Counted from the stretch's first letter, positions 1 to 64,000 are shown. The stretch is DNA of 64,000 nucleotides from Heteronotia binoei (GCF_032191835.1 NC_083237.1:558001-622000), one strand, 5' to 3'. Notes: a model not told the origin generated them from the sequence alone. Translations and numbers: made by a program.

Positions 1-715
1 TGCCGCGCCTGCGAGCCTCTCCTCCTGCCCGCCGAGCACCACCAGCAGCCCTGAAGGAGCAGCCGCACCGGGGACCCCCCCCAACACAAAGGCCACAGGC
101 CTCCACCAGGTGGCCCTCAACCGCGTGGACTACGCCTGCCTTGAGCTGGGGGACCTCTGCCCCTCCTGCCCCCCAAGCACCACCAGCAGCCCTGAAGGAG
201 CAGCCGCACCGGGGACCCCCCCCCCCCAACACACAGGCCACAGGCCTCCACCAGGTGGCCCTCAACCACGTGGACTACGTCTGCCTTGAGCTGGGGGACC
301 TGACACGCCTGCGAGCCCCCCCTCCTGCCCCCCAAGCACCACCAGCAGCCCTGAAGGAGCAGCAGCACCGGGGACCCCCCCCCCAACACAAAGGCCACAG
401 GCCTCCACCAGGTGGCCCTCCACCACGTGGACTACGCCTGCCTTGAGCTGGGGGACCTCTGCCCCCCAAGCACCACCAGCAGCCCTGAAGGAGCAGCCGC
501 ACCGGGGACCCCCCCCCCAACACAAAGGCCACAGGTCGCCACCAGGCAGCCCCACGAGAGCTCCAGCAAGGACTGCCAGGTGGCCCTCAACCACGTGCGG
601 TACACCTGCCTCAAGCTGGGGAACCTCTGCCGCGCCTGCGAGCCCCCCCTCCTGCCCTCCGAGCACCAGCAGCAGCCCTGAAGGAGCAGCCGGACCGGGG
701 GACCCCCACACACAC
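1..715 (+). repeat. Tandem array of ~135-190 bp units derived from the MED11 terminal coding exon and its flank
   Basis: The unit caggtggccctcaacc(g/a)cgtggactacg...gagctgggggacct...caccagcagccctgaaggagcagc recurs about every 135-160 bp. It translates as QVALNRVDYACLELGDL, similar to the recalled MED11 C-terminus ([17 protein letters not shown]). The array starts before the window. Confidence 0.8.
535..681 (+). pseudogene. MED11: Diverged full-length copy of the MED11 last exon (VATRQPHESSSKDCQVALNHVRYTCLKLGNLCRACEPPLLPSEHQQQP*)
   Basis: Aligns to recalled human MED11 [40 protein letters not shown] with a 3-aa deletion. It is preceded by cag but has no polypyrimidine tract. MED11 is the expected syntenic neighbour of CXCL16. 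Bases 1-54 (CRACEPLLLPAEHHQQP*) are the end of another copy, possibly the functional exon. Confidence 0.6.
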
Positions 716-3700
716 ACACACACACACCTGGCCAGCTGCAGGCTTCATGGAGCTGCACCCCTGGCCAGCAGCCATGCCTTGCAAAGGCACCAGGGCGGAG
801 GAGGCATGCGGCTGGCTGTGCAGTTCTGGAGGCACTGCCCTGTGGAACCCCCCATGCGTTCTCTGCTGGGCAATGTGTGCAGCACAGCCTTAGCTGGGCA
901 GAGAGCATTCAAGAGAGGGAGCAGGCAGCAAGAGAACAAACTGGGTCTCCTCCAGGCAGAGCGGGGGAGGGCGCAGAAGGGAGCAGGATCAGCATGAGGG
1001 GGGCGGGGCTTTGCGCCCAGAGGGACCCCGGAGAATCTCCTCTTCCAAAGCTGCAGCAGCGTCTGCTTTCCGATCTCCTGGGCAAAATAAAACTCGTTTT
1101 TTCTTATAGAAAGAACTTTTTGATGCGGCACCTTCTTTTTCTTCATCTTTCCTTTAACGTATTACTCTGCACAGAGCAAACCGCAGATTTTTGTTTTTGA
1201 CTCAGGAAACGTGTCCATTCCCTGTTGAAGATGGGAAGACTGAAAGGCAGGAGGGACCTTAGAAAGGAAGGCCTGAACTTTGACCTCTTCCTTTCTTCAT
1301 GGGTCGGGTATCCTAGGAGGATTAAGAAACTTGTTTGGCAGCAGCTGACCAGCTGTACAGAATCAACAATAGACACAACCACACCCTACCAAAAAATTTA
1401 ATTAATAACTATAATCAAAATATAGTTCTGCAGAAGTGTCAACAATTCAAGTACAAAAGTAATAACATTTTAGTAAACAATAATTTACACAAAGGATTTA
1501 TACAAAATATTGCAATTGTGAAGTCATTCTTTCTTCGTGTAAGTATCCACGTAATATCAAAAGTCCAACTCAATAAAATCCAGGGTTCTCATAAATTTAA
1601 CATAATTTTTTCAGTTGAAGAGGACATTAGTTCTAAATTCTTCCACAACCCATTCATCCACCATCTGCCAGAGGCCTGGTAACATCCATTTAGAAAAGAT
1701 TCTTCCTCAAGATCCGGTGGTCTTAATTTTTGAGTTGCCTCAGATTTCCTGTTACAAAAGAGCATTTAAATGGAATCCAGCAATCTCTCAGTTCTTCATC
1801 ACCAATTTATATGTAAATATGGGTCGTCTTCAACTGAAAACAAAATTTATGTGGAATTTATGAGGACACTGAATGTGGGTACAATATGTGGCTGTTTTCT
1901 ATTGCATCTGCTCCAGAGGGACTTGAATGCTAGGGACTGGAGTGCCCCGTGTTGTATGCCATGCCCCACAGCTGTTCGATATTTCAGACAGATGCCAGAT
2001 GCTCTTCCCTTGCCCAGCCTCCAGTGGCCCCTCCCAGCAGACGCAATGGCAAGATGGGGCAGGGGGCTCTCCAAAGGCCTGTGGCAAAGGTGGGGGAGGA
2101 TTTGTGTCCTGGGCAAATAAACAAGATCTGAACAAGTGCATCATTCTTTTAAAATACATACATGCATAAAATTAGGGTAACAGAAAGAAAAAAGGGAAAT
2201 TGGGTCTAAAAATTAATTATATAAAAATATTCACATTGATCAACAACATTTGTGTTCTGTATCATACACTGTGCAAAAACAGAATATATTCCCTAATGCC
2301 TCGGGCTTCTCCGCTCCCTATTTACAATCTAGCATGATTGGGGGCAGGGGGGCATCATTCTTCCAGGCAAACGTGGCAGAGCCCATTTCCCTGAGCAAGG
2401 ATTGTGGGAGTGGTGTCAGATCACCTTCATGGAACTGAAACCCTTTGGGGTGGGAGAGGAGGAGAGGATTCTCTTCCCACGCACACGCCTGCAGCAACCA
2501 TGGGGGTGGGGTCCCTTTGCTTCCTCCCCACTCTGTTAAAACTGCTACTGCCTTTCTGGGCCAGGCCAGTCACCAAAGCAGCCTCCCTCCCCAGAGGATG
2601 AAGCTGCCCAGTGCCGGCCGGCCCGGTTGTTTCCCTGGCATGATACTCGGTGTGCCCACCAGTGGGAGCCACTGGGGAGCGGGAGGGGGACCTGAGGGGC
2701 TTCCCCTTGAGGTTGCATATGCCAAGAACTTCACAGAGGGAGCCGAATGGAGAGTCCCTACCCTCCCGACCATACAGTCGGAAGGGAGGGCACAGACCTG
2801 GGTTCGAATCCCTGCTTGTGGGGTGACCTTGGGCCAGCCCCTCTCTCAGCCTCACCTGCCTCGTGGGGCCCTTGAGAGGACAAAAGGGAGGCAAGGAGAA
2901 GGATGCACACCTGGCCTGCCCAGCTGGCACATGGCATGGTGGAAGGTTTCCCATTCACTGGGTGTCACCAGGCAGAGTTTGAAAGGACAGGCGGGAGTGG
3001 GGGGACACAGCCCCCCAGGATCCCCACCCCCTGCAGGCTGTGTCCAGCCTCCTCTGCCCCCACCCCTCAGGGGCTCTCTCCTGGGCAGGATGGAGACTGG
3101 AGGCGCCCCGACAGAGACAGGGTCCTCCCCCCGCAGGGGGGCAACACGGCATCATCTGGCGGGGGGGAAGGGGAGGTGGCAGGGCCAGAGTGGAGGGCTG
3201 GGGGGCCTTGAAGAGGGTGAGGAGGGCGCTGGCTGCCCCCCATGGCAGGACTGGGTGTCTGTGTGGGCAAGCCTGTAGCCAGGCTCCATGGGTCAGGCTC
3301 CCCCAGGGAAGCACTCGCCAGGCAGCCCAGACTTGTGGGGAAGGGAAATGGTTTCCCGCCCCCTCCCAGCCTTGTGACTCTGAGTCCCCCTTCCCCCCCC
3401 CGCCCCCACTTGTGCTGCCCAGCCAAGAAGTGAGGGGGGCCGGTCCAGCCAGGACCCCACAGGAAACCAGCCTGTGGAACTGAAAGCAGACGTGGCTTTC
3501 ACATCTCCTTCAAGGGGAATTCAGTAGCCGTGACAAAACCCGGCCTGTTTTTTACAACAGCAGAAGCTCTCAGCTTGTTCTGCACAAGCGCTGTGGATCC
3601 AGGGACAAGGCCGAAAGCCACAGCCAGGCAGGGATTCAGAGCCCCGCCTTGAATCAGGAGACCGGCTTGCCCCGCGCTGGGTGACCTTGAGCCAGTGGCA

Positions 3701-3925
3701 GTTCTCACAGAGGCCTACTGCAGGCAGGGGAGGGGAAGGGAAGGCGACTGTCAGCCATTTTGAGACGCCTTAGGAGTATAGAAAGAGGAGCCTGCGTTTC
3801 TACCCCGCCCTTCACTGGGAGTCTTCCAGGCTCCTTCCCCCGCCCCCTCCCCACACCATGCTCCCTCTAAGAAGACAGAGTTTCTTCCTGGGTTGCTCCT
3901 GAGAGAACTGTGGTCACCCAGCAGC

Positions 3926-4082
3926 CAGGGCTGGCTCTGCCGCTAGGTGAACTAGGTGACCGCCTAGGGCGCCAGCCTTCTGGGAGCTCTGAATTGGGGG
4001 CTTCCCATGTGACTCGGTGATGTTATCAGTGCAGGGGGGGGGGCACCAGAAGTTAGCCTAGCTTAGTCGAGGGCCGGCCCTG
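3926..4082. mobile_element. hAT-type MITE with terminal inverted repeats and an 8-bp target-site duplication
   Basis: Ends are CAGGGCTGGCTCT (3926) and AGGGCCGGCCCTG (ending 4082). Identical CCAGCAGC flanks lie at 3918-3925 and 4083-4090. An 8-bp TSD is characteristic of hAT elements. Confidence 0.85.
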
Positions 4083-4499
4083 CCAGCAGCTGCACGCGAA
4101 GGAGGCAAGGGGGATCAAACCCGGGTCTCCAGATTAGAGTCCACGCCCTTAAGCACTACACCAAACTGCAAAGGCCCAAGTGTAAGAGCCAGCCCCCGCC
4201 TCCCCGGGAGGAGCCCACCAGAGGCAAGGCAGGGACCCTGCGCAGAGTCCGGAGAAGGTTTTGCGGAGTCCTTTTGGACAGAGTCATGAAGCAGCAGAAC
4301 CACGAAGGCAGCCGGGCTCAGCCCGCAAAAGCTTTAGCCCAAATAAACACATCTGGTCAAGAAATGTGCAAGTGCCCTGTGAAACCCTGAGGCTGCTGAG
4401 CAGAGCAAAGGCAAAGAAGCACCTCTCCCATCCTGGGAGTCTGTCCAGCCCGGACAGCCCATTCGACCCCGAGAGTGAGGCAGCCCGCTTGCAGGGGCC

Positions 4500-7400
4500 T
4501 CAGAGGTGGCTCCAGGTGTTCTCGGCCGGCAGGCACACAGTCCCTTCCTCTGGGGAGAGAAAGGCAGGGCTTGGCGGAGGGACCCCCAGAGGCTGGGGGG
4601 GTGGGGAAGGGGGATTTCCCGGGGCTGCCATAGGCTGGGGAGGAGGGGAATGGGGGGATTTCCCGGGGCTCCCAAAGGCTGGGGGGAGGGGGGATTTCCC
4701 GGGGCTCCCGGAAGCGGGGAGGGGGGGCTTGCCTGCTCACCTTGCTGGCCCAGAGCAGTGTGGGGTCCGAGGCCCACGGGGCTCCGTCTGTGTCGCCTCC
4801 TCCTCCTCCTCCTCCAGCCGTAGGCCAGAGCGACAGAGCCGGCGACTGCAGCCACACAGAGGAGAGCGCTGATGCTGGGGGTCTTGGCGTCGGGGGCCAG
4901 AGGGGGGGCTGCCCTTTTCTCCTCCCAGGGGGCCTGGCTGGTTCCTCTTGCAGCGGCCTCTGCACAACAAGCACAGACATTGGGGGGGGGATCTTCGGAA
5001 GGGAAGCCCCTCTCCCCCCTCCCCCCCAGGGCTCTGCACTCACTCACCAGCACTGGGGTCCGGGGGGCTCCTAGTCACCTTGGGGGGCCCGGCCTCCTCC
5101 CGCTGGCCCTCTGCGGTGGCTGCTCCCTGCGGGGTCTCCTGGCCCTTGCCTGGGCCGGCTCCAGCTGCGGTGGGGGAGGCCGAGGTCGGACCTGCTGTGG
5201 GGGCAGCTGGGTGGGGCCCGCTGCTCCCCTCTGCCCCCTCTTCAGGGCGTCCTGCAGAGATGGGCCGGGAGAAGTGAAGGCAGTGCCCCCCTCCAGCTCC
5301 AGGAGAGAGGGGGGGGAGAGGAGGCATGGGGGCTGACTGCCCCTCCTCCTTTCTCCTCCCAGGGGGCCTGGCTGGTTCCTCTTGCAGCGGCCTCTGCACA
5401 ACAAGCACAGGCACTGGGGGGGGGGGATCTTCTGAAGGGAAGCTCCCCTCCCCCCTCCCCCCCAGGGCTCTGCACTCACTCACCAGCACTGGGGTCCGGG
5501 GGGCTCCTAGTCACCTTGGGGGGCCCGGCCTCCTCCCGCTGGCCCTCTGCGGTGGCTGCTCCCTGCGGGGTCTCCTGGCCCTTGCCTGGGCCGGCTCCAG
5601 CTGCAGTGGGGGAGGCCGAGGTCGGACCTGCTGTGGGGGCAGCTGGGTGGGGCCCGCTGCTCCCCTCTGCCCCCTCTTCAGGGCGTCCTGCAGAGATGGG
5701 CCGGGAGAAGTGAAGGCAGTGCCCCCCTCCAGCTCCAGGAGAGAGGGGGGGGAGAGGAGGCATGGGGGCTGACTGCCCCTCCTCCTTTCTCCTCCCAGGG
5801 GGCCTGGCTGGTTCCTCTTGCAGCAGCCTCTGCACAACAAGCACAGGCACTGGGGGGGATCTTCTGAAGGGAAGCCCCCCTCCCCCCCAGGGCTCTGCAC
5901 TCACTCACCAGCACTGGAGTCCGGGGGGCTCCTGGTCACCTTGGGGGGCCCGGCCTCCTCCCGCTGGCCCTCTGCGGTGGCTGCTCCCTGCGGGGTCTCC
6001 TGGCCCTTGCCTGGGCCGGCTCCAGCTGCGGTGGGGGAGGCCGAGGTCGGACCTGCTGTGGGGGCAGCTGGGTGGGGCCCGCTGCTCCCCTCTGCCCCCT
6101 CTTCAGGGTGTCCTGCAGAGATGGGCCGGGAGAAGTGAAGGCAGTGTCCCCCTCCAGCTCCAGGAGAGAGGAGGGGGGTGAGAGGAGGCATGGGGGCTGA
6201 CTGCCCCTCCTCCTTTCTCCTCCCAGGGGGCCTGGCTGGTTCCTCTTGCAGCGGCCTCTGCACAAGCACAGGCATTGGGGGGGGATCTTCTGAAGGGAAG
6301 CCCCCTCCCCCCTCCCCCCCAGGGCTCTGCACTCACTCACCAGCACTGGGGTCCGGGGGGCTCCTAGTCACCTTGGGGGGCCCGGCCTCCTCCCGCTGGC
6401 CCTCTGCGGTGGCTGCTCCCTGCGGGGTCTCCTGGCCCTTGCCTGGGCTGGCTCCAGCTGCGGTGGGGGAGGCCGAGGTCGGACCTGCTGTGGGGGCAGC
6501 TGGGTGGGGCCCGCTGCTCCCCTCTGCCCCCTCTTCAGGGCGTCCTGCAGAGATGGGCCGGGAGAAGTGAAGGCAGTGCCCCCCTCCAGCTCCAGGAGAG
6601 AGGAGGGGGGGGAGAGGAGGCATGGGGCCTGACTGCCCCTCCTGGAAATGGCAGGCAGGCGTGGGGGGGGGGTTTAAGGTCTAGGAGCAACAGGGGGGCC
6701 AGTGGCCACAATCCAGACAGGAGGGGGCCCACAGTGTCAGGGGGTCTGTGCTGCCAAGGTTGAGCATGGGCACCCCCCCACCTCCCTCCCTCCCCTGCCC
6801 GCCCCCTCCCCCTGGGTGCCCTGCCCGCCTCCAAGCCAGAAGGGGGGGAGGGAGGGGGTCTTGTGGGGGGGGGCTCACCTTTCCGGCAGTGGGACTCCTC
6901 CAGCCGGACGACCCAGTCCTCCTCCCGCAAGCCGCAGACCCGTCTGTTGGGGAAGATGAACCTGCAGCGCAAGGAGGGCACGGAGGGGGTGTAAGGGGGG
7001 GAGGGCGGCAGCAGCAGGGCTCAGTGGGGGGGGGGCTGTCAAGTCTGCTGTAATTTCTATAAGATGCAACTTTGGTTCAGGAAAAGGATCCTGGGTAAAA
7101 ACCACACTGTATCCCGATGCTGCTAGCTTGAACTCTCCTCTTCCCCCTCCCTTCCCTTTGTTATGTAGCAATGCTTTGAAATGGGAATCTGAGAACAAGA
7201 TAGTAGAGCCTTCTCAGCAGAGCGTGGTGCCAGGAAGGTGCCCAAGGACGTCCAGGCCTGGGAACGAAATAGTAACATCAATGTGTGAATGTGCCCTGCA
7301 GAGAGTGCCCCTCCCTCAAGAATCCCTTTGATGTATACCTTACATGCTCGCTTTGATTGTATATCCGCCGGTCTTTCAATTTGATTCTCTAGTCCAGCAA

Positions 7401-7891
7401 CATGTTACAATAAACTAGAAACTTTTATCAAAAAGGCCTCGTTATTGAAACATCAGACTTGACAGGGGCGGCCACATACCTCGTGAAGTCCCGGCAGGTG
7501 TCGCAGGACTGCAGCTTGTCCAAGAAGGGCGGGGGGTCGTGGCGTCTTTGGCACAGGCAGCTCCCGGCGCCTCCTCCCTCGTTCCCCCGGCCTGCGGAAG
7601 GAGCACAGCGGCTGTGGCTGCCGGGGGGGGGGGGGGGGGGCGCCGGAGTGGGGCAGGCCCGAGGGGCCCTGGAGGCCACGCCCCCGCCCCCCCCCAGCCT
7701 CCGCGGTGGGAAAGGCGCGTCCCCCCTCCCCCCTTCGCCTGGGGCTGCTCCGCCCGGGGACGCTCTGCACATGCCCAGGGGCCTCTCCGCCAGCCCAGGC
7801 GCTCCCACCGCCCGCCCGCCTCACCTGGGCCCGGGAGGAGGAGGAGGAAGAGCGGGAGCCGGAGGCGGTGCCGGGGCGCCGTCGGGGCCAT
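4500..7891 (-). CDS. CXCL16: C-X-C motif chemokine 16 (membrane-anchored, mucin stalk); up to 448 aa if all four stalk exons are included
   Basis: Exons (minus strand): 7891-7825 signal peptide MAPTAPRHRLRLPLFLLLLPGP; 7591-7480 GRGNEGGGAGSCLCQRR...SCDTCRDFTR (recalled human GNEGSVTGSCYC); 6961-6879 FIFPNRRVCGLREEDWVVRLEESHCRK; stalk exons 6544-6341, 6112-5909, 5687-5484, 5251-5048; TM exon 4959-4741 (SISALLCVAAVAGSVALAYGWRRRRRRR); tail 4549-4500 (EEGTVCLPAENTWSHL*). All junctions are GT-AG and phase-compatible, and the position is syntenic. Confidence 0.9.
4905..6641 (-). repeat. Four-copy tandem duplication (425-436 bp period) spanning the CXCL16 stalk exon, intron 4 and the first ~45 nt of the TM exon
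   Basis: Stalk exon starts at 6544, 6112, 5687 and 5251. Copies differ by a few substitutions and by homopolymer lengths. Confidence 0.95.
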
Positions 7892-8010
7892 GGCAGGAGC
7901 CGGAGAGCTGGGCACGCAGCGGGGAAAGCGAAAGCGAAGGGTGACCCGCGCGGGGTTTTCCTGGGCAGGCTGGCAGCGCCGCTCCGCCCCCACCGCCCTC
8001 CCGGCCCGCT
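7540..8010 (-). promoter_or_regulatory. CpG-rich promoter and first-exon region of CXCL16
   Basis: Visibly CpG-dense GC-rich stretch around the CXCL16 ATG at 7891. Confidence 0.55.
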
Positions 8011-8118
8011 GGAGCTTAGCAAAAGAACGAAAGTTTACTAGAAAACATCAGGAGAGGGGAGAAAACAGAAAAACAGTCTAGCTTCGGTGCAGGTCCGTTC
8101 TGGAGTAGAGCTCAAGGG

Positions 8119-8425
8119 AATCATAGAATCCTAGAGTTGGAAGGGACCTCCAGGGTCATCTAGTCCAACCCCCTGCACAGTGCAGGAAACTCACAAACCC
8201 CTCCCCCTAAATTCACAGGAACTTCATTGATGTCAGAGGGCCATCCAGCCTCTGCTTAAAAACCTCCAAGGAAGGAGAGCCCACCCACCACCTCCCGAGG
8301 AGGAAGCCTGTTCCACTGAGGAACCGCTCTAACGGTCAGGAAGGTCTTCCTAACGTTGAGCCAGATACTCTTTTGATTTAATTTCAACCCATTGGTTCTG
8401 GTCCTGCCTTCCAGGGCTGCAGAAA
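8119..8425 (-). mobile_element. CR1 LINE 3' fragment
   Basis: Begins with the reverse complement of the CR1 3' microsatellite and hairpin (aatcatagaatcctagagttggaagggacc). It continues into sequence matching the ORF2 C-terminus seen in other CR1 copies in the window. Confidence 0.85.
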
Positions 8426-9719
8426 GAGAAAGAGGAAGAGCTGAGAGTTCTTAGAGGCCGAAGTTGGAGCTGCTGCAGAAGGCGTGACTGGAGCACAGCC
8501 GCATCCCTCCCTGCGCCTGCATCCTTGGCTTCCAGCTGCCTCTCCTGAAGAAGCCTGCGCAGTTGGCACCCCCTGGTGAGGCAGACCCCAGAGGCCCTGC
8601 AGGGAGCTCATGAAGTAGCCCTTGCTCTGAGGGAGTCTTGGGAGGACCCAACCGGGGATACCAATGAGATGCCACCCGTTCAGGGATTGCAACAGCAGGA
8701 GTTGTGTGTGTGGAATTCTATGCCCTTGAGGCCTCCCCCTCAAGGCTCGCATCAGAGCAGCCCACAGAGAAGCCCCCCTTACCGACCCCTTCCCTTCTCA
8801 TATCATCATAATGCTGCTTCTCGGGGATTCTTTATCATCCGTCAATATGAGAGTAGAGGTTTTAGCCCTGAAGATGTCCGGAAGCGTTTTTTGCAAATAG
8901 AAGCAGGGCTCACTTTGGGTGGGAGCTCCGGAACCCCTACGTTTTATTGTGCTCTTTCTTCCTTTCCCTCCCCCCACCCCCGCATACTTGCTTCTGGGCT
9001 CCATTGCTCAAACCCCCTGGGAGACTTTTGCTGAACTCTAAGATTGGACAAACTTTCTAATATTTTTTCCCCACAAACAAAGGGGGAAATAACCAAAACA
9101 TACTCAGCAGACAGATGGAAACCTTCCTCAGACCACTGTGGCCACAGAAGAAAATAACTGTAGAAGCATGATGGCAGTAAAGTTTATTGTGACAATTATA
9201 ATTCCAGGAGTATTTGAAGGTAGATGCTAAGCTGATATCATTTAGTACACCTTCCGGTGATGTCGGGAGGGGGGGGGGGGTGGCATATGCAAATGAGTTG
9301 TACTAATGAGCTCCGGCACCTCTTTTTCTACAAAATAGAATAGAAACAAAGTGAATTTTGAGACTTGAACTCTTGCAGCTGCAGGACTGAACCAATCTTT
9401 TGATCTTTAATGTTTTGTTAGCTTAGAACTAACCTGGAATTTTTAAAATGTTTATTGGTTTATTTATTGTGGTCACTGTTGTGTTCCTTGAAATTTGTTC
9501 CAACTGGGATTGTGAACTGATGGACCCTTCACATGGGGTTGTGCGGTGGGGGGGGGGGGAGGCAGGATGGATGAGGCAGCTTCACTTCAGAGGCGCCCCC
9601 CAGTGGAACTCCTAACAGGGAGGGCTGTGTGTTTTGTAAGAATGGACTCTTGATGGCAGTAGGAAAAGCTCTGTCACTTCTGCTTTTTGCAGAGTGTCTG
9701 CCAGGAACAAAATCTAATC

Positions 9720-10072
9720 AGAGAGCCAGTTTGGTGCAGTGGTGAAGTGTGCGGACTCTTATCTGGGAGAACCAGGTTTGATTCCCCACTCCTCCACTTG
9801 CAGCTGCTGGAATGGCCTTGGGTCAGCCAGAGCTCTCTTATCTGGGAGAACTGGGTTTGATTCCCCACTCCTCCACTTGCAGCTGCTGGAATGGCCTTGG
9901 GTCAGCCAGAGCTCTCACAGGAGTTGTCCTTGAAATGGCAGTTTCTGGGAGAGCTGTCTCAGCCCCACCCACCTCACAGGGTGTCTGTTGTGAGGGAGGA
10001 AGATAAAGGAGATTATGAGTCACTCTGATTTAGAGAGAAGGGTGGGGTATAAATCTGCATTCTTCTTCTTCT
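9720..10072 (+). mobile_element. Squam3-like tRNA-derived SINE with an internal duplication
   Basis: Head gagagccagtttggtgcagtggtgaagtgtgcggactcttatctgggagaaccaggtttgattcccc; ~75 bp repeated internally; tail gggtataaat...(ttc)n. The same family recurs throughout the window. Confidence 0.75.
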
Positions 10073-10287
10073 GTGAGAAAGCAGATGGAGAGCAAAGCCA
10101 AGTCCCACTTGGGGGTGGGGGCACAGGGAAGGAACAAAGGAAGGCGAGGAGCAGCAGAACACCCCAGGAGGAGAAGGGAAGGGGTGGCGAGGGGTTCCAG
10201 GGCACAAGGCTCGCCAGGAAACATCTAGTCGGGATCCATAAGAGCAGCGGAGGGAGGCAGGGCCGTAGCCAGGATTTCATGTTCAAA

Positions 10288-11110
10288 TCATAGAACCATA
10301 GAGTTGGAAGGGACCTCCAGGGCCATCTAGTCCAACCCCCCGCACAATGCAGGAAACTCACAAACCCCTCCCCCTAAATTCACAGGATCTTCATTGCTGT
10401 CAGATGGCCATCTAGCCTCTGTTGAAAAACATCCAAGGAAGGAGAGCCCACCACCTCCCAAGGAGGAAGCCTGTTCCACTGAGGAATCGCTCTAATGGTC
10501 AGGAAGTTAGAATCATAGAGTTGGAAGGGACCTCTCAGGGTCACCTAGCCCAACCCCCTGCACAATGCAGGAAACTCACAAACCCCTCCCCCTAAATTCA
10601 CAGGATCCTCATTGCTGTCAGATGGCCCTCTAGCCTCTGTTGAAAAACATCCAAGGAAGGAGAGCCCACCACCTCCCAAGGAGGAAGCCTGTTCCACTGA
10701 GGAACCGCTCTTACGGTCAGGAAGTTATAGAATCATAGAGATGGAAGGGACCTCTAGGGTCATCTAGTCCAACCACCTGCACCATGCAGGAAACTCACAA
10801 ACCCTTCCCCTAAATTCACAGGATCTTCATTGCTGTCAGATGGCGCTCTAGCCTCTGTTGAAAAACCTCCGAGGAAGGAGAGTCCACCACCTCCCAGGGA
10901 GGAAGCCTGTTCCACTGAGGAACCCCTCTAACGGTCAGGAAGTTCTTCCTAATGTTGAGCCGGAAACTCTTTTGATTTAATTTCAACCCACTGGTTCTGG
11001 TCCTACCCTCTGGGGCCACAGAAAACAATTCCACACCATCCTCTCTAGGACAGCCCTTCAAGTCCTTGAAGATGGTGATCCTATCACCCCTCAGCCGCCT
11101 CCTCTCCAGG
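10288..11110 (-). mobile_element. CR1 3' fragment followed by two tandem ~220 bp copies of its own 3' end
   Basis: Three copies of catagagttggaagggacc...ggtcaggaagtt start near 10288, 10510 and 10727. The last extends into ORF2 (ORF 10816..11193: [45 protein letters not shown]). Confidence 0.9.
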
Positions 11111-11473
11111 CTACACAACCTCCGAGGTGGGGCCTTTAGCAGCATTTTTGTTGGGGGGCCCAGGGGGGGGGTATTTGGTTTGGCCCAAAACATTTTCTCT
11201 GCTTCTCAAGCTACAGCCCCCCCCCCAGCTAACTCAGTAAACCTCCCAGCTGGCTGCAAGTGGGCTTCTCCCCCGCTCCCTCCCCCTGCCCATCAGAAGC
11301 CCCTCCAGCAGCAACGGTGCCCTTGTTCAGGGAGGTGGCCAGTGGGGGTGACTGGAGGGGCCATATAGATGTGAATGGGGTGGCCTGGCCCCCCCAGGGT
11401 CCCACTGTAGCTACAGGCCTGAGGGAGGGCGAAGGCTGGCCCTGAGAGACTTGTGGGGGAGGGGCCATGGCTG

Positions 11474-11504
11474 TGACATCATTTGCCAGAGTTCTGTGAC
11501 CTCA
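11474..11504 (+). promoter_or_regulatory. Two CRE-like elements (TGACATCA 11474-11481, TGACCTCA 11497-11504) upstream of the protease ATG
   Basis: The motifs are seen directly, 60-95 bp upstream of the ATG. Function is inferred from CREM-dependent germ-cell promoters. Confidence 0.35.
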
Positions 11505-11566
11505 CAGGGTGTGCCGAGAGGCCCCTCCCACTCCGGGCGGCTGCCATGGACTTCTGAGTGCAGCCA

Positions 11567-14500
11567 ATGGCCCCTCTGCTGCTCCTCCTCCTCCTCGCCC
11601 TCCTGGTCTTCGTCCCAGGGGCTGGGGCCTGGGCAAAAGGTACTGGGACTTGGGGGGGGGGACCTGTGCCCTTCCCCTGGCCACTTCCACCCCCCCCCCG
11701 GCATCTTCCCCTCCCTCCCTCTCTCTGGGGTGATCTCCCCTCCCTCCTCTGACCAGGATGCCCCAGGCTGACCCCCCCAAGGGACTCGGGGCTGGGGGTG
11801 TCTCTGGGCAGGGAGGGGGGCAGAGAGTTTCCTCACCAGGGCTCTGTTTCTCTCCTCCTCTTCAGCCTGCGGCTTTCGGCCAGAGTTTGACGGGCCCCTG
11901 GCATCGCCCATGTCCGGGGGCCGCATTGTGGGGGGCACCAAAGCCCACCCTGGAGAATGGCCGTGGCTGGTCAGCATCCAGACCCCCAAGTACCACTTCT
12001 GCGGGGGAGCCATTATTCACCCCTGGTGGGTGCTCTCGGCGGCTCACTGCTTTCAGGATGCCACCAGGTACTGTGCGGGGAGGAGATGACGGACCAGCCC
12101 CCCTCTAGAAGCCCAGCCCTGCACCCCTGTCCCTCCCAGGAGAAGGGGGGTGAGGCCTGGAAGCACGGGGGGGGGGGGGGGCTCCTCCTGGCATGGCTCA
12201 CGGGGGGGGGGTGGATCTTGAAGGGTGCCCAGGCAGGCAGAATCCACAAGCTTTGCTTTGGGCATAACTTTGGTTGCTTCCTTGGCAATAAGTTGTAGCA
12301 GCCCGCTGTGTTGGTCCCAGGCACAATCCACACACGAGAGGCAGGGAATACTTCTCCCCTACTACTCCCCCCCCTCAATCAAAATGACATGAAACAGAGT
12401 GCCAGCTGTCCAGCCCCCCCCCCTTCCCCAGGTCGCTGGAGGTCTCCCTTCTCTGTCTGGTGTTGGGAAGTGAGGCAGGAGCTGCAGTTGCACTGAGGGT
12501 GGGGGGCCTGAAGGAGCAGGGCCACAAGCCCCCTCCCCCCTTCCTTCTGCTCCCCTGCAGGCCAGGAAAATGCCCCCCCCCCGTCTCTGCTCAACAAGGA
12601 TACCCCCCTCGTTTTCTGCAGGGAGGCCCCAGCAACCACTAGGGTGGGCCCTCCCCTCCTCTCCCGGCTACTCCCATCAGCTGCGCAAACAGGATCCCCT
12701 GTTAGATTTGGGGGGGGGGGGGGCTGCCAGAGGGCTTCTGGGCTCCAACCTGGCTCCTCTACTGGGGGGGGGGGCACAGAGCCCTCTGGGCCTGCAGTGC
12801 CATGCAGGGTCCCTGCCCCCCTCCTGCTTCAGGCCCAGAAGGGACCCTGGAGAAAGGATCCGTCACCACTGCACAATACGGTGGGCTCCCCCCCCCCACC
12901 CCTCCGTGCTGCCCCACTGCAGGTCGGGAGTCTGAATAGGCGTGGGGGCTGTTGCCAGCGGAGCCTTCAAACGGCAAGGAAGACTGGTCTGTCCAGGCCT
13001 CAGGCCAAGCAAGGATGACATCGGGGGTGGGGGGAGTGAAAACCCACGGCCTTCTCCCCACACCCTCGACTTCTCCTAAGTGCCTCAGAGGGGCAGTCCA
13101 GTTAGTCCCTCTGCCTTGCCGGGTGCACAAGATGGAGTCCCACGATAAAAGCGTGGCTGAAACAAAATGGCTCCCAGCAGCCAGCTCCTCCTCCTACATG
13201 GCCAAGAAGCAGACACTCCCTCCCCCCTGCCCCCTCCCCTCGTGGGCCCTCCTTCCCTGCATTCTTCCCAGCAGCCCCCCTCCCCCCAGCCTGTGTCACT
13301 GGCTTTTCCAAGCCCCCCAGCTGTTTGGTGGCTCTTCAGTAAGTGAAGCCTGAACTCCTTCTCAGCATGCAGAAGCCAGAAGAAAGGTCTCTCGGGGCAT
13401 GTAAAGAGTGCAGGCCCAGTTCATGACGTTCTCATGTGGAATTCCAGGTGGGAGGCAGGCAGGCATTTATTAACGGGGGTCTCTGCCAGTCTCTTGGGTC
13501 TACTACTTCTCCTGGCAGAGAATGGGTGTTGTTATGAGCCCAGTTGGCCCTGGGATTAGCAAGAAGATTCCCGGCAAACCCACTTCCTGGCTTCCCATCC
13601 TGATGAGGAATTCTGCAGGACTCTGAAAGCCTGCACTATTTTGGCTGCTCTCCTCGGAGCTCTGCTTCTGACTGGCTTCGGCACAGGCCTCGCCCAGCTG
13701 CCAACAGCTCTTGGGGCCCCAGAGGCCTCTCTGCTGCCCAGCCCTGAACACCCAGCAGCGGTGGCTGCCTGTCTAGCACCCGAGGGACCTTCCCGTCGTC
13801 ATCCGCAGCCCCCACGCACCCTCTTCTCAAAGCCCTCTTTGGAGCGCTGCAAGCCTCCCGAACCTCCCCTCCTCTGCTTCCGACAAAGAGAGCTGTGTTT
13901 TGCGAAAGCTTCTGCTCCTGGACTCTTTCCTTTCTCCCTCCCCTCAGGAGCCACAGCCTGAAGGTGGCAGCCGGCAGCAACGTCCTGGGGCAGAACAACG
14001 TCACCCGCTGGGTGCGCCGCATCTTCTGCCACCCGCTCTACCACCCCAAGACCTACGACCACGACCTGGCCCTGCTCCTCCTCCAGGAGCCCCTCCCCTA
14101 CAGCATCTACCACAGCGCCATCTGCCTGCCCGACAGCAACACGGTCCCTGATGACGACATGTGGGAGAGCTGCTTCGTGGCCGGCTGGGGGCTCACCAAA
14201 GCCGGTGGGTGGGTGGGCAGGCGAGGGACCCAGCCTGCATTTGGGGGGTGCCCCAGGCCATGCTGGGAAATGCCCCCTCTCCCCCCCCCCCCGCTTCCTG
14301 GCTGGATTGGTGGCCTGGAACTCAAGAACTGGCGGCTTGGAACCCCCCCCCCCCAACTGGGATTGTCCCTCCCTGCTTCGGTGGGCACCTGCCGGACTGG
14401 TGCGTGGAGGATCCCTCTCACCCAACACCTACCTCCACTTGAGGGCGGGCGACCAGTTGCCCCAGAGGCTGGGTTGCCAACCTGTGAGTCTGGGATGACA

Positions 14501-17500
14501 AGTAATCTTCAGACTCCCCCCGCCCACCCTCCCTTTGGAGAGCAGATCCTGTGGCATCATTTCTCCACTAAGCTCTCCCCACCCCCAAAGTGAAATCCCC
14601 ATGAGGGCATGGAGGCCAAGGCCTTCCTGTGGATCCCTGCCCCCCTTATCTGCCCACTAACTCCCCTGCAGAGCCATCCATTCTGGCCCCCTGCCTGCCG
14701 CCACCCCACCCGTGAGTTACTCGCTGAGTAAAGGAGAGCTTGTTTTCTGAGCCCATTTCCCAACAACTTCGCTGGAAAGGAAGGAAAAGCTTCCGTCCAC
14801 TTCCTCCACCCCCATGCAGGATTTGCAAACCTCTGTCAGGGCCGCCCTTTCTTGATGGAGGCATCCTGGACTCTTCCGCCTTTCCTCTTTTTAAGACAAG
14901 GCAACTAGAACTGCACATGGGATTCCACGTGAGTCCACACTGTAGCCAGGCCTGGTCCCCTAGGCAAGGCTAGCTGCTGATGCCCCCCCTTCCACTGATA
15001 ACGTCTCCGAGTCACAGGGAGAGTGCCCAGAAGGCTGATGCCCTAGCCTAGGCAATCACCTCTGACTGGAGCACTGCTCAATAAACTAGGGGCCAGCATC
15101 CCCCCCTCACTTCCTGCCAGTCCAAACCTCCAGCAGCAGATAGGTAAAGTGGGGGGAGGGGTCTCCAATGCTCCCCACCCAAAGCTTCATCTGCCAGTTT
15201 GCCCACCCCCCGCCCAATGCCAAGAGTCCCTCCTGCAGCTCTTCCCAGCCTGCTTTGCTTTTCACCCCTGGGGGCCAGACTTGGTGGGGGGAGGGAGGGA
15301 GTCCTCACCTTTGCAGCGGGATGGCCCCTCCTGGCTGGGCCCGCTAGAGGGGCTGTGGCCTCCCCCCTGGGTCTGCAGTCCCCAAGTCCGCTGGCTGAGG
15401 CAGGGCCCCCCCTCTCTTCCAGGGACCAACCGGGCCTCCTACACCCTGCTGAAGGCCCAGGTGGGCATGGTGAACTGGCTGCTTTGCAAACGCTGGCTGC
15501 CTTCCCTGACCAGAAACATGGTGTGCGCCGGATTTGAGGAAGGGGGCCGGGACGCCTGCCAGGTAGGGGGGCACTCTCCGCCTTGCCCCCTCCGAGGGCA
15601 GCTCTGGGCCCAGAAGCCAAGGCTGGGGAGGTTGGGGGAGCTTGGGGGGGAGGGCGCTGAAAGGGCAAAGGGGGCATGGGGGGAGGAAATGGGGAGAGTG
15701 CAGGCGGGGGCGGGGGGAAGCTGGCTGGGAGAGCATTCCAGAGCCCGTTTGGACCAAACTGCATTCCTTTTGCTGCTTCTGCAAAGATGCCTTGGCTTCC
15801 TTAGTTGAACAAAGCGGGAGTCAAGTGCACCTTTAAGACCAACCAAGTTTTATTCAGAATGAAAGCTTTCGTGTGCTCTCTAAGCACACTTCATCAGACG
15901 AGGGGATCAGGCATCCTGGGCTGAAATACATGCAGTTTGTTGATTAAGAGGGCAAACCGGCTGTGATCACATGGTGAAGCTGTGGCGTGGCCATTTGGTC
16001 TGGATAGCCTTAAAAGGTAATAAAGTTCCCTGCCAGTTGGTGTTTCCGCAAATCTGGGTAAATCACAAAAGGACATGCATTTCCTAGCTGTAGTCCACCT
16101 AATTTACTTATCAACATCAATCTATACATTATAAACATCATTCTAATCTGCCATTAGGGCAGCCGTCCACACAACACTCTCCTCCCTCCCTCCTCCCGCT
16201 TCTGCGTTCTCTCGTGCTCTGTGCCCTTCTGGTGTGGGGGAGTTCTTGGAGGAAGGCTGCACATTCTCCCTCAGGAAGGGGAGGGGCTGTGTGGAGCCTT
16301 GCTGCCTGCGGCTGGAGCTGGAAAGTTTGCAGCAGCCTGGCCCCAGACCTGGGGGGGGGAGCTGCCTGCAGGGCCACTCCAGGCCAGAGAGGGCTGCGAT
16401 CCAGGCAGGCCGGACAGGCCCTGCTCCCAACCTCTTCCCCTCGCAGTGCAGTTTGCGCCACCTGGCCCAGCAGAAGAGTTGGTGGGAAAGGAAAGACCCC
16501 ACCCCCCTGGGCATTGGCGCCTGCAGCCTCCTCCAGAGGATGGGCATTCTGGCCTTGGAGCCTGGCAGGGCTGGATCTGGGAGGGGCAGAGGGGGTGCGC
16601 CAAATGGGGTATGGAGTCCATTGTGTTCTATGGGACCATAAGACAGAATGGCCCATAAAAGGTGTCATTTTTTAATTTCCTCCCCCTCAAAAAACAAGCC
16701 TGGCCCCGAGAGCCACCAGAGGAGCAGGCCAGGGACTTGTAAGGGAGGGGGCGGCTCAAGCAAATGCCATGCGGGGGGGGGGGCTTGCTGGGCAACTAGA
16801 GCTCCCCCCCCCTTCCCTGCTGCTTGCCACGTCCCCTCCCCACAGCCGCCAGCAGGGGTGGGGGTGGGGAGGGTTACTCGATTCAGGTTCAGAAACGCCT
16901 GGAGATTTGGGGGTGGAGCCTGGGGGGACACAGGGACCCCAGCAGTGGGGTGCAGGGCCACAGAGCACCCATTTGATCTCTGAAGTCTGGAGAGCAGCTG
17001 TAATCCTGGGGGCTCCCTGGTCAGCCAGTAAGCTGGAGGCTGTCGGTGAAAGAGGGGACAGGCTTGGCAGAAGACTTCCTTCCTTCCTTCCTTCCTTCCT
17101 GAAGATGTCTGCCTTTAGGATGTTGCCCTCACCCGCCCCTCCCTTTTCTCTCTTCCGGCTGCAGGGAGACAGTGGTGGACCACTCATGTGCCGCCCGCCC
17201 GGCACCGGCACCCCTCCAGCCTGGTACGAGGTCGGGGTGGTGAGCTGGGGCCGAGGCTGTGGAGAAGCCCGGAGCCCGGGGGTCTACACTCGTGTCTCCA
17301 ACTTCCAGTCCTGGCTGGAAACCACTTCGGCCCAGGCCGGCCGACCCTTCCAGGTGCCTCAGACCCCCCTGAGCCACGCCCCCATGCATGGAGCCCCCCA
17401 GCTCTTTGACCCATGGCCTGAGGGGGGCAGCTCCAGCCTGCGGGTCACCCTCAGCCTCCCCTGGTCTCTGGCAGGGGCCGGGCTGGTCCTCAGCTGGCTG

Positions 17501-17512
17501 GAGCTGCTATGA
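11567..17512 (+). CDS. Trypsin-like S1 serine protease (339 aa) with signal peptide and hydrophobic C-terminal tail; PRSS55/testisin/acrosin-like
   Basis: Exons 11567-11639, 11866-12067, 13948-14204, 15423-15562 and 17165-17512 are GT-AG and phase-consistent. Activation site GGR|IVGG; catalytic motifs LSAAHC, DHDLAL and GDSGGP; S1-pocket Asp in GRDACQ; C-terminal [19 protein letters not shown]. Confidence 0.92.
15800..16150 (-). mobile_element. Penelope-like element 3'/pLTR fragment carrying a minimal hammerhead motif
   Basis: The minus strand reads ctcgtCTGATGAagtgtgcttagagagcacacGAAAgctttcattctgaataaaacttggttggtcttaaaggtgc. This matches the recalled squamate PLE terminus. A second partial copy lies at 39453-39501 (+). 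The boundary away from the hammerhead is approximate. Confidence 0.65.
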
Positions 17513-17604
17513 TGGACTGCCTGCCCACCGGGGGGCAAGAGGGCTTCGCCGCTGCTTCAAGGAACGCTGCAGAAGGCTGTTCTGGGGTGGGGGGGGCAGA
17601 GATC

Positions 17605-17610
17605 AATAAA
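17605..17610 (+). terminator. Polyadenylation signal AATAAA of the protease gene
   Basis: AATAAA lies 93 nt after the stop codon. Confidence 0.7.
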
Positions 17611-17754
17611 TATATTCTTGAGTCACCTCGGCTCTCTTGATGGGCAGGAGGCAGGGCCTACCTCTCCCCCAGGAAACAAGGCTTGAGGGGATTCAATGCA
17701 GAGCAAGAACCTGGGGAGGTGGAAGAGAAGAGGCTGCAATGTGCGGAAACAAGA

Positions 17755-18105
17755 TCTTGGGGGTACGGGTGGGCCGCAAATTAAATATGAGCAGCCAGTG
17801 TGATGCAGCAACAAAAAAGGCTAACACAGTTATGGGGTCTATTGAGGTATAACATGGGATGGAGAAAGTAGAGAAAGAAGTACTTTTCTCCCTTTCTCAG
17901 AATACAAGAACTTGTGGGCACTCAATGAAATTGCTGAGCAGTCAGGTTAAAATGGATAAAAGGAGGTACTTCTTCACCCAAAGGGAATTCACTGCCACAG
18001 GAGTGGAATTCACTGCCACAGGAGGTGGAGGCAGTTACAAGCATAGCCAGCTTTAAGAGGGGATTGGATAAAAATATGGAGCAGAGGTCCATCAGTGGCT
18101 GTCTC
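17755..18105 (+). mobile_element. CR1 ORF2 and 3' fragments
   Basis: ORF track gives KLNMSSQCDAATKKANTVMG and EKVEKEVLFSLSQNTRTCGHSMKL, typical of the CR1 ORF2 C-terminus. Confidence 0.8.
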
Positions 18106-18213
18106 TGTCCCTGTCTCGGCTTGGCTTCGCGAACGAAGATTTAAGAAGGGTGCAATAGTCCACGTCTGCACAGTATATATGTGTGTGTATATGTGAGTGT
18201 GTATATGTATGTG

Positions 18214-18249
<36 letters not shown>

Positions 18250-18257
18250 TTGGCCCC

Positions 18258-18786
18258 TGTGTGACACAGTGTTGGACTGGAGGGGCCACTGGCCTGATCC
18301 AACATGGCTTCTCTTATGTGACACAGAGTGTTGGACTGGATGGGCCATTGGCCTGATCCAACCGGGCTTCTCTTATGTTCTTATGAGACACAGAGTGTTG
18401 GACTGGATGGGCCATTGGCCTGATCCAACCGGGCTTCTCTTATGTTCTTATGAGACACAGAGTGTTGGCCTGGATGGGCCATTGGCCTGATCCAACCGGG
18501 CTTCTCTTATGTTCTTATGAGACACAGAGTGTTGGCCTGGATGGGCCATTGGCCTGATCCAACCGGGCTTCTCTTATGTTCTTATGAGACACAGAGTGTT
18601 GGACTGGATGGGCCATTGGCCTGATCCAACCGGCTTCTCTTATGTTCTTATGAGACACAGAGTGTTGGACTGGATGGGCCATTGGCCTGATCCAACCGGG
18701 CTTCTCTTATGTTCTTATGAGACACAGAGTGTTGGACTGGAGGGGCCATTGGCCTGATCCAACAGGGCTTCTCTTATGTTCTTATA
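18258..18786 (+). repeat. Minisatellite of 8 x ~67 bp CR1 3'-terminal unit
   Basis: Unit gagacacagagtgttggactggatgggccattggcctgatccaaccgggcttctcttatgttcttat, preceded by a (TA)n(CA)n microsatellite. Confidence 0.9.
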
Positions 18787-18789
18787 ACA

Positions 18790-19355
18790 TCCAAAATGCA
18801 AGAGGTCCTACTCCCACTGTACCCAGCATTGGTCAGGCTGTATCTGGAGTCCTGTGTGGAGTTCTGGAGGCCTCCCTTCAAGAAGGATGCGGATAGAGTG
18901 GAGTGGGTGCAGAGGAGGGCAAAAAGGATGCTCAGGGGCCTGGAGACCAGGAAGCCCTGCAAGGAGGAAAGGCACGGGGGGAGGGGAACTTGGGAAGGTT
19001 CAGTCTGCAGAAGAGGAGGCGGGGGGGGCAGGATTGCTCTCTGGAAGTCTTTGGAGGGCTGCTCCTTAGAGGAGGGCAGGGAGCTGTTCCTGTGGGGAGC
19101 AGAGGAGAGGACTCACCATCATGGGTTTAAGTGAAGGGCTGGAAGGTACAGCCTGGATACGAGGGAAAACATTTTACAGTCAGAGTTGTTCAACCGTGGA
19201 ATCAGCTGTGGTGAGCTCCCCCCCCCCCCCAACAGCAGTCTTCAAGGGCGGCTGGACAAACACTGATCAGGGATGTGCCTCTAGGCTGATCGTACCTTGA
19301 GCTGGGGGCTGGACTAGATGGCCTCGATGGCCCCTTCCAGCTCTGTGGTTCTGTC
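18790..19355 (+). mobile_element. Degenerate CR1 ORF2 C-terminal fragment with 3' tail
   Basis: ORF 18796..19134 reads EVLLPLYPALVRLYLESCVEFWRPPFKKDADRVEWVQRRAKRMLRGLE; it ends in ggactagatggcctcgatggccccttccagctctgtggttctgt. Confidence 0.85.
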
Positions 19356-19894
19356 CTTCTAGGCAGGGGAGGAGGAAGGGGAAGCTGGAATTCAGCCCAG
19401 GAGCCAAATCTCACTAAGGAGGGGCCCTCTCCCAGTAAGGAGCATTTGGGATTACTCAGGAGTCCGCAGCAGGCCCTCTGGGTGTGCTCTGCTCAGAGGC
19501 ATTCGCTTTCTTACTGGCAGGACACAGCTGAGGAGCTGTTGAGCCCCTGGTGGGAGGGGGGCCGGAGGGGAGGCCTTTCCCTGCAGGAGGAGACCCCTGC
19601 CGAAGAGTCCACAGCCCCTGACCCCGGCCGGCTGGGCAGCTCTGGCCTCTCTTGGCCGGGCGTGGAAACTGGCCGTGGGTGTGTTTGTGTGTGTGTGAGA
19701 GAGAGAACACTTCTTTCAGAGAATTGTCCTGTCTGGAACTGCCCTGGCCATGGCGGGGTGGGGGGTGGGCGTACTTGATGATTTGCCTCCTGTCCCAGAG
19801 CCCCAGACTACCTCCGCCTGCCGAGGCTGATGGGGGGGCCAGGGAGGGTCCAGGGAGCAGGGGAGGGCACTGCCAGGCCATTTGCCTGCCAGCC

Positions 19895-19975
19895 CCCGGT
19901 TCCGGAACCCCGTGATGTCACAGGGCAACCAGGGCGACCCTGGCTATTTACCTTCAAAAGCAGGACTCGCTTCAG
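19895..19975 (+). promoter_or_regulatory. Candidate ZMYND15 promoter and non-coding first exon
   Basis: ETS-like palindrome GGTTCCGGAACC (19898-19909), CRE-like TGATGTCA (19913-19920), RFX X-box-like GTCACAGGGCAAC (19917-19929) and donor-like CAG|GTAGTT at 19975/6. The ZMYND15 ATG exon is preceded by a splice acceptor, so a non-coding exon is required upstream. Confidence 0.4.
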
Positions 19976-20657
19976 GTAGTTGGGGGCACCAGAGCTGGCA
20001 GAAGGCGGGGGGGGGGCTGGGGGACACTTCTTCTGGGACCCCCCCGGGGTCTGGGGGGGTGGCATGGCTGGCCAGGGTGGGGTGGGCCTGACCTTCAACC
20101 CCCCCTGAGCCAGATGTGGGAGGGGCTGCTTGGTCAGGGGCCAGGGAGGGGCTAGAAACCTTCCCTGAGGAAAAGGGCCCCTTCTGCTCTCAAGGCAGGC
20201 TTCCCATTATGCTCCCCACACACACACACCCCTTGCTGGCTGCTGCAAGCCACTTGCTGAAGACCCCCACTGGATTGGGGCCCGCTAGCTCTCCTCTCCT
20301 CCCCCCGTCTCCTTCACTGCCAGTCTGGGGCCCCCCATGGTCACTCAGTTCGGTTGCCATGTGTGGGGGGGAGGCGGGTTGGTGGGGAGGCACGGAGGGG
20401 GCAGCCCTGGGGGTTTGGGGCTCCAATGGGGCAGTCGAGGTTGGTGGCAAGAGGCTCCAGTCGTCTCCTTCAGTCCAGCCAAGGGAGGTGGGAGCCGCTG
20501 GGGGTGGCCTGGGGCTGCGGGAGCTGCCCTGTTCTCTGTACATGCTCTGAGGAGTGGGGTCTTACCCTCCGGGGCAGCCCTGGAGAGAGCCTCTGGGGTG
20601 AGCCCCAGGGGGCCGGGCTGCCTCTCACGGCCTGGCCCCGGCGGTCCCTCCCCAGAT

Positions 20658-23600
20658 ATGGAGTTTGTCACGGGCTACCGGGCAGAGATCCTGGACTTTG
20701 CAGAGCTGCTCTTTGGCTGGTATCGGCGCTTCCTGCTGGACTCGGCCGGCCGCGGGGGCAGCGAGAGGCGCAAGCGACAGGAAGCCTCCCTCCGGCGCCT
20801 GCCTCCGGATCCGGCCCTGTGGGTCTTGCACGTGCTGGCCAACCGCACCCTGGCCTTCACCATCCCCGACCCCGAGCAGCAGGTGGGGAGCCGCTTCTAC
20901 AGCGAGGAGGCGCTGGGCCTGAGGGATCTGGATCGCTTCATCACCTTCGTGAGCACCGGGGAGGAGGAGGAGGAAGAGGAGGCCGCACCCTCGGAGGCAG
21001 GTCAGTGATCCGGGGACGGAGGCTCCGCTCTCAACGTGCCCCACTGGAGGCACGCGCCCTGTGGCAGCCAACCTGTATGCACACCTGCCCCGTCCCTGCC
21101 TCTCTCCTCCCCCTGCAGCCCAGCCCCTCTGGCGCGTCGACCACCTCTTGCTCCTGACGGACGAGCACAGCACCATCCTGGGCTTCGACTTCTTGCTGGG
21201 GGGCCCATCGGGGGCCTCTGGGCGGGAGCCCCTAGAGGCCCGCGCTGTCGCTCTCCTCTGCCACAGCATGGCCTGCCCCCTGGGGGCTGGGGAGCCCCGC
21301 CGACCCAAGGCGCTCACTGTGGGAGACCCCGCCCTGCACAGGTGAGGAGGGAGCCCTGCTGGAGGGTGGGGAGCAGGGCAGAGCAAGAGCCCAGCTGGAG
21401 GCAGCTCTGAAGGCTTCTTGGGCTGAAACTGCAGGCCTGGTCCTATCCGCTGCTTTCTCTGCTCCAGAGAGGGGGGGCACAGTGCCTGCAACCTGCTGTT
21501 TTGGGGAGGGGCCCACCATTTCCCTTCCTCTCCCAAGCACCACCTTCCATGGCACAAACGCACAAAGGGCCTTTTGGGGGGCAGGAGACAAGGAGGGGTC
21601 GTTTTTTGCCTCCTGTTCATGCTCTCTCCCGTTTTGTGCATGAGCCCTGCTGGACCAGACCTGGGAGGGGCCATCGTGCCCAGCACCCTCCTCCCTCACA
21701 CGGTAGCCAATCCGTTCCTCTGGAGGGCCAATTGAAGCCGTGGCTTGATGGCCCTGGGATTCAGGGGCTGGCTGCCTCCCCACAGGGAGGTGCCCTGGAG
21801 ACCCTAAGCCCCTCTCTCTAAAGGCCATCTCTGCCTGGGGCACTTCAGCTCCTGGGTCATCGAGCCCCCTCACACGCCTGTCTTTGAGCTACTGGGGGCA
21901 CCGTTCAGACCAGCCAAGTTTAACTCTGGGTCTAGGCTTTTGTGAAAGTGAAAACGGGCCAGGGGCCGCTGCGGGGCTGGGGGCCGAAGCCCACCTTCTC
22001 CTTCCCCACCACGCGGGTGCTGAGCCTCAGGACAGGATGGGCCCCTCCTGGCCCTTTTCCTCCTCCTCTTGCAGGGCCCTGGAGCCGCAGCTCTCTCGGC
22101 TGGGAGTGAAAACGGGCCAGGGGCCGAAGCCCACCTTCACCTTCCCCACCACGCGCGTGCGAGCCTGCCACGTCTGCAAGCGGCACAGCTTCGAGGGCCA
22201 AGTCACCGCATGGTGAGCAGGTCCCTTTGGCCACAGGAGGGGCTGGCGCAGGGCTGGGCGAGTCTGGCACGGCCCGCTTTGCCCACCCACATGCCAGGGA
22301 GGAGCAGCCCTGAGATTTCGTGGGGCGTTCTTGCACTCCCGGGGCACGCTCTTTCTCGGGGGCCGACTTCCAGGGGGTGGCTGGAGCCCCCCAGGCAACA
22401 GAGAGCAGCTCCCCTGCAGAAAAGGGCCACTTTTGAAGGCCCCACCCAGGTCAGGCTCCACCCCCAAAGTCTCCAGGTATTTCCCCACCCAGAGCTGGCC
22501 CCCCTGCCTGCTCCCTCGCCTCAGCCTGGGGGGGCACAGAAGGGGGGTTGGGGAAGCCCAGACCGCTCCACCCCCACGTGCTTCTCTCTCTCTCTCCGGT
22601 GCCCCCCCCCCCGCAGCCAGCACTGCCAGGCCGTCCTCTACTGCTCCGAACGGTGCCGCAAGCTGGACTGGAGTCGCAGCCCTGAGGACATCGGCCACCA
22701 GTTCTGGTGCCAGCGCATGGCCAGGTATATGAGCCACGCCCCGGAGCTCGCCAACCTGCCCTTCACCTTCACCACAGGTGAGGAGTCCTGCCGGGCGCGG
22801 AAGAACCTGGCCTGGCTGCTGCAAGGGGGGCAGCCAGAGGGCCATGAATGAGACTGGGTGGGAAGCAGGGGGGGATGGGACTCACCTCTCCCTCTCCCCT
22901 CCCCTGTGCAGAGGTGACCAGTGAGAATTTCAACAAGGAAGGCTTCCTGTCTGCCCGGGGCCTGACCCGAGGATACTGGGCCGGGGAGAGCATGCTGGTC
23001 CGGGCGCCTGACTACGGCGTGGGGCTGCTGGGGGGCAGCAGTGGGGCTGAGGAGCCCCTGACCTTCCTGCACAGTGGTGAGAGGAGAGCGAATGGGGGAG
23101 GGCTTGGGAGAGCCCCCTCCTCAAGTAGGGCAGAGATGGAGCAAAGGACGGCTGCCGCTTCTGGGGGCTCATGCCCTCCCCAAAGGGCTCCACTCCACAG
23201 CCCCCCCCCCCCCGGCCCAGTCCCAGGGGCTGCTGCCTCTCCCAGGGCTCTCAAGAGCTGACCCGGCTCTTCTCACAGGGAACCCCTTTGAGGGCCTGCG
23301 GCCAGAAGGAGGGACAGCTCTGCCCCCCGCCCCCTCGGAGCCCCCAGCCCCACGGACCTTCTTCGGTGAGTCGGGCTGACAAGGAAGGGGGCAGTGGCTG
23401 CTGACGGGGGGAGGCAGCCCGGTCGCTGACCCCCCCGGCTCTCCCCCCCCTCCGCAACCACAGGCTCCTGGAAAGAATACTACCAGTGGCGGGGCCTGCC
23501 CCTGGGGGCCCCCCTGGCCGTCCTCCTCAGCTACCCCCTGACCGCCTACTACATCATCACCCAGCTGGCCCCCCAGCACTGTGAGTACCCCGGGAGGAGG

Positions 23601-26600
23601 CAGGGGGCCCCCCCAGACAGGAAGGGTCTCCAGGCCTCCTGGCCGCCCAGCCGGAGCCAGAGACGGGGGTGGGGGGGAGGAGCCAGAGGGAGTCCTGATA
23701 AGAGTGCTGGATGTGCACCCCCCCGCCCCGCACCCAGTGTCTCAGAGCAGCTCACAATCTCCTTTCCCTTCCTCCCCCACAACAGACACCCTGTGAGGTG
23801 GGTGGGGCTGAGAGGGCTCTCCCAGCAGCTGCCTTTTCAAGGACAACCTCTGCCAGAGCTATGGCTGACCCAAGGCCATTCCAGCAGGTGCAAGTGGAGG
23901 AGGGGGGAATCAAACCCAGATGTCCCACATAAGAGTCTGCGCACTTCACCACTTTCCCTCCAGAAGGCCGCAGAGGGGACCCCCCCCTCGCCCCCCACAA
24001 GCTTGGCTGGTCTTCCAGATGCGACAGGAGGAAGCCCCCCCCAGCCCGCGCGGGGGGGCGGAGGGGGCAGCAGGCTTCTTCCTTCTCCCGGAGGGGGCGC
24101 AGCCAGCCAGTCCCGCTGCTTTCAGTTCCAGAGCTGAACATCCTGAACAAGCAGTCGCTCCGCATCCACGTGGTCGAGGCGGGCAGGGAGTTCGGCGTCC
24201 TCATGGTCTTCTGGGTGGGTCCTGGCGGGGGGGCAGCTGGGCCTCCGGCGCTTTCCCCGGGGAAGGGGCGCCCGCACCGCAGGCAGTGGCCCCTCCCGCC
24301 CAGGCCCTCTGCGCAGATGGGGAGGGGCAAACGGGGGTGCAAAGAGCCCGTTCCCAACCCCCCGCCCGCTCACCCGGGAGAGGGCCGGGAGCTCTGGGAC
24401 TGCCGCTGCTGCGACTTCTGACAGGGCTCCGCCCCACCGGTGCCAGCCTCGGCGCTGGGCCTGACCTCCGCCTCCCCCCGCAGGAGCTGTCGGTCCTCCT
24501 GCCTCACGTCTCCCTGGAGCTGCTCTTTGTGGGGGGCGCCCTGCCCCCCGAGCTCGACGGCCAGCAGTTCCTTCTGCAAAGAGACGTGAGTCCCCCCCCC
24601 CTCCTTGCTGGCTGCAAAGGAAGGCAGAGAAGGCGGCCTCCCCTCGGCGCCCCGCCCCGCCTGCTCTCTGCTGTGGGGGGGAGGGGGCTGGGCTCTCTGG
24701 CCCTTGTGCCCCCCAGTCCCTCCCCCGGGTTTCGGACCCGCTCTCCGCAGTCTGCCTCCCTCCTGAGACCACTCACTCCATGCGCTTCTCTCCCCGCAGG
24801 AGGACCAGGGCGTCTCGGTGCAGGCTGGGGGAGCGGCCAGATCCAAAGGGGGCCGCCGGGAGCTGCAGCTGGGCTTCAGTGCCCGCCCCTACCACCTCCT
24901 GCAGGCCCCCAAGCCCGACCTGGTCATCGGTGAGCGGAGGCTGGACGTGGCTTCCCCGGGAGGGGGGGCTGGAGCTCCTGGGCGGGGAGGGGGGAGGAGA
25001 GGAGAGGAGAGGAGAGGCCCAGGCTGGCCCTGACCTCAGGCCCCTCTCCCCGCCCAGGGTTCAACTCTGGCTTTGCCCTCAAAGAGACTTGGCTGAGTTC
25101 TCTGCCTCGACTCCAGGTAAGTCTCCTCCCCCCCCCCCAAGACTGTCCCCTCAAATGAATCCCCTTCCATGGGGGGACCCCCCCCCAGACCTGGCATTCT
25201 GAAGGAAAGGGCTTCTGCCAGCCCAGTCAGCCACTGCCTGCACTCCTGCCTGCCTTCTGTCCCCCCCCCCCTCAAGCTTCCCACAAACTCTGTGGAACTG
25301 AATGATTCAAGGGCACTTTTCTACAACAGCAAGAGAGTCACGGAATCCTAGAGTTGGGCCATCTACTCCAACCCCCTGCACAAGGCAGGAACTTCACAAA
25401 CACCTCTCCCGCCACCCCCAACACACACACACCCAGTGACCCCCTGCCCCAGGCGATGGCCAAGCAATCCCCCACCACCCTGCAAACTGGCCTGGAGAGA
25501 AACTGACCCCAAAGTGGCAATCAGCATTTCCCTGGGTATGAAAGAACTAAGCCCTCATGCAGCCCTTCCTGCCTGAATTCACAGGATCCTCATTGCTGTC
25601 AGGTGGCCATCCAGCATCTGCTTAAAAACCTCCAAGGAAGGAGAGCCCACCACCTCCCAAGGAAGCCTGTTCCACTGAGGAACTGCTCTAATGGTCAGGA
25701 AGTTCTTCCTAATAGAATCATAGAGTTGGAAGGGACCTCTAGGGTCATCTAGTCCAACCCCCTGCACAATGCAGGAAACTCACAAACACCTCCCCCTAAA
25801 TTCACAGGATCCTCATTGCTGTCAGAGGGCCATCCAGCCTCTGCTTAAAAGCCTCCAAGGAAGGAGAGCCCACCACCTCCCCAGGAGGAAGCCTTTTCCA
25901 CTGCACTGAATGATTTGGTTGCAGTTTCTAAATGATTCACAAAGCTTCTTGGATAGATGATTAGGGACTGTGGTCTCAACTACTGTGTGTAGCTGGATGA
26001 CACCAGGATCTTAGGATGGGATTTTGAGTCACCTGCCTCGCCTGCTCTTAGATTTCTGGTTGATTCAACAAATCCCATTGCATTGTTCATGGGAATGGCC
26101 CGTTCTGTCAACAGTACGGTCTCCATCTGTGCAATCGAGCTGGAGTCTAAGCAAGAAAAGCAAACTTTGAATAAGATGAAGGAAGGAAGAAATTTTACCT
26201 TGAGTGTTTGTCCAAAGAGATATGCTGGCCTCAACCGCAACATTTCCCCAGGTGGAACGGTGAAGCCCAGCACTGTTATCCAAACCATCAGGCCGTCCAG
26301 TCTTCGCACGATTCCAGAGGGGGCATATTTGTAGCAAGGGGCGTTTGTCCACACTGAGGTTTCAATTCACAATTTGAAAACCTGAATTTCCCATGGGAAC
26401 TCTGGAGGGGGGTCATGGGTGTTTCTGCCGGATGTGATCTGGCCTGGTCCTCTTTCACACCCAGACCCACGAGCAAAGGGGCCCCGTGATGTCTGGGCCC
26501 CACAATGATATGTACCCCTCTGGCTGGGGCCCCACTTTGAGATGGGCCAGCAAGAGATGCCTCTCCCAGAGGGGCTCTGGGCTTCTCTCCACCTCTGCCC

Positions 26601-27441
26601 CCTTTTCTGTCTCTGCCCGCAGTCCCTTCGGGTCCCGGCCTACTTCACCGAATGCAGCGAATACAGCTGTGCTGTGGATGAGGCAGCTGTCTCCATGGCA
26701 ACGGGGGGCACTGCCAGCCCCGCCCACATGAACCCCTTCCGCTCACCCTTTCGCCAAGCTGGCATCGACAACGCCATGCCCTGGTGGGTGCCAAACTTAC
26801 CTCTCTCTCCCCAAAGGGGATCTTCTCCTTGGGCTGCACCTGCCCACTGTGGGTGGGCTGACATGGGGGACCACTGACCCACACTTGGTTGATGCCGGAC
26901 AACTGATGGGGGGGGCTAAGCATAAGCCTCCCTCTCTCCAACCAATTCCCCCATCTACACCTACCTGTCTGGTGAAGTGGTTACATTTTTGCAGACTCTA
27001 ATCTGGGAGAACCAGGTTCAATTCCCCACTCCTTCACATGAAGCTGCTGAAGTGACCTTGGGGCAGTCATAACTCTCTCAGAGTTGTTCTCTCAAGAGCA
27101 GTTTCTGTCAGAGTTTTCTCAGCCCCACCCACCTCACAAGGTGTCTGTTGTGGGGAGGGGAAGGGACAGGAGACTGGAAGCCGCTCTGAGCCTCCTTCGA
27201 GTGGTGAAGGGTGGGGTATAAATCCAATCTCTTCTTTTGCCCCTTTGACCTCTGACCTTTCCTCACCAGGTACGCCAATGCCTTCATCTTCCACCTGATC
27301 TACAAGGCGGCCACCACCAACCACCGCCAGACTCCTGCCCCGCCTTCCCCGCCTCTGCCAGCCAATGGCAACCCGGAACCCACACGTAGCCGGCGCAAGG
27401 AGAAGAGGCAGGCCCGCACTGGAGGGCGCCGGCGCAAATGA
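20658..27441 (+). CDS. ZMYND15: Zinc finger MYND-type containing 15 (648 aa, 13 coding exons)
   Basis: Starts MEFVTGYRAEILDFAELLFGWYRRF (recalled human MEFVSGYRDEFLDFTALLFGWFRKF). Exons 20658-21000, 21119-21341, 22075-22212, 22617-22777, 22912-23076, 23279-23365, 23464-23580, 24126-24214, 24484-24585, 24800-24929, 25058-25116, 26623-26783, 27270-27441 are all GT-AG and phase-consistent (1947 nt). MYND finger CHVC...CQHC...YCSERC...H...C. AATAAA at 27463. Confidence 0.95.
21948..22020 (+). repeat. Intronic partial copy of ZMYND15 coding exon 3
   Basis: gtgaaaacgggccaggggccg[ctgcggggctgggggccg]aagcccaccttctccttccccaccacgcgggtgc matches exon sequence at ~22106-22160, with an extra 18 nt. Confidence 0.85.
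23740..23955 (-). mobile_element. Squam3-like SINE
   Basis: Reverse complement of the family found at 9720 and 48700. Confidence 0.7.
25345..25902 (-). mobile_element. Two tandem CR1 3' fragments in ZMYND15 intron 11
   Basis: Two starts of the (c)atagagttgg...tagtccaaccccctgcac tail motif, near 25345 and 25713. Confidence 0.8.
25905..26400 (+). other. Lower-GC coding-like insert; possible endogenous bornavirus-like nucleoprotein (EBLN) fragment
   Basis: The + frame is open from 25993 to 26334 (LDDTRILGWDFESPASPALRFLVDSTNPIALFMGM...KMKE...TIPEGAYL*). Short motifs are collinear with the recalled Borna disease virus N protein. The alignment needs frameshifts and gaps and was not database-verified. 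Confidence 0.35.
26945..27235 (+). mobile_element. Squam3-like SINE
   Basis: tctggtgaagtggtt...gcagactctaatctgggagaaccaggttcaattcccc ... gggtataaatccaat. Confidence 0.7.
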
Positions 27442-27799
27442 TGCTTGTGGGGAGGGAGAAGAAATAAAGGAGGGGACCTCCCACAGTCTCCTTGTGTCCT
27501 TCTGAGCCCCCAAACCTGGCAGTGGCCATGGACAGCTATAATATATTATAGAGGGTTCCACGCAGTGATGAGGCCAGGTGGTAGTGAACAGCATCAGATA
27601 GGGCTGCACTCAAAGACCAACTCCTGGGCCAACTACATATACATTCCAGGTTCCCGCACTAGCGTCCTATTGGACCATTCAAACCAGCAAGAGGGCCATG
27701 ATTGGAGCAGGGCAGCAGGGGTTTGGATCCTCTTGCCCACTGTTCCCGAGTCCCCGAGCTCAGCCCGTCAGGCACCAATGAGCCAGGCAAGAACTCCAT

Positions 27800-28270
27800 A
27801 TAGACACATGATTGCTCTGGGAAGACCTCGCCTGGAGTCTGGTGTTCAGTTTTGGGTACCACATTTTAAGAAGGATCTAGACAAGCTGGAACGGGTCCAG
27901 AGGAGGGCGACAAAGATGGTGAGGGTCTGGAGACCAAGTCCTATGAGGAAAGGTTGAAGGAGCTGGGCATGTTTAGCCTGGAGAGGAGGCGGCTGAGAGG
28001 TGATACGATCACCATCTTCAAGGACTTGAAGGGCTGTCCTATAGAGGATGGTGTGGAATTGTTTTCTGTGGCCCTGAAAAGTAGGACCAGAACCAACGGG
28101 TTGAAATTAAATCAGAAGAGCTTCCGGCTCAACATTAGGAAGAACTTCCTGACCGTTAGAGCGGTTCCTCAGTGGAACAGGCTTCCTTGGGAGGTGGTGG
28201 GCTCTCCTTCCTTGGAGGTTTTTCAACAGAGGCTAGATGGCCCTCTGACAGTGATGAAGATCCTGTGAAT
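27800..28270 (+). mobile_element. CR1 ORF2 C-terminal fragment
   Basis: [33 protein letters not shown] followed by [28 protein letters not shown]... Confidence 0.9.
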
Positions 28271-29321
28271 TAGGCAGATAATGAGAGGGAAGGCCTGTAT
28301 CAGGGCTTAGTTCTCGTGGCCTTTCTTCCATGCCCAGGGAAATGCCAATCTCCACTTTTCTCCAGGCCGTTTGGCCTGGGATCCTGGAGGTGTCCCCCCC
28401 CCCCCCGCCATCTTTTGAGCAAGGAGCAGGTGTTAGTGGGGGTGGGGAGGTATTTGTGAAATCTGTGCAGGGGGCTAGACTAGATGACTTGGAGGTCCCT
28501 TCCAACTATGATTCTATGTGGAGGGAGGTGGTGTCTGCAGAGGACAGAGTTTGGCCAGGAGAGGGAGCTCAGTGTGTGTGTGTGGGGGGGGTGTCTTTAC
28601 TCTGGGACTTCCCCATCCTCTCTCCAAAGTGGCCCTGCAGGTATTGGGGGGGGGGGAGCACATCAGCTCAGCCAGCAGCTGGGGGAGGGGCTTCAGGGGG
28701 AAGAGAAAGCTCCCTTAAAAAGCAAAAGCCGCCCAGGTGTTTTCTTTTTCCCCTTTTTGTTCTGCAAAGACCAGAGCCTCCTGCTTGGAAAGGCAGCACT
28801 TGGAGCAGGAAGAGAGGAGAGGGGAGCTCGACTTTGGGAGTGACTAGAGGGCACCGAACACACCTGCCAAGGGGGGCTGCTCAGGCGGGTGAGGCTGGAC
28901 AGGCTGGGGCTCCACACAGAGCATCCCCCACCCCCAGTGCCTTAGCTTTGTACAGCCTCCTGTCCTTTGCATTCAGGCAGCTGCCTTGCTCACAACAGCC
29001 CTGCAGAGGAGATGGATCACAGAATCCTGGAGTTGCAAAAGACCTCCAGGGCCATCTAGTCCAACCCCCTGCACAAGGCAGGAAACTCACAACGACCTCC
29101 CCACACAACCCCCCCCCCTGTGGCTCCTACTCCCCCTGCAGAACACCTTGTGGTCCCCGCCAGGAGGGAGGGGAGGGGAAGGGCTGTGGGACTCCTGGCC
29201 ACTGGAACGTCCTGTGGGGCCCCGGCTGGGACAGGCCTTGGTGCCTCTCCCCCAGGAGCTGCTCTGGCCCGGCGGAGGGAGAGGCGAAGGCAGGGATAGA
29301 GGAGGAGGTGGCAGCTCTTCC

Positions 29322-29342
29322 AGCCCTTTGCCCGCCTTATCT
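29322..29342 (+). promoter_or_regulatory. HNF4-like DR1 plus GATA site upstream of TM4SF5
   Basis: AGCCCTTTGCCC (reverse complement GGGCAAAGGGCT) next to CTTATCT, ~80-100 bp before the ATG. This fits the known liver/gut expression of TM4SF5. Confidence 0.35.
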
Positions 29343-29421
29343 GCTGTGAACCAACACCCACGCCCAGGCCTCCCTCCGCGCCACTGTCCTCCTGCTGCCC
29401 ACTCTGCCACTGCCGCCCGCC

Positions 29422-32006
29422 ATGTGCACGGGCAAGTGCTCCCGTCTGCTCGGCCTCTCCCTGCTGGCCATGGCCTTCGCCTGCATCGTGGCCAATGTCC
29501 TGCTGATGTTCCCCAACGGAGAGAGCCACTGGCCGGCCGGCCGCATCACCTGGCAAGTCTGGCTGCTGGGGGGGCTCCTGGGCGGGGGCCTGATGGTGAG
29601 TCCCTCCCCGCCCCGGCTGCTCCCTCCCTCCCTCCCTCGGGCACCTTTTCCCTGCCACGCTGGAGGGGGTGGCTCATGGGGGGGGGGGTCCTTGGATTTC
29701 CAGACCCCAAAGGAAGGCGCCAACACCTGTGGGGGGGGGAGGGGGCAGACTGGCTTCCTGGAGACCTGGATTCTGCCCGGCTTGTTCCGTGGGGCGTCTC
29801 TGCGACCAGGCCAGGCCTGAGAGTCTGGGGCAGGGGCTCTGGGGATGCCAGCCCCCCGGGTGGGGGTGGGGGGGATGGACTTTGGGATCCCCTGGAAGGA
29901 CAGCTTCTCTCCAGGCTCGAGAGGCCGTCTCCTGGAGGAAACTGGTGCTTTGGACTCCTCCCCAGGTTCCGCCCCCAAATCTCCCAGAGTCTCTCCGCCT
30001 CCAGGTGGCAACCCCACCAGTGGTCCCTTACACCCGGAGGCGTGACAAATAGGTTCGCTTGACCGAGGGTGGGGGGAGGATGAAACCCACCGATCTGGCA
30101 GGGCCCCTGCTGCTGGGGGGGCAGCTCTGGAGGGCCCCGCCCAGGCTCCCTCCGCCTGCCCTCCTCCCGGTGGACTTTGAGCCAACTCAGCCCCCCCAAC
30201 CGCCGCCCCCCAAGATAAGAGGCTTCAATTTATCGTCATGCGGCCGGGGGGGGGCGGGGAGGGCAGCGGAACCTTCCTGGGGCCCCCCCTCAAGGGTTGC
30301 CGCTTCCGGGATGGGGGGCAGGGCTTGGGGAGGGGGCGGGCCGGGGCGGGATCAGGTAAGGCCACAAAGCCCCCCCCCCCGCAAAGCTGCGTTTTCTCCT
30401 GCAGGGGAAGGGCTCTCAGGTTCCGGGAGATCTCCAGGTCCCCCCTGGAGGCCGAGAGCCGTGGGGCGCCCTCTGGCAGTGGGTGAACGGGGGCTCCTGC
30501 AGGGGCTGCGCTGAGGGGGGGCGCCTGACCCTCTCTCTCCCCCTCGCCTGGCAGGTCCTCTGCACCGGCTGCTCGGTGGTGCGCGCCGGAGGGAAGGGCT
30601 GCTGCGGCTACGGCTGTTGCGGGAACCGATGCCGGGTAGGCGTCTCGCCGGCGGGGAGGGCAGTGACCCGCGAATGGCTGCGGTGGCCCTTGCAGGCGGC
30701 CTTCCCCCTAAGTGGGGGGGGGCTGCTGAAGAGGGAGGGAGGGGGCAGCCCCGGGGGACGCGGGCGCTGGGTTGGCAAGGCAAGGGCCCTCGACGGACGG
30801 CCTGCCCGGCCCGGCCTCTACGCAGCACCCCCGGGCCCCCCCCCGGGCGGTGGGGTCGGGAGGGGGCAGCAGGGGGCCCGGCCGGCTCCCCGGGAGCTCC
30901 GAGGGACTCTCGCCTCCCCCCCCCCCCCCCGCAGACACGTCGTGCGTCCCTCCGCCTTCCTCCTTGGGCCGTCGAGTCTGGCTCGGCTCAGGCCAGGCCG
31001 GCGGGCCTCTTTGGGGCGGGTGGGAGCGAACGAGCGCCGTCTCCTAGCCTTGCCTTGCGGGCTGCAGATGCTGAACTCGGTCTTCTGTTCGGCCTTCGGG
31101 GCGCTGGGGGGGCTCTACTGCCTGTCGGTGGCGTCGAGCGGCCTGGCCAAGGGGCCCTGGTGCGAGACGGCGGACGGCGAGTGGAGGGCGCCCTTCCAGG
31201 ACCTCAGGTGAGGGGGGCGGTGGCGCAGCGGGAGGGGGAGATTGGTGCAGCCCCCCCCCCCGATCTCAGCATCCCTCCTCCTCTCCCCCCACCCCGCCAG
31301 TGTGAGCTACCTGAGCAACCAGACCCTGTGGGAGCAGTGCGTGAACCCCCCCAACGTGGTGCTCTGGAACGTGGTGCTCTTCTCCATCCTGCTGGCGCTG
31401 GGCGCCCTGGAGGTGCTGCTGTGCGGGATCCAAGTGGTGAACGGCCTCCTGGGCACCGTGTGCGGGGACTGCCGCAAAGCAGCTGACCGCGGGGTAAGAG
31501 GGACTGAAGAGGGCCAGCTCCCAGAATGGGGGGGAGCAGTCTGGCACCCCAGGCACGGCTGACTTCTGGCACCCCCTCCCCCCCGCAGACACACACACAC
31601 ACAGATAATGTCACCAAGCCAATTTAGCACCCCTAGAAGGCTGGCACCCTAGGCAGCCACCTAGATTGCAACCACTGGGAAGGGATTCCTCGCCTCAGGC
31701 TAGAGGAAGATCCAGAGGGGGGCAGCAGGACAGGAGGGAGGGTCTGGAGGCCTCTTGCCTAGAAATCCCACCACCACCACCCCCACCCCCCGCCAGCCCT
31801 TTCACTTCCTTCACCACACCTGAAAGGTTTGCTCAGTGTGTTCCGCTCTGATGTTTGTGAACATTCTGTGACTCCAAAGCAACTCCTGGGGGGGCGGGGC
31901 TGACACCTGCCGGGGGGGGGCCACAAGGTCCCCCCTCTCCCAATAACGGTGAGTTCTGCATCCTGATGGCTGCTGTGGTTTTCTCTGGCAGGGCGAAGGG
32001 CTGTGA
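29422..32006 (+). CDS. TM4SF5: Transmembrane 4 L six family member 5 (200 aa)
   Basis: [14 protein letters not shown]...GGGLM|[27 protein letters not shown]|[11 protein letters not shown]... Exons 29422-29595, 30555-30635, 31068-31207, 31301-31493 and a probable last exon 31992-32006 (GEGL*). AATAAA at 32120. Confidence 0.95.
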
Positions 32007-32694
32007 GACTGCAGCACACAACGGCAAACACTCCTGCCCCCTCCCCCTCCCTCCCCACTGGACAGCTGCGGCGCACTTTGCATGAGGGCTTCTTTATTGG
32101 ACAGTCCATCCGGGACAGAAATAAACCTCTCTGGTTGTGATGTCAGAGCCTGGAGACTGCGGGGGTGGGGGGGGGAGGTCCTGGGGGAGAGCTGTGGGGT
32201 GGGGACTGAAATCCGCTCTGGAATTGGGGAGGGGGAACCTGGCCGTGTGGGAAAAGGCCTTTCCTACCCCTGCGCCAGGGCCTAAGATGACAGCAGTTGG
32301 GGGGGGCAGAGTCTTCTGAGGGCACACTCTGAAGCTGTAAGTGGAGACTGCAAAGTGGGAGGGGGCACATCAGGGTGAATTAACAGAGACATGGCTGCAA
32401 TGGGGAATGGCTGTACGGTGGACAAGAAGACTCTCTACACGTGCTCTGAGGCAGCTCATTCCGAGATGAGCCCTAGCAAGATCTGGGCAAACACTCTGTG
32501 CATGCTCAGAGGCACTCTCAGCACAGGTTCTCAGGTGAGCAGGGGGTCCTGGGGGGGGGGGTCGGCTGTTGGAGCTGGAGAAGGGGCCCTCGGCCAGGGT
32601 GGTGGCTTCAAGGCCCTTCAGGACAGGAGGGGGGGGCAAACCCATATGGAATGTCCCCCAGGGGTGGGGGGGGGCTTCTTCCCTCTAGGTGGGC

Positions 32695-35600
32695 TCAGTG
32701 GTTGCAGCAAAAGAGGCGGACATCATTGAGAGCTGTGTCATCCCTCAGGGCCCCGCGTGGCATCTCCATCTTGGTCTGGATTCCACACAACCCCTTCGGG
32801 CAGAGGGGGCTCCATGCTCCATACTCCCCCCAGGACAAGCCCGGGCCCTCCAGGTTCTGCCCACCCGAGCAAGCAAAGCGGATGTTGGTGGCTCCCATGT
32901 TGTCCTGTATTCCACCTCGCATCTTCTCCACTCGCAAGCAGAATCTCTGCAGATACCCGCCGGAGGGGCACCAGACGGGCTCCGACCACTTCCCCCACCT
33001 AGAAGGAGAGAGGGGAAGGGAGGCTGGCTGATGACAGAGAGTGAGGACGCAGTGCAGAGGGGGGAGGCTAGCTGGTGGCATGCCCTGCCCTCCCATCCAC
33101 CCTCACTCCCGCTGTTGCAGGGGCAGCCCGTACTCCAGCAGTGCTCACCAGCTCGTGTGGGACTCAGGAGCAGAAATGGGCAGGAGGAGGAAGCACAAAA
33201 TGAGGCTGGAGGGGGACGAGGAGGGGAGGGCAGGGAGGGGGTGGTCATTTCACAGAGTGGGTCACACCAGGTGGGTCTGAATCAGCAGAGCGATGACTGA
33301 GTCGAGGGGCACCTGGGGGACCAATCACGTTTGTTCAAGGCGTTCCTCGTGGCCCCCCTCCCTTCCTCCGAGGTCTGCGGAGGTGCCCACCCAGCAAGCT
33401 CTTGCCTTGGTCCTCCAGGTGCCCCCGGGGGGGGGGGAGAGGACTCAGCCCATTTCTCCTCCTGCTGCTGCTGTCAAGACAGGGCTATTAAGGACTAGAT
33501 GGGGGGGGGGGGAGGAACAGAACCCTTCCTCATTCCCACATAGAAAACAGGAGGAGGCTACATTGCAGGGTGGGGGATATTTTGCCCATGCCTTGGGCAG
33601 ACAATCCTTTTCATAGAATCATAGCATTGGAAGGGACCTCTAGGGTAATCTAGTCCAACCCCCTGCACAAGGCAGGAAACTCACAAATACCTACCCCAAA
33701 TTCACAGGATCTTCATCACTGTCAGATGGCCCTCTAGCCTCTATTTAAAAACCTCCAAGGAAGGAGAGCCCACCACCTCCCAAGGAAGCCTGTTCCACTG
33801 AGAAACTGCTCTAATGGTCAGGAAGTTCTTCCTAATGTTGAGCCGGAAACTTTTGATTTAATTTCATCCCATTGGTTCTGGTCCTACCTTCTGGGGCCAC
33901 AGAAAACAATCCCACACCATCCTCTCTAGGACAGCCCTTCAAGGACTTGAAGATGGTGATCCTATCACCTCTCAGCTGCCTCCTCTCCAGGCTAAACATC
34001 CCCAGCTCCTTCAACCTTTCCTCATAGGACTTGGTCTCCAGACCCCTCACCATCTTCGTCGCCCTCCTCTGGACCCGTTCCAGTTTGTCTGTATCCTTCT
34101 TAAAATGTGGTGCCCAAAACTGAACATCAGACTCCAGATGAGGTCTTACCAGGGCAGAGTAAAGCGATACCATCACTTTGTGTGATCTGGACACTAGACT
34201 TCTGTTGATACAGCCCCAAATTGCATTTGCCTTTTTAGCCACCGCATCACACTGTTGACACATGTTCAGCATATGATCCACTAAGATCCCTAGATCCTTT
34301 TCGCATTTACTACTGCTAAGACAAGTCTCCCCCATTCTATAACAATGCATTGGATTTTTCCTACCTAAATGCAAAACTTTACATTTATCCCTGTTAAAAT
34401 TCATTTTATTGGTTTAGCCCAGTTTTCCAACCTCTCAAGGTCATCCTGTTTCTATCATCTTCTGTGTTTGCAACCCCTCCCAATTTAGTATCATCAGCAA
34501 ATTTAATAAGCATTCCCTCTATTCCTTCATCCAAATCATTGATAAAGATGTTGAACAAAACAGGTCCCAGGACAGATCCTTGAGGCACTCCACTTGTCAA
34601 GAAGATGAGGAACCATTCACAAGCGCTCTTTGGGTGCGATCTGTCAACCAGTTACAGATCCACCTAACGGTAACAGTATCCAAACCACATTTTACCAACT
34701 TGTCAACAAGGATAGTATGTGGAACCTTATCAAAAGACTTGCTGAAATCAAGATAAACAATGTCTACAGCATTCCCCTGATCCAGCAAGGTAGTCAGTTT
34801 CTCAAAAAAAGAGATCAGGTTAGTCTGACAGGACTTGTTCTTGAGAAAACCATGCTGGCTCTTAGTAATCAATTCCATTCTTTCTAAATGTTCCAGGACC
34901 GACTGTTTGATGATTTCTTCTAAAACTTTTCTAAGTATAGACGTCAAGCTGACAGGTCGGTAGTTACCCGGATCCTCTTTTTTCCCTTTCTTGAAGATGG
35001 GGATAACATTCGCCCACCTCCAATCTTCCGGCACCTCTTCTGTTCTCCAAGAATTAAAAAAAAAAATAGCCAGAGGCTCAGAAATTACATCCGCAAGCTC
35101 TTTTAGGACCCTTGGATGCAATTCATCTGGCCCTGAGGACTTAGTTTCATTTAAACACTGTGGAATGGCTGCTGCGTTGCTGCCGGAAGCGACTGGGGGA
35201 GGGGCCTTGGAGACGGCCTTTTGGGGTGGCTGTTGTGGCCCCCACTTGATCTCTCCATGGTGTTGCATGCGGCAGACATGCAGGGAGACAAGAAAGCATG
35301 GAGAGGCCAGCAAGAGGTGGGCTGGCCTCGGGGTGGGGGGGCAGATAGCTTTGGCAGAGGTCAGGGACTGCCTCTGGGACATTTTCAATACAGGGCAGTG
35401 CTTAGGGCCATGGAGATCCAGCCAAGGTAGAGCTTCCTGAAAGCCGCTTTCAGATGTGTGGAGAAGACCCTGGGAGAGGGATTTGTGAGTTTCCTGCATT
35501 GTGGAGGGGGTTGGACTAGATGACCCTAGAGATCCCTTCCAACTCTAGGATTCTATTAAGAAGAACTTCCTGACCATTAGAGCTGTTTCTCAGTGGAACA

Positions 35601-37238
35601 GGCTTCCTCCTCGGGAGGTGGTGGGCTGTCCTTCCTCGAGGTTTTTCAACAGATTCTAGAGGGCCATCTGACAGCAATGAAGATCGTGTGAATGTAGGGG
35701 GAGGTGTTTGTGAGTTTCCTGCATTGTGCAGGGGCTGGATTAGATGACCCTGGAGGTCCCTTCCAATTCTATGATTCTATGACTTGGCGAGCCAAAGCAA
35801 GGAAGGCCTTGGGACCCCTGAGACTGGACAGGGGGGCTTCTGGCTATCTGGACCCATCAAGATGGATGGAGGGGGAGACAGTGGCACCAACCCCACCCCC
35901 AGCAGAGGCTCCCTTCTCCCCACATCTAGCAGCCAGGACGGGGGAGTGGTGGCAGCCAGCCCCCTCCCCAGCAATTCTGCAAACCCCTCCCTGAGGCACC
36001 ACAAAGTGAGGTTCTCACATGCCACTCTGGGATTCCACGGTGTGGACTTCGTGCTTGTCCCCGCGGCCCCCCCCGGGTGCAGTGCAGCCGGATCCCATTC
36101 AGCCCGGTGTCATCGTTGGCAAGGCCCTGATAGGCTTCCACCTGTGCAGGAAGAAAGAGGGCTGCGTGGGACACAGGAAGACGACATCCATTGCCTGCAT
36201 CCTCGGGGTGTTTTCGGTCAGGGATGCTGCCCGCTGCCCCACGGCCTGGGGTGGGTGGGCAGGGAGAGGAGGGAGAGATGCCAGACGCAGCCTCCAGGAG
36301 GGGACGGGACTGATGGCCCCAGGGACTGAGGAGGCAGGCCGGAACCCTCTGTGTCCGTGCACAAAGGGGGATGGGGGAGGGAAGAGCTACTCCAGGGTAT
36401 TGTTTGCTGGCCTGCCCCCTCCCTCAAAGGCTCCTCTCTGCCCCCTCCCTCCAAGGCAAGCCCCCCTTCAGAACTAGCAGACCCACCTTTTCTCTCTCTC
36501 TCTGTGAATGTGGAAGTCATGTGACCTCTAGTGACTGACCCCTACTGGCCTGAGAGGTGGCTGAATACAGCCTGCCCAACTCTCCCAGCTCTGGTACTCC
36601 AAGGAGGTCTCCCATCCGAGCAGTTGCCAAGATCCCGGGGCTTGCAGCTGGCCTCCTGGATGCAGGCTCATGGAGGGAAGGAGCGCAGAGACCGCCAGAG
36701 TCTAGGGCCAAAAGCCCTGCTGCCCTCTGCTGGACTCCGGCTGTCTCCAGCACCGGGGTGGGTGTGGGGGGCTCACGGCCACTGCTAGAGGCGAAGGGGA
36801 GCCCTGGATCGATCCTGGCCTCTGGGCCCTCCTCCCTTCGCTGGAGGTGGGGAGAGGGTCTTTGCAAGGGGCCACTGGCTGCTCCTGCATGGCGAGGCCA
36901 GGCCAGCTGTGATGCCGGTCAGAAGAACGCCCCCCTCCAGTGATGGAGGCCCTGGGCTGCGGTGGTGGCAGCACTCCTTCCTTTCCTCGGCCTGCCTTGT
37001 GTGGAGAGCGAGCATCCCCGCCTGCCCCCTGAATCCCCCTCAGCAGCAAGAGGGTTACCTTGAGGCTGAAGCCCGTTGCGTAGGTCCCTTCGGGGCACAT
37101 GTCCTGCCAGGCCCAAGCACCCCAGGGGCCGCCGTTGGGCACCTGGATGAGGGAGTGGTATTCCTGGGCCCCTCTCCCCTCTGCCAGGGCCCCCGAGAGC
37201 AAAGCCACCAAGGCCACGAGAGCCTTCCACCCTGCCAT
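32695..37238 (-). CDS. VMO1: Vitelline membrane outer layer protein 1, with a +1 frameshift in a G run in exon 2 as assembled
   Basis: Exon 1 37238-37059 (signal peptide, [26 protein letters not shown]); exon 2 36141-36019 ([23 protein letters not shown]...HTVESQSG); exon 3 32998-32695 ([10 protein letters not shown]...[15 protein letters not shown]). Exon 2 is 123 nt where 122 is needed. Removing one base of the C8 run at 36067-36074 restores a 201-aa protein. Confidence 0.9.
33611..35157 (-). mobile_element. 5'-truncated CR1 LINE with reverse transcriptase domain in VMO1 intron 2
   Basis: ORF track shows [59 protein letters not shown] and FADDTKL, with frameshifts, plus an intact 3' tail. 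Confidence 0.95.
35480..35782 (+). mobile_element. Two tandem CR1 3' fragments
   Basis: Two gtgagtttcctgcattgtg...ggactagatgaccct...attcta tails. Confidence 0.8.
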
Positions 37239-40200
37239 GCCCCTCACCCAGCGACACACTGCCCGGGCACGGCAGGCTTGGGGCTTTTATGCCCTGCCCG
37301 CACAGGGCATCTGGGGCACGCCCCACCCCACAGGGATTGGCCTCCTGGGGGACGGCGTAGGGCTCGAGCGGAGGCCCCCTTGGGTGCTGCCAGGCCGGTT
37401 GGGCTGGTTGGGATTAGCCGAGTTGGGCCACAAACAAAAGAGCAGCCTGAAAGCTGAGCCTCAGCCCGGGGAAAGGCGTTCCGGCATCTGGGGGTTCCTT
37501 CTGCACCTCCCACCCCACCAAAGAGCTGGAGCTGGGGGGGATCTGTTGGCAAAGGGCAAGAGAAGCACCCTTGAGGGTCACCCCTTCCTTCCCCAAAGGC
37601 CTGGCCTCCCCCAACAACCCTTCTGTCCCCCTCACCATCCCTTCATGCACTTCTGGGGGGGGGTCCTAAGCAGGAAGGGATCTGGTGGCAGCTTCCAGGC
37701 TAGGAAAGGAGGGGCTTTCATGACTTAGCCAGGTGCACAAAACATATCTCAGTCCCCAGAAGATACCAGCAGCAAAACTGGGAAGGAAAAGATTCTGGGC
37801 TTCAAGGAGCCATCGTGCCAAGAAGGAAGTGGGGCTTGTGACATTCCTGCAACAGAGGTGGGTTGCGTCACACCTTTTCAGTCCCCGCAGCAGCGGCTAA
37901 GTCAGGCCGTGTCCCTGAGCCCAGCAAACAGAGCGAGGACAACCCCCCCCCCCCCTGCCTCCTCACAGGACTTTGCCAGCCAAGAAGCAGGTCCTTTGGA
38001 AAGTTCTGTGGTCACAAATGTCTTTTGTCCTTGTGATTGTAAATACAACCCACCCAGAAGAGGAGGCGCTGATTAAAGGACAACCATCTTGTGCACGCAC
38101 ACCTCCACCTCAGCCTCCACACACACACACACACACCGTAGGGCCCCCAGCCCCCAGTTGGGGAATTCCTGGTCAGCACATGATCTGAGGAGGGAAAAAC
38201 CCCCCACAGTGGGGCACAAGGCCACAGAGCCTACCCTCCAAAGCAGCCGTTGCCATCAGGGGAACTGATCTCATAGAATCAGAGATGGAAGGGACCTCCA
38301 GGGCCATCTAGTCTGACCCCTGCACAATGCAGGAAATGCACAAGTACTTCCCCTCCTACACACCCTCAGTGACCCCCCACTCCACGCCCAGCCTGCAGGC
38401 TGGAGATCACTTGGAATTCTGGGAGGTCTCCAGGCCTCACCTGGAGTTTGGGAGCCTCTGCAGCTACCATGGCAGAGGTGGGAATGGGCCACCTCTTATG
38501 GGGGGGAGGGGAAGAGGGCAGGGACCCTCCTCCATGCTACTTTCCACTAAGCGCAGAGTTTCCAAAGGACAAAATCAAAGAATTCCAGATAACATAGAGG
38601 GGAAGGGTTACAACTAGGTGCTTCATTTCCAGATGTTGCATAATGGTGCTTGACAGATGCCAACACCCCCTAAAAGTGAGGGGGGGGACATGACAGAGCC
38701 ATGTGATTCTTGGTGGTGGGGGGGCACTCCATTCCTGAGGTCCCAAGGTGCTGGTCAGATGCTCCAGCGCCTTCTCTTTTGACAAATGACCAGGGACAAA
38801 AGTTGCCTGGGAAGTTTCTGCCCCCACCTCCCAGGCAGCACCCCTTGGGGGCTTGAAAAGAGAGCCAGTCTGCCTCCTAGAATCATGGAAGGAACCTCCA
38901 GGGTCATCTAGTCTGACCCCCTGCACAATGCGGGAAATTCACAAGTACCTCCCCCCCCACACACACACACACCCCAGGGACCCCTGCTTTATGCCCAGGA
39001 GATGCGGGGTGGGGAAACCCTTCCAGGATCCCTGGCTCAACCAGCCAGGAGAAAAATTGCTGCTTGACCCCCAAAGCGGCATTTCCCTGGGTGTGTCAGA
39101 AGGGGCCACGAGAACAAGGCCCTGATGCAGCCCTCCTTCCCATCATCTGTCACAGAATCGGCACCAGCTGATGACGCAGCAGCATCCTGTGCTCTGTGAG
39201 GCCTGGTTCCCACCTCCCGTGGCTCTTGAGGCCAAGCAAGGACGCGTCTGTCCCAGCACCTGCAATGGGGAGGGGGCAGGGGGTTGAGTGGCAGCTCCCC
39301 CCCCCCCCCGCCCATGCAGGCCTCTGCCACTGTGCCTCATTCCTCTAGCTGTTCCTCTTCCTTGGGGGCAAAGGCCGGCCAGGCGTGTTGATAATTAACC
39401 TGCTCAGGACCCCCCCACCCTCTGCAAACAGTTCCCAGTGGAGCCTAGGAAAGAAAGCTGACATTCTGAATGAAGCTTAGTTGGTGTTAAAGGTGCACTT
39501 GGCTATAGCCAGGATTAGTGCAACTGGTATGGGGGGGGGGGGAGTGCTCAGATGTAGTTGCTTGTAGGGTTCCAGCAGGCCTGGAGCGGGAAATGGCCGG
39601 CCTCTGGCCACAGGCTGAAAGGGGCGCTCAGGCACACCACCTGGTAAAGAACAGCACCTTCCTTCCGTCTCTGCCAAAGGGACAGGAGCGCTTTCTCCCC
39701 CGGCAGCTGGCAACGGCTCTTTGGAAGGCATCGGAGGGCAGGAAGCGACCGCAGGGACTTCTTTCTCACCCAGCCTGTTCTGCAGAAAGGGGGGAAATGA
39801 GCACCCCCCCTGCCCAGAGAAAAGCCTCTTGATAATAAGTGACTTGTGACATCAAGCAAAAGACCGTGGTTCCCCCCTCCCTCCCTCCCTCCTTTCCCTG
39901 CCAATTAAAGCACAGGGTGGGGGGGCATCCGTGGCACCAGGCCCCACACCTGCCTGGGCACGGAGTCCTCTGTCTTCCCAGGTGAAAGAAAAGCACTCTG
40001 GACGTGCTCAGAGGCATCCTGCTTTTTTCATGTTGCCTGGAAGAGAGCGGGGGCACTGATGCTAGCTAGGCCGTGATGAGCCCCACGCCTTCTGCCTGAG
40101 GTCAGGGGCACTCTCCTTCCAAAGGTGCTCTGCCGCCCCACCCCTGCCCCATCCTGATAAGCAGGCCTTATCTCCCCCACCGCAGGCAGGGACAGGGTCC

Positions 40201-40259
40201 GGGTGCGGAGTGAGGGAAGGGCTCATCCCGAGAGCGAAGCGCCAGGCTGCCGGGCGGGC

Positions 40260-43200
40260 ATGGGGACTCCTGCGTGGGCCTCCCCCCACCTCTGCCGCCT
40301 CCTTCTCCCTGGGGGGGTGGCCCTCTTCCTCCTCCTCCTCTACCTCTCTGGCTCACACCTCCGTAAGTCCTGCGGGAGATGGGGGGCCCACACACAAGCC
40401 CCCAAACCTCTGGGGCCTTCCTCCACTCGGGAAGCCAGCTGGGCGGGAGGTGCTGCGCTTGGGGGTCTAGCGGTGGGGAAGGGGCCTTGGCGCCTGGGCT
40501 GCACTGGGGCAGGGGATCTGGGGTAGCAGGCAACAGGGGCAGGTGCCCTGGGCTCCGTTCACAGCCCTCCCCCCCCCCCGATAAAGTGGGAGACTGGGTT
40601 GTCAACCTCCAGCTGGGGCCTGGAGATTGCCTGGAATTACAGCTAGTCTGCAGCTGGCAGAGGGAGTTGAAGGTCTCCTAATCCCCTTCCCCAGGCCTCA
40701 CCCCCTCTAGACCTCCCTGGGGCTCCCTCGGAATTGGCCCTTGCGGGGGGGGGGGGGAGGCAGTGATCTGGGGGCTTTTGCCCACCCCCGCAGCATTAGT
40801 GGGCAGGAGGAGGTGCCCCTCTCACCCCCCCCCAGTTGGCTGCCTCAGGACTCCCCATTCTGGTGCCCGTGAGCACCAGCCCCCCCCCCCAACACCTTGC
40901 CTGGTGCCTCCCCCTCGGATTTTTGAAAAGTGGGAGGGGCCAGGTGAGCCTGTTGCCCAGCAGGGTTTCTAATTGGCCGCTGGAAGTCTGATGGGCTGTG
41001 CAGATCTTTAAAAAGTTGCTTCTGCTGCAGCTCCCCCTCCCCCCCCCCCCCCGCTCTGGAGAAGGGGCTGCGTGCACATGTGCAAAGACACGTATTTCAC
41101 CAAGGCCTTCATTTTAAAAGCTTCCTGCTCAGCAGGGATTCTGCACCAAACACTGGAGAAGAATCACTCTCGGACATGCTGAGGTTGGCTCCACCTCCTC
41201 CAGCTGCCATTCTGTGGCTGTGAGCACCCTGAGGGGTCGGGAGGATTCCTGGCTCACGGGGGCTGGAGACCCCTGGTCCTGCCTGCGCCTTCCCCACATC
41301 CACCCCCCACCCCAGGCTGTTCGGGAGAAACCAGGATCTGCCCCGCAAGGGTCTGGCCAAGCCTGCACCGGCGTCTTCGTCAGTATGCGGCCTCCACTCT
41401 CTGCCCCCCGCATGGCCTTTTGTCTCTCCAGCCCCAGACTGCCCCCTGCCCAGTCGCCAGCAGGCCTCGTTGCAATGCTCTGGGGTGGTGTGAGGTCCTT
41501 GCCTGCTTGCACTTCTTGTGCTTTCAGGATCGGGGCCAGCTTGCTTTCTGTGAATAGGTGGACTCTGCAGGCACACACAGGGATGCCAACTCCTGGCAGG
41601 AAATTCCTGGCGCTTCAGCAGCCTATAATGCCCCAGAGCCCGCCTCCCAGGCAGCCGTTTCAGGAGAACAGTTTCCTTTCCGACCTTGGCCTCAAATCGG
41701 CTGTGGGAAGCAACTCTCGGCTGGGCAGCCTCTGTGGATGGGCCGTGCAACGCTCACCAGGCAAATGAATACTCCTGCGTGCATGCCCTCCTGAGGGGGC
41801 ACTGGCGGGAGGGCTCCCAGATTGGCACTTCTGCCCCAGAACAGCCGGGCCAACCCTGGGCCTTGCTGAGTGAGTCTGACTCCCTCCTCCTCTTATACAC
41901 GTGGAGCAGAGGTCCATCAGTGGCTATTAGCCATAGGGTATAGATGGAACACTCTGTCTGGGGCAGGGATGCTGTCTTCTTGGTGCTTGGGAGGGGAGCA
42001 CACAGTGGGAGGGCTTCTGGAGTTCTGGCCCCACTGATGGGCCTCCTGATGGCACCTGGGTTTTTTGGCCACTGTATGACAGAGAGTGTTGAACTGGATG
42101 GGCCACTGGCCTGATCCAACATGGCTTCCCTTATGTGACACAGAGTGTTGGACTGGATGGGCCTTTGGCCTGATCCAACATGGCTTCTCTTCTGTTCTTA
42201 TGTGTGACACAGAGTGTTGGACTGGATGGGTCATTGGCCTGATTCAACATGGCTTCTCTTATGTTCTTATGTGACCCAGAGTGTTGAACTGGATGGGCCA
42301 TTGGCATGATCCAACATGGCTTCTCTTATGTTCTTATGTGACCCAGAGTGTTGAACTGGATGGGCCATTGGCATGATCCAACATGGCTTCTCTTATGTTC
42401 TTATGTGTGACACAGAGTGTTGGACTGGATGGGCCATTGGCCTGATCCAACATGGCTTCTCTTATGTTCTTATGTGTGACACAGAGTGTTGGACTGGATG
42501 GGTCATTGGCCTGATCCAACATGGCTTCTCTTATGTTCTTATGTGTGACACAGAGTGTTGAACTGGATGGGCCATTGGCATGATCCAAAAGGGCTACTCT
42601 TATGTTCTTATGTGTGACACAGAGTGTTCGACTGGATGGGTCATTGGCCTGATCCAACATGGCTTCTCTTATGTTCTTATGTGTGACACAGAGTGTTGGA
42701 CTGGATGGGCCATTGGCCTGATCCAACATGGCTTCTCTTATGTTCTTATGTGTGACACAGAGTGTTGGACTGGATGGGTCATTGGCCTGATCCAACATGG
42801 CTTCTCTTATGTTCTTATGTGACCCAGAGTGTTGAACTGGATGGGCCATTGGCATGATCCAACATGGCTTCGCTTATGTTCTTATGTGTGACGCAGAGTG
42901 TTGGACTGGATGGGCCATTGGCCTGATCCAACATGGCTTCTCTTATGTTCTTATGTGACCCAGAGTGTTGAACTGGATGGGCCATTGGCATGATCCAACA
43001 TGGCTTCTCTTATGTTCTTATGTGTGACACAGAGTGTTGGACTGGATGGGCCATTGGCCTGACCCAACATGGCTTCTTTTATGTTCTTATGTGTGACACA
43101 GAGTGTTGGACTGGATGGGCCATTGGCCTGATCCAACATGGCTTCTCTTATGTTCTTATGTGTGACACAGAGTGTTGGACTGGATGGGTCATTGGCCTGA

Positions 43201-46200
43201 TCCAACATGGCTTCTCTTATGTTCTTATGTGACCTAGAGTGTTGGACTGGATGGGTCATTGGCCTGATCCAACATGGCTTCTCTTATGTTCTTATGTGAC
43301 ACAGAGTGTTGGACTAGATGGAACATTGGCCTTATTCAACAGGGCTCCTCTTATGTTCCTATGTGTGACACAGAGTGTTGGACTGGAGGGGCCACTGGCC
43401 TGATCCAATATGGCTTCTCTTATGTTCTTATGTGTGACACAGAGTGTTGGACTGGAGGGGCCTTTGGCCTGATCCAACAGGGCTTCTCTTATGTTCTTCT
43501 GTGACACAGAGTGTTGGACTGGAGGGGCCACTGGCCTGATCCAACATGGCTTCTCTTATGTTCTTATGTGACACAGAGTGTTGGACTGGATGGGCCATTG
43601 GCCTGATCCAACAGGGCTTCTCTTATGTTCTTCTGTGACACAGAGTGTTGGACTGGAGGGGCCACTGGCCTGATCCAACATGACTTCTCTTATGTTCTTC
43701 TGTGACACAGAGTGTTGGACTGGAGGGGCCACTGGCCTGATCCAACATGGCTTCTCTTATGTTCTTATGTGACACAGAGTGTTGGACTGGATGGGCCACT
43801 GGCCTGATCCAACATGGCTTCTCTTATGTTCTTATGTCTGGGGCAGGAATGCTCTGTATTCTTGGTGCTTGGGAGGGGAGCACACAGTGGGAGGGCTTCT
43901 GGAGTTCTGGCCCCACTGATGGCTTCTGGAGTTCTGGCTGCACTGATGGACCTCCTGTTGGCACCTGGGTTTTTTGGCCACTGTGTGACACAGAGTGTTG
44001 GACTGGAGGGGCCACTGGCCTGATTTAACAGGGCTTCTCTTCTGTTCTTCTTCTGTTCCCTTCTCTCCCCTGTTCCGCAGCAGAACTCCCTCACTCAGCC
44101 TGCATTTGGGGGGGGCGGCCCTGCCGCTGGCTGGGGGACCCAGCAGCCCCTGGAGAAGAAGCCAGAAAGCAGGTGAGCCTCCCCGTGTTTGGTATCCAGC
44201 GAAACCCCCTTGGGAGTCTTGGGAGCTGCTGCAGGGAGCCAGGGACACACGTCAGGAAGCCCCCTCCCCGCTTTCCTGACCAGGAGACAGGGTGGCCGCC
44301 CAGGCAGGGCTTCAGGGGTGAGCGGTCCATTTTCTCCCAAGTCCAGCGGCAGCAGCTCTCCTAAGCGGGAATGGGGGCGAAGCTGCCCTCTTGTGACTCT
44401 GTCCTTCTCCTCCCCACACAGCAGCCTGCGCAGACCCCGAAGCCGTCCCCCTTGCTGAGGGGTCGCCCCCCCCTGTGCGAGCAGCAGGAGCAGCCCTTCC
44501 GCCTTCAGTGCCTGCAGAGCGCCTTTGCGGCCAGCCTCACCCCCGGCGGGGACCTCCTCCTCCGGGAATACCTCAGCGGCTGGAAGGAGCTGGCCAAGTA
44601 CGTAGGGGAGGGTCTGGAGCCCCTGCAGCGGGAGGGGGGCGGGGCTAGAGGGACAGCCTAGGAGCTGGGAGACGCAGGTTCAAATCCCCACTCAGCCATG
44701 GGAAGCTGGCTGGGAGACTTTGGGCTGGTCACATCCTCTCAGCCTAGACTACCTCACAGGGTGGTTGTGTGGATAAAGCGGAGAAGCAGAGAACATGGGA
44801 GGAAATGGAGGGTTTAATGAAGTAAATAAATGACATGCAGGGGGGTGGGATGGAGAGAGACCGTGGCAGGATCTCTTCGCAGAATCCCACATTCCTGTGG
44901 AGTCAGGAGACGTGGTCAGGCAGAGTGGCCACATCTGTGGCAGAGCCACGTGTCACTTCCACACCCGCCCCCCCCCCCAACAGTCGACCCCCTCCCAGTC
45001 CACTTGGCCCAACTCTGCTGACCAACGAGAGCCACCCAGTCTGTAGCTGTGCTCTGCTCACCCGTGCTTTGCTGACGTATGCGGCCAGAGAGGAGGGGCA
45101 AGAAACCCCCGACTAAGGTCAGGTTGCCAACCTCGGCTGCAAAATTCCTGGAGGTTTCAAGGCTGGAGGCTGGGGAGGGCAGAGTTTGGGAAGGGGAGGG
45201 ACTTCGGGGGGGGGTCTAATGCCAAAAAGCCTACCCACCAAACCAACCATTTTCTCCAGGGGGGAAATTAGCTGGACATCAGTTTTAAGACTAGGAGGTT
45301 AGTAGCCCCCCCCCCCTTCGGAGCTGCTATTTCCACTGGCGAAATGGGGCAGGAGGGAAACAGGAAGCGCCACCCCCCACACTGCCTGGGTCTGTCTGTC
45401 TGACAGTTGGGTCATGCGCCTCGGACTCACTCAAGTAGCTCAGGGCAGACTTGGGCCTCCCTGCTGGTCCTGAGAGAAGAAGTCTGTTCTGGGCTAGGAG
45501 GGGCCCTCCGGGGAGAGTCTCTGCTTGGCCTGCAGCAGCTCCGGCCGGGGCCATCCCTGGGCAGCAGCACCTCCTCTTAAAAAGACCCCGAGACTCTGGA
45601 GAGCTGCTGCCAGCAGGAGTAGGCCATCCTAGCCGTGAGGGGTGGAGGCTGTGCTGCAGGGCGAGGAAGCCCCCCACCCCGCGGGAACATGTCTGCAAGC
45701 CTTGCCGCTGTGTTCTTTGCAGGTTCATCGACTCCCTGGGGACGGCCTTTGGGCTGATCTCGCGGGAGACCTGGAGCAAGATCTCCATCATGCAGGAGTA
45801 CCACTCCGGCCAGCAGGGCCTCCACTACCGCAGCCTCCAGTCCATGGTGACCTTCGAACTGGCCGGGGGCCTGGTGGACTTCCACTCCTTGCCGGCTGGC
45901 CGCCCCCCCTCCGGCTGCCGGACCCTGCTGCGCCTCCACCGGGCCCTGAGGTGGCTGGAGCTTTTCCTGGGCAAGCTGGAGAGCAGCGAGGGCGGGCCCC
46001 CTTCCCAGCTGTGCGCCGCTGCCTATCAGGAGGCCCTGGCCCCCTATCACAGCTGGTGGGTGCGGCAGGCGGCTGCCCTGGCCTTCATGGCCATGCCCTC
46101 CCGCCGGGAGCTCTACAGCGTCCTTTGCGTGGAGAAGGGCCAGCACGCCTGCGCCTCACTCCGGGCCACGGTGCAGGCCCTCAGCCACGTCTACAACCGC

Positions 46201-46245
46201 ACCCAGGAGGTGTACTCTGCCCACCAGATGCTGTGGCTCCCCTGA
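40260..46245 (+). CDS. GLTPD2: Glycolipid transfer protein domain-containing 2 (297 aa)
   Basis: Exons 40260-40362 (hydrophobic LFLLLLYLS), 44081-44172, 44422-44597 (DLLLREYLSGWKELAK) and 45723-46245 (SGCRTLLRLHRALRWL...AYQEALAPYHSWWVRQAAALAF...VYNRTQ) are phase-consistent, and the position is syntenic. Exon 2 is the least certain. Confidence 0.9.
41885..44050 (+). repeat. CR1 3' UTR followed by a ~2 kb minisatellite of its 58-69 bp terminal unit, in GLTPD2 intron 1
   Basis: UTR at 41885-42070, then roughly 27 units of gtgacacagagtgttggactggatgggccattggcctgatccaacatggcttctcttatgttcttat. A longer UTR-containing unit lies at ~43835-43985. Confidence 0.92.
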
Positions 46246-47163
46246 AGATGTCCAGAGCTGTTCCAGGGGCCCCTCTGCAGGCACCTCTTCAAGACTCCTG
46301 GCCCAGAGGAGGAGGACGAGGAGGAGAGCAGCCTCCCCCCCTCCCCGCTGCCTGAATGCACAGAAGCCACTGGAGAATGGCTGCCCGGCTGCTCCACCCA
46401 CCACTGCCGGTGGCTCTTCTGACCTCTTCTTCTTCTCAAGCATGGACTGGGCACCACCACCACCCCTCTGACCCGGGCAGATGCCAGCCAAGACGGAGGA
46501 GACGGAGACCCTGAGCTGCAGGGGTGGGGGTGTGCTCCAGTGACGCTAGAAACAAGAACAGAGCTGGCAACTTGGTATTTATTAACTCATGGATATGTGA
46601 ATACATTTAAATTAACATTAATACATTTTAAGACTGGACAATCCCCCCCCCGCCCGAACACACACGTTAAAGCACTAACCCTTTCCCCAGCCTTCTAACT
46701 GAGCAGGGGGCTGGTTTGGCCTCTCCTGGGCCCCCTCCTCCCTGGCAGACTGGCTCTTGCAGAAGCCGCCACGAGATGCTTCCTTGATGCCCTCAAGGGC
46801 CACTGCTGGTTACTCCTGCCAGGGCTCTTGCGGAGGTGGAGAAGCAGACCTCCCCACACCCTCTGCTGCTCCTCCCAGCTCCCCATGAGGGCTTGCGGGG
46901 TCTCTGGCCACCCCACCCAGGGCAGCCCCAAGCACATCAGGGGCTCCCCTCCCCCCGCTATTTATTTCCAGTTATATTCTGCTCCTCGCCCACAAAGTGG
47001 GGCTCACAGCAATTCTAAAGGGAGATAATAAAATAGTATAAAAGATGGAGTATGCAAAGCAAACTATTTATAACTGATTGCAGTGGATCCGACTGTAAAC
47101 CACCCCCCACCCCCCAAATACCCTTCACAGGGAAAGGCCTGATGGGAAAGCTCAGCCTTACAA

Positions 47164-47297
47164 NNNNNNNNNNNNNNNNNNNNNNNNNNNNNNNNNNNNN
47201 NNNNNNNNNNNNNNNNNNNNNNNNNNNNNNNNNNNNNNNNNNNNNNNNNNNNNNNNNNNNNNNNNNNNNNNNNNNNNNNNNNNNNNNNNNNNNNNNN
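47164..47297. other. Assembly gap (134 N)
   Basis: Run of N. Confidence 1.
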
Positions 47298-47572
47298 AGT
47301 CATTTCCGACTCTGGAGTGACGTTGCTTTCACAACGTTTTCAAGGCAGACTTTTTACAGGGTGGTTTGCCCTTGCCTTCCCCAGTCTTTTACACTTCACC
47401 ACCCCACCAGCAAGCTGGGGACTCCTTTTACCGACCTCGGAAGGATGGAAGGCTGAGTCAACCTTGGGCCGGCGACCTGAACCAGCTTCCGCTGGGACAG
47501 AACTCAGGTCGTGAGCAGAGAGTTCAGACCACAGTACTGCAGTACTGCTGCTTTACCACTCTGCACCACGGT
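47298..47572 (-). mobile_element. Sauria SINE (3' end lost in the gap)
   Basis: Same family as 50093-50390: catttccgactctggagtgacgttgctttc...ggaaggctgagtcaacc...ccactctgcaccacgg. Confidence 0.75.
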
Positions 47573-48699
47573 GCAAAGCAAATTATTTATAACTGATTGC
47601 AGTGAATCCAACTGTAACCCCCCCCCCCCCAAAAATACCCTTCACAGGGAAAGGCCTGATGGGAAAGCTCAGCCTTACAAGCCTGTGGAACCCTGAGAGG
47701 CCGGGGGGGGGGCGGCTACAAGTGTGCGGAAGCCCCACCCCCTATTGGTGCCCTGCTTAGTTCCTCTGAATTCCCAGTTTTCTTTTTAAAAAAATTAAGT
47801 ATCCAGCCTTTTTTGTGGCGGCATCAGGGAGAAAGTGTGACAGCGTCTTCTTCTTCTTTGCCATCAAGTCACAGCCAAGTTCTGGTGATTGACGCTGCAG
47901 GCAAGGCAAGGGATGGAGTGAGGGGGCTGCCCATCGCCTGGCTTGGCCTGCCCCGGCCAAGAACTCTGCTGAGCTTCTGAGATCTGACAGACTGGGCGGG
48001 CTGGCGGGGGGGAGGGGAGGAGGGGTCCTCTCATTATGGGGAAAGAAAGCAATGGAGAAAGGAAGCTGCAAGGGGGGATGTTTCCTGATATTATCCACCC
48101 GTGCTTGCATGAAGAAGAAAGATAAGGTATGGCACGATGGCAGCCACGATGCCCCACCCCCAGAGGCACTGAAGAGGGTCTGCAGCGAAGGCTGTGCAGA
48201 AGGGACAAGGGGGGAAATTGCGGTGTGGAAGCCCCCGCTGCTTCTGCATTCAAGGTGGCAATAAAGGAGAACTGTTCTCTGGAGAGGAGTCCTCAAAAGA
48301 GCTTTCTCAGCTGCACCTGCCTCACAGGGTGTCTGTGGTGAAGAAGGGACACTGTCAGCTCTCTGAGGCTCCGAGTGAGGGTGGGGTAGGAATCCAATCT
48401 CCTCTTCTTCTCTTCATGCGGAAGCAGGTGTAAAACTCCAGTCTAGTTGAGGCAGAAATCCGAGACTGTTTATAGAGGACTCTAAGCTCCTCAGCGGCTG
48501 CAACGGGTGGGGCGGGGGAGAGAAATCCGAGGTCTTGCATCAGGAGTGGGGGCAGCGTCATGTGAAACCTCATCAGAAGTCTGCTTGCCACTCCTGTCTA
48601 CAGAGAGGCCTCTCAGAGCACAGCAAAGATCAGCCTAGTCGAGCCGCCCACCTCCCGCCACCCAGGGCTGAGCTGCTGTCCTTCTCTCTTCTCTCTGTA

Positions 48700-49710
48700 G
48701 AGAGCCAGTTTGGTGTAGTGGTTAAGTGTGCGGACTCTTATCTTGGAGAACCGGGTTTGATTCCCCGCTCCTCCACTTGCACCTGCTGGAATGGCCTTGG
48801 GTCAGCCAGAGCTCTGGCAGAGGTTGTCCTTGAAAGGGCAGCTGCTGTGAGAGCCCTCTCAGCCCCACCCACCTCATAGGGTGTCTGTTGTGGGGGAGGA
48901 AGGGAAAGGCGATTGTGAGCCGCTCTGAGACTCTTCGGAGTGGAGGGCGGGATATAAATCCAATATCTTCATCTACCTCACAGGGTGTCTGTTGTGGGGG
49001 AGGAAGGTAAAGGAGATTGTGAGCCGCTCTGAGACTCTTCAGAGTGGAGGGTGGGATATAAATCCAATATCTTCATCTACCTCACAGGGTGTCTGTTGTG
49101 GGGGAGGAAGGGAAAGGAGATTGTGAGCCGCTCTGAGACTCTTCAGAGTGGAGGGTGGGATATAAGTCCAATATCTTCATCTACCTCACAGGGTGTCTGT
49201 TGTGGGGGAGGAAGGGAAAGGAGATTGTGAGCTGCTCTGAGACTCTTCGGAGTGGAGGGCGGGATATAAATCCAATATCTTCATCTACCTCACAGGGTGT
49301 CTGTTGAGGGGGAGGAAGGGAAAGGAGATTGTGAGCCGCTCTGAGACTCTTCAGAGTGGAGGGTGGGATATAAATCCAATATCTTCATCTACCTCACAGG
49401 GTGTCTGTTGTGGGGGAGGAAGGGAAAGGAGATTGTGAGCCGCTCTGAGACTCTCCGGAGTGGAGGGCGGGATATAAATCCAATATCTTCATCTACCTCA
49501 CAGGGTGTCTGTTGAGGGGGAGGAAGGGAAAGGAGATTGTGAGCCACTCTGAGACTCTTCGGAGTGGAGGGCAGGATATAAATCCAATATCTTCATCTAC
49601 CTCAAAGGGTGTCTGTTGTGGGGGAGGAAGGGGAAGGAGATTGTGAGCCACTCTGAGACTCTTCGGAGTGGAGGGCGGGATATAAATCCAATATCTTCTT
49701 CTTCTTCTTC
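48700..49710 (+). repeat. Squam3-like SINE whose 3' ~104 bp is repeated in tandem (8 units)
   Basis: SINE head at 48700. Units start at ~48869, 48973, 49077, 49181, 49285, 49389, 49493 and 49597, and the array ends in (ctt)n. Confidence 0.9.
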
Positions 49711-50092
49711 TCCATTCTGCTGCACCCACAGAGAGCTCCAGTTGTGGGAGTTGATGATGGATGGGGCTCCCACCTCACCTCGGCCTCCCTGGAGGAGAAG
49801 GCTGCTGAGACCCCGTGCAGCTCACCTGGGAAGCCAGCCTGCTTGCCCTTGACCCTGCCCTCCTCCTCCTTTCCCCGTGAGAAGCCAGACAGACCCAAGC
49901 AGGACAATCCACGGAGGGAGGGAGGCTTCCCAGGGCAGGGCAGAAATCGGCCTCAACAGGAAACCCGGGTCTTTATGGCATCTGAGACCTTTATTGGACT
50001 GGACTTCTTTTTTCAACACAGACATGAAATACAATATATTTTGTGAAACTGAAGCATTATAACATTTGGATGTTGATCAATATGTTGTAAAA

Positions 50093-50690
50093 GGAAAGGT
50101 CCCCTGTGCAAGCACCAGTCGTTTGCGACTCTGGGGTGATGTTGCTTTCACAACGATTCACGGCAGACTTTTTATAGGGTGGTTTGCCATTGCCTTCCCC
50201 AGTCATCTACGCTTTCCCCCCAGGAAGCTGGGTACTCACTTTACCGACCTCGTAAGGATTGAAGGCTGAGTCAACCTTGGGCCGGCTACCTGAATCCAGC
50301 TTCCGTTGGGATCAAACTCAGGTCATGAGCAGAGAGTTCAGACCACAGTATTGCAGTACTGTTGCTTTAACACTCTGCGCCACGGGGCTCTTCAAATAAA
50401 CAAGGAAAAGGGAAGGTCCCCTGTGCAAGCACCAGTCGTTTCCGATTCCGGGGTGACGTTGCTTTCGCAACGTTTTCACGGCAGACTTTTCACGGGGTGG
50501 TTTGCCATTGCCTTCCCCAGTCATCTACACTTTCCCCCCAGCAAGCTGGGGACTCCTTTCACCACCTCGGAAGGACGGAAGGCGTAGTCAACCTGGAGCC
50601 GGCGATCTGAAAACCCAGCTTCCGCCGGGGATCGAACTCAGGTCGTGAGCAGAGTTTAGGACTGCAGTCCTGCAGCTTCACCGCTGGGCT
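50093..50690 (-). mobile_element. Two tandem Sauria SINEs (50093-50390 and ~50411-50690)
   Basis: aaaggtcccctgtgcaagcaccagtcg...ggaaggctgagtcaacc...cactctgcgccacggggctc, with a tRNA-derived head on the minus strand. Confidence 0.78.
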
Positions 50691-50699
50691 CCTGAGACT

Positions 50700-51050
50700 C
50701 AGTCCACGCGCGTGCGCACTGGGTGCCGGCCTCCTTCCCCACAGCGCCCCCTCCCGGCCTTGGACTGGATGTTCCCAAAGCGAGCGCGGGAAACCCCCCC
50801 TCTCTCTCTCTCTCCTGCCGCTCTAGCCTGGTCCACTCTGTGGCGGAAGCGGAAGCGACTCTGCTTCCGGTGCCGTAAAGCGCGCGCTCCCGGGGCCCCT
50901 CTCGGGATGCATCGGCGCTTTTGCGGCAGTGTCCAAGATGGCGGCAGCGGTGGCGATGGCGATGCGGGGGGCGAGCCCGGACTGGACGCGTCAGGCGGAG
51001 ACCACCGGGGTGAGAAGCCACGCCCCCTGGTCTGACCCCGCAGGGCTTCC
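50700..51050 (+). promoter_or_regulatory. PSMB6 CpG-island housekeeping promoter
   Basis: NRF1-like GCGCGTGCGC (50708-50717), tandem ETS CGGAAGCGGAAG plus TTCCGG (~50844-50870), and YY1-like CAAGATGGCGGC overlapping the ATG. Confidence 0.7.
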
Positions 51051-54000
51051 GTAGTCTCAGGTCCAGCAGGGCTCTCCTCGGGGGGTCTCGCTAAGGGGTG
51101 GACGAGGAGACCAGGAAGCCCTGCGAGGAGGAGGGGCTTGGAAGGTTCAGAAGGGACGGGGTGGCTCCCTTAGAAGGGCTGCGAGGGAGAGGACCAGCTG
51201 GATAGGAGGGAAAGCCTTGTTCAGCAGTGGAATCGGCTACTGAGCTCCCCCTCGCTGGCAGTCTTCAAGCAAACACTCTGGGCAAACACAGGACAGGGAT
51301 TCAGTAGGCCAGCCGCGTCCAAACATGCTTAATGGAAGAGCCAGGTAGAATAAATGTCAGGTGTTTGAGAGCTGCAAGGCAAGCAGGCAGACCAATAGAT
51401 GGGGGGGGAGGGGTGGAAAGAAAGCAACTTTAACTCCTTGTTGTCCCCGGGCCAAAGGAAGCCCGTTTGAAATCTACTAGGGATAGGGCCTTCTCCGTAA
51501 TGGCCCCTTCCTGGTGGAACCAGCTGCCGGAAGAGGTAAGGGCCCTGCGGGATCTCGCTCAATTCCACAGGGCCTGTAAGACAGTCCTCTTCCGGCTGGC
51601 TTACAACTAATCTGGCACTTGAAATTTAACTGAGTGTAGTTTTTATAATGATTGCTGTATGTTTTTAATGTTTTAACTATGTAAACTGTGTGAAATGTTC
51701 AAATTTTTATACTCCTATGTTAGATTTTATATTCTGTAAGCCGCCCTGAGCCACCTGGTGGGAAGGGCGGGATACAAATTACAAATAAACTAAACTAAAA
51801 CTAAACTAAATGCATTCTCCAAGCTTCTAGCTGGCTTGGCTCTGAGAAACAATTCAAAGAGACAGATGTTTTCTCCAAAGCCAGCCGAGGGGTGGCTGGA
51901 GCTTTGAGAGCCACACAGTATGTATGAAAGAGCCAGATGTGGCCACCCCTGCTGTAGGCTGATTCTGCATTGAACAGGGAGTTGAACTTGGTGGCTTGTA
52001 TGGGACCTTCCAACTCTGTGACTCTATGCTTCTTCTAGGAGTGCAAAGGCAGATTTTCAGGAGACGCAATACTCTGAATAAATAAATGCTGTTTATCATT
52101 ACAGGGTGAGATTGAAGAAGGAAAGTTGCATGGAGGCAGGGGGGAGTAATATTCCAGAAAGTGAGGGGTGTTATTGATGGGGTAGGAGCAATGGAGAGCT
52201 GAAGCTCGCCCAGCCTCCAAAAAACAGAAGGCCAGTGGGACATTCCCTTCAGTGCTGCAGCTGGTGAAGGCCTGTCCCTGGAGAGCTGGGCCTGGCGGTC
52301 TGCTTGTCAGCCTGATCTGCCTCCCTGTTTTGTTTTTTCCTGACCCTTCTCTTCTCCTTCCTCCCAGACAACCATCATGGCTGTGGAATTTGATGATGGC
52401 GTCGTCATCGGCGCCGACTCCAGGACCACCACTGGGTGAGAGAGCGATTTCACACAGGTGTCGTGCTCCATGTCTCTGGAGCGAAATGTGGCTGAGTACA
52501 GAAACCAATTATTGCTGTTCAAAAAAGAATATTATATCTTTGCGCTAAGAGCCATCTTTGGTTTATGGTGTAGGGAAGGGGTAGGCAGAACGCTGGCATG
52601 TGAAAGAAAGGGCAGTTGCAGGGGTTTTTTAAATGGGATTTCAGGGCTTCTGGGAAAGATTTTACAGAGAGGGAAGCCAGAGAGAGAAACACCTAGATGG
52701 CTTAGAGCTCAGGAGAAATCAATGAGATTTTCAGACACAGGTAGGGATGGAGCTTCCAAAGTCCTTCTATCCCTGCCTTTTGGGGGAGGGACCACTCCCA
52801 GCCTGGATGTGGGGCTTCCTCAGGATCACAGGTCCCCTTTGGGTGGGGGAGTTCAGTGCAACTTTGTGGGGGGAGAATGCTGGGGAGAAAGAACTACCTG
52901 GGCACACATCCCAAGGAGGACTCAGTGTGCCCCAGCCCCACGCGCATACACACACCCTGCTGTACCACCCAGATGTGCAGGTGAATGTGGCACACTCCGT
53001 GGGGGAGGTAGAAGGGAGATACCATCCCCCATGCACATGTGGGAGAAGAATCAGCAATGGCAAGGGTAGGCAGAGGCTCTGAGCCCCTGGCTGGGTGCAG
53101 CCAAAGGATGAGAAGTGTGACCTCTCCCCTCCTGCAACCCGCCAGCCCCATGCAAGCCATGTTCTGGCCATGCCCATTGGCCTGCAGTGCCCTGCCCCTC
53201 CTTCCACCCCCACCTCCATGCTGAGGCTGTGGATGCAGCTGCAGAAGCACCAGCTGTGTTTTTAGAACTCTCTCTCACACACACACACACACAACTGCAA
53301 GGCAAGGAGTCAAAGGGCTGCATGGAAAGTTGGCTTGCCACAGACACACACACACACACACACCCTGTCCTCTCCTGGGGGCAGCAGAGGCTCTGGGGCC
53401 CTGGTGCTGCTGGCGTATTTGGGACTTGTGCCGACACACAGATCAGTTGGGTCCCTGAGTGCTCCCCCCCCCATTGCACTGTTAATCAACATGTTAATTG
53501 CCGAGTGTTGTGTGGTTTACATTATGCAAATAGGCTTTTTTAAACTGACTCTGGGTTGGCCTCTGGCTCTGCATGTTGGCCTCGTCTGGCCTGGTGCTTA
53601 TCAGAAGCTCTGTGCCCCAGTGGGGCATTTTGCAGGGGAAGCATCTCACCCTCCAGCCCCTGAGGCGTCCCTCCGTTCTGGAGCGTGGGGGGTGGGTGGT
53701 GCCTGGAGAAATCATCATCCTGCAGCTGCCGGCTTTGCTTTAATGCTTCATTTCATGGGATTTCTGTCCCTCCGAGCAGGCTCAGGGCGGGTGGCTCCTT
53801 CCCCTTTTTTCAGGGTTCCTACCGGGAAGAAAGGCAGGAGGGGAGAGCAGAGGCTGCAGTATCTTTTTGTGGCTTCCTCTTGTGCAGCTGAGAGGTCTGC
53901 AGGGCCCCATTTGACGCAGAGGGCAGAGCTCTGCTTTGTGGTAGCCGGACTGACACTAGACCCTCTAGTTGTGCCTGGGGTTCATTGGGCAGGCTGGGCA

Positions 54001-55604
54001 GAAGGCTATTGATGGTCTTTTCTTGCTTATTTTAGCTCCTACATTGCTAACCGAGTCACAGACAAGTTGACGCAGATCCACGAGCACATCTTCTGCTGCC
54101 GGTCAGGCTCAGCGGCTGATACACAGGCCATTGCTGAGGCCGTCACCTACCAGCTGGGCTTCCACAGGTACTGCCCGATTCTTCTCTGGGGAGGAGCAGG
54201 GAGCTCCATGCTTGGTGACGGAAGTGCTTGCAGCCGGAGAGGGAGTGGGCCCTGCCTGTTCAGGGGCAGTCTGTCTCTGAGCACCGGCCGCTGGGGAGGG
54301 TCTCGCACGCAGCCTTCTCAGGAGCATCTCTCAGTAACGGATACTACATGACAGGAACTCGCAGCCTGATCAGCATGAAACGTGTTGGCAGAGCTCCCAC
54401 GATTTTGCTTCTGTGCTCTGCAGGAAGATAGTGAACTGAGGCAGAAACAAGCTTCTTTCTTTGAGGTTTCTCTTGGTCTCCATCCTGCAGTATTCTGGAT
54501 CAGCTGATATTTAGCAGTGCTGCTTTCAAAGTGGCCGCATACCTTTGGGTCCTGTTTCCCTTGCAAGTCTGTTTGGCAAGAGGGAGAAGGACCCCATGTT
54601 AGTAGCATGCTTCTGTGCCAGCAGAGCCAACTCCTTTCCCTCCCTCCCTCCCTGCTGTAAGGACCACCGCTGTGGCTTCCATTCTAAGCCATCTGGACCC
54701 AATACCAGAGATTGCTCTCCATTGAGAACTCTCCTGAGCAGAGCTGGGAATATTCAGGAGTTGACCCTTAAGAGAGCAAACTATTATTTTAGGCATTATG
54801 GAAGGCTCCATCATCAAACCCTTGGGGTTTAATTGTTTTGGTTTGATTGCTTTAACTATTTTGATGTTTTATTGTTGGCTTTAATGTTTTAGCTTGTGGG
54901 AATCTGCCCTGAGCCCTTCACGGGAAAGGGCGAACTATAAATGTACAGAATAAATAAAAATAAACAGAGAGAAGGTGACTTGTGTCGTGGTGTGTTCCCT
55001 TCCCCATATTCTGCAGCATTGAGCTGGACGATCGCCCCCTGGTGCACACGGCAGCTAACCTGTTCAAGGAGGCATGCTACCGGTACCGAGAGGACCTGAC
55101 AGCTGGGATTTTGGTGGCCGGCTGGGACAAGCGCAAAGGAGGCCAGGTAAACTGCAGGGGCTGCAGCTCAGGCTGCTGGGGAGAGGGGCTCCTGTCCCAG
55201 TTCAAGAGCCCAAGCATCTCTCTGCCCCTCTGTCTTGCAGGTATACTCTGTGCCCATGGGGGGGATGATGGTGCGGCAGCCCTTCTCCATCGGGGGCTCC
55301 GGCAGCTCCTACATTTACGGCTTTGTTGATGCCTCCTACAAGCCCGGCATGACCAAGGAGGAGTGCTTGAGCTTCACTGCCAACGGTGAGGTGGGGAGGG
55401 GTCTCCTTGGCTGGGGGAGGGGGGAGCCAGCCAGCGTCTAGACGGGCAGCCTCACGCTCCTGCCTTTTCCTCGCAGCCCTCTCCCTGGCCATGGATCGCG
55501 ACGGCTCCAGCGGGGGCGTCATCCGCCTGGCTGCCATCACAAAGGACGGTGTGGAACGCAAGGTCATTTTGGGCAACGAGCTGCCTCGCTTCTCCTCCCA
55601 CTGA
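50938..55604 (+). CDS. PSMB6: Proteasome subunit beta type-6 (beta1), 224 aa with a 24-aa propeptide
   Basis: Exons 50938-51009, 52368-52435 ([23 protein letters not shown], catalytic Thr1), 54036-54167, 55017-55146, 55241-55385 and 55477-55604 are phase-consistent. ADSRTTTG identifies PSMB6 rather than PSMB9. ATTAAA at 55651. Confidence 0.97.
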
Positions 55605-56511
55605 AATGGGGGGTGCCCCCCAAGAGCACTGTTTAGGGCTTGAGGACTTTATTAAAATCGGAATGTCTAAGAACTGAGTGGTCTTCTTTGTCTCAAACAC
55701 CTGTCTGGGGGGGGGGGGCAGAGCAGAGGTCTCTGAGGGCACATGGAGTGTGAGGGGAGCGACTGAGGTGCTGGCCTGTGACGGGTTCCTGTGCCTCCCA
55801 CACTGCTTGCTCCCTGCCCCCTCTGTCCTGAGAACTTCCTGCAGGTGTGAAGGGGGTGCTGGGGGGAAGCTCAGCGTGGGGGCTGTTCTCTAGGGTCTTC
55901 CAAGGAGTCTGCCCTCTGAAGCAGCCGTTTCTTCCAGGAGAACTCATCTCGGGAGCCTGGAGATTTAATTGTAATTCTGGGAGGACTCTGGGCCCTACCT
56001 GGAAGTTGGCAGCCCTAAATGCACGAGGGTCTCCTGCAACCCCTCCCAAAGGGATTATTGTTTTCCAGCCGGAGGGGGCTCAAAGAGAAGTAAAAAAGCT
56101 CCTGGAAGGTTTGAAGGGGAGGGGGGTGGAGCTTTGGCCTGCTATTCTGAAGGTGGAGCTTGGTTCTTCTGTCCCCCGCTACAGGTGCGCTGCCAGCTCC
56201 CCTCCCCCTCTTTTGGGGGTTTCTGTTTGGGGGGGAAAGAGGAGGGCCAACAGAGGCCTTTGGCTGCCTTCCCAGAGGCTACCCTCAGCTGTGCAGGGCC
56301 TTGGGGGAGGGCTGGGGAGGAGCAACTGAAGGACCGAATTCTCCTTCTGCAGGGGGGTGGGGCTGCTTGGGGTAGTGCAGGGGTGACCAATGGTAGGTCT
56401 CCTGATGTTTTTTGCCTACAACTCCCATCAGCACCAGCCATTGGGCATGCTGGCTGGGGCTGATGGGAGTTGTAGGCAAGAAAAAAATTGGAGAGCTACC
56501 ATTGGCCACCC

Positions 56512-57012
56512 CTGGTGTAGTGGTTAAGTGTGTGGACTCTTATCTGGGAGAAGAAGAAGAACTGCAGATTTATACCCCGCCCTTCTCTCTGAATCAGAGA
56601 CTAAGAGCAGCTCACAATCTCCTATATCTTCTTCCCCCACAAGACACCCTGTGAGGTGGGTGGGGCTGAGAGAGCTCTGCCAAGAGGTGCCCTTTCAAGG
56701 ACAACTCCTAGGAGAGCTCTGGCTGACCCAAGGCCATTTCAGCGGCTGCAAGTGGAGAAGTGGGGAATCAAATCCGGTTCTCCCAGATAAGAGTCCTCAC
56801 ACTTAACCACTACACCAAGCTGGGTTTGATTCCCCAGTCCTCCATATGCACCTGCTGGTGTGAGCTTGGACCAGTCATAGCTTCTCTCAGGGCGGTTCTC
56901 AAGAGCAGTTCTTGGAGCTCTCTCAGGGTGTCTGTTGGGGGGAGAGGGGAGGTAAAGGAGATTGTGAGCGCTCTGAGATTCGGAGTGGAGGGCGGGATAT
57001 GAATCCAACGTC
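56512..57012. mobile_element. Nested Squam3-like SINEs: a minus-strand copy (~56550-56820) inserted in the head of a plus-strand copy
   Basis: The plus-strand head tggtgtagtggttaag...ctgggagaa is interrupted and resumes as ctgggtttgattcccc at ~56820. Confidence 0.7.
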
Positions 57013-57299
57013 GTCTTCCATTGTGCTGCCTCTCCCGTCCAGCTGCCCCCCCCCCCCCCCCCTTTGTGACTGTTTCCAAGTGGTGACTCCTGGGAGGCAG
57101 GAAGGCATCGGCCTGAAAACAGCCCCACCCTGGGAAACGCCTTTCCAGGGCACGGGTCCCCTTCCCCCACCCACCCCCACACTTGGGGGGGGAGGGGTTG
57201 TCTCTGCTCCTGGTCCTGCTGCCCCATGGAAGCAGGGCACTCTACACGTGCTCAGAGTCTTGACGCTCTTGCTGAGGCGCCTCTGCCTTCCCCAGGGGG

Positions 57300-58500
57300 T
57301 GATGCAGCCCCCCGCCCTCCAGAGGTGGCCCCTTTTCTCGTCTTCCCGGGGGGGGGGAGGCCGGCCCCACCCCCGCCTGAAGGGCCTGCTGCCTCCCCCC
57401 AGCGCCCTCCCGCCCGGAGCGGGGCAGCCTCTCCCGGCAAGCGCCACCCTACCTGGCCGCTGCGGCGCGGGCGCCTTGCACGCAGGGCTGGCTGGCGGGA
57501 GAGGCGAGGCGAGCGCTGGGTTCGAATCCAGAGGAGAGGAGGGAAGGAGGTTGCGGCACTCTGCACATGCCCCGAGCCCGGCCCCTGGGCCTCGCCTTGC
57601 CTGCCTGCTCGCGTCCTCCGCGCCCGGGAGGCGGGCCGGGCCAGCCCATTCCGCGCTTGGGACAGCCCAGCCCTCCTCCTCCTCCTCCCCCGCGCCTCCT
57701 TCCCTTCCCTTCCCTTCGCCCGGAGCCGCCGCCCGCCGCCCCCCCCCCGCAGGTGAGTAGCTGCCCGCAGCCCCCGCCCGCCCGCCCGCCTCCCCGCAGC
57801 TCTCCTGGCCGGGGCGCCTCGCGTGGTGCGGGGGGGGGGCAGGAGCTGCTCTTGGGCCCCGACCCGCGCGCGTGGCCTCCCTGCCCGGGGGAAGAAGCGG
57901 CGGAGGGGGCGCTCCCGGGTCTCTTCGGGCGGGGCTGCCCCTCCCCAGGACTCCCCCGTGCCCTTGCTTCCCTCCGCAGCCCGGCGCCATGCCCACCCTC
58001 GAGGCCAGCCCCCGCCCTGCCCGGGAGCTTCCAGCAGGAGGAGGGCAGGCGGAGGAGCTGCCGCTGCTGGCCCGCCCGGAGGAGGAGGCTCCAGGTCAGT
58101 CCCGTCGGGGGGAGGAAGGGAGGGAGTGGGGGGCTGCCTTCCTTCCTTTGCCGGGGCCTGCCACTCCCGGCCTGCTCTCCCTCCTCCCTCCCGCAGCCAG
58201 CAGCAGCAGCCCGCCCCCCTTCCGCAGGCTCTTCGCTCTCCAGCCGCTCCGCTCCCCGCCCGGGCCCCTCTTCCTCCCCGGAGTGCCCGTCAGCGCCCGC
58301 CTCGACGGCACCGAGAGATACACGGCCGGCTCCAAGGTCAGCAGGGCGCGGGGAGGGGGGGGAGGGACCCCTGGCACCCCAGCCCCGCACCTCCCGCAAG
58401 CTCAGGGCACGGCTTGCTGCCCCCCGCCCCCTCTGGTGGGCCAGGCCCTGCCCTCGGGTGGCCTTCCTCCCCGCCTCCCCCCCCCCCCCACAGAAGGCTC
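57300..58500 (+). promoter_or_regulatory. PLD2 CpG island with a non-coding first exon ending at 57752
   Basis: CpG-dense stretch with a strong donor CAG|GTGAGT at 57752/3 and an acceptor at 57979/80. Confidence 0.75.
57989..58336 (+). CDS. PLD2: Phospholipase D2, first two coding exons (partial; the gene continues beyond the window)
   Basis: Exon 57989-58094 (Kozak GCGCCATG; MPTLEASPRPARELP...EEEAP) and exon 58197-58336 (PFRRLFALQPLRSPPGPLFLPGVPVSARLDGTERYTAGSK; recalled human [23 protein letters not shown]). Phases are consistent and the position is syntenic. No further exon was recognised in the window. Confidence 0.9.
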
Positions 58501-58834
58501 TACCGAGAGCAGGGGTGGCAGCTTCCAGTGCTCCAAGGGCTTGGCCTGCAGAACCCTGCAAAGCAGGCCAGTTTGGGAGGGGACTCCGGAAGAGCGAGCG
58601 TAAGAGAAGCCGTCTTGATCAGGCCACTCCTGCCCACGGAGGGGCCTCTCAGAGCACAGCAGAGGTCAGCCCTCCTCCCACCCAGGGCTGGCCTGCGCCT
58701 TCCCTTGTCTGCTGCCCACTTCTCTTAGCAGACTGGCCTTGCCAGAGGGCTCAGCTCCAGGTCTCCCCTCCCTCTCCCTCCACTGCGCTCCACCCCCAAA
58801 GAGAGCTCCCGCTCTGGGAGTTGAGAAGAGCAGA

Positions 58835-61800
58835 AGAACATAAGAGAAGCCACGTTGGGTCAGGCCAGTGGCCCCTCCAGGCCAACACTCTTTGTCACAT
58901 AAGAACATAAGAGAAGCCATGTTGGATCAGGCCAGTGGCCCATCCAGTCCAACACTCTGTGTCACATAAGAACATAAGAGAAGCCCTGTTGGGTCAGGCC
59001 AGTGGCCCCTCCAGGCCCACACTCTGTGTCACAGAAGAACATAAGAGAAGCCCTGTTGGATCAGGCCAGTGGCCCATCCAGTCCAACACTCTGTGTCACA
59101 TAAGAACATAAGAGAAGCCCTGTTGGATAAGGCCAGTGGCCCCTCCAGTCCAACACTCTATGTCACATAAGAGAAGCCCTGTTGGATCAGGCCAATGGCC
59201 CCTCCAGTACAACACTCTGTGTCACATAAGAACATAAGAGAAGCCCTGTTGGATAAGGCCAGTGGCCCCTCCAGTCCAACACTCTATGTCACATAAGAGA
59301 AGCCCTGTTGGATCAGGCCAATGGCCCCTCCAGTACAACACTCTGTGTCACAGAAGAACATAAGTGAAGCCCTGTTGGGTCAGGCCAGTGGCCCCTCCAG
59401 GCCAACACTCTGTGGCACACAGGGGCGAGAAAAACCCAGAGGCCAACAGGAGGTCCATCAGTGGGGCCAGAACTCCAGAAGCCCTCCCAGTGTTGCCCCC
59501 CCCCCAGCACCAAGAAGACAGAGCATCCCTGCCCCGCACATAAGAGAAGCCCTGTTGGATCAGGCCAATGGCCCCTCCAGGCCAACACTCTGTGTCACAT
59601 AAGAGAAGCCCTGTTGGATCAGGCCAGTGGCCCCTCCAGTCCAACACTCTGTGTCACGTAAGAACATAACAGAAGCCCTGCTGGATCAGGCCAATGGCCC
59701 CTCCAGTCCAACACTCTGTGTCACATAAGAACATAAGAGAAGCCCAGTTGGATCAGGCCAATGGCCCATCCAGTCCAACACTCTGTGTCACATAAGAGAA
59801 GCCCTGTTGGATCAGGCAATGGCCCATCCAGTCCAACACTCTGTGTCACATAAGAACATAACAGAAGCCCTGTTGGATCAGGCCAATGGCCCCTCCAGGC
59901 CAACACTCTGTGTCACATAAGAGAAGCCCTGTTGGATCAGGCCAATGGCCCCTCCAGTCCAACACTCTGTGTCACATAAGAACATAACAGAAGCCCTGCT
60001 GGATCAGGCCAATGGCCCATCCAGTCCAACACTCTGTGTCACATAAGAACATAAGAGAAGCCCAGTTGGATCAGGCCAATGGCCCATCCAGTCCAACACT
60101 CTGTGTCACATAAGAGAAGCCCTGTTGGATCAGGCAATGGCCCATCCAGTCCAACACTCTGTGTCACATAAGAACATAAGAGAAGCCCTGTTGGATCAGG
60201 CCAATGGCCCCTCCAGGCCAACACTCTGTGTCACATAAGAGAAGCCCTGTTGGATCAGGCCAGTGGCCCCTCCAGGCCAACACTCTGTGTCACATAAGAA
60301 CATAAGAGAAGCCCTGTTGGATCAGGCCAGTGGCCCCTCCAGACCAACACTCTGTGTCACATAAGAACATAAGAGAAGCCCTGCTGGATCAGGCCAATGG
60401 CCCATCCAGTCCAACACTCTGTGTCACATAAGAACATAAGAGAAGCCCTGCTGGATCAGGCCAATGGCCCATCCAGTCCAACACTCTGTGTCACATAAGA
60501 ACATAAGAGAAGCCCCGGTTGGATCAGGCCAATGGCCCATCCAGTCCAACACTCTGTGTCACATAAGAGAAGCCCTGTTGGATCAGGCCAATGGCCCATC
60601 CAGTCCAACACTCTGTGTCACATAAGAGAAGCCCTGTTGGATCAGGCCAATGGCCCATCCAGTCCAACACTCTGTGTCACATAAGAACATAAGAGAAGCC
60701 ATGTTGGATCAGGCCAATGGCCCATCCAGTCCAACACTCTGTGTCACATAAGAACATAAGAGAAGCCCCAGTTGGATCAGGCCAATGGCCCATCCAGTCC
60801 AACACTCTGTGTCACATAAGAGAAGCCCTGTTGGATCAGGCCAAAGGACCCTCCAGTCCAACACTCTGTGTCACATAAGAACATAAGAGAAGCCATGTTG
60901 GATCAGGCCAATGGCCCATCCAGTCCAACACTCTGTGTCACAAAAGAGAAGCCCTGTTGGATCAAGCCAATGGCCCCTCCATTCCAACACTCTGTGTCAC
61001 ATAAGAGAAGCCCTGTTGGATCAGGCCAATGGCCCATCCAGTCCAACACTCTGTGTCACATAAGAACATAAGAGAAGCCATGTTGGATCAGGCCAATGGC
61101 CCATCCAGTCCAACACTCTGTGTCACATAAGAACATAAGAGAAGCCCCGGTTGGATCAGGCCAATGGCCCATCCAGTCCAACACTCTGTGTCACATAAGA
61201 GAAGCCCTGTTGGATCAGGCCAAAGGACCCTCCAGTCCAACACTCTGTGTCACATAAGAACATAAGAGAAGCCATGTTGGATCAGGCCAATGGCCCATCC
61301 AGTCCAACACTCTGTGTCACAAAAGAGAAGCCCTGTTGGATCAAGCCAATGGCCCCTCCATTCCAACACTCTGTGTCACATAAGAGAAGCCCTGTTGGAT
61401 CAGGCCAATGGCCCATGCAGTCCAACACTCTGTGTCACATAAGAACATAAGAGAAGCCATGTTGGATCAGGCCTATGGCCCATCCAGTCCAACACTCTGT
61501 GTCACATAAGAACATAAGAGAAGCCCTGTTGGATCAGGCCAGTGGCCCATCCAGTCCAACACTCTGTGACACATAAGAACATAAGAGAAGCCATGTTGGA
61601 TCAGGCCAATGGCCCATCCAGTCCAACACTCTGTGTCACATAAGAACATAAGAGAAGCCCTGTTGGATCAGGCCAATGGCCCATGCAGTCCAACACTCTG
61701 TGTCACATAAGAACATAAGAGAAGCCATGTTGGATCAGGCCAATGGCCCATCCAGTCCAACACTCTGTGTCACATAAGAACATAAGAGAAGCCCCGGTTG

Positions 61801-62080
61801 GATCAGGCCAATGGCCCATCCAGTCCAACACTCTGTGTCACATAAGAACATAAGAGAAGCCCTGTTGGATCAGGCCAGTGGCCCCTCCAGTCCAACACTC
61901 TGTGGCACACAGTGGCCAAAAAACCCAGGTGCCATCAGGAGCTCCACCAGTGGGGCTAAAAGCCCTCCCACTGTGCCCCCCAAGCACCAAGAAGACAGAG
62001 CATCCCTGCCCCGGACATAAGAACATAAGAGAAGCCATGTTGGATCAGGCCAGTGGCCCACTCAGTCCAACACTCTGTGT
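58835..62080 (-). repeat. ~3.2 kb minisatellite of the CR1 3'-terminal unit with higher-order structure, in a PLD2 intron
   Basis: About 45-50 units of aagaacataagagaagcc(c/a)tgttggatcaggccaatggcccatccagtccaacactctgtgtcacat. Longer UTR-containing units lie at ~59410-59540 and ~61900-62020. Confidence 0.95.
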
Positions 62081-62415
62081 CATACACTGGCCAAAAAAAC
62101 CAGTCGCCATCAGGACATCCATCAGTGGGGCCAGGACGCTAGAAGCCCTCCCACTGTTGCCCCCCAGCACCAAGAATACAGAGCATCCCTGCCCCAGACA
62201 GAGAATTCCATCAACACCCTGTGGCTAATAGCTCCATATGTTGATCCAGTTCCCTCTCGAAGCTGGCTGTGCTTGTAGCCACCGCCACTTCCTGTGGCAG
62301 TGAATCCAGCATGTTAATCACGCTTTGGGTGAAGAAGGACTTCCTTTTATCCGTTCTAACCTGACTGCTCAGCAATTTCACGGAGTGCCCACAAGTTCTT
62401 GTATTTTTCCTTTGC
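62080..62415 (-). mobile_element. 5'-truncated CR1 (ORF2 end plus 3' UTR), the parent of the adjacent array
   Basis: ORF 62211..62813 ends KNTRTCGHSVKLLSSQVRTDKRKSFFTQSVINMLDSLPQEVAVATS. Confidence 0.88.
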
Positions 62416-63014
62416 CCAGGCCCTGAGTGAGCTTTGAACTGGTGGGTTCCAGCTGGTCGCTTCTTTTCTGCCCCCTTCGGCTGCTGGCTGCGCGGCTTCT
62501 TGATTTGCTGCCCGGAGCCGCAAGCTTTGGAGCAGCCCCCCCTCCCCCCTGTAATTCCAGACTGTCTGAAGCGGTTGTGCTGCTGGAGAAGGCCCTGCCT
62601 GGTCTTGGAAAGAGAGAGAGGCCTCTGACCCTCTCTGGGGGCAGGCAGCTCTTCCTCCACCCCCCCCCCTCTGGCACAGCCACGCTGTTTGGGCCACGAG
62701 CCTGCCCACAGGTGCTGCTGAGAAGAGGTCACTGGTTGTGTGGAGTGAAGCTGGAGCCTGGCAGGGCTTCCCTGTCTGTGTTGGAAGTTCTGAACGTTAG
62801 ACGCAGAGGGCAAAGTGAAGCAGCTGTTGGCATGTGCTTAGGGGGCTGGAGAGAAGGCCTTCTTTCCTCGGGGTGTGGCTGGCTGGGCCATTGGGCCTGG
62901 TCTCATAGCATCAGCTGATTTCTGCTTCCACCTGTCTCCCCAAATTGTGTTCTTTCTCCTTGTGTGGGGTTGGTCACGAGAGAGCCAGTTTTGTGCCCCC
63001 GACCTGTTCTTTGA

Positions 63015-63295
63015 CTGTTTGGTGTAGTGGCTCAGTGCATGGACTCTTATCTGGGAGAACCAGATTTGATTCTCCACTCCTCCACTTGCAGCTGCTGGAA
63101 TGGCCTTGGGTTAGCCATAGCTTTCTCAGAAGTTGTCCTTGAAAGGGTAGCTGCTGTGAGAGCTCTCTCAGCCCCACCCACTTCACAGAGTGTCTGTTGT
63201 GGGGGGAGAAGATATAGGAGATTGTGAGCCGCTCTGAGTCTCTGATTCAGAGAGAAGGGCAGGGTATAAATCTTTTATTTATTTATTTATTTTTC
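63015..63295 (+). mobile_element. Squam3-like SINE
   Basis: gtttggtgtagtggctcagtgcatggactcttatctgggagaacc ... gggtataaatc(tttta)n. Confidence 0.72.
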
Positions 63296-64000
63296 GCATT
63301 TATATCCTGCCGAAGCAGGCTCAGAATCTGCAATTCTTCTAAATAATCTCTGCCTCCATTCCACTCTGGCTTGTCAAGTTCTGCGGATCCATCTGCGGCT
63401 AAAACACTGAAGTGGCTGGATCCCCCCCCCTCCCTCCTGTGCCTTGGAGAACAGGGCAGCCTCTGGGCCCTGCATCTCCCAGGGAGGGGTCTCTTCACCA
63501 CCACACAGTCCCTTTTCAGAGGGTGTGTCCTCACTTGAAGCACTGGGAAGGGAAACCACAAAATTTGAGTTTTAAAAAAGCACACATTTTCACATTTCCA
63601 ATCTGATTAGTTGACCTAGGCGGATATGGAAAGGTATATCCATGCGCACTGCCTGTTGTACAGAAAGGTCTACATACAAAGCGCCACCCAGTTTGCAGCA
63701 GAATTGAAAGTGGTGTTTTATACTCCACCCTCAGCAGGGAGGGCGGGGTATAAATAAAATTTATTATTATTAAAAAAAAAAAAAAGATGCTTCCGCATCT
63801 GGAACAGAAAGTGTAGCTGAAGCCTGTTCTGGTGTGAAAAGAGGGGGGCCTTGCCTGAGAGTGCAGCGTTTGGTGCTCCAGCAGCCCCCACCCCCCCGCT
63901 TGCAAGTCTGGGAGCAGAGGGTCTTTTGGGGAGGCGGGTTGGCGCAATCGCTGAAGGTACCCCACAGTAAATCATACAGAAGTGAAACCCACTGTAGCGC

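What the first reader, a model, noticed from the sequence alone, without database searches (positions are those of the whole stretch)
4741..6961. CXCL16 stalk exon quadruplicated with built-in decoy acceptors: a possible splicing switch for stalk length and soluble versus membrane chemokine
Seen: four intact copies of a symmetric (phase 1-1) 204-nt exon encoding a 68-aa Pro/Ala/Thr/Gly-rich stalk, each with its own acceptor (catctctgcag|GA) and donor (CTG|GTGAGT). The duplicated unit also includes intron 4 and the first ~45 nt of the TM exon. As a result, a copy of the TM-exon acceptor lies ~85 nt downstream of each of the first three donors (6257, 5829, 5393). Splicing to a decoy reads EAAARGTSQAPWEEKGGGAV...HLCRTP* and stops before the TM helix, in the same frame in all three units. 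An AG at 6643-6642 gives the same stop from exon 3. Known: CXCL16 is normally membrane-tethered and released by ADAM10 shedding. Inference: this locus could encode membrane forms with 1-4 stalk repeats (up to 448 aa) as well as secreted forms or NMD targets, chosen purely by acceptor usage.
Basis: partly seen in the sequence, partly recalled or inferred. Interest (0 to 1): 0.8.

Follow-up and report, generated by a model that had tools for sequence, protein, structure and literature searches.

The report
Gecko CXCL16 stalk exon repeated fourfold
In this gecko genome a 436-base piece of the CXCL16 chemokine gene, holding the whole exon for the protein's stalk, is repeated four times in tandem; the repeat is real and specific to this lineage, but the only RNA available, from close relatives, shows the ordinary one-stalk membrane form, so the proposed splicing switch has no support yet.

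Summary
Every coordinate, frame and stop in the observation checks out. The unit is 436 bp, in 4.0 copies at 95% match (window 4916-6643, minus strand). Each unit holds about 97 nt of intron-3 tail, a 204-nt phase 1-1 stalk exon, a 79-90-nt intron and the first 44-46 nt of the TM exon.

The gene is the gecko CXCL16 orthologue. It aligns end to end with four gecko CXCL16 proteins that pass Pfam PF20902, and MED11, a trypsin-like gene and a MYND-finger gene flank it.

The array is lineage-specific. Sphaerodactylus townsendi and Gekko kuhli loci have one stalk exon, and all four gecko proteins are 200-244 aa. Units differ by 1.4-2.4%. Exon and non-exon parts vary equally, so nothing suggests selection.

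RNA contigs from three runs of two closely related organisms confirm all exon borders. They contain exactly one stalk exon joined to the true TM exon, with no listed stalk-to-stalk or decoy joint. No reads from the assembled animal itself were available.

Best reading: a young, passive intragenic tandem duplication whose decoy acceptors are by-products. The splicing switch is unsupported but not excluded.

Earlier scan notes describe two similar intron-exon tandem duplications (TAF6, STAT6) elsewhere in this genome, not this one.

The parts
7825..7891 (-). CXCL16 exon 1 coding part (start codon, signal peptide)
   Evidence: ATG at 7891, donor after 7825. RNA joint 7590/7824 (cut +1) in X1 and X3.
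7480..7591 (-). CXCL16 exon 2 (NEGG..GSCLC start of the chemokine domain)
   Evidence: Sole Pfam hit PF20902, E 0.053, for this exon alone. RNA joints on both sides. 50-68% identity to the chemokine domains of four gecko CXCL16 proteins.
6879..6961 (-). CXCL16 exon 3 (end of the chemokine domain, ends in phase 1)
   Evidence: Translation. RNA joints 6959/7478 in all three runs; 5250/6878 (X1, X3) and 6111/6878 (X2).
4916..6643 (-). Tandem array: 436-bp unit, 4.0 copies
   Evidence: TRF. Unit alignment. Own-genome search finds it only here. Units differ by 1.4-2.4%.
6341..6544 (-). Stalk exon copy 1 (204 nt, phase 1-1; private A at exon position 96, Gly to Ser)
5909..6112 (-). Stalk exon copy 2 (private variants at exon positions 4, 179 and 195)
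   Evidence: The RNA contig of organism B (X2) is laid here and shares all three private variants.
5484..5687 (-). Stalk exon copy 3 (one silent private variant, position 83)
5048..5251 (-). Stalk exon copy 4 (consensus type), the copy next to the true TM exon
   Evidence: RNA contigs of X1 and X3 are laid here, and X1 is joined to the TM exon by removal of the 88-nt intron.
6214..6257 (-). Decoy 1: copy of the first 44 nt of the TM exon with its acceptor, 83 nt after donor 1
5786..5829 (-). Decoy 2: same, 79 nt after donor 2
5350..5393 (-). Decoy 3: same, 90 nt after donor 3
6642..6643 (-). Cryptic AG in intron 3 at the left border of the array. It is the ancestral counterpart of the unit junction.
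   Evidence: No RNA joint was seen here.
4741..4959 (-). True TM exon (219 nt: juxtamembrane part, TM helix, poly-Arg)
   Evidence: Translation. RNA joints 4959/5048 and 4549/4741. 58-63% identity to gecko CXCL16 proteins.
4500..4549 (-). Last coding exon with stop codon. The 3' UTR continues to at least 4124.
   Evidence: Sequence. X1 contig covers 4124-4549.

Best explanation
This is the gecko orthologue of CXCL16, with six coding exons on the minus strand.

One illegitimate recombination joined position +44 to +46 of the TM exon to a site about 97 nt upstream of the stalk exon. Both sites carry an AGGAG...GGGCAG motif. Unequal crossing-over then amplified the resulting 436-bp unit to four copies.

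The array is young, specific to this lineage, and shows no sign of selection. The three decoy TM acceptors exist only because one border of the unit lies inside the TM exon.

Shown:
- The structure of the array.
- The identity of the gene.
- A single stalk exon in other geckos.
- A canonical one-stalk, TM-bearing mRNA in close relatives.

Inferred:
- In the assembled animal, functional CXCL16 comes from transcripts that reach the true TM exon. These could carry one stalk exon, as in the relatives, or up to four.
- Transcripts that use a decoy carry a premature stop more than 50 nt before later exon junctions. They are mainly substrates for nonsense-mediated decay, not a regulated source of soluble chemokine.
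- Soluble CXCL16 would still come from shedding, as in mammals.
For: Array and frames.

Gene identity:
- A phmmer search with the TM exon finds Gekko kuhli and Sphaerodactylus townsendi CXCL16. Both pass PF20902, at 34.1 and 38.7 bits against a cut-off of 27, and are named.
- Two more gecko CXCL16 proteins were found.
- The window's 244-aa one-stalk protein aligns end to end with them, E 1e-38 to 5e-47.
- MED11 lies just left of the window. A trypsin-like gene and a MYND-finger fragment lie to the right. This matches the gecko loci and the ZMYND15-CXCL16-MED11 order stated in preprint 10.1101/2024.09.20.614078.

Lineage specificity:
- L010 and L011 have one stalk exon of about 204 nt, an intron 4 of about 90-105 nt, and no such repeat.
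- The four gecko proteins are 200-244 aa.

No constraint:
- 5 of 204 exon sites vary against 9 of 215 non-exon sites, Fisher p 0.42.
- Of the 5 exon changes, 3 alter the protein and 2 are silent.

One origin: all three unit junctions are identical.

RNA: contigs of X1, X2 and X3 hold one stalk exon. In X1 and X2 it is joined to the true TM exon. No listed joint involves a decoy or two stalk copies.
Against: - The RNA comes from organisms that differ from the window by about 1-5%, not from the assembled animal. Whether they carry the array is unknown.
- Contigs collapse repeats and drop rare or degraded isoforms, so absence of multi-stalk or decoy forms is weak evidence.
- All four stalk exons have identical, good splice sites (pyrimidine fraction 0.80; donor GTGAGT). 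Exon definition would therefore predict inclusion of all of them.
- The decoy acceptors are nearly identical to the true one, so they should be used often.
- X1 has unexplained depth at 5388-5536.
- Copy 2 shares three variants with organism B. This hints that the array, or its parts, is older than a simple recent event.
Confidence: 0.53

Rival explanations
1. Longer-stalk protein. All four stalk exons are constitutively included and the decoys ignored, so the main product is a 448-aa membrane CXCL16 with a stalk four times as long.
For: The four exons have identical strong acceptors and donors. The stalk acceptor has a better pyrimidine tract (0.80) than the decoys (0.60-0.65). The 448-aa frame is open. 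An earlier scan note (s1-322578, unchecked) reports a duplicated STAT6 exon in this genome with both copies used.
Against: No stalk-to-stalk joint appears in any RNA contig, and the X1 contig runs unbroken from exon 3 through one stalk exon into the TM exon. The decoy introns (79-90 nt) copy an intron that is spliced efficiently in the relatives.
Confidence: 0.2
2. Hypomorphic or decaying allele. The decoys capture most transcripts, giving messages with premature stops, so the array mainly lowers CXCL16 output.
For: The decoy acceptors differ from the true TM acceptor at only a few intronic bases and sit at the native intron distance. Every decoy use ends in a stop. The only GT inside the decoy segment would give a 56-nt out-of-frame exon, so there is no rescue. 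No constraint on the copies is visible.
Against: CXCL16 is kept intact in five geckos. There is no direct RNA evidence of decoy use.
Confidence: 0.12
3. Regulated acceptor choice sets stalk length and selects membrane or secreted chemokine.
For: The needed sites exist in the same frame in all units. Mouse dendritic cells make secreted CXCL16 variants from inserts of 70 or 121 nt that carry a stop (van der Voort 2010, as summarised in PMC8036711).
Against: No such transcripts were seen. The decoys are automatic by-products of the unit border. The copies are 98.5-99.5% identical, show no constraint and are absent in other geckos. Decoy products would carry a 40-aa nonsense tail and be decay targets.
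Confidence: 0.07
4. Assembly artefact. The copy number is over-called, or two haplotypes were laid in tandem.
For: No DNA run was found to check it. Copy 2 looks like a different haplotype type. The sequence is G+C-rich with homopolymer runs.
Against: The four units each have private substitutions and indels. There is no gap nearby. The 1.7-kb array is easily spanned by long reads in an assembly of 661 contigs for 2.63 Gb. Short tandem arrays usually collapse rather than expand.
Confidence: 0.08

Closest known systems
CXCL16 (SR-PSOX), the transmembrane CXC chemokine of mammals and other tetrapods
   Same: Signal peptide, NEG..C-x-C chemokine domain matching PF20902 in the orthologues, mucin-like Pro/Ala/Ser/Thr stalk on its own exon, TM helix, short tail, MED11/ZMYND15 neighbourhood.
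   Different: The stalk exon is present four times in the genome. The tail has no tyrosine, so the YXPV motif described for the human protein (PMC8036711) is not there.
Intragenic tandem exon duplications (reviews PMC9013439, PMC8373072, PMC9741552)
   Same: Neighbouring homologous exons of the same length and phase, made by tandem duplication of an exon with its flanking intron.
   Different: Known functional cases are mostly ancient, diverged pairs spliced in a mutually exclusive way. Here there are four near-identical young copies. One unit border lies inside the next exon, so each unit also carries a working copy of that exon's acceptor.
Stalk or neck VNTRs of immune surface proteins, e.g. 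the CLEC4M (L-SIGN) neck-region repeat in exon 4 (PMC3261175, PMC11122574)
   Same: In-frame repetition of a spacer segment that could change how far the binding domain stands from the membrane. The copy number is probably unstable.
   Different: CLEC4M repeats lie inside one exon and need no splicing. Here each repeat is a separate exon with introns and decoys, so the repeat number in the protein depends on splicing.
Secreted CXCL16v1/v2 splice variants of mouse dendritic cells (van der Voort 2010, via PMC8036711)
   Same: Extra nucleotides that carry a stop codon would give a product without a TM anchor.
   Different: The mouse variants are observed and lack the stalk. The gecko decoy forms are only predicted, would keep 1-3 stalks and add a 40-aa nonsense tail.
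TAF6 intron plus exon-start tandem array in the same genome (earlier scan note s1-328419, unchecked)
   Same: The unit includes the start of the next exon, which makes repeated decoy acceptors. RNA there reportedly shows the whole array removed as intron.
   Different: The TAF6 unit holds no complete exon. The CXCL16 unit holds a full exon with both splice sites.

Membership tests
CXCL16 (Pfam PF20902) | Chemokine domain matches the PF20902 profile above the gathering score | tested here: inconclusive
   Exon 2 alone gives PF20902 as the only hit, at 14.3 bits, E 0.053, below the cut-off of 27. The spliced protein has no reference and was not submitted. A six-frame genome search with the profile did not pick up the short exons. 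The four gecko proteins it aligns with do pass.
CXCL16 (Pfam PF20902) | Orthology to annotated CXCL16 proteins over the full length | tested here: met
   The 244-aa one-stalk product aligns end to end with S. townsendi, G. kuhli, E. macularius and P. picta CXCL16. blastp E values are 1e-38 to 5e-47, and 2e-23 to 2e-30 for the chemokine domain alone.
CXCL16 (Pfam PF20902) | Architecture: signal peptide, C-x-C motif, mucin-like stalk, TM helix, cytoplasmic tail | tested here: met
   Translation of the exons shows a CLC motif, six cysteines, a stalk with 13 Pro, 13 Ala, 11 Gly and 12 Ser/Thr in 67 aa, a hydrophobic helix and a poly-Arg stop-transfer.
CXCL16 (Pfam PF20902) | Conserved neighbourhood (MED11 and ZMYND15 flanks) | tested here: met
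   The only PF10280 match in the genome lies 37-312 bp left of the window. A MYND-finger fragment sits at about 22.6 kb, E 5e-4, just under the cut-off. MED11 is also downstream in S. townsendi.
Mutually exclusive tandem duplicated exons | Exactly one exon of the cluster appears in each transcript | tested here: inconclusive
   RNA contigs hold one stalk exon. They come from relatives whose copy number is unknown.
Mutually exclusive tandem duplicated exons | Copies have diverged so that isoforms differ in function | tested here: not met
   The exon copies differ at only 5 of 204 sites in total, 1 to 4 per pair.
Coding VNTR of a stalk or neck region | Copy number varies between individuals or populations | not testable with these tools
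   No DNA runs were found. The one hint is that copy 2 shares its variants with organism B while the other copies match organism A.
Alternative-splice switch between membrane and secreted forms | Both isoform classes are observed in RNA | tested here: not met
   Only the TM-bearing form was seen, with no decoy joints. The test is weak: contigs, and relatives only.

The most novel reading that the evidence does not exclude
The array is a dynamic, possibly selected stalk-length module. Copy number and copy type would differ between lineages of this gecko complex, since the array mixes a type seen alone in organism B with a type seen alone in organism A. Acceptor competition inside each unit would tune both stalk length and the share of anchor-less or decay-targeted CXCL16.
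Probability: 0.07. Interest if true: 0.6.

Novelty: new member of a known kind. Interest (0 to 1): 0.3.

Why it matters
If the extra exons are used, this would be a natural experiment on how stalk length affects presentation and shedding of a membrane chemokine. It would also be a clean case of a duplication that brings its own competing splice acceptors. As the evidence stands, it is a well-documented young exon-plus-intron tandem duplication in an immune gene. It is useful as an annotation warning, because gene predictors could output forms of 244 to 448 aa or truncated forms. Together with the TAF6 and STAT6 notes, it is one more example of a recurrent type of small tandem duplication in this genome.

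Tried and rejected
- Pfam on single exons. Only exon 2 gave a weak CXCL16 hit; the stalk and exon 3 gave nothing, and the TM exon gave only a chance MerC hit.
- PF20902 six-frame search of the own genome. Four sub-threshold matches elsewhere, all with internal stops and none in the window. Uninformative, because the exons are too short.
- Word-based protein search with the open frame around the TM exon. No hit within 135-430 aa.
- Searches with P0004 and P0003. These found only other geckos, not the window's own annotated protein, so how the assembly's annotators modelled the gene is unknown. A 448-aa model would fall outside the length limits.
They were used only inside scripts.
- No DNA sequencing run holding the stretch was found, so copy number could not be checked against reads.
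- A MYND-finger regular expression over six frames found nothing, because the finger is split by an intron. Pfam on an ORF then found the fragment.
- In-frame rescue by a donor inside the decoy segment was considered and rejected. The only GT gives a 56-nt out-of-frame exon with a weak donor.
- The intactness of the four copies was considered as evidence of function and rejected. At 1-2 substitutions per copy, intact frames are expected by chance (inference).
- PMC3210559 (van der Voort 2010) is not held. It is cited only through the review.

Full report
**What is in the sequence**

On the minus strand, Tandem Repeats Finder reports one array at window 4916-6643: period 436, 4.0 copies, 95% matches.

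Exact pattern searches find the following:
- Four copies of the stalk acceptor, with exons starting at 6544, 6112, 5687 and 5251.
- Four copies of the donor, with exons ending at 6341, 5909, 5484 and 5048.
- Four copies of the TM-exon acceptor, with exon starts at 6257, 5829, 5393 and 4959.

Each stalk exon is 204 nt and open in only one frame. It enters and leaves in phase 1 and encodes 68 residues rich in Pro, Ala, Gly, Ser and Thr.

An alignment of the four units shows what one unit holds:
- about 97 nt of the tail of intron 3;
- the stalk exon;
- a short intron of 79-90 nt;
- the first 44-46 nt of the TM exon.

The three internal junctions are identical, so there was one founding event followed by amplification. 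Both founding breakpoints carry an AGGAG...GGGCAG motif, which suggests recombination or slippage at a short homology (read; inference).

- 244, 312, 380 and 448 aa for one to four stalks.
- 206, 273 and 341 aa, ending ...HLCRTP, if a decoy is used.
- The same stop from exon 3 through the AG at 6643-6642.

The only GT inside a decoy segment would make a 56-nt out-of-frame exon. Decoy use therefore always ends in a premature stop.

**Which gene it is**

Exon 2 alone gives Pfam PF20902 (CXCL16) as its only hit, below threshold.

A full HMMER scan of 1.84 billion representatives with the 72-aa TM exon found two real relatives. One is named C-X-C motif chemokine 16 of Sphaerodactylus townsendi (243 aa). 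The other is a partial protein of Gekko kuhli. Both pass PF20902. A further search added CXCL16 of Eublepharis macularius (244 aa) and Paroedura picta (200 aa).

The window's one-stalk product (244 aa) aligns with all four from the NEGG..GSC.C start to the C-terminus. Identity is 46-60% overall and 50-68% in the chemokine domain. E values are 1e-38 to 5e-47 for the full length and 2e-23 to 2e-30 for the domain.

The neighbourhood also fits:
- The only MED11 (PF10280) match in the genome lies just left of the window.
- A trypsin-like gene (11910 to about 17500, plus strand) and a MYND-finger fragment (about 22.6 kb) lie to the right.
- The two gecko loci show the same MED11 and trypsin neighbours.
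- A preprint states that ZMYND15 and MED11 flank CXCL16 in most mammals (10.1101/2024.09.20.614078).

**Comparison with other geckos**

In the genomic loci of S. townsendi (L010) and G. kuhli (L011), the protein maps to six coding exons (five in the partial G. kuhli protein, which lacks exon 1). There is a single stalk exon of about 204 nt and an intron 4 of about 90-105 nt. Neither locus has a comparable repeat.

All four gecko proteins have one-stalk lengths. The quadruplication is therefore specific to the window's lineage. The unit is found nowhere else in the 2.63-Gb assembly.

**Age and constraint**

Units differ by 1.4-2.4% in substitutions. Variable sites are as frequent in the exon (5 of 204) as outside it (9 of 215; Fisher p 0.42). 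All 17 indel columns lie outside the exon, mostly in homopolymer runs. Three of the five exon changes alter the protein.

At this divergence, intact frames in all copies are expected by chance. Intactness is therefore no evidence of function.

**RNA evidence**

Two run searches found only three RNA runs, all from one metatranscriptomic study and two coded organisms, kept as contigs. No DNA run was found. Laid on 3600-8050, they confirm every exon border with GT..AG joints.

- Run X1 (organism A): one 1064-nt contig runs 3' UTR, last exon, TM exon, 5048-5250, exon 3, exon 2, exon 1. It holds one stalk exon, and the 88-nt intron 4 is removed.
- Run X3 (organism A): shows the same exon 3 to 5250 joint.
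- Run X2 (organism B): a contig joins the TM exon (4959) to 5909-6111, with a 12-nt in-frame deletion, and then to exon 3.

No joint between two stalk copies and none at a decoy is listed. The X1 contig is not broken at either end of the stalk exon, which argues against an abundant alternative path there.

Limits of this evidence:
- The contigs differ from the window by about 1% in coding parts and 2.6-5.6% in the 3' UTR, so they come from close relatives, not from the assembled animal.
- Their genomic copy number is unknown.
- Contigs collapse repeats and lose rare or degraded isoforms.

**A detail that complicates the simple story**

The three private variants of copy 2 (exon positions 4, 179 and 195) are all present in the organism B contig. 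Its three mismatches to copy 2 lie at sites where all four copies agree. The organism A contigs match the consensus type, which copy 4 carries unchanged and copies 1 and 3 carry with one private change each. The Pro to Ser change at position 195 is derived relative to four other geckos.

The array therefore mixes two exon types that occur separately in relatives. There are two possible explanations:
- The array is older than their split and has since contracted in them.
- It arose by unequal crossing-over between divergent alleles.

Earlier scan notes name the genome as Heteronotia binoei, a species complex (not checked here). That would fit either route.

**How it most likely works**

The stalk acceptors have a better pyrimidine tract (0.80) than the decoy and true TM acceptors (0.60-0.65). 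However, the decoys sit at the native short-intron distance and differ from the true acceptor at only a few intronic bases. Sequence alone cannot predict the outcome.

My reading rests on three points: the lineage-specific, unconstrained nature of the array; the canonical mRNA in relatives; and the fact that the decoys follow mechanically from the unit border. I read it as a young passive duplication. Productive mRNAs are those that reach the true TM exon. Decoy-spliced RNAs are decay substrates. Soluble chemokine still comes from shedding, as known for mammals (PMC8036711).

**Comparison with what is known**

Tandem exon duplication is a well-described route of gene evolution (PMC9013439, PMC8373072, PMC9741552). 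Length-variable stalks and necks are known in immune receptors such as CLEC4M (PMC3261175). Secreted CXCL16 splice variants with stop-bearing inserts are known in mouse dendritic cells (via PMC8036711).

This case is a new instance of exon duplication. Its particular twist is that each unit also copies the next exon's acceptor.

**Verdict**

It is of modest interest unless RNA from the species itself shows use of the extra exons or decoys.

Noticed in passing
window 5388-5536: Run X1 shows mean contig depth 17.2 in this bin, which covers the intron-4 copy of unit 3 plus the end of stalk copy 3. No listed contig piece explains it, while the neighbouring bins are fully explained by the main mRNA contig. 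It may be a retained intron 4 of organism A laid on the most similar copy, or a second copy in that organism.
   Followed up: no
window 5909-6112 versus 5048-5251: The three private variants of stalk copy 2 are shared with the single stalk exon expressed in organism B. Copies 1, 3 and 4 match organism A's type. The array is therefore a mosaic of two exon types that occur separately in relatives.
   Followed up: partly
window 7591-7657: The organism B contig (X2) continues from exon 2 into intron 1 for about 67 nt, with an 8-nt deletion, instead of joining exon 1. This could be intron retention or an alternative first exon in that organism.
   Followed up: no
window 4786-4825: The AGG/AGA run encoding the poly-Arg stretch after the TM helix seems to differ in length in the relatives' contigs. 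There are 6 gap letters in X1 and X2, and the tool reports reads cut there.
   Followed up: no
window 3900-4200 and 7027-7473: Very high summed contig depth (up to about 5000), many 90-95% matches and many loose ends. These are probably interspersed repeats (SINE-like), in the 3' UTR/downstream region and in intron 2 of CXCL16.
   Followed up: no
window 4585-4709: A 44-bp tandem repeat (2.5-3 copies, 81-84% match) in the last intron of CXCL16.
   Followed up: no
window 11910-17509 (+): A trypsin-like serine protease gene (Pfam PF00089 on first and last exon fragments) lies between CXCL16 and the MYND-finger gene. The Gekko kuhli locus L011 has the same neighbour.
   Followed up: partly
window about 22618-22710 (+): A MYND zinc-finger fragment (PF01753, E 5e-4, 20.4 bits, cut-off 22.7).
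   Followed up: partly
L010:7257-7750: Intron 3 of Sphaerodactylus townsendi CXCL16 holds an unrelated 123-bp x 4 tandem repeat at 95% match.
   Followed up: no
G000:C15:557689-557964: The MED11 exon lies 37-312 bp left of the window's first base. The window therefore starts inside or next to MED11.
   Followed up: partly
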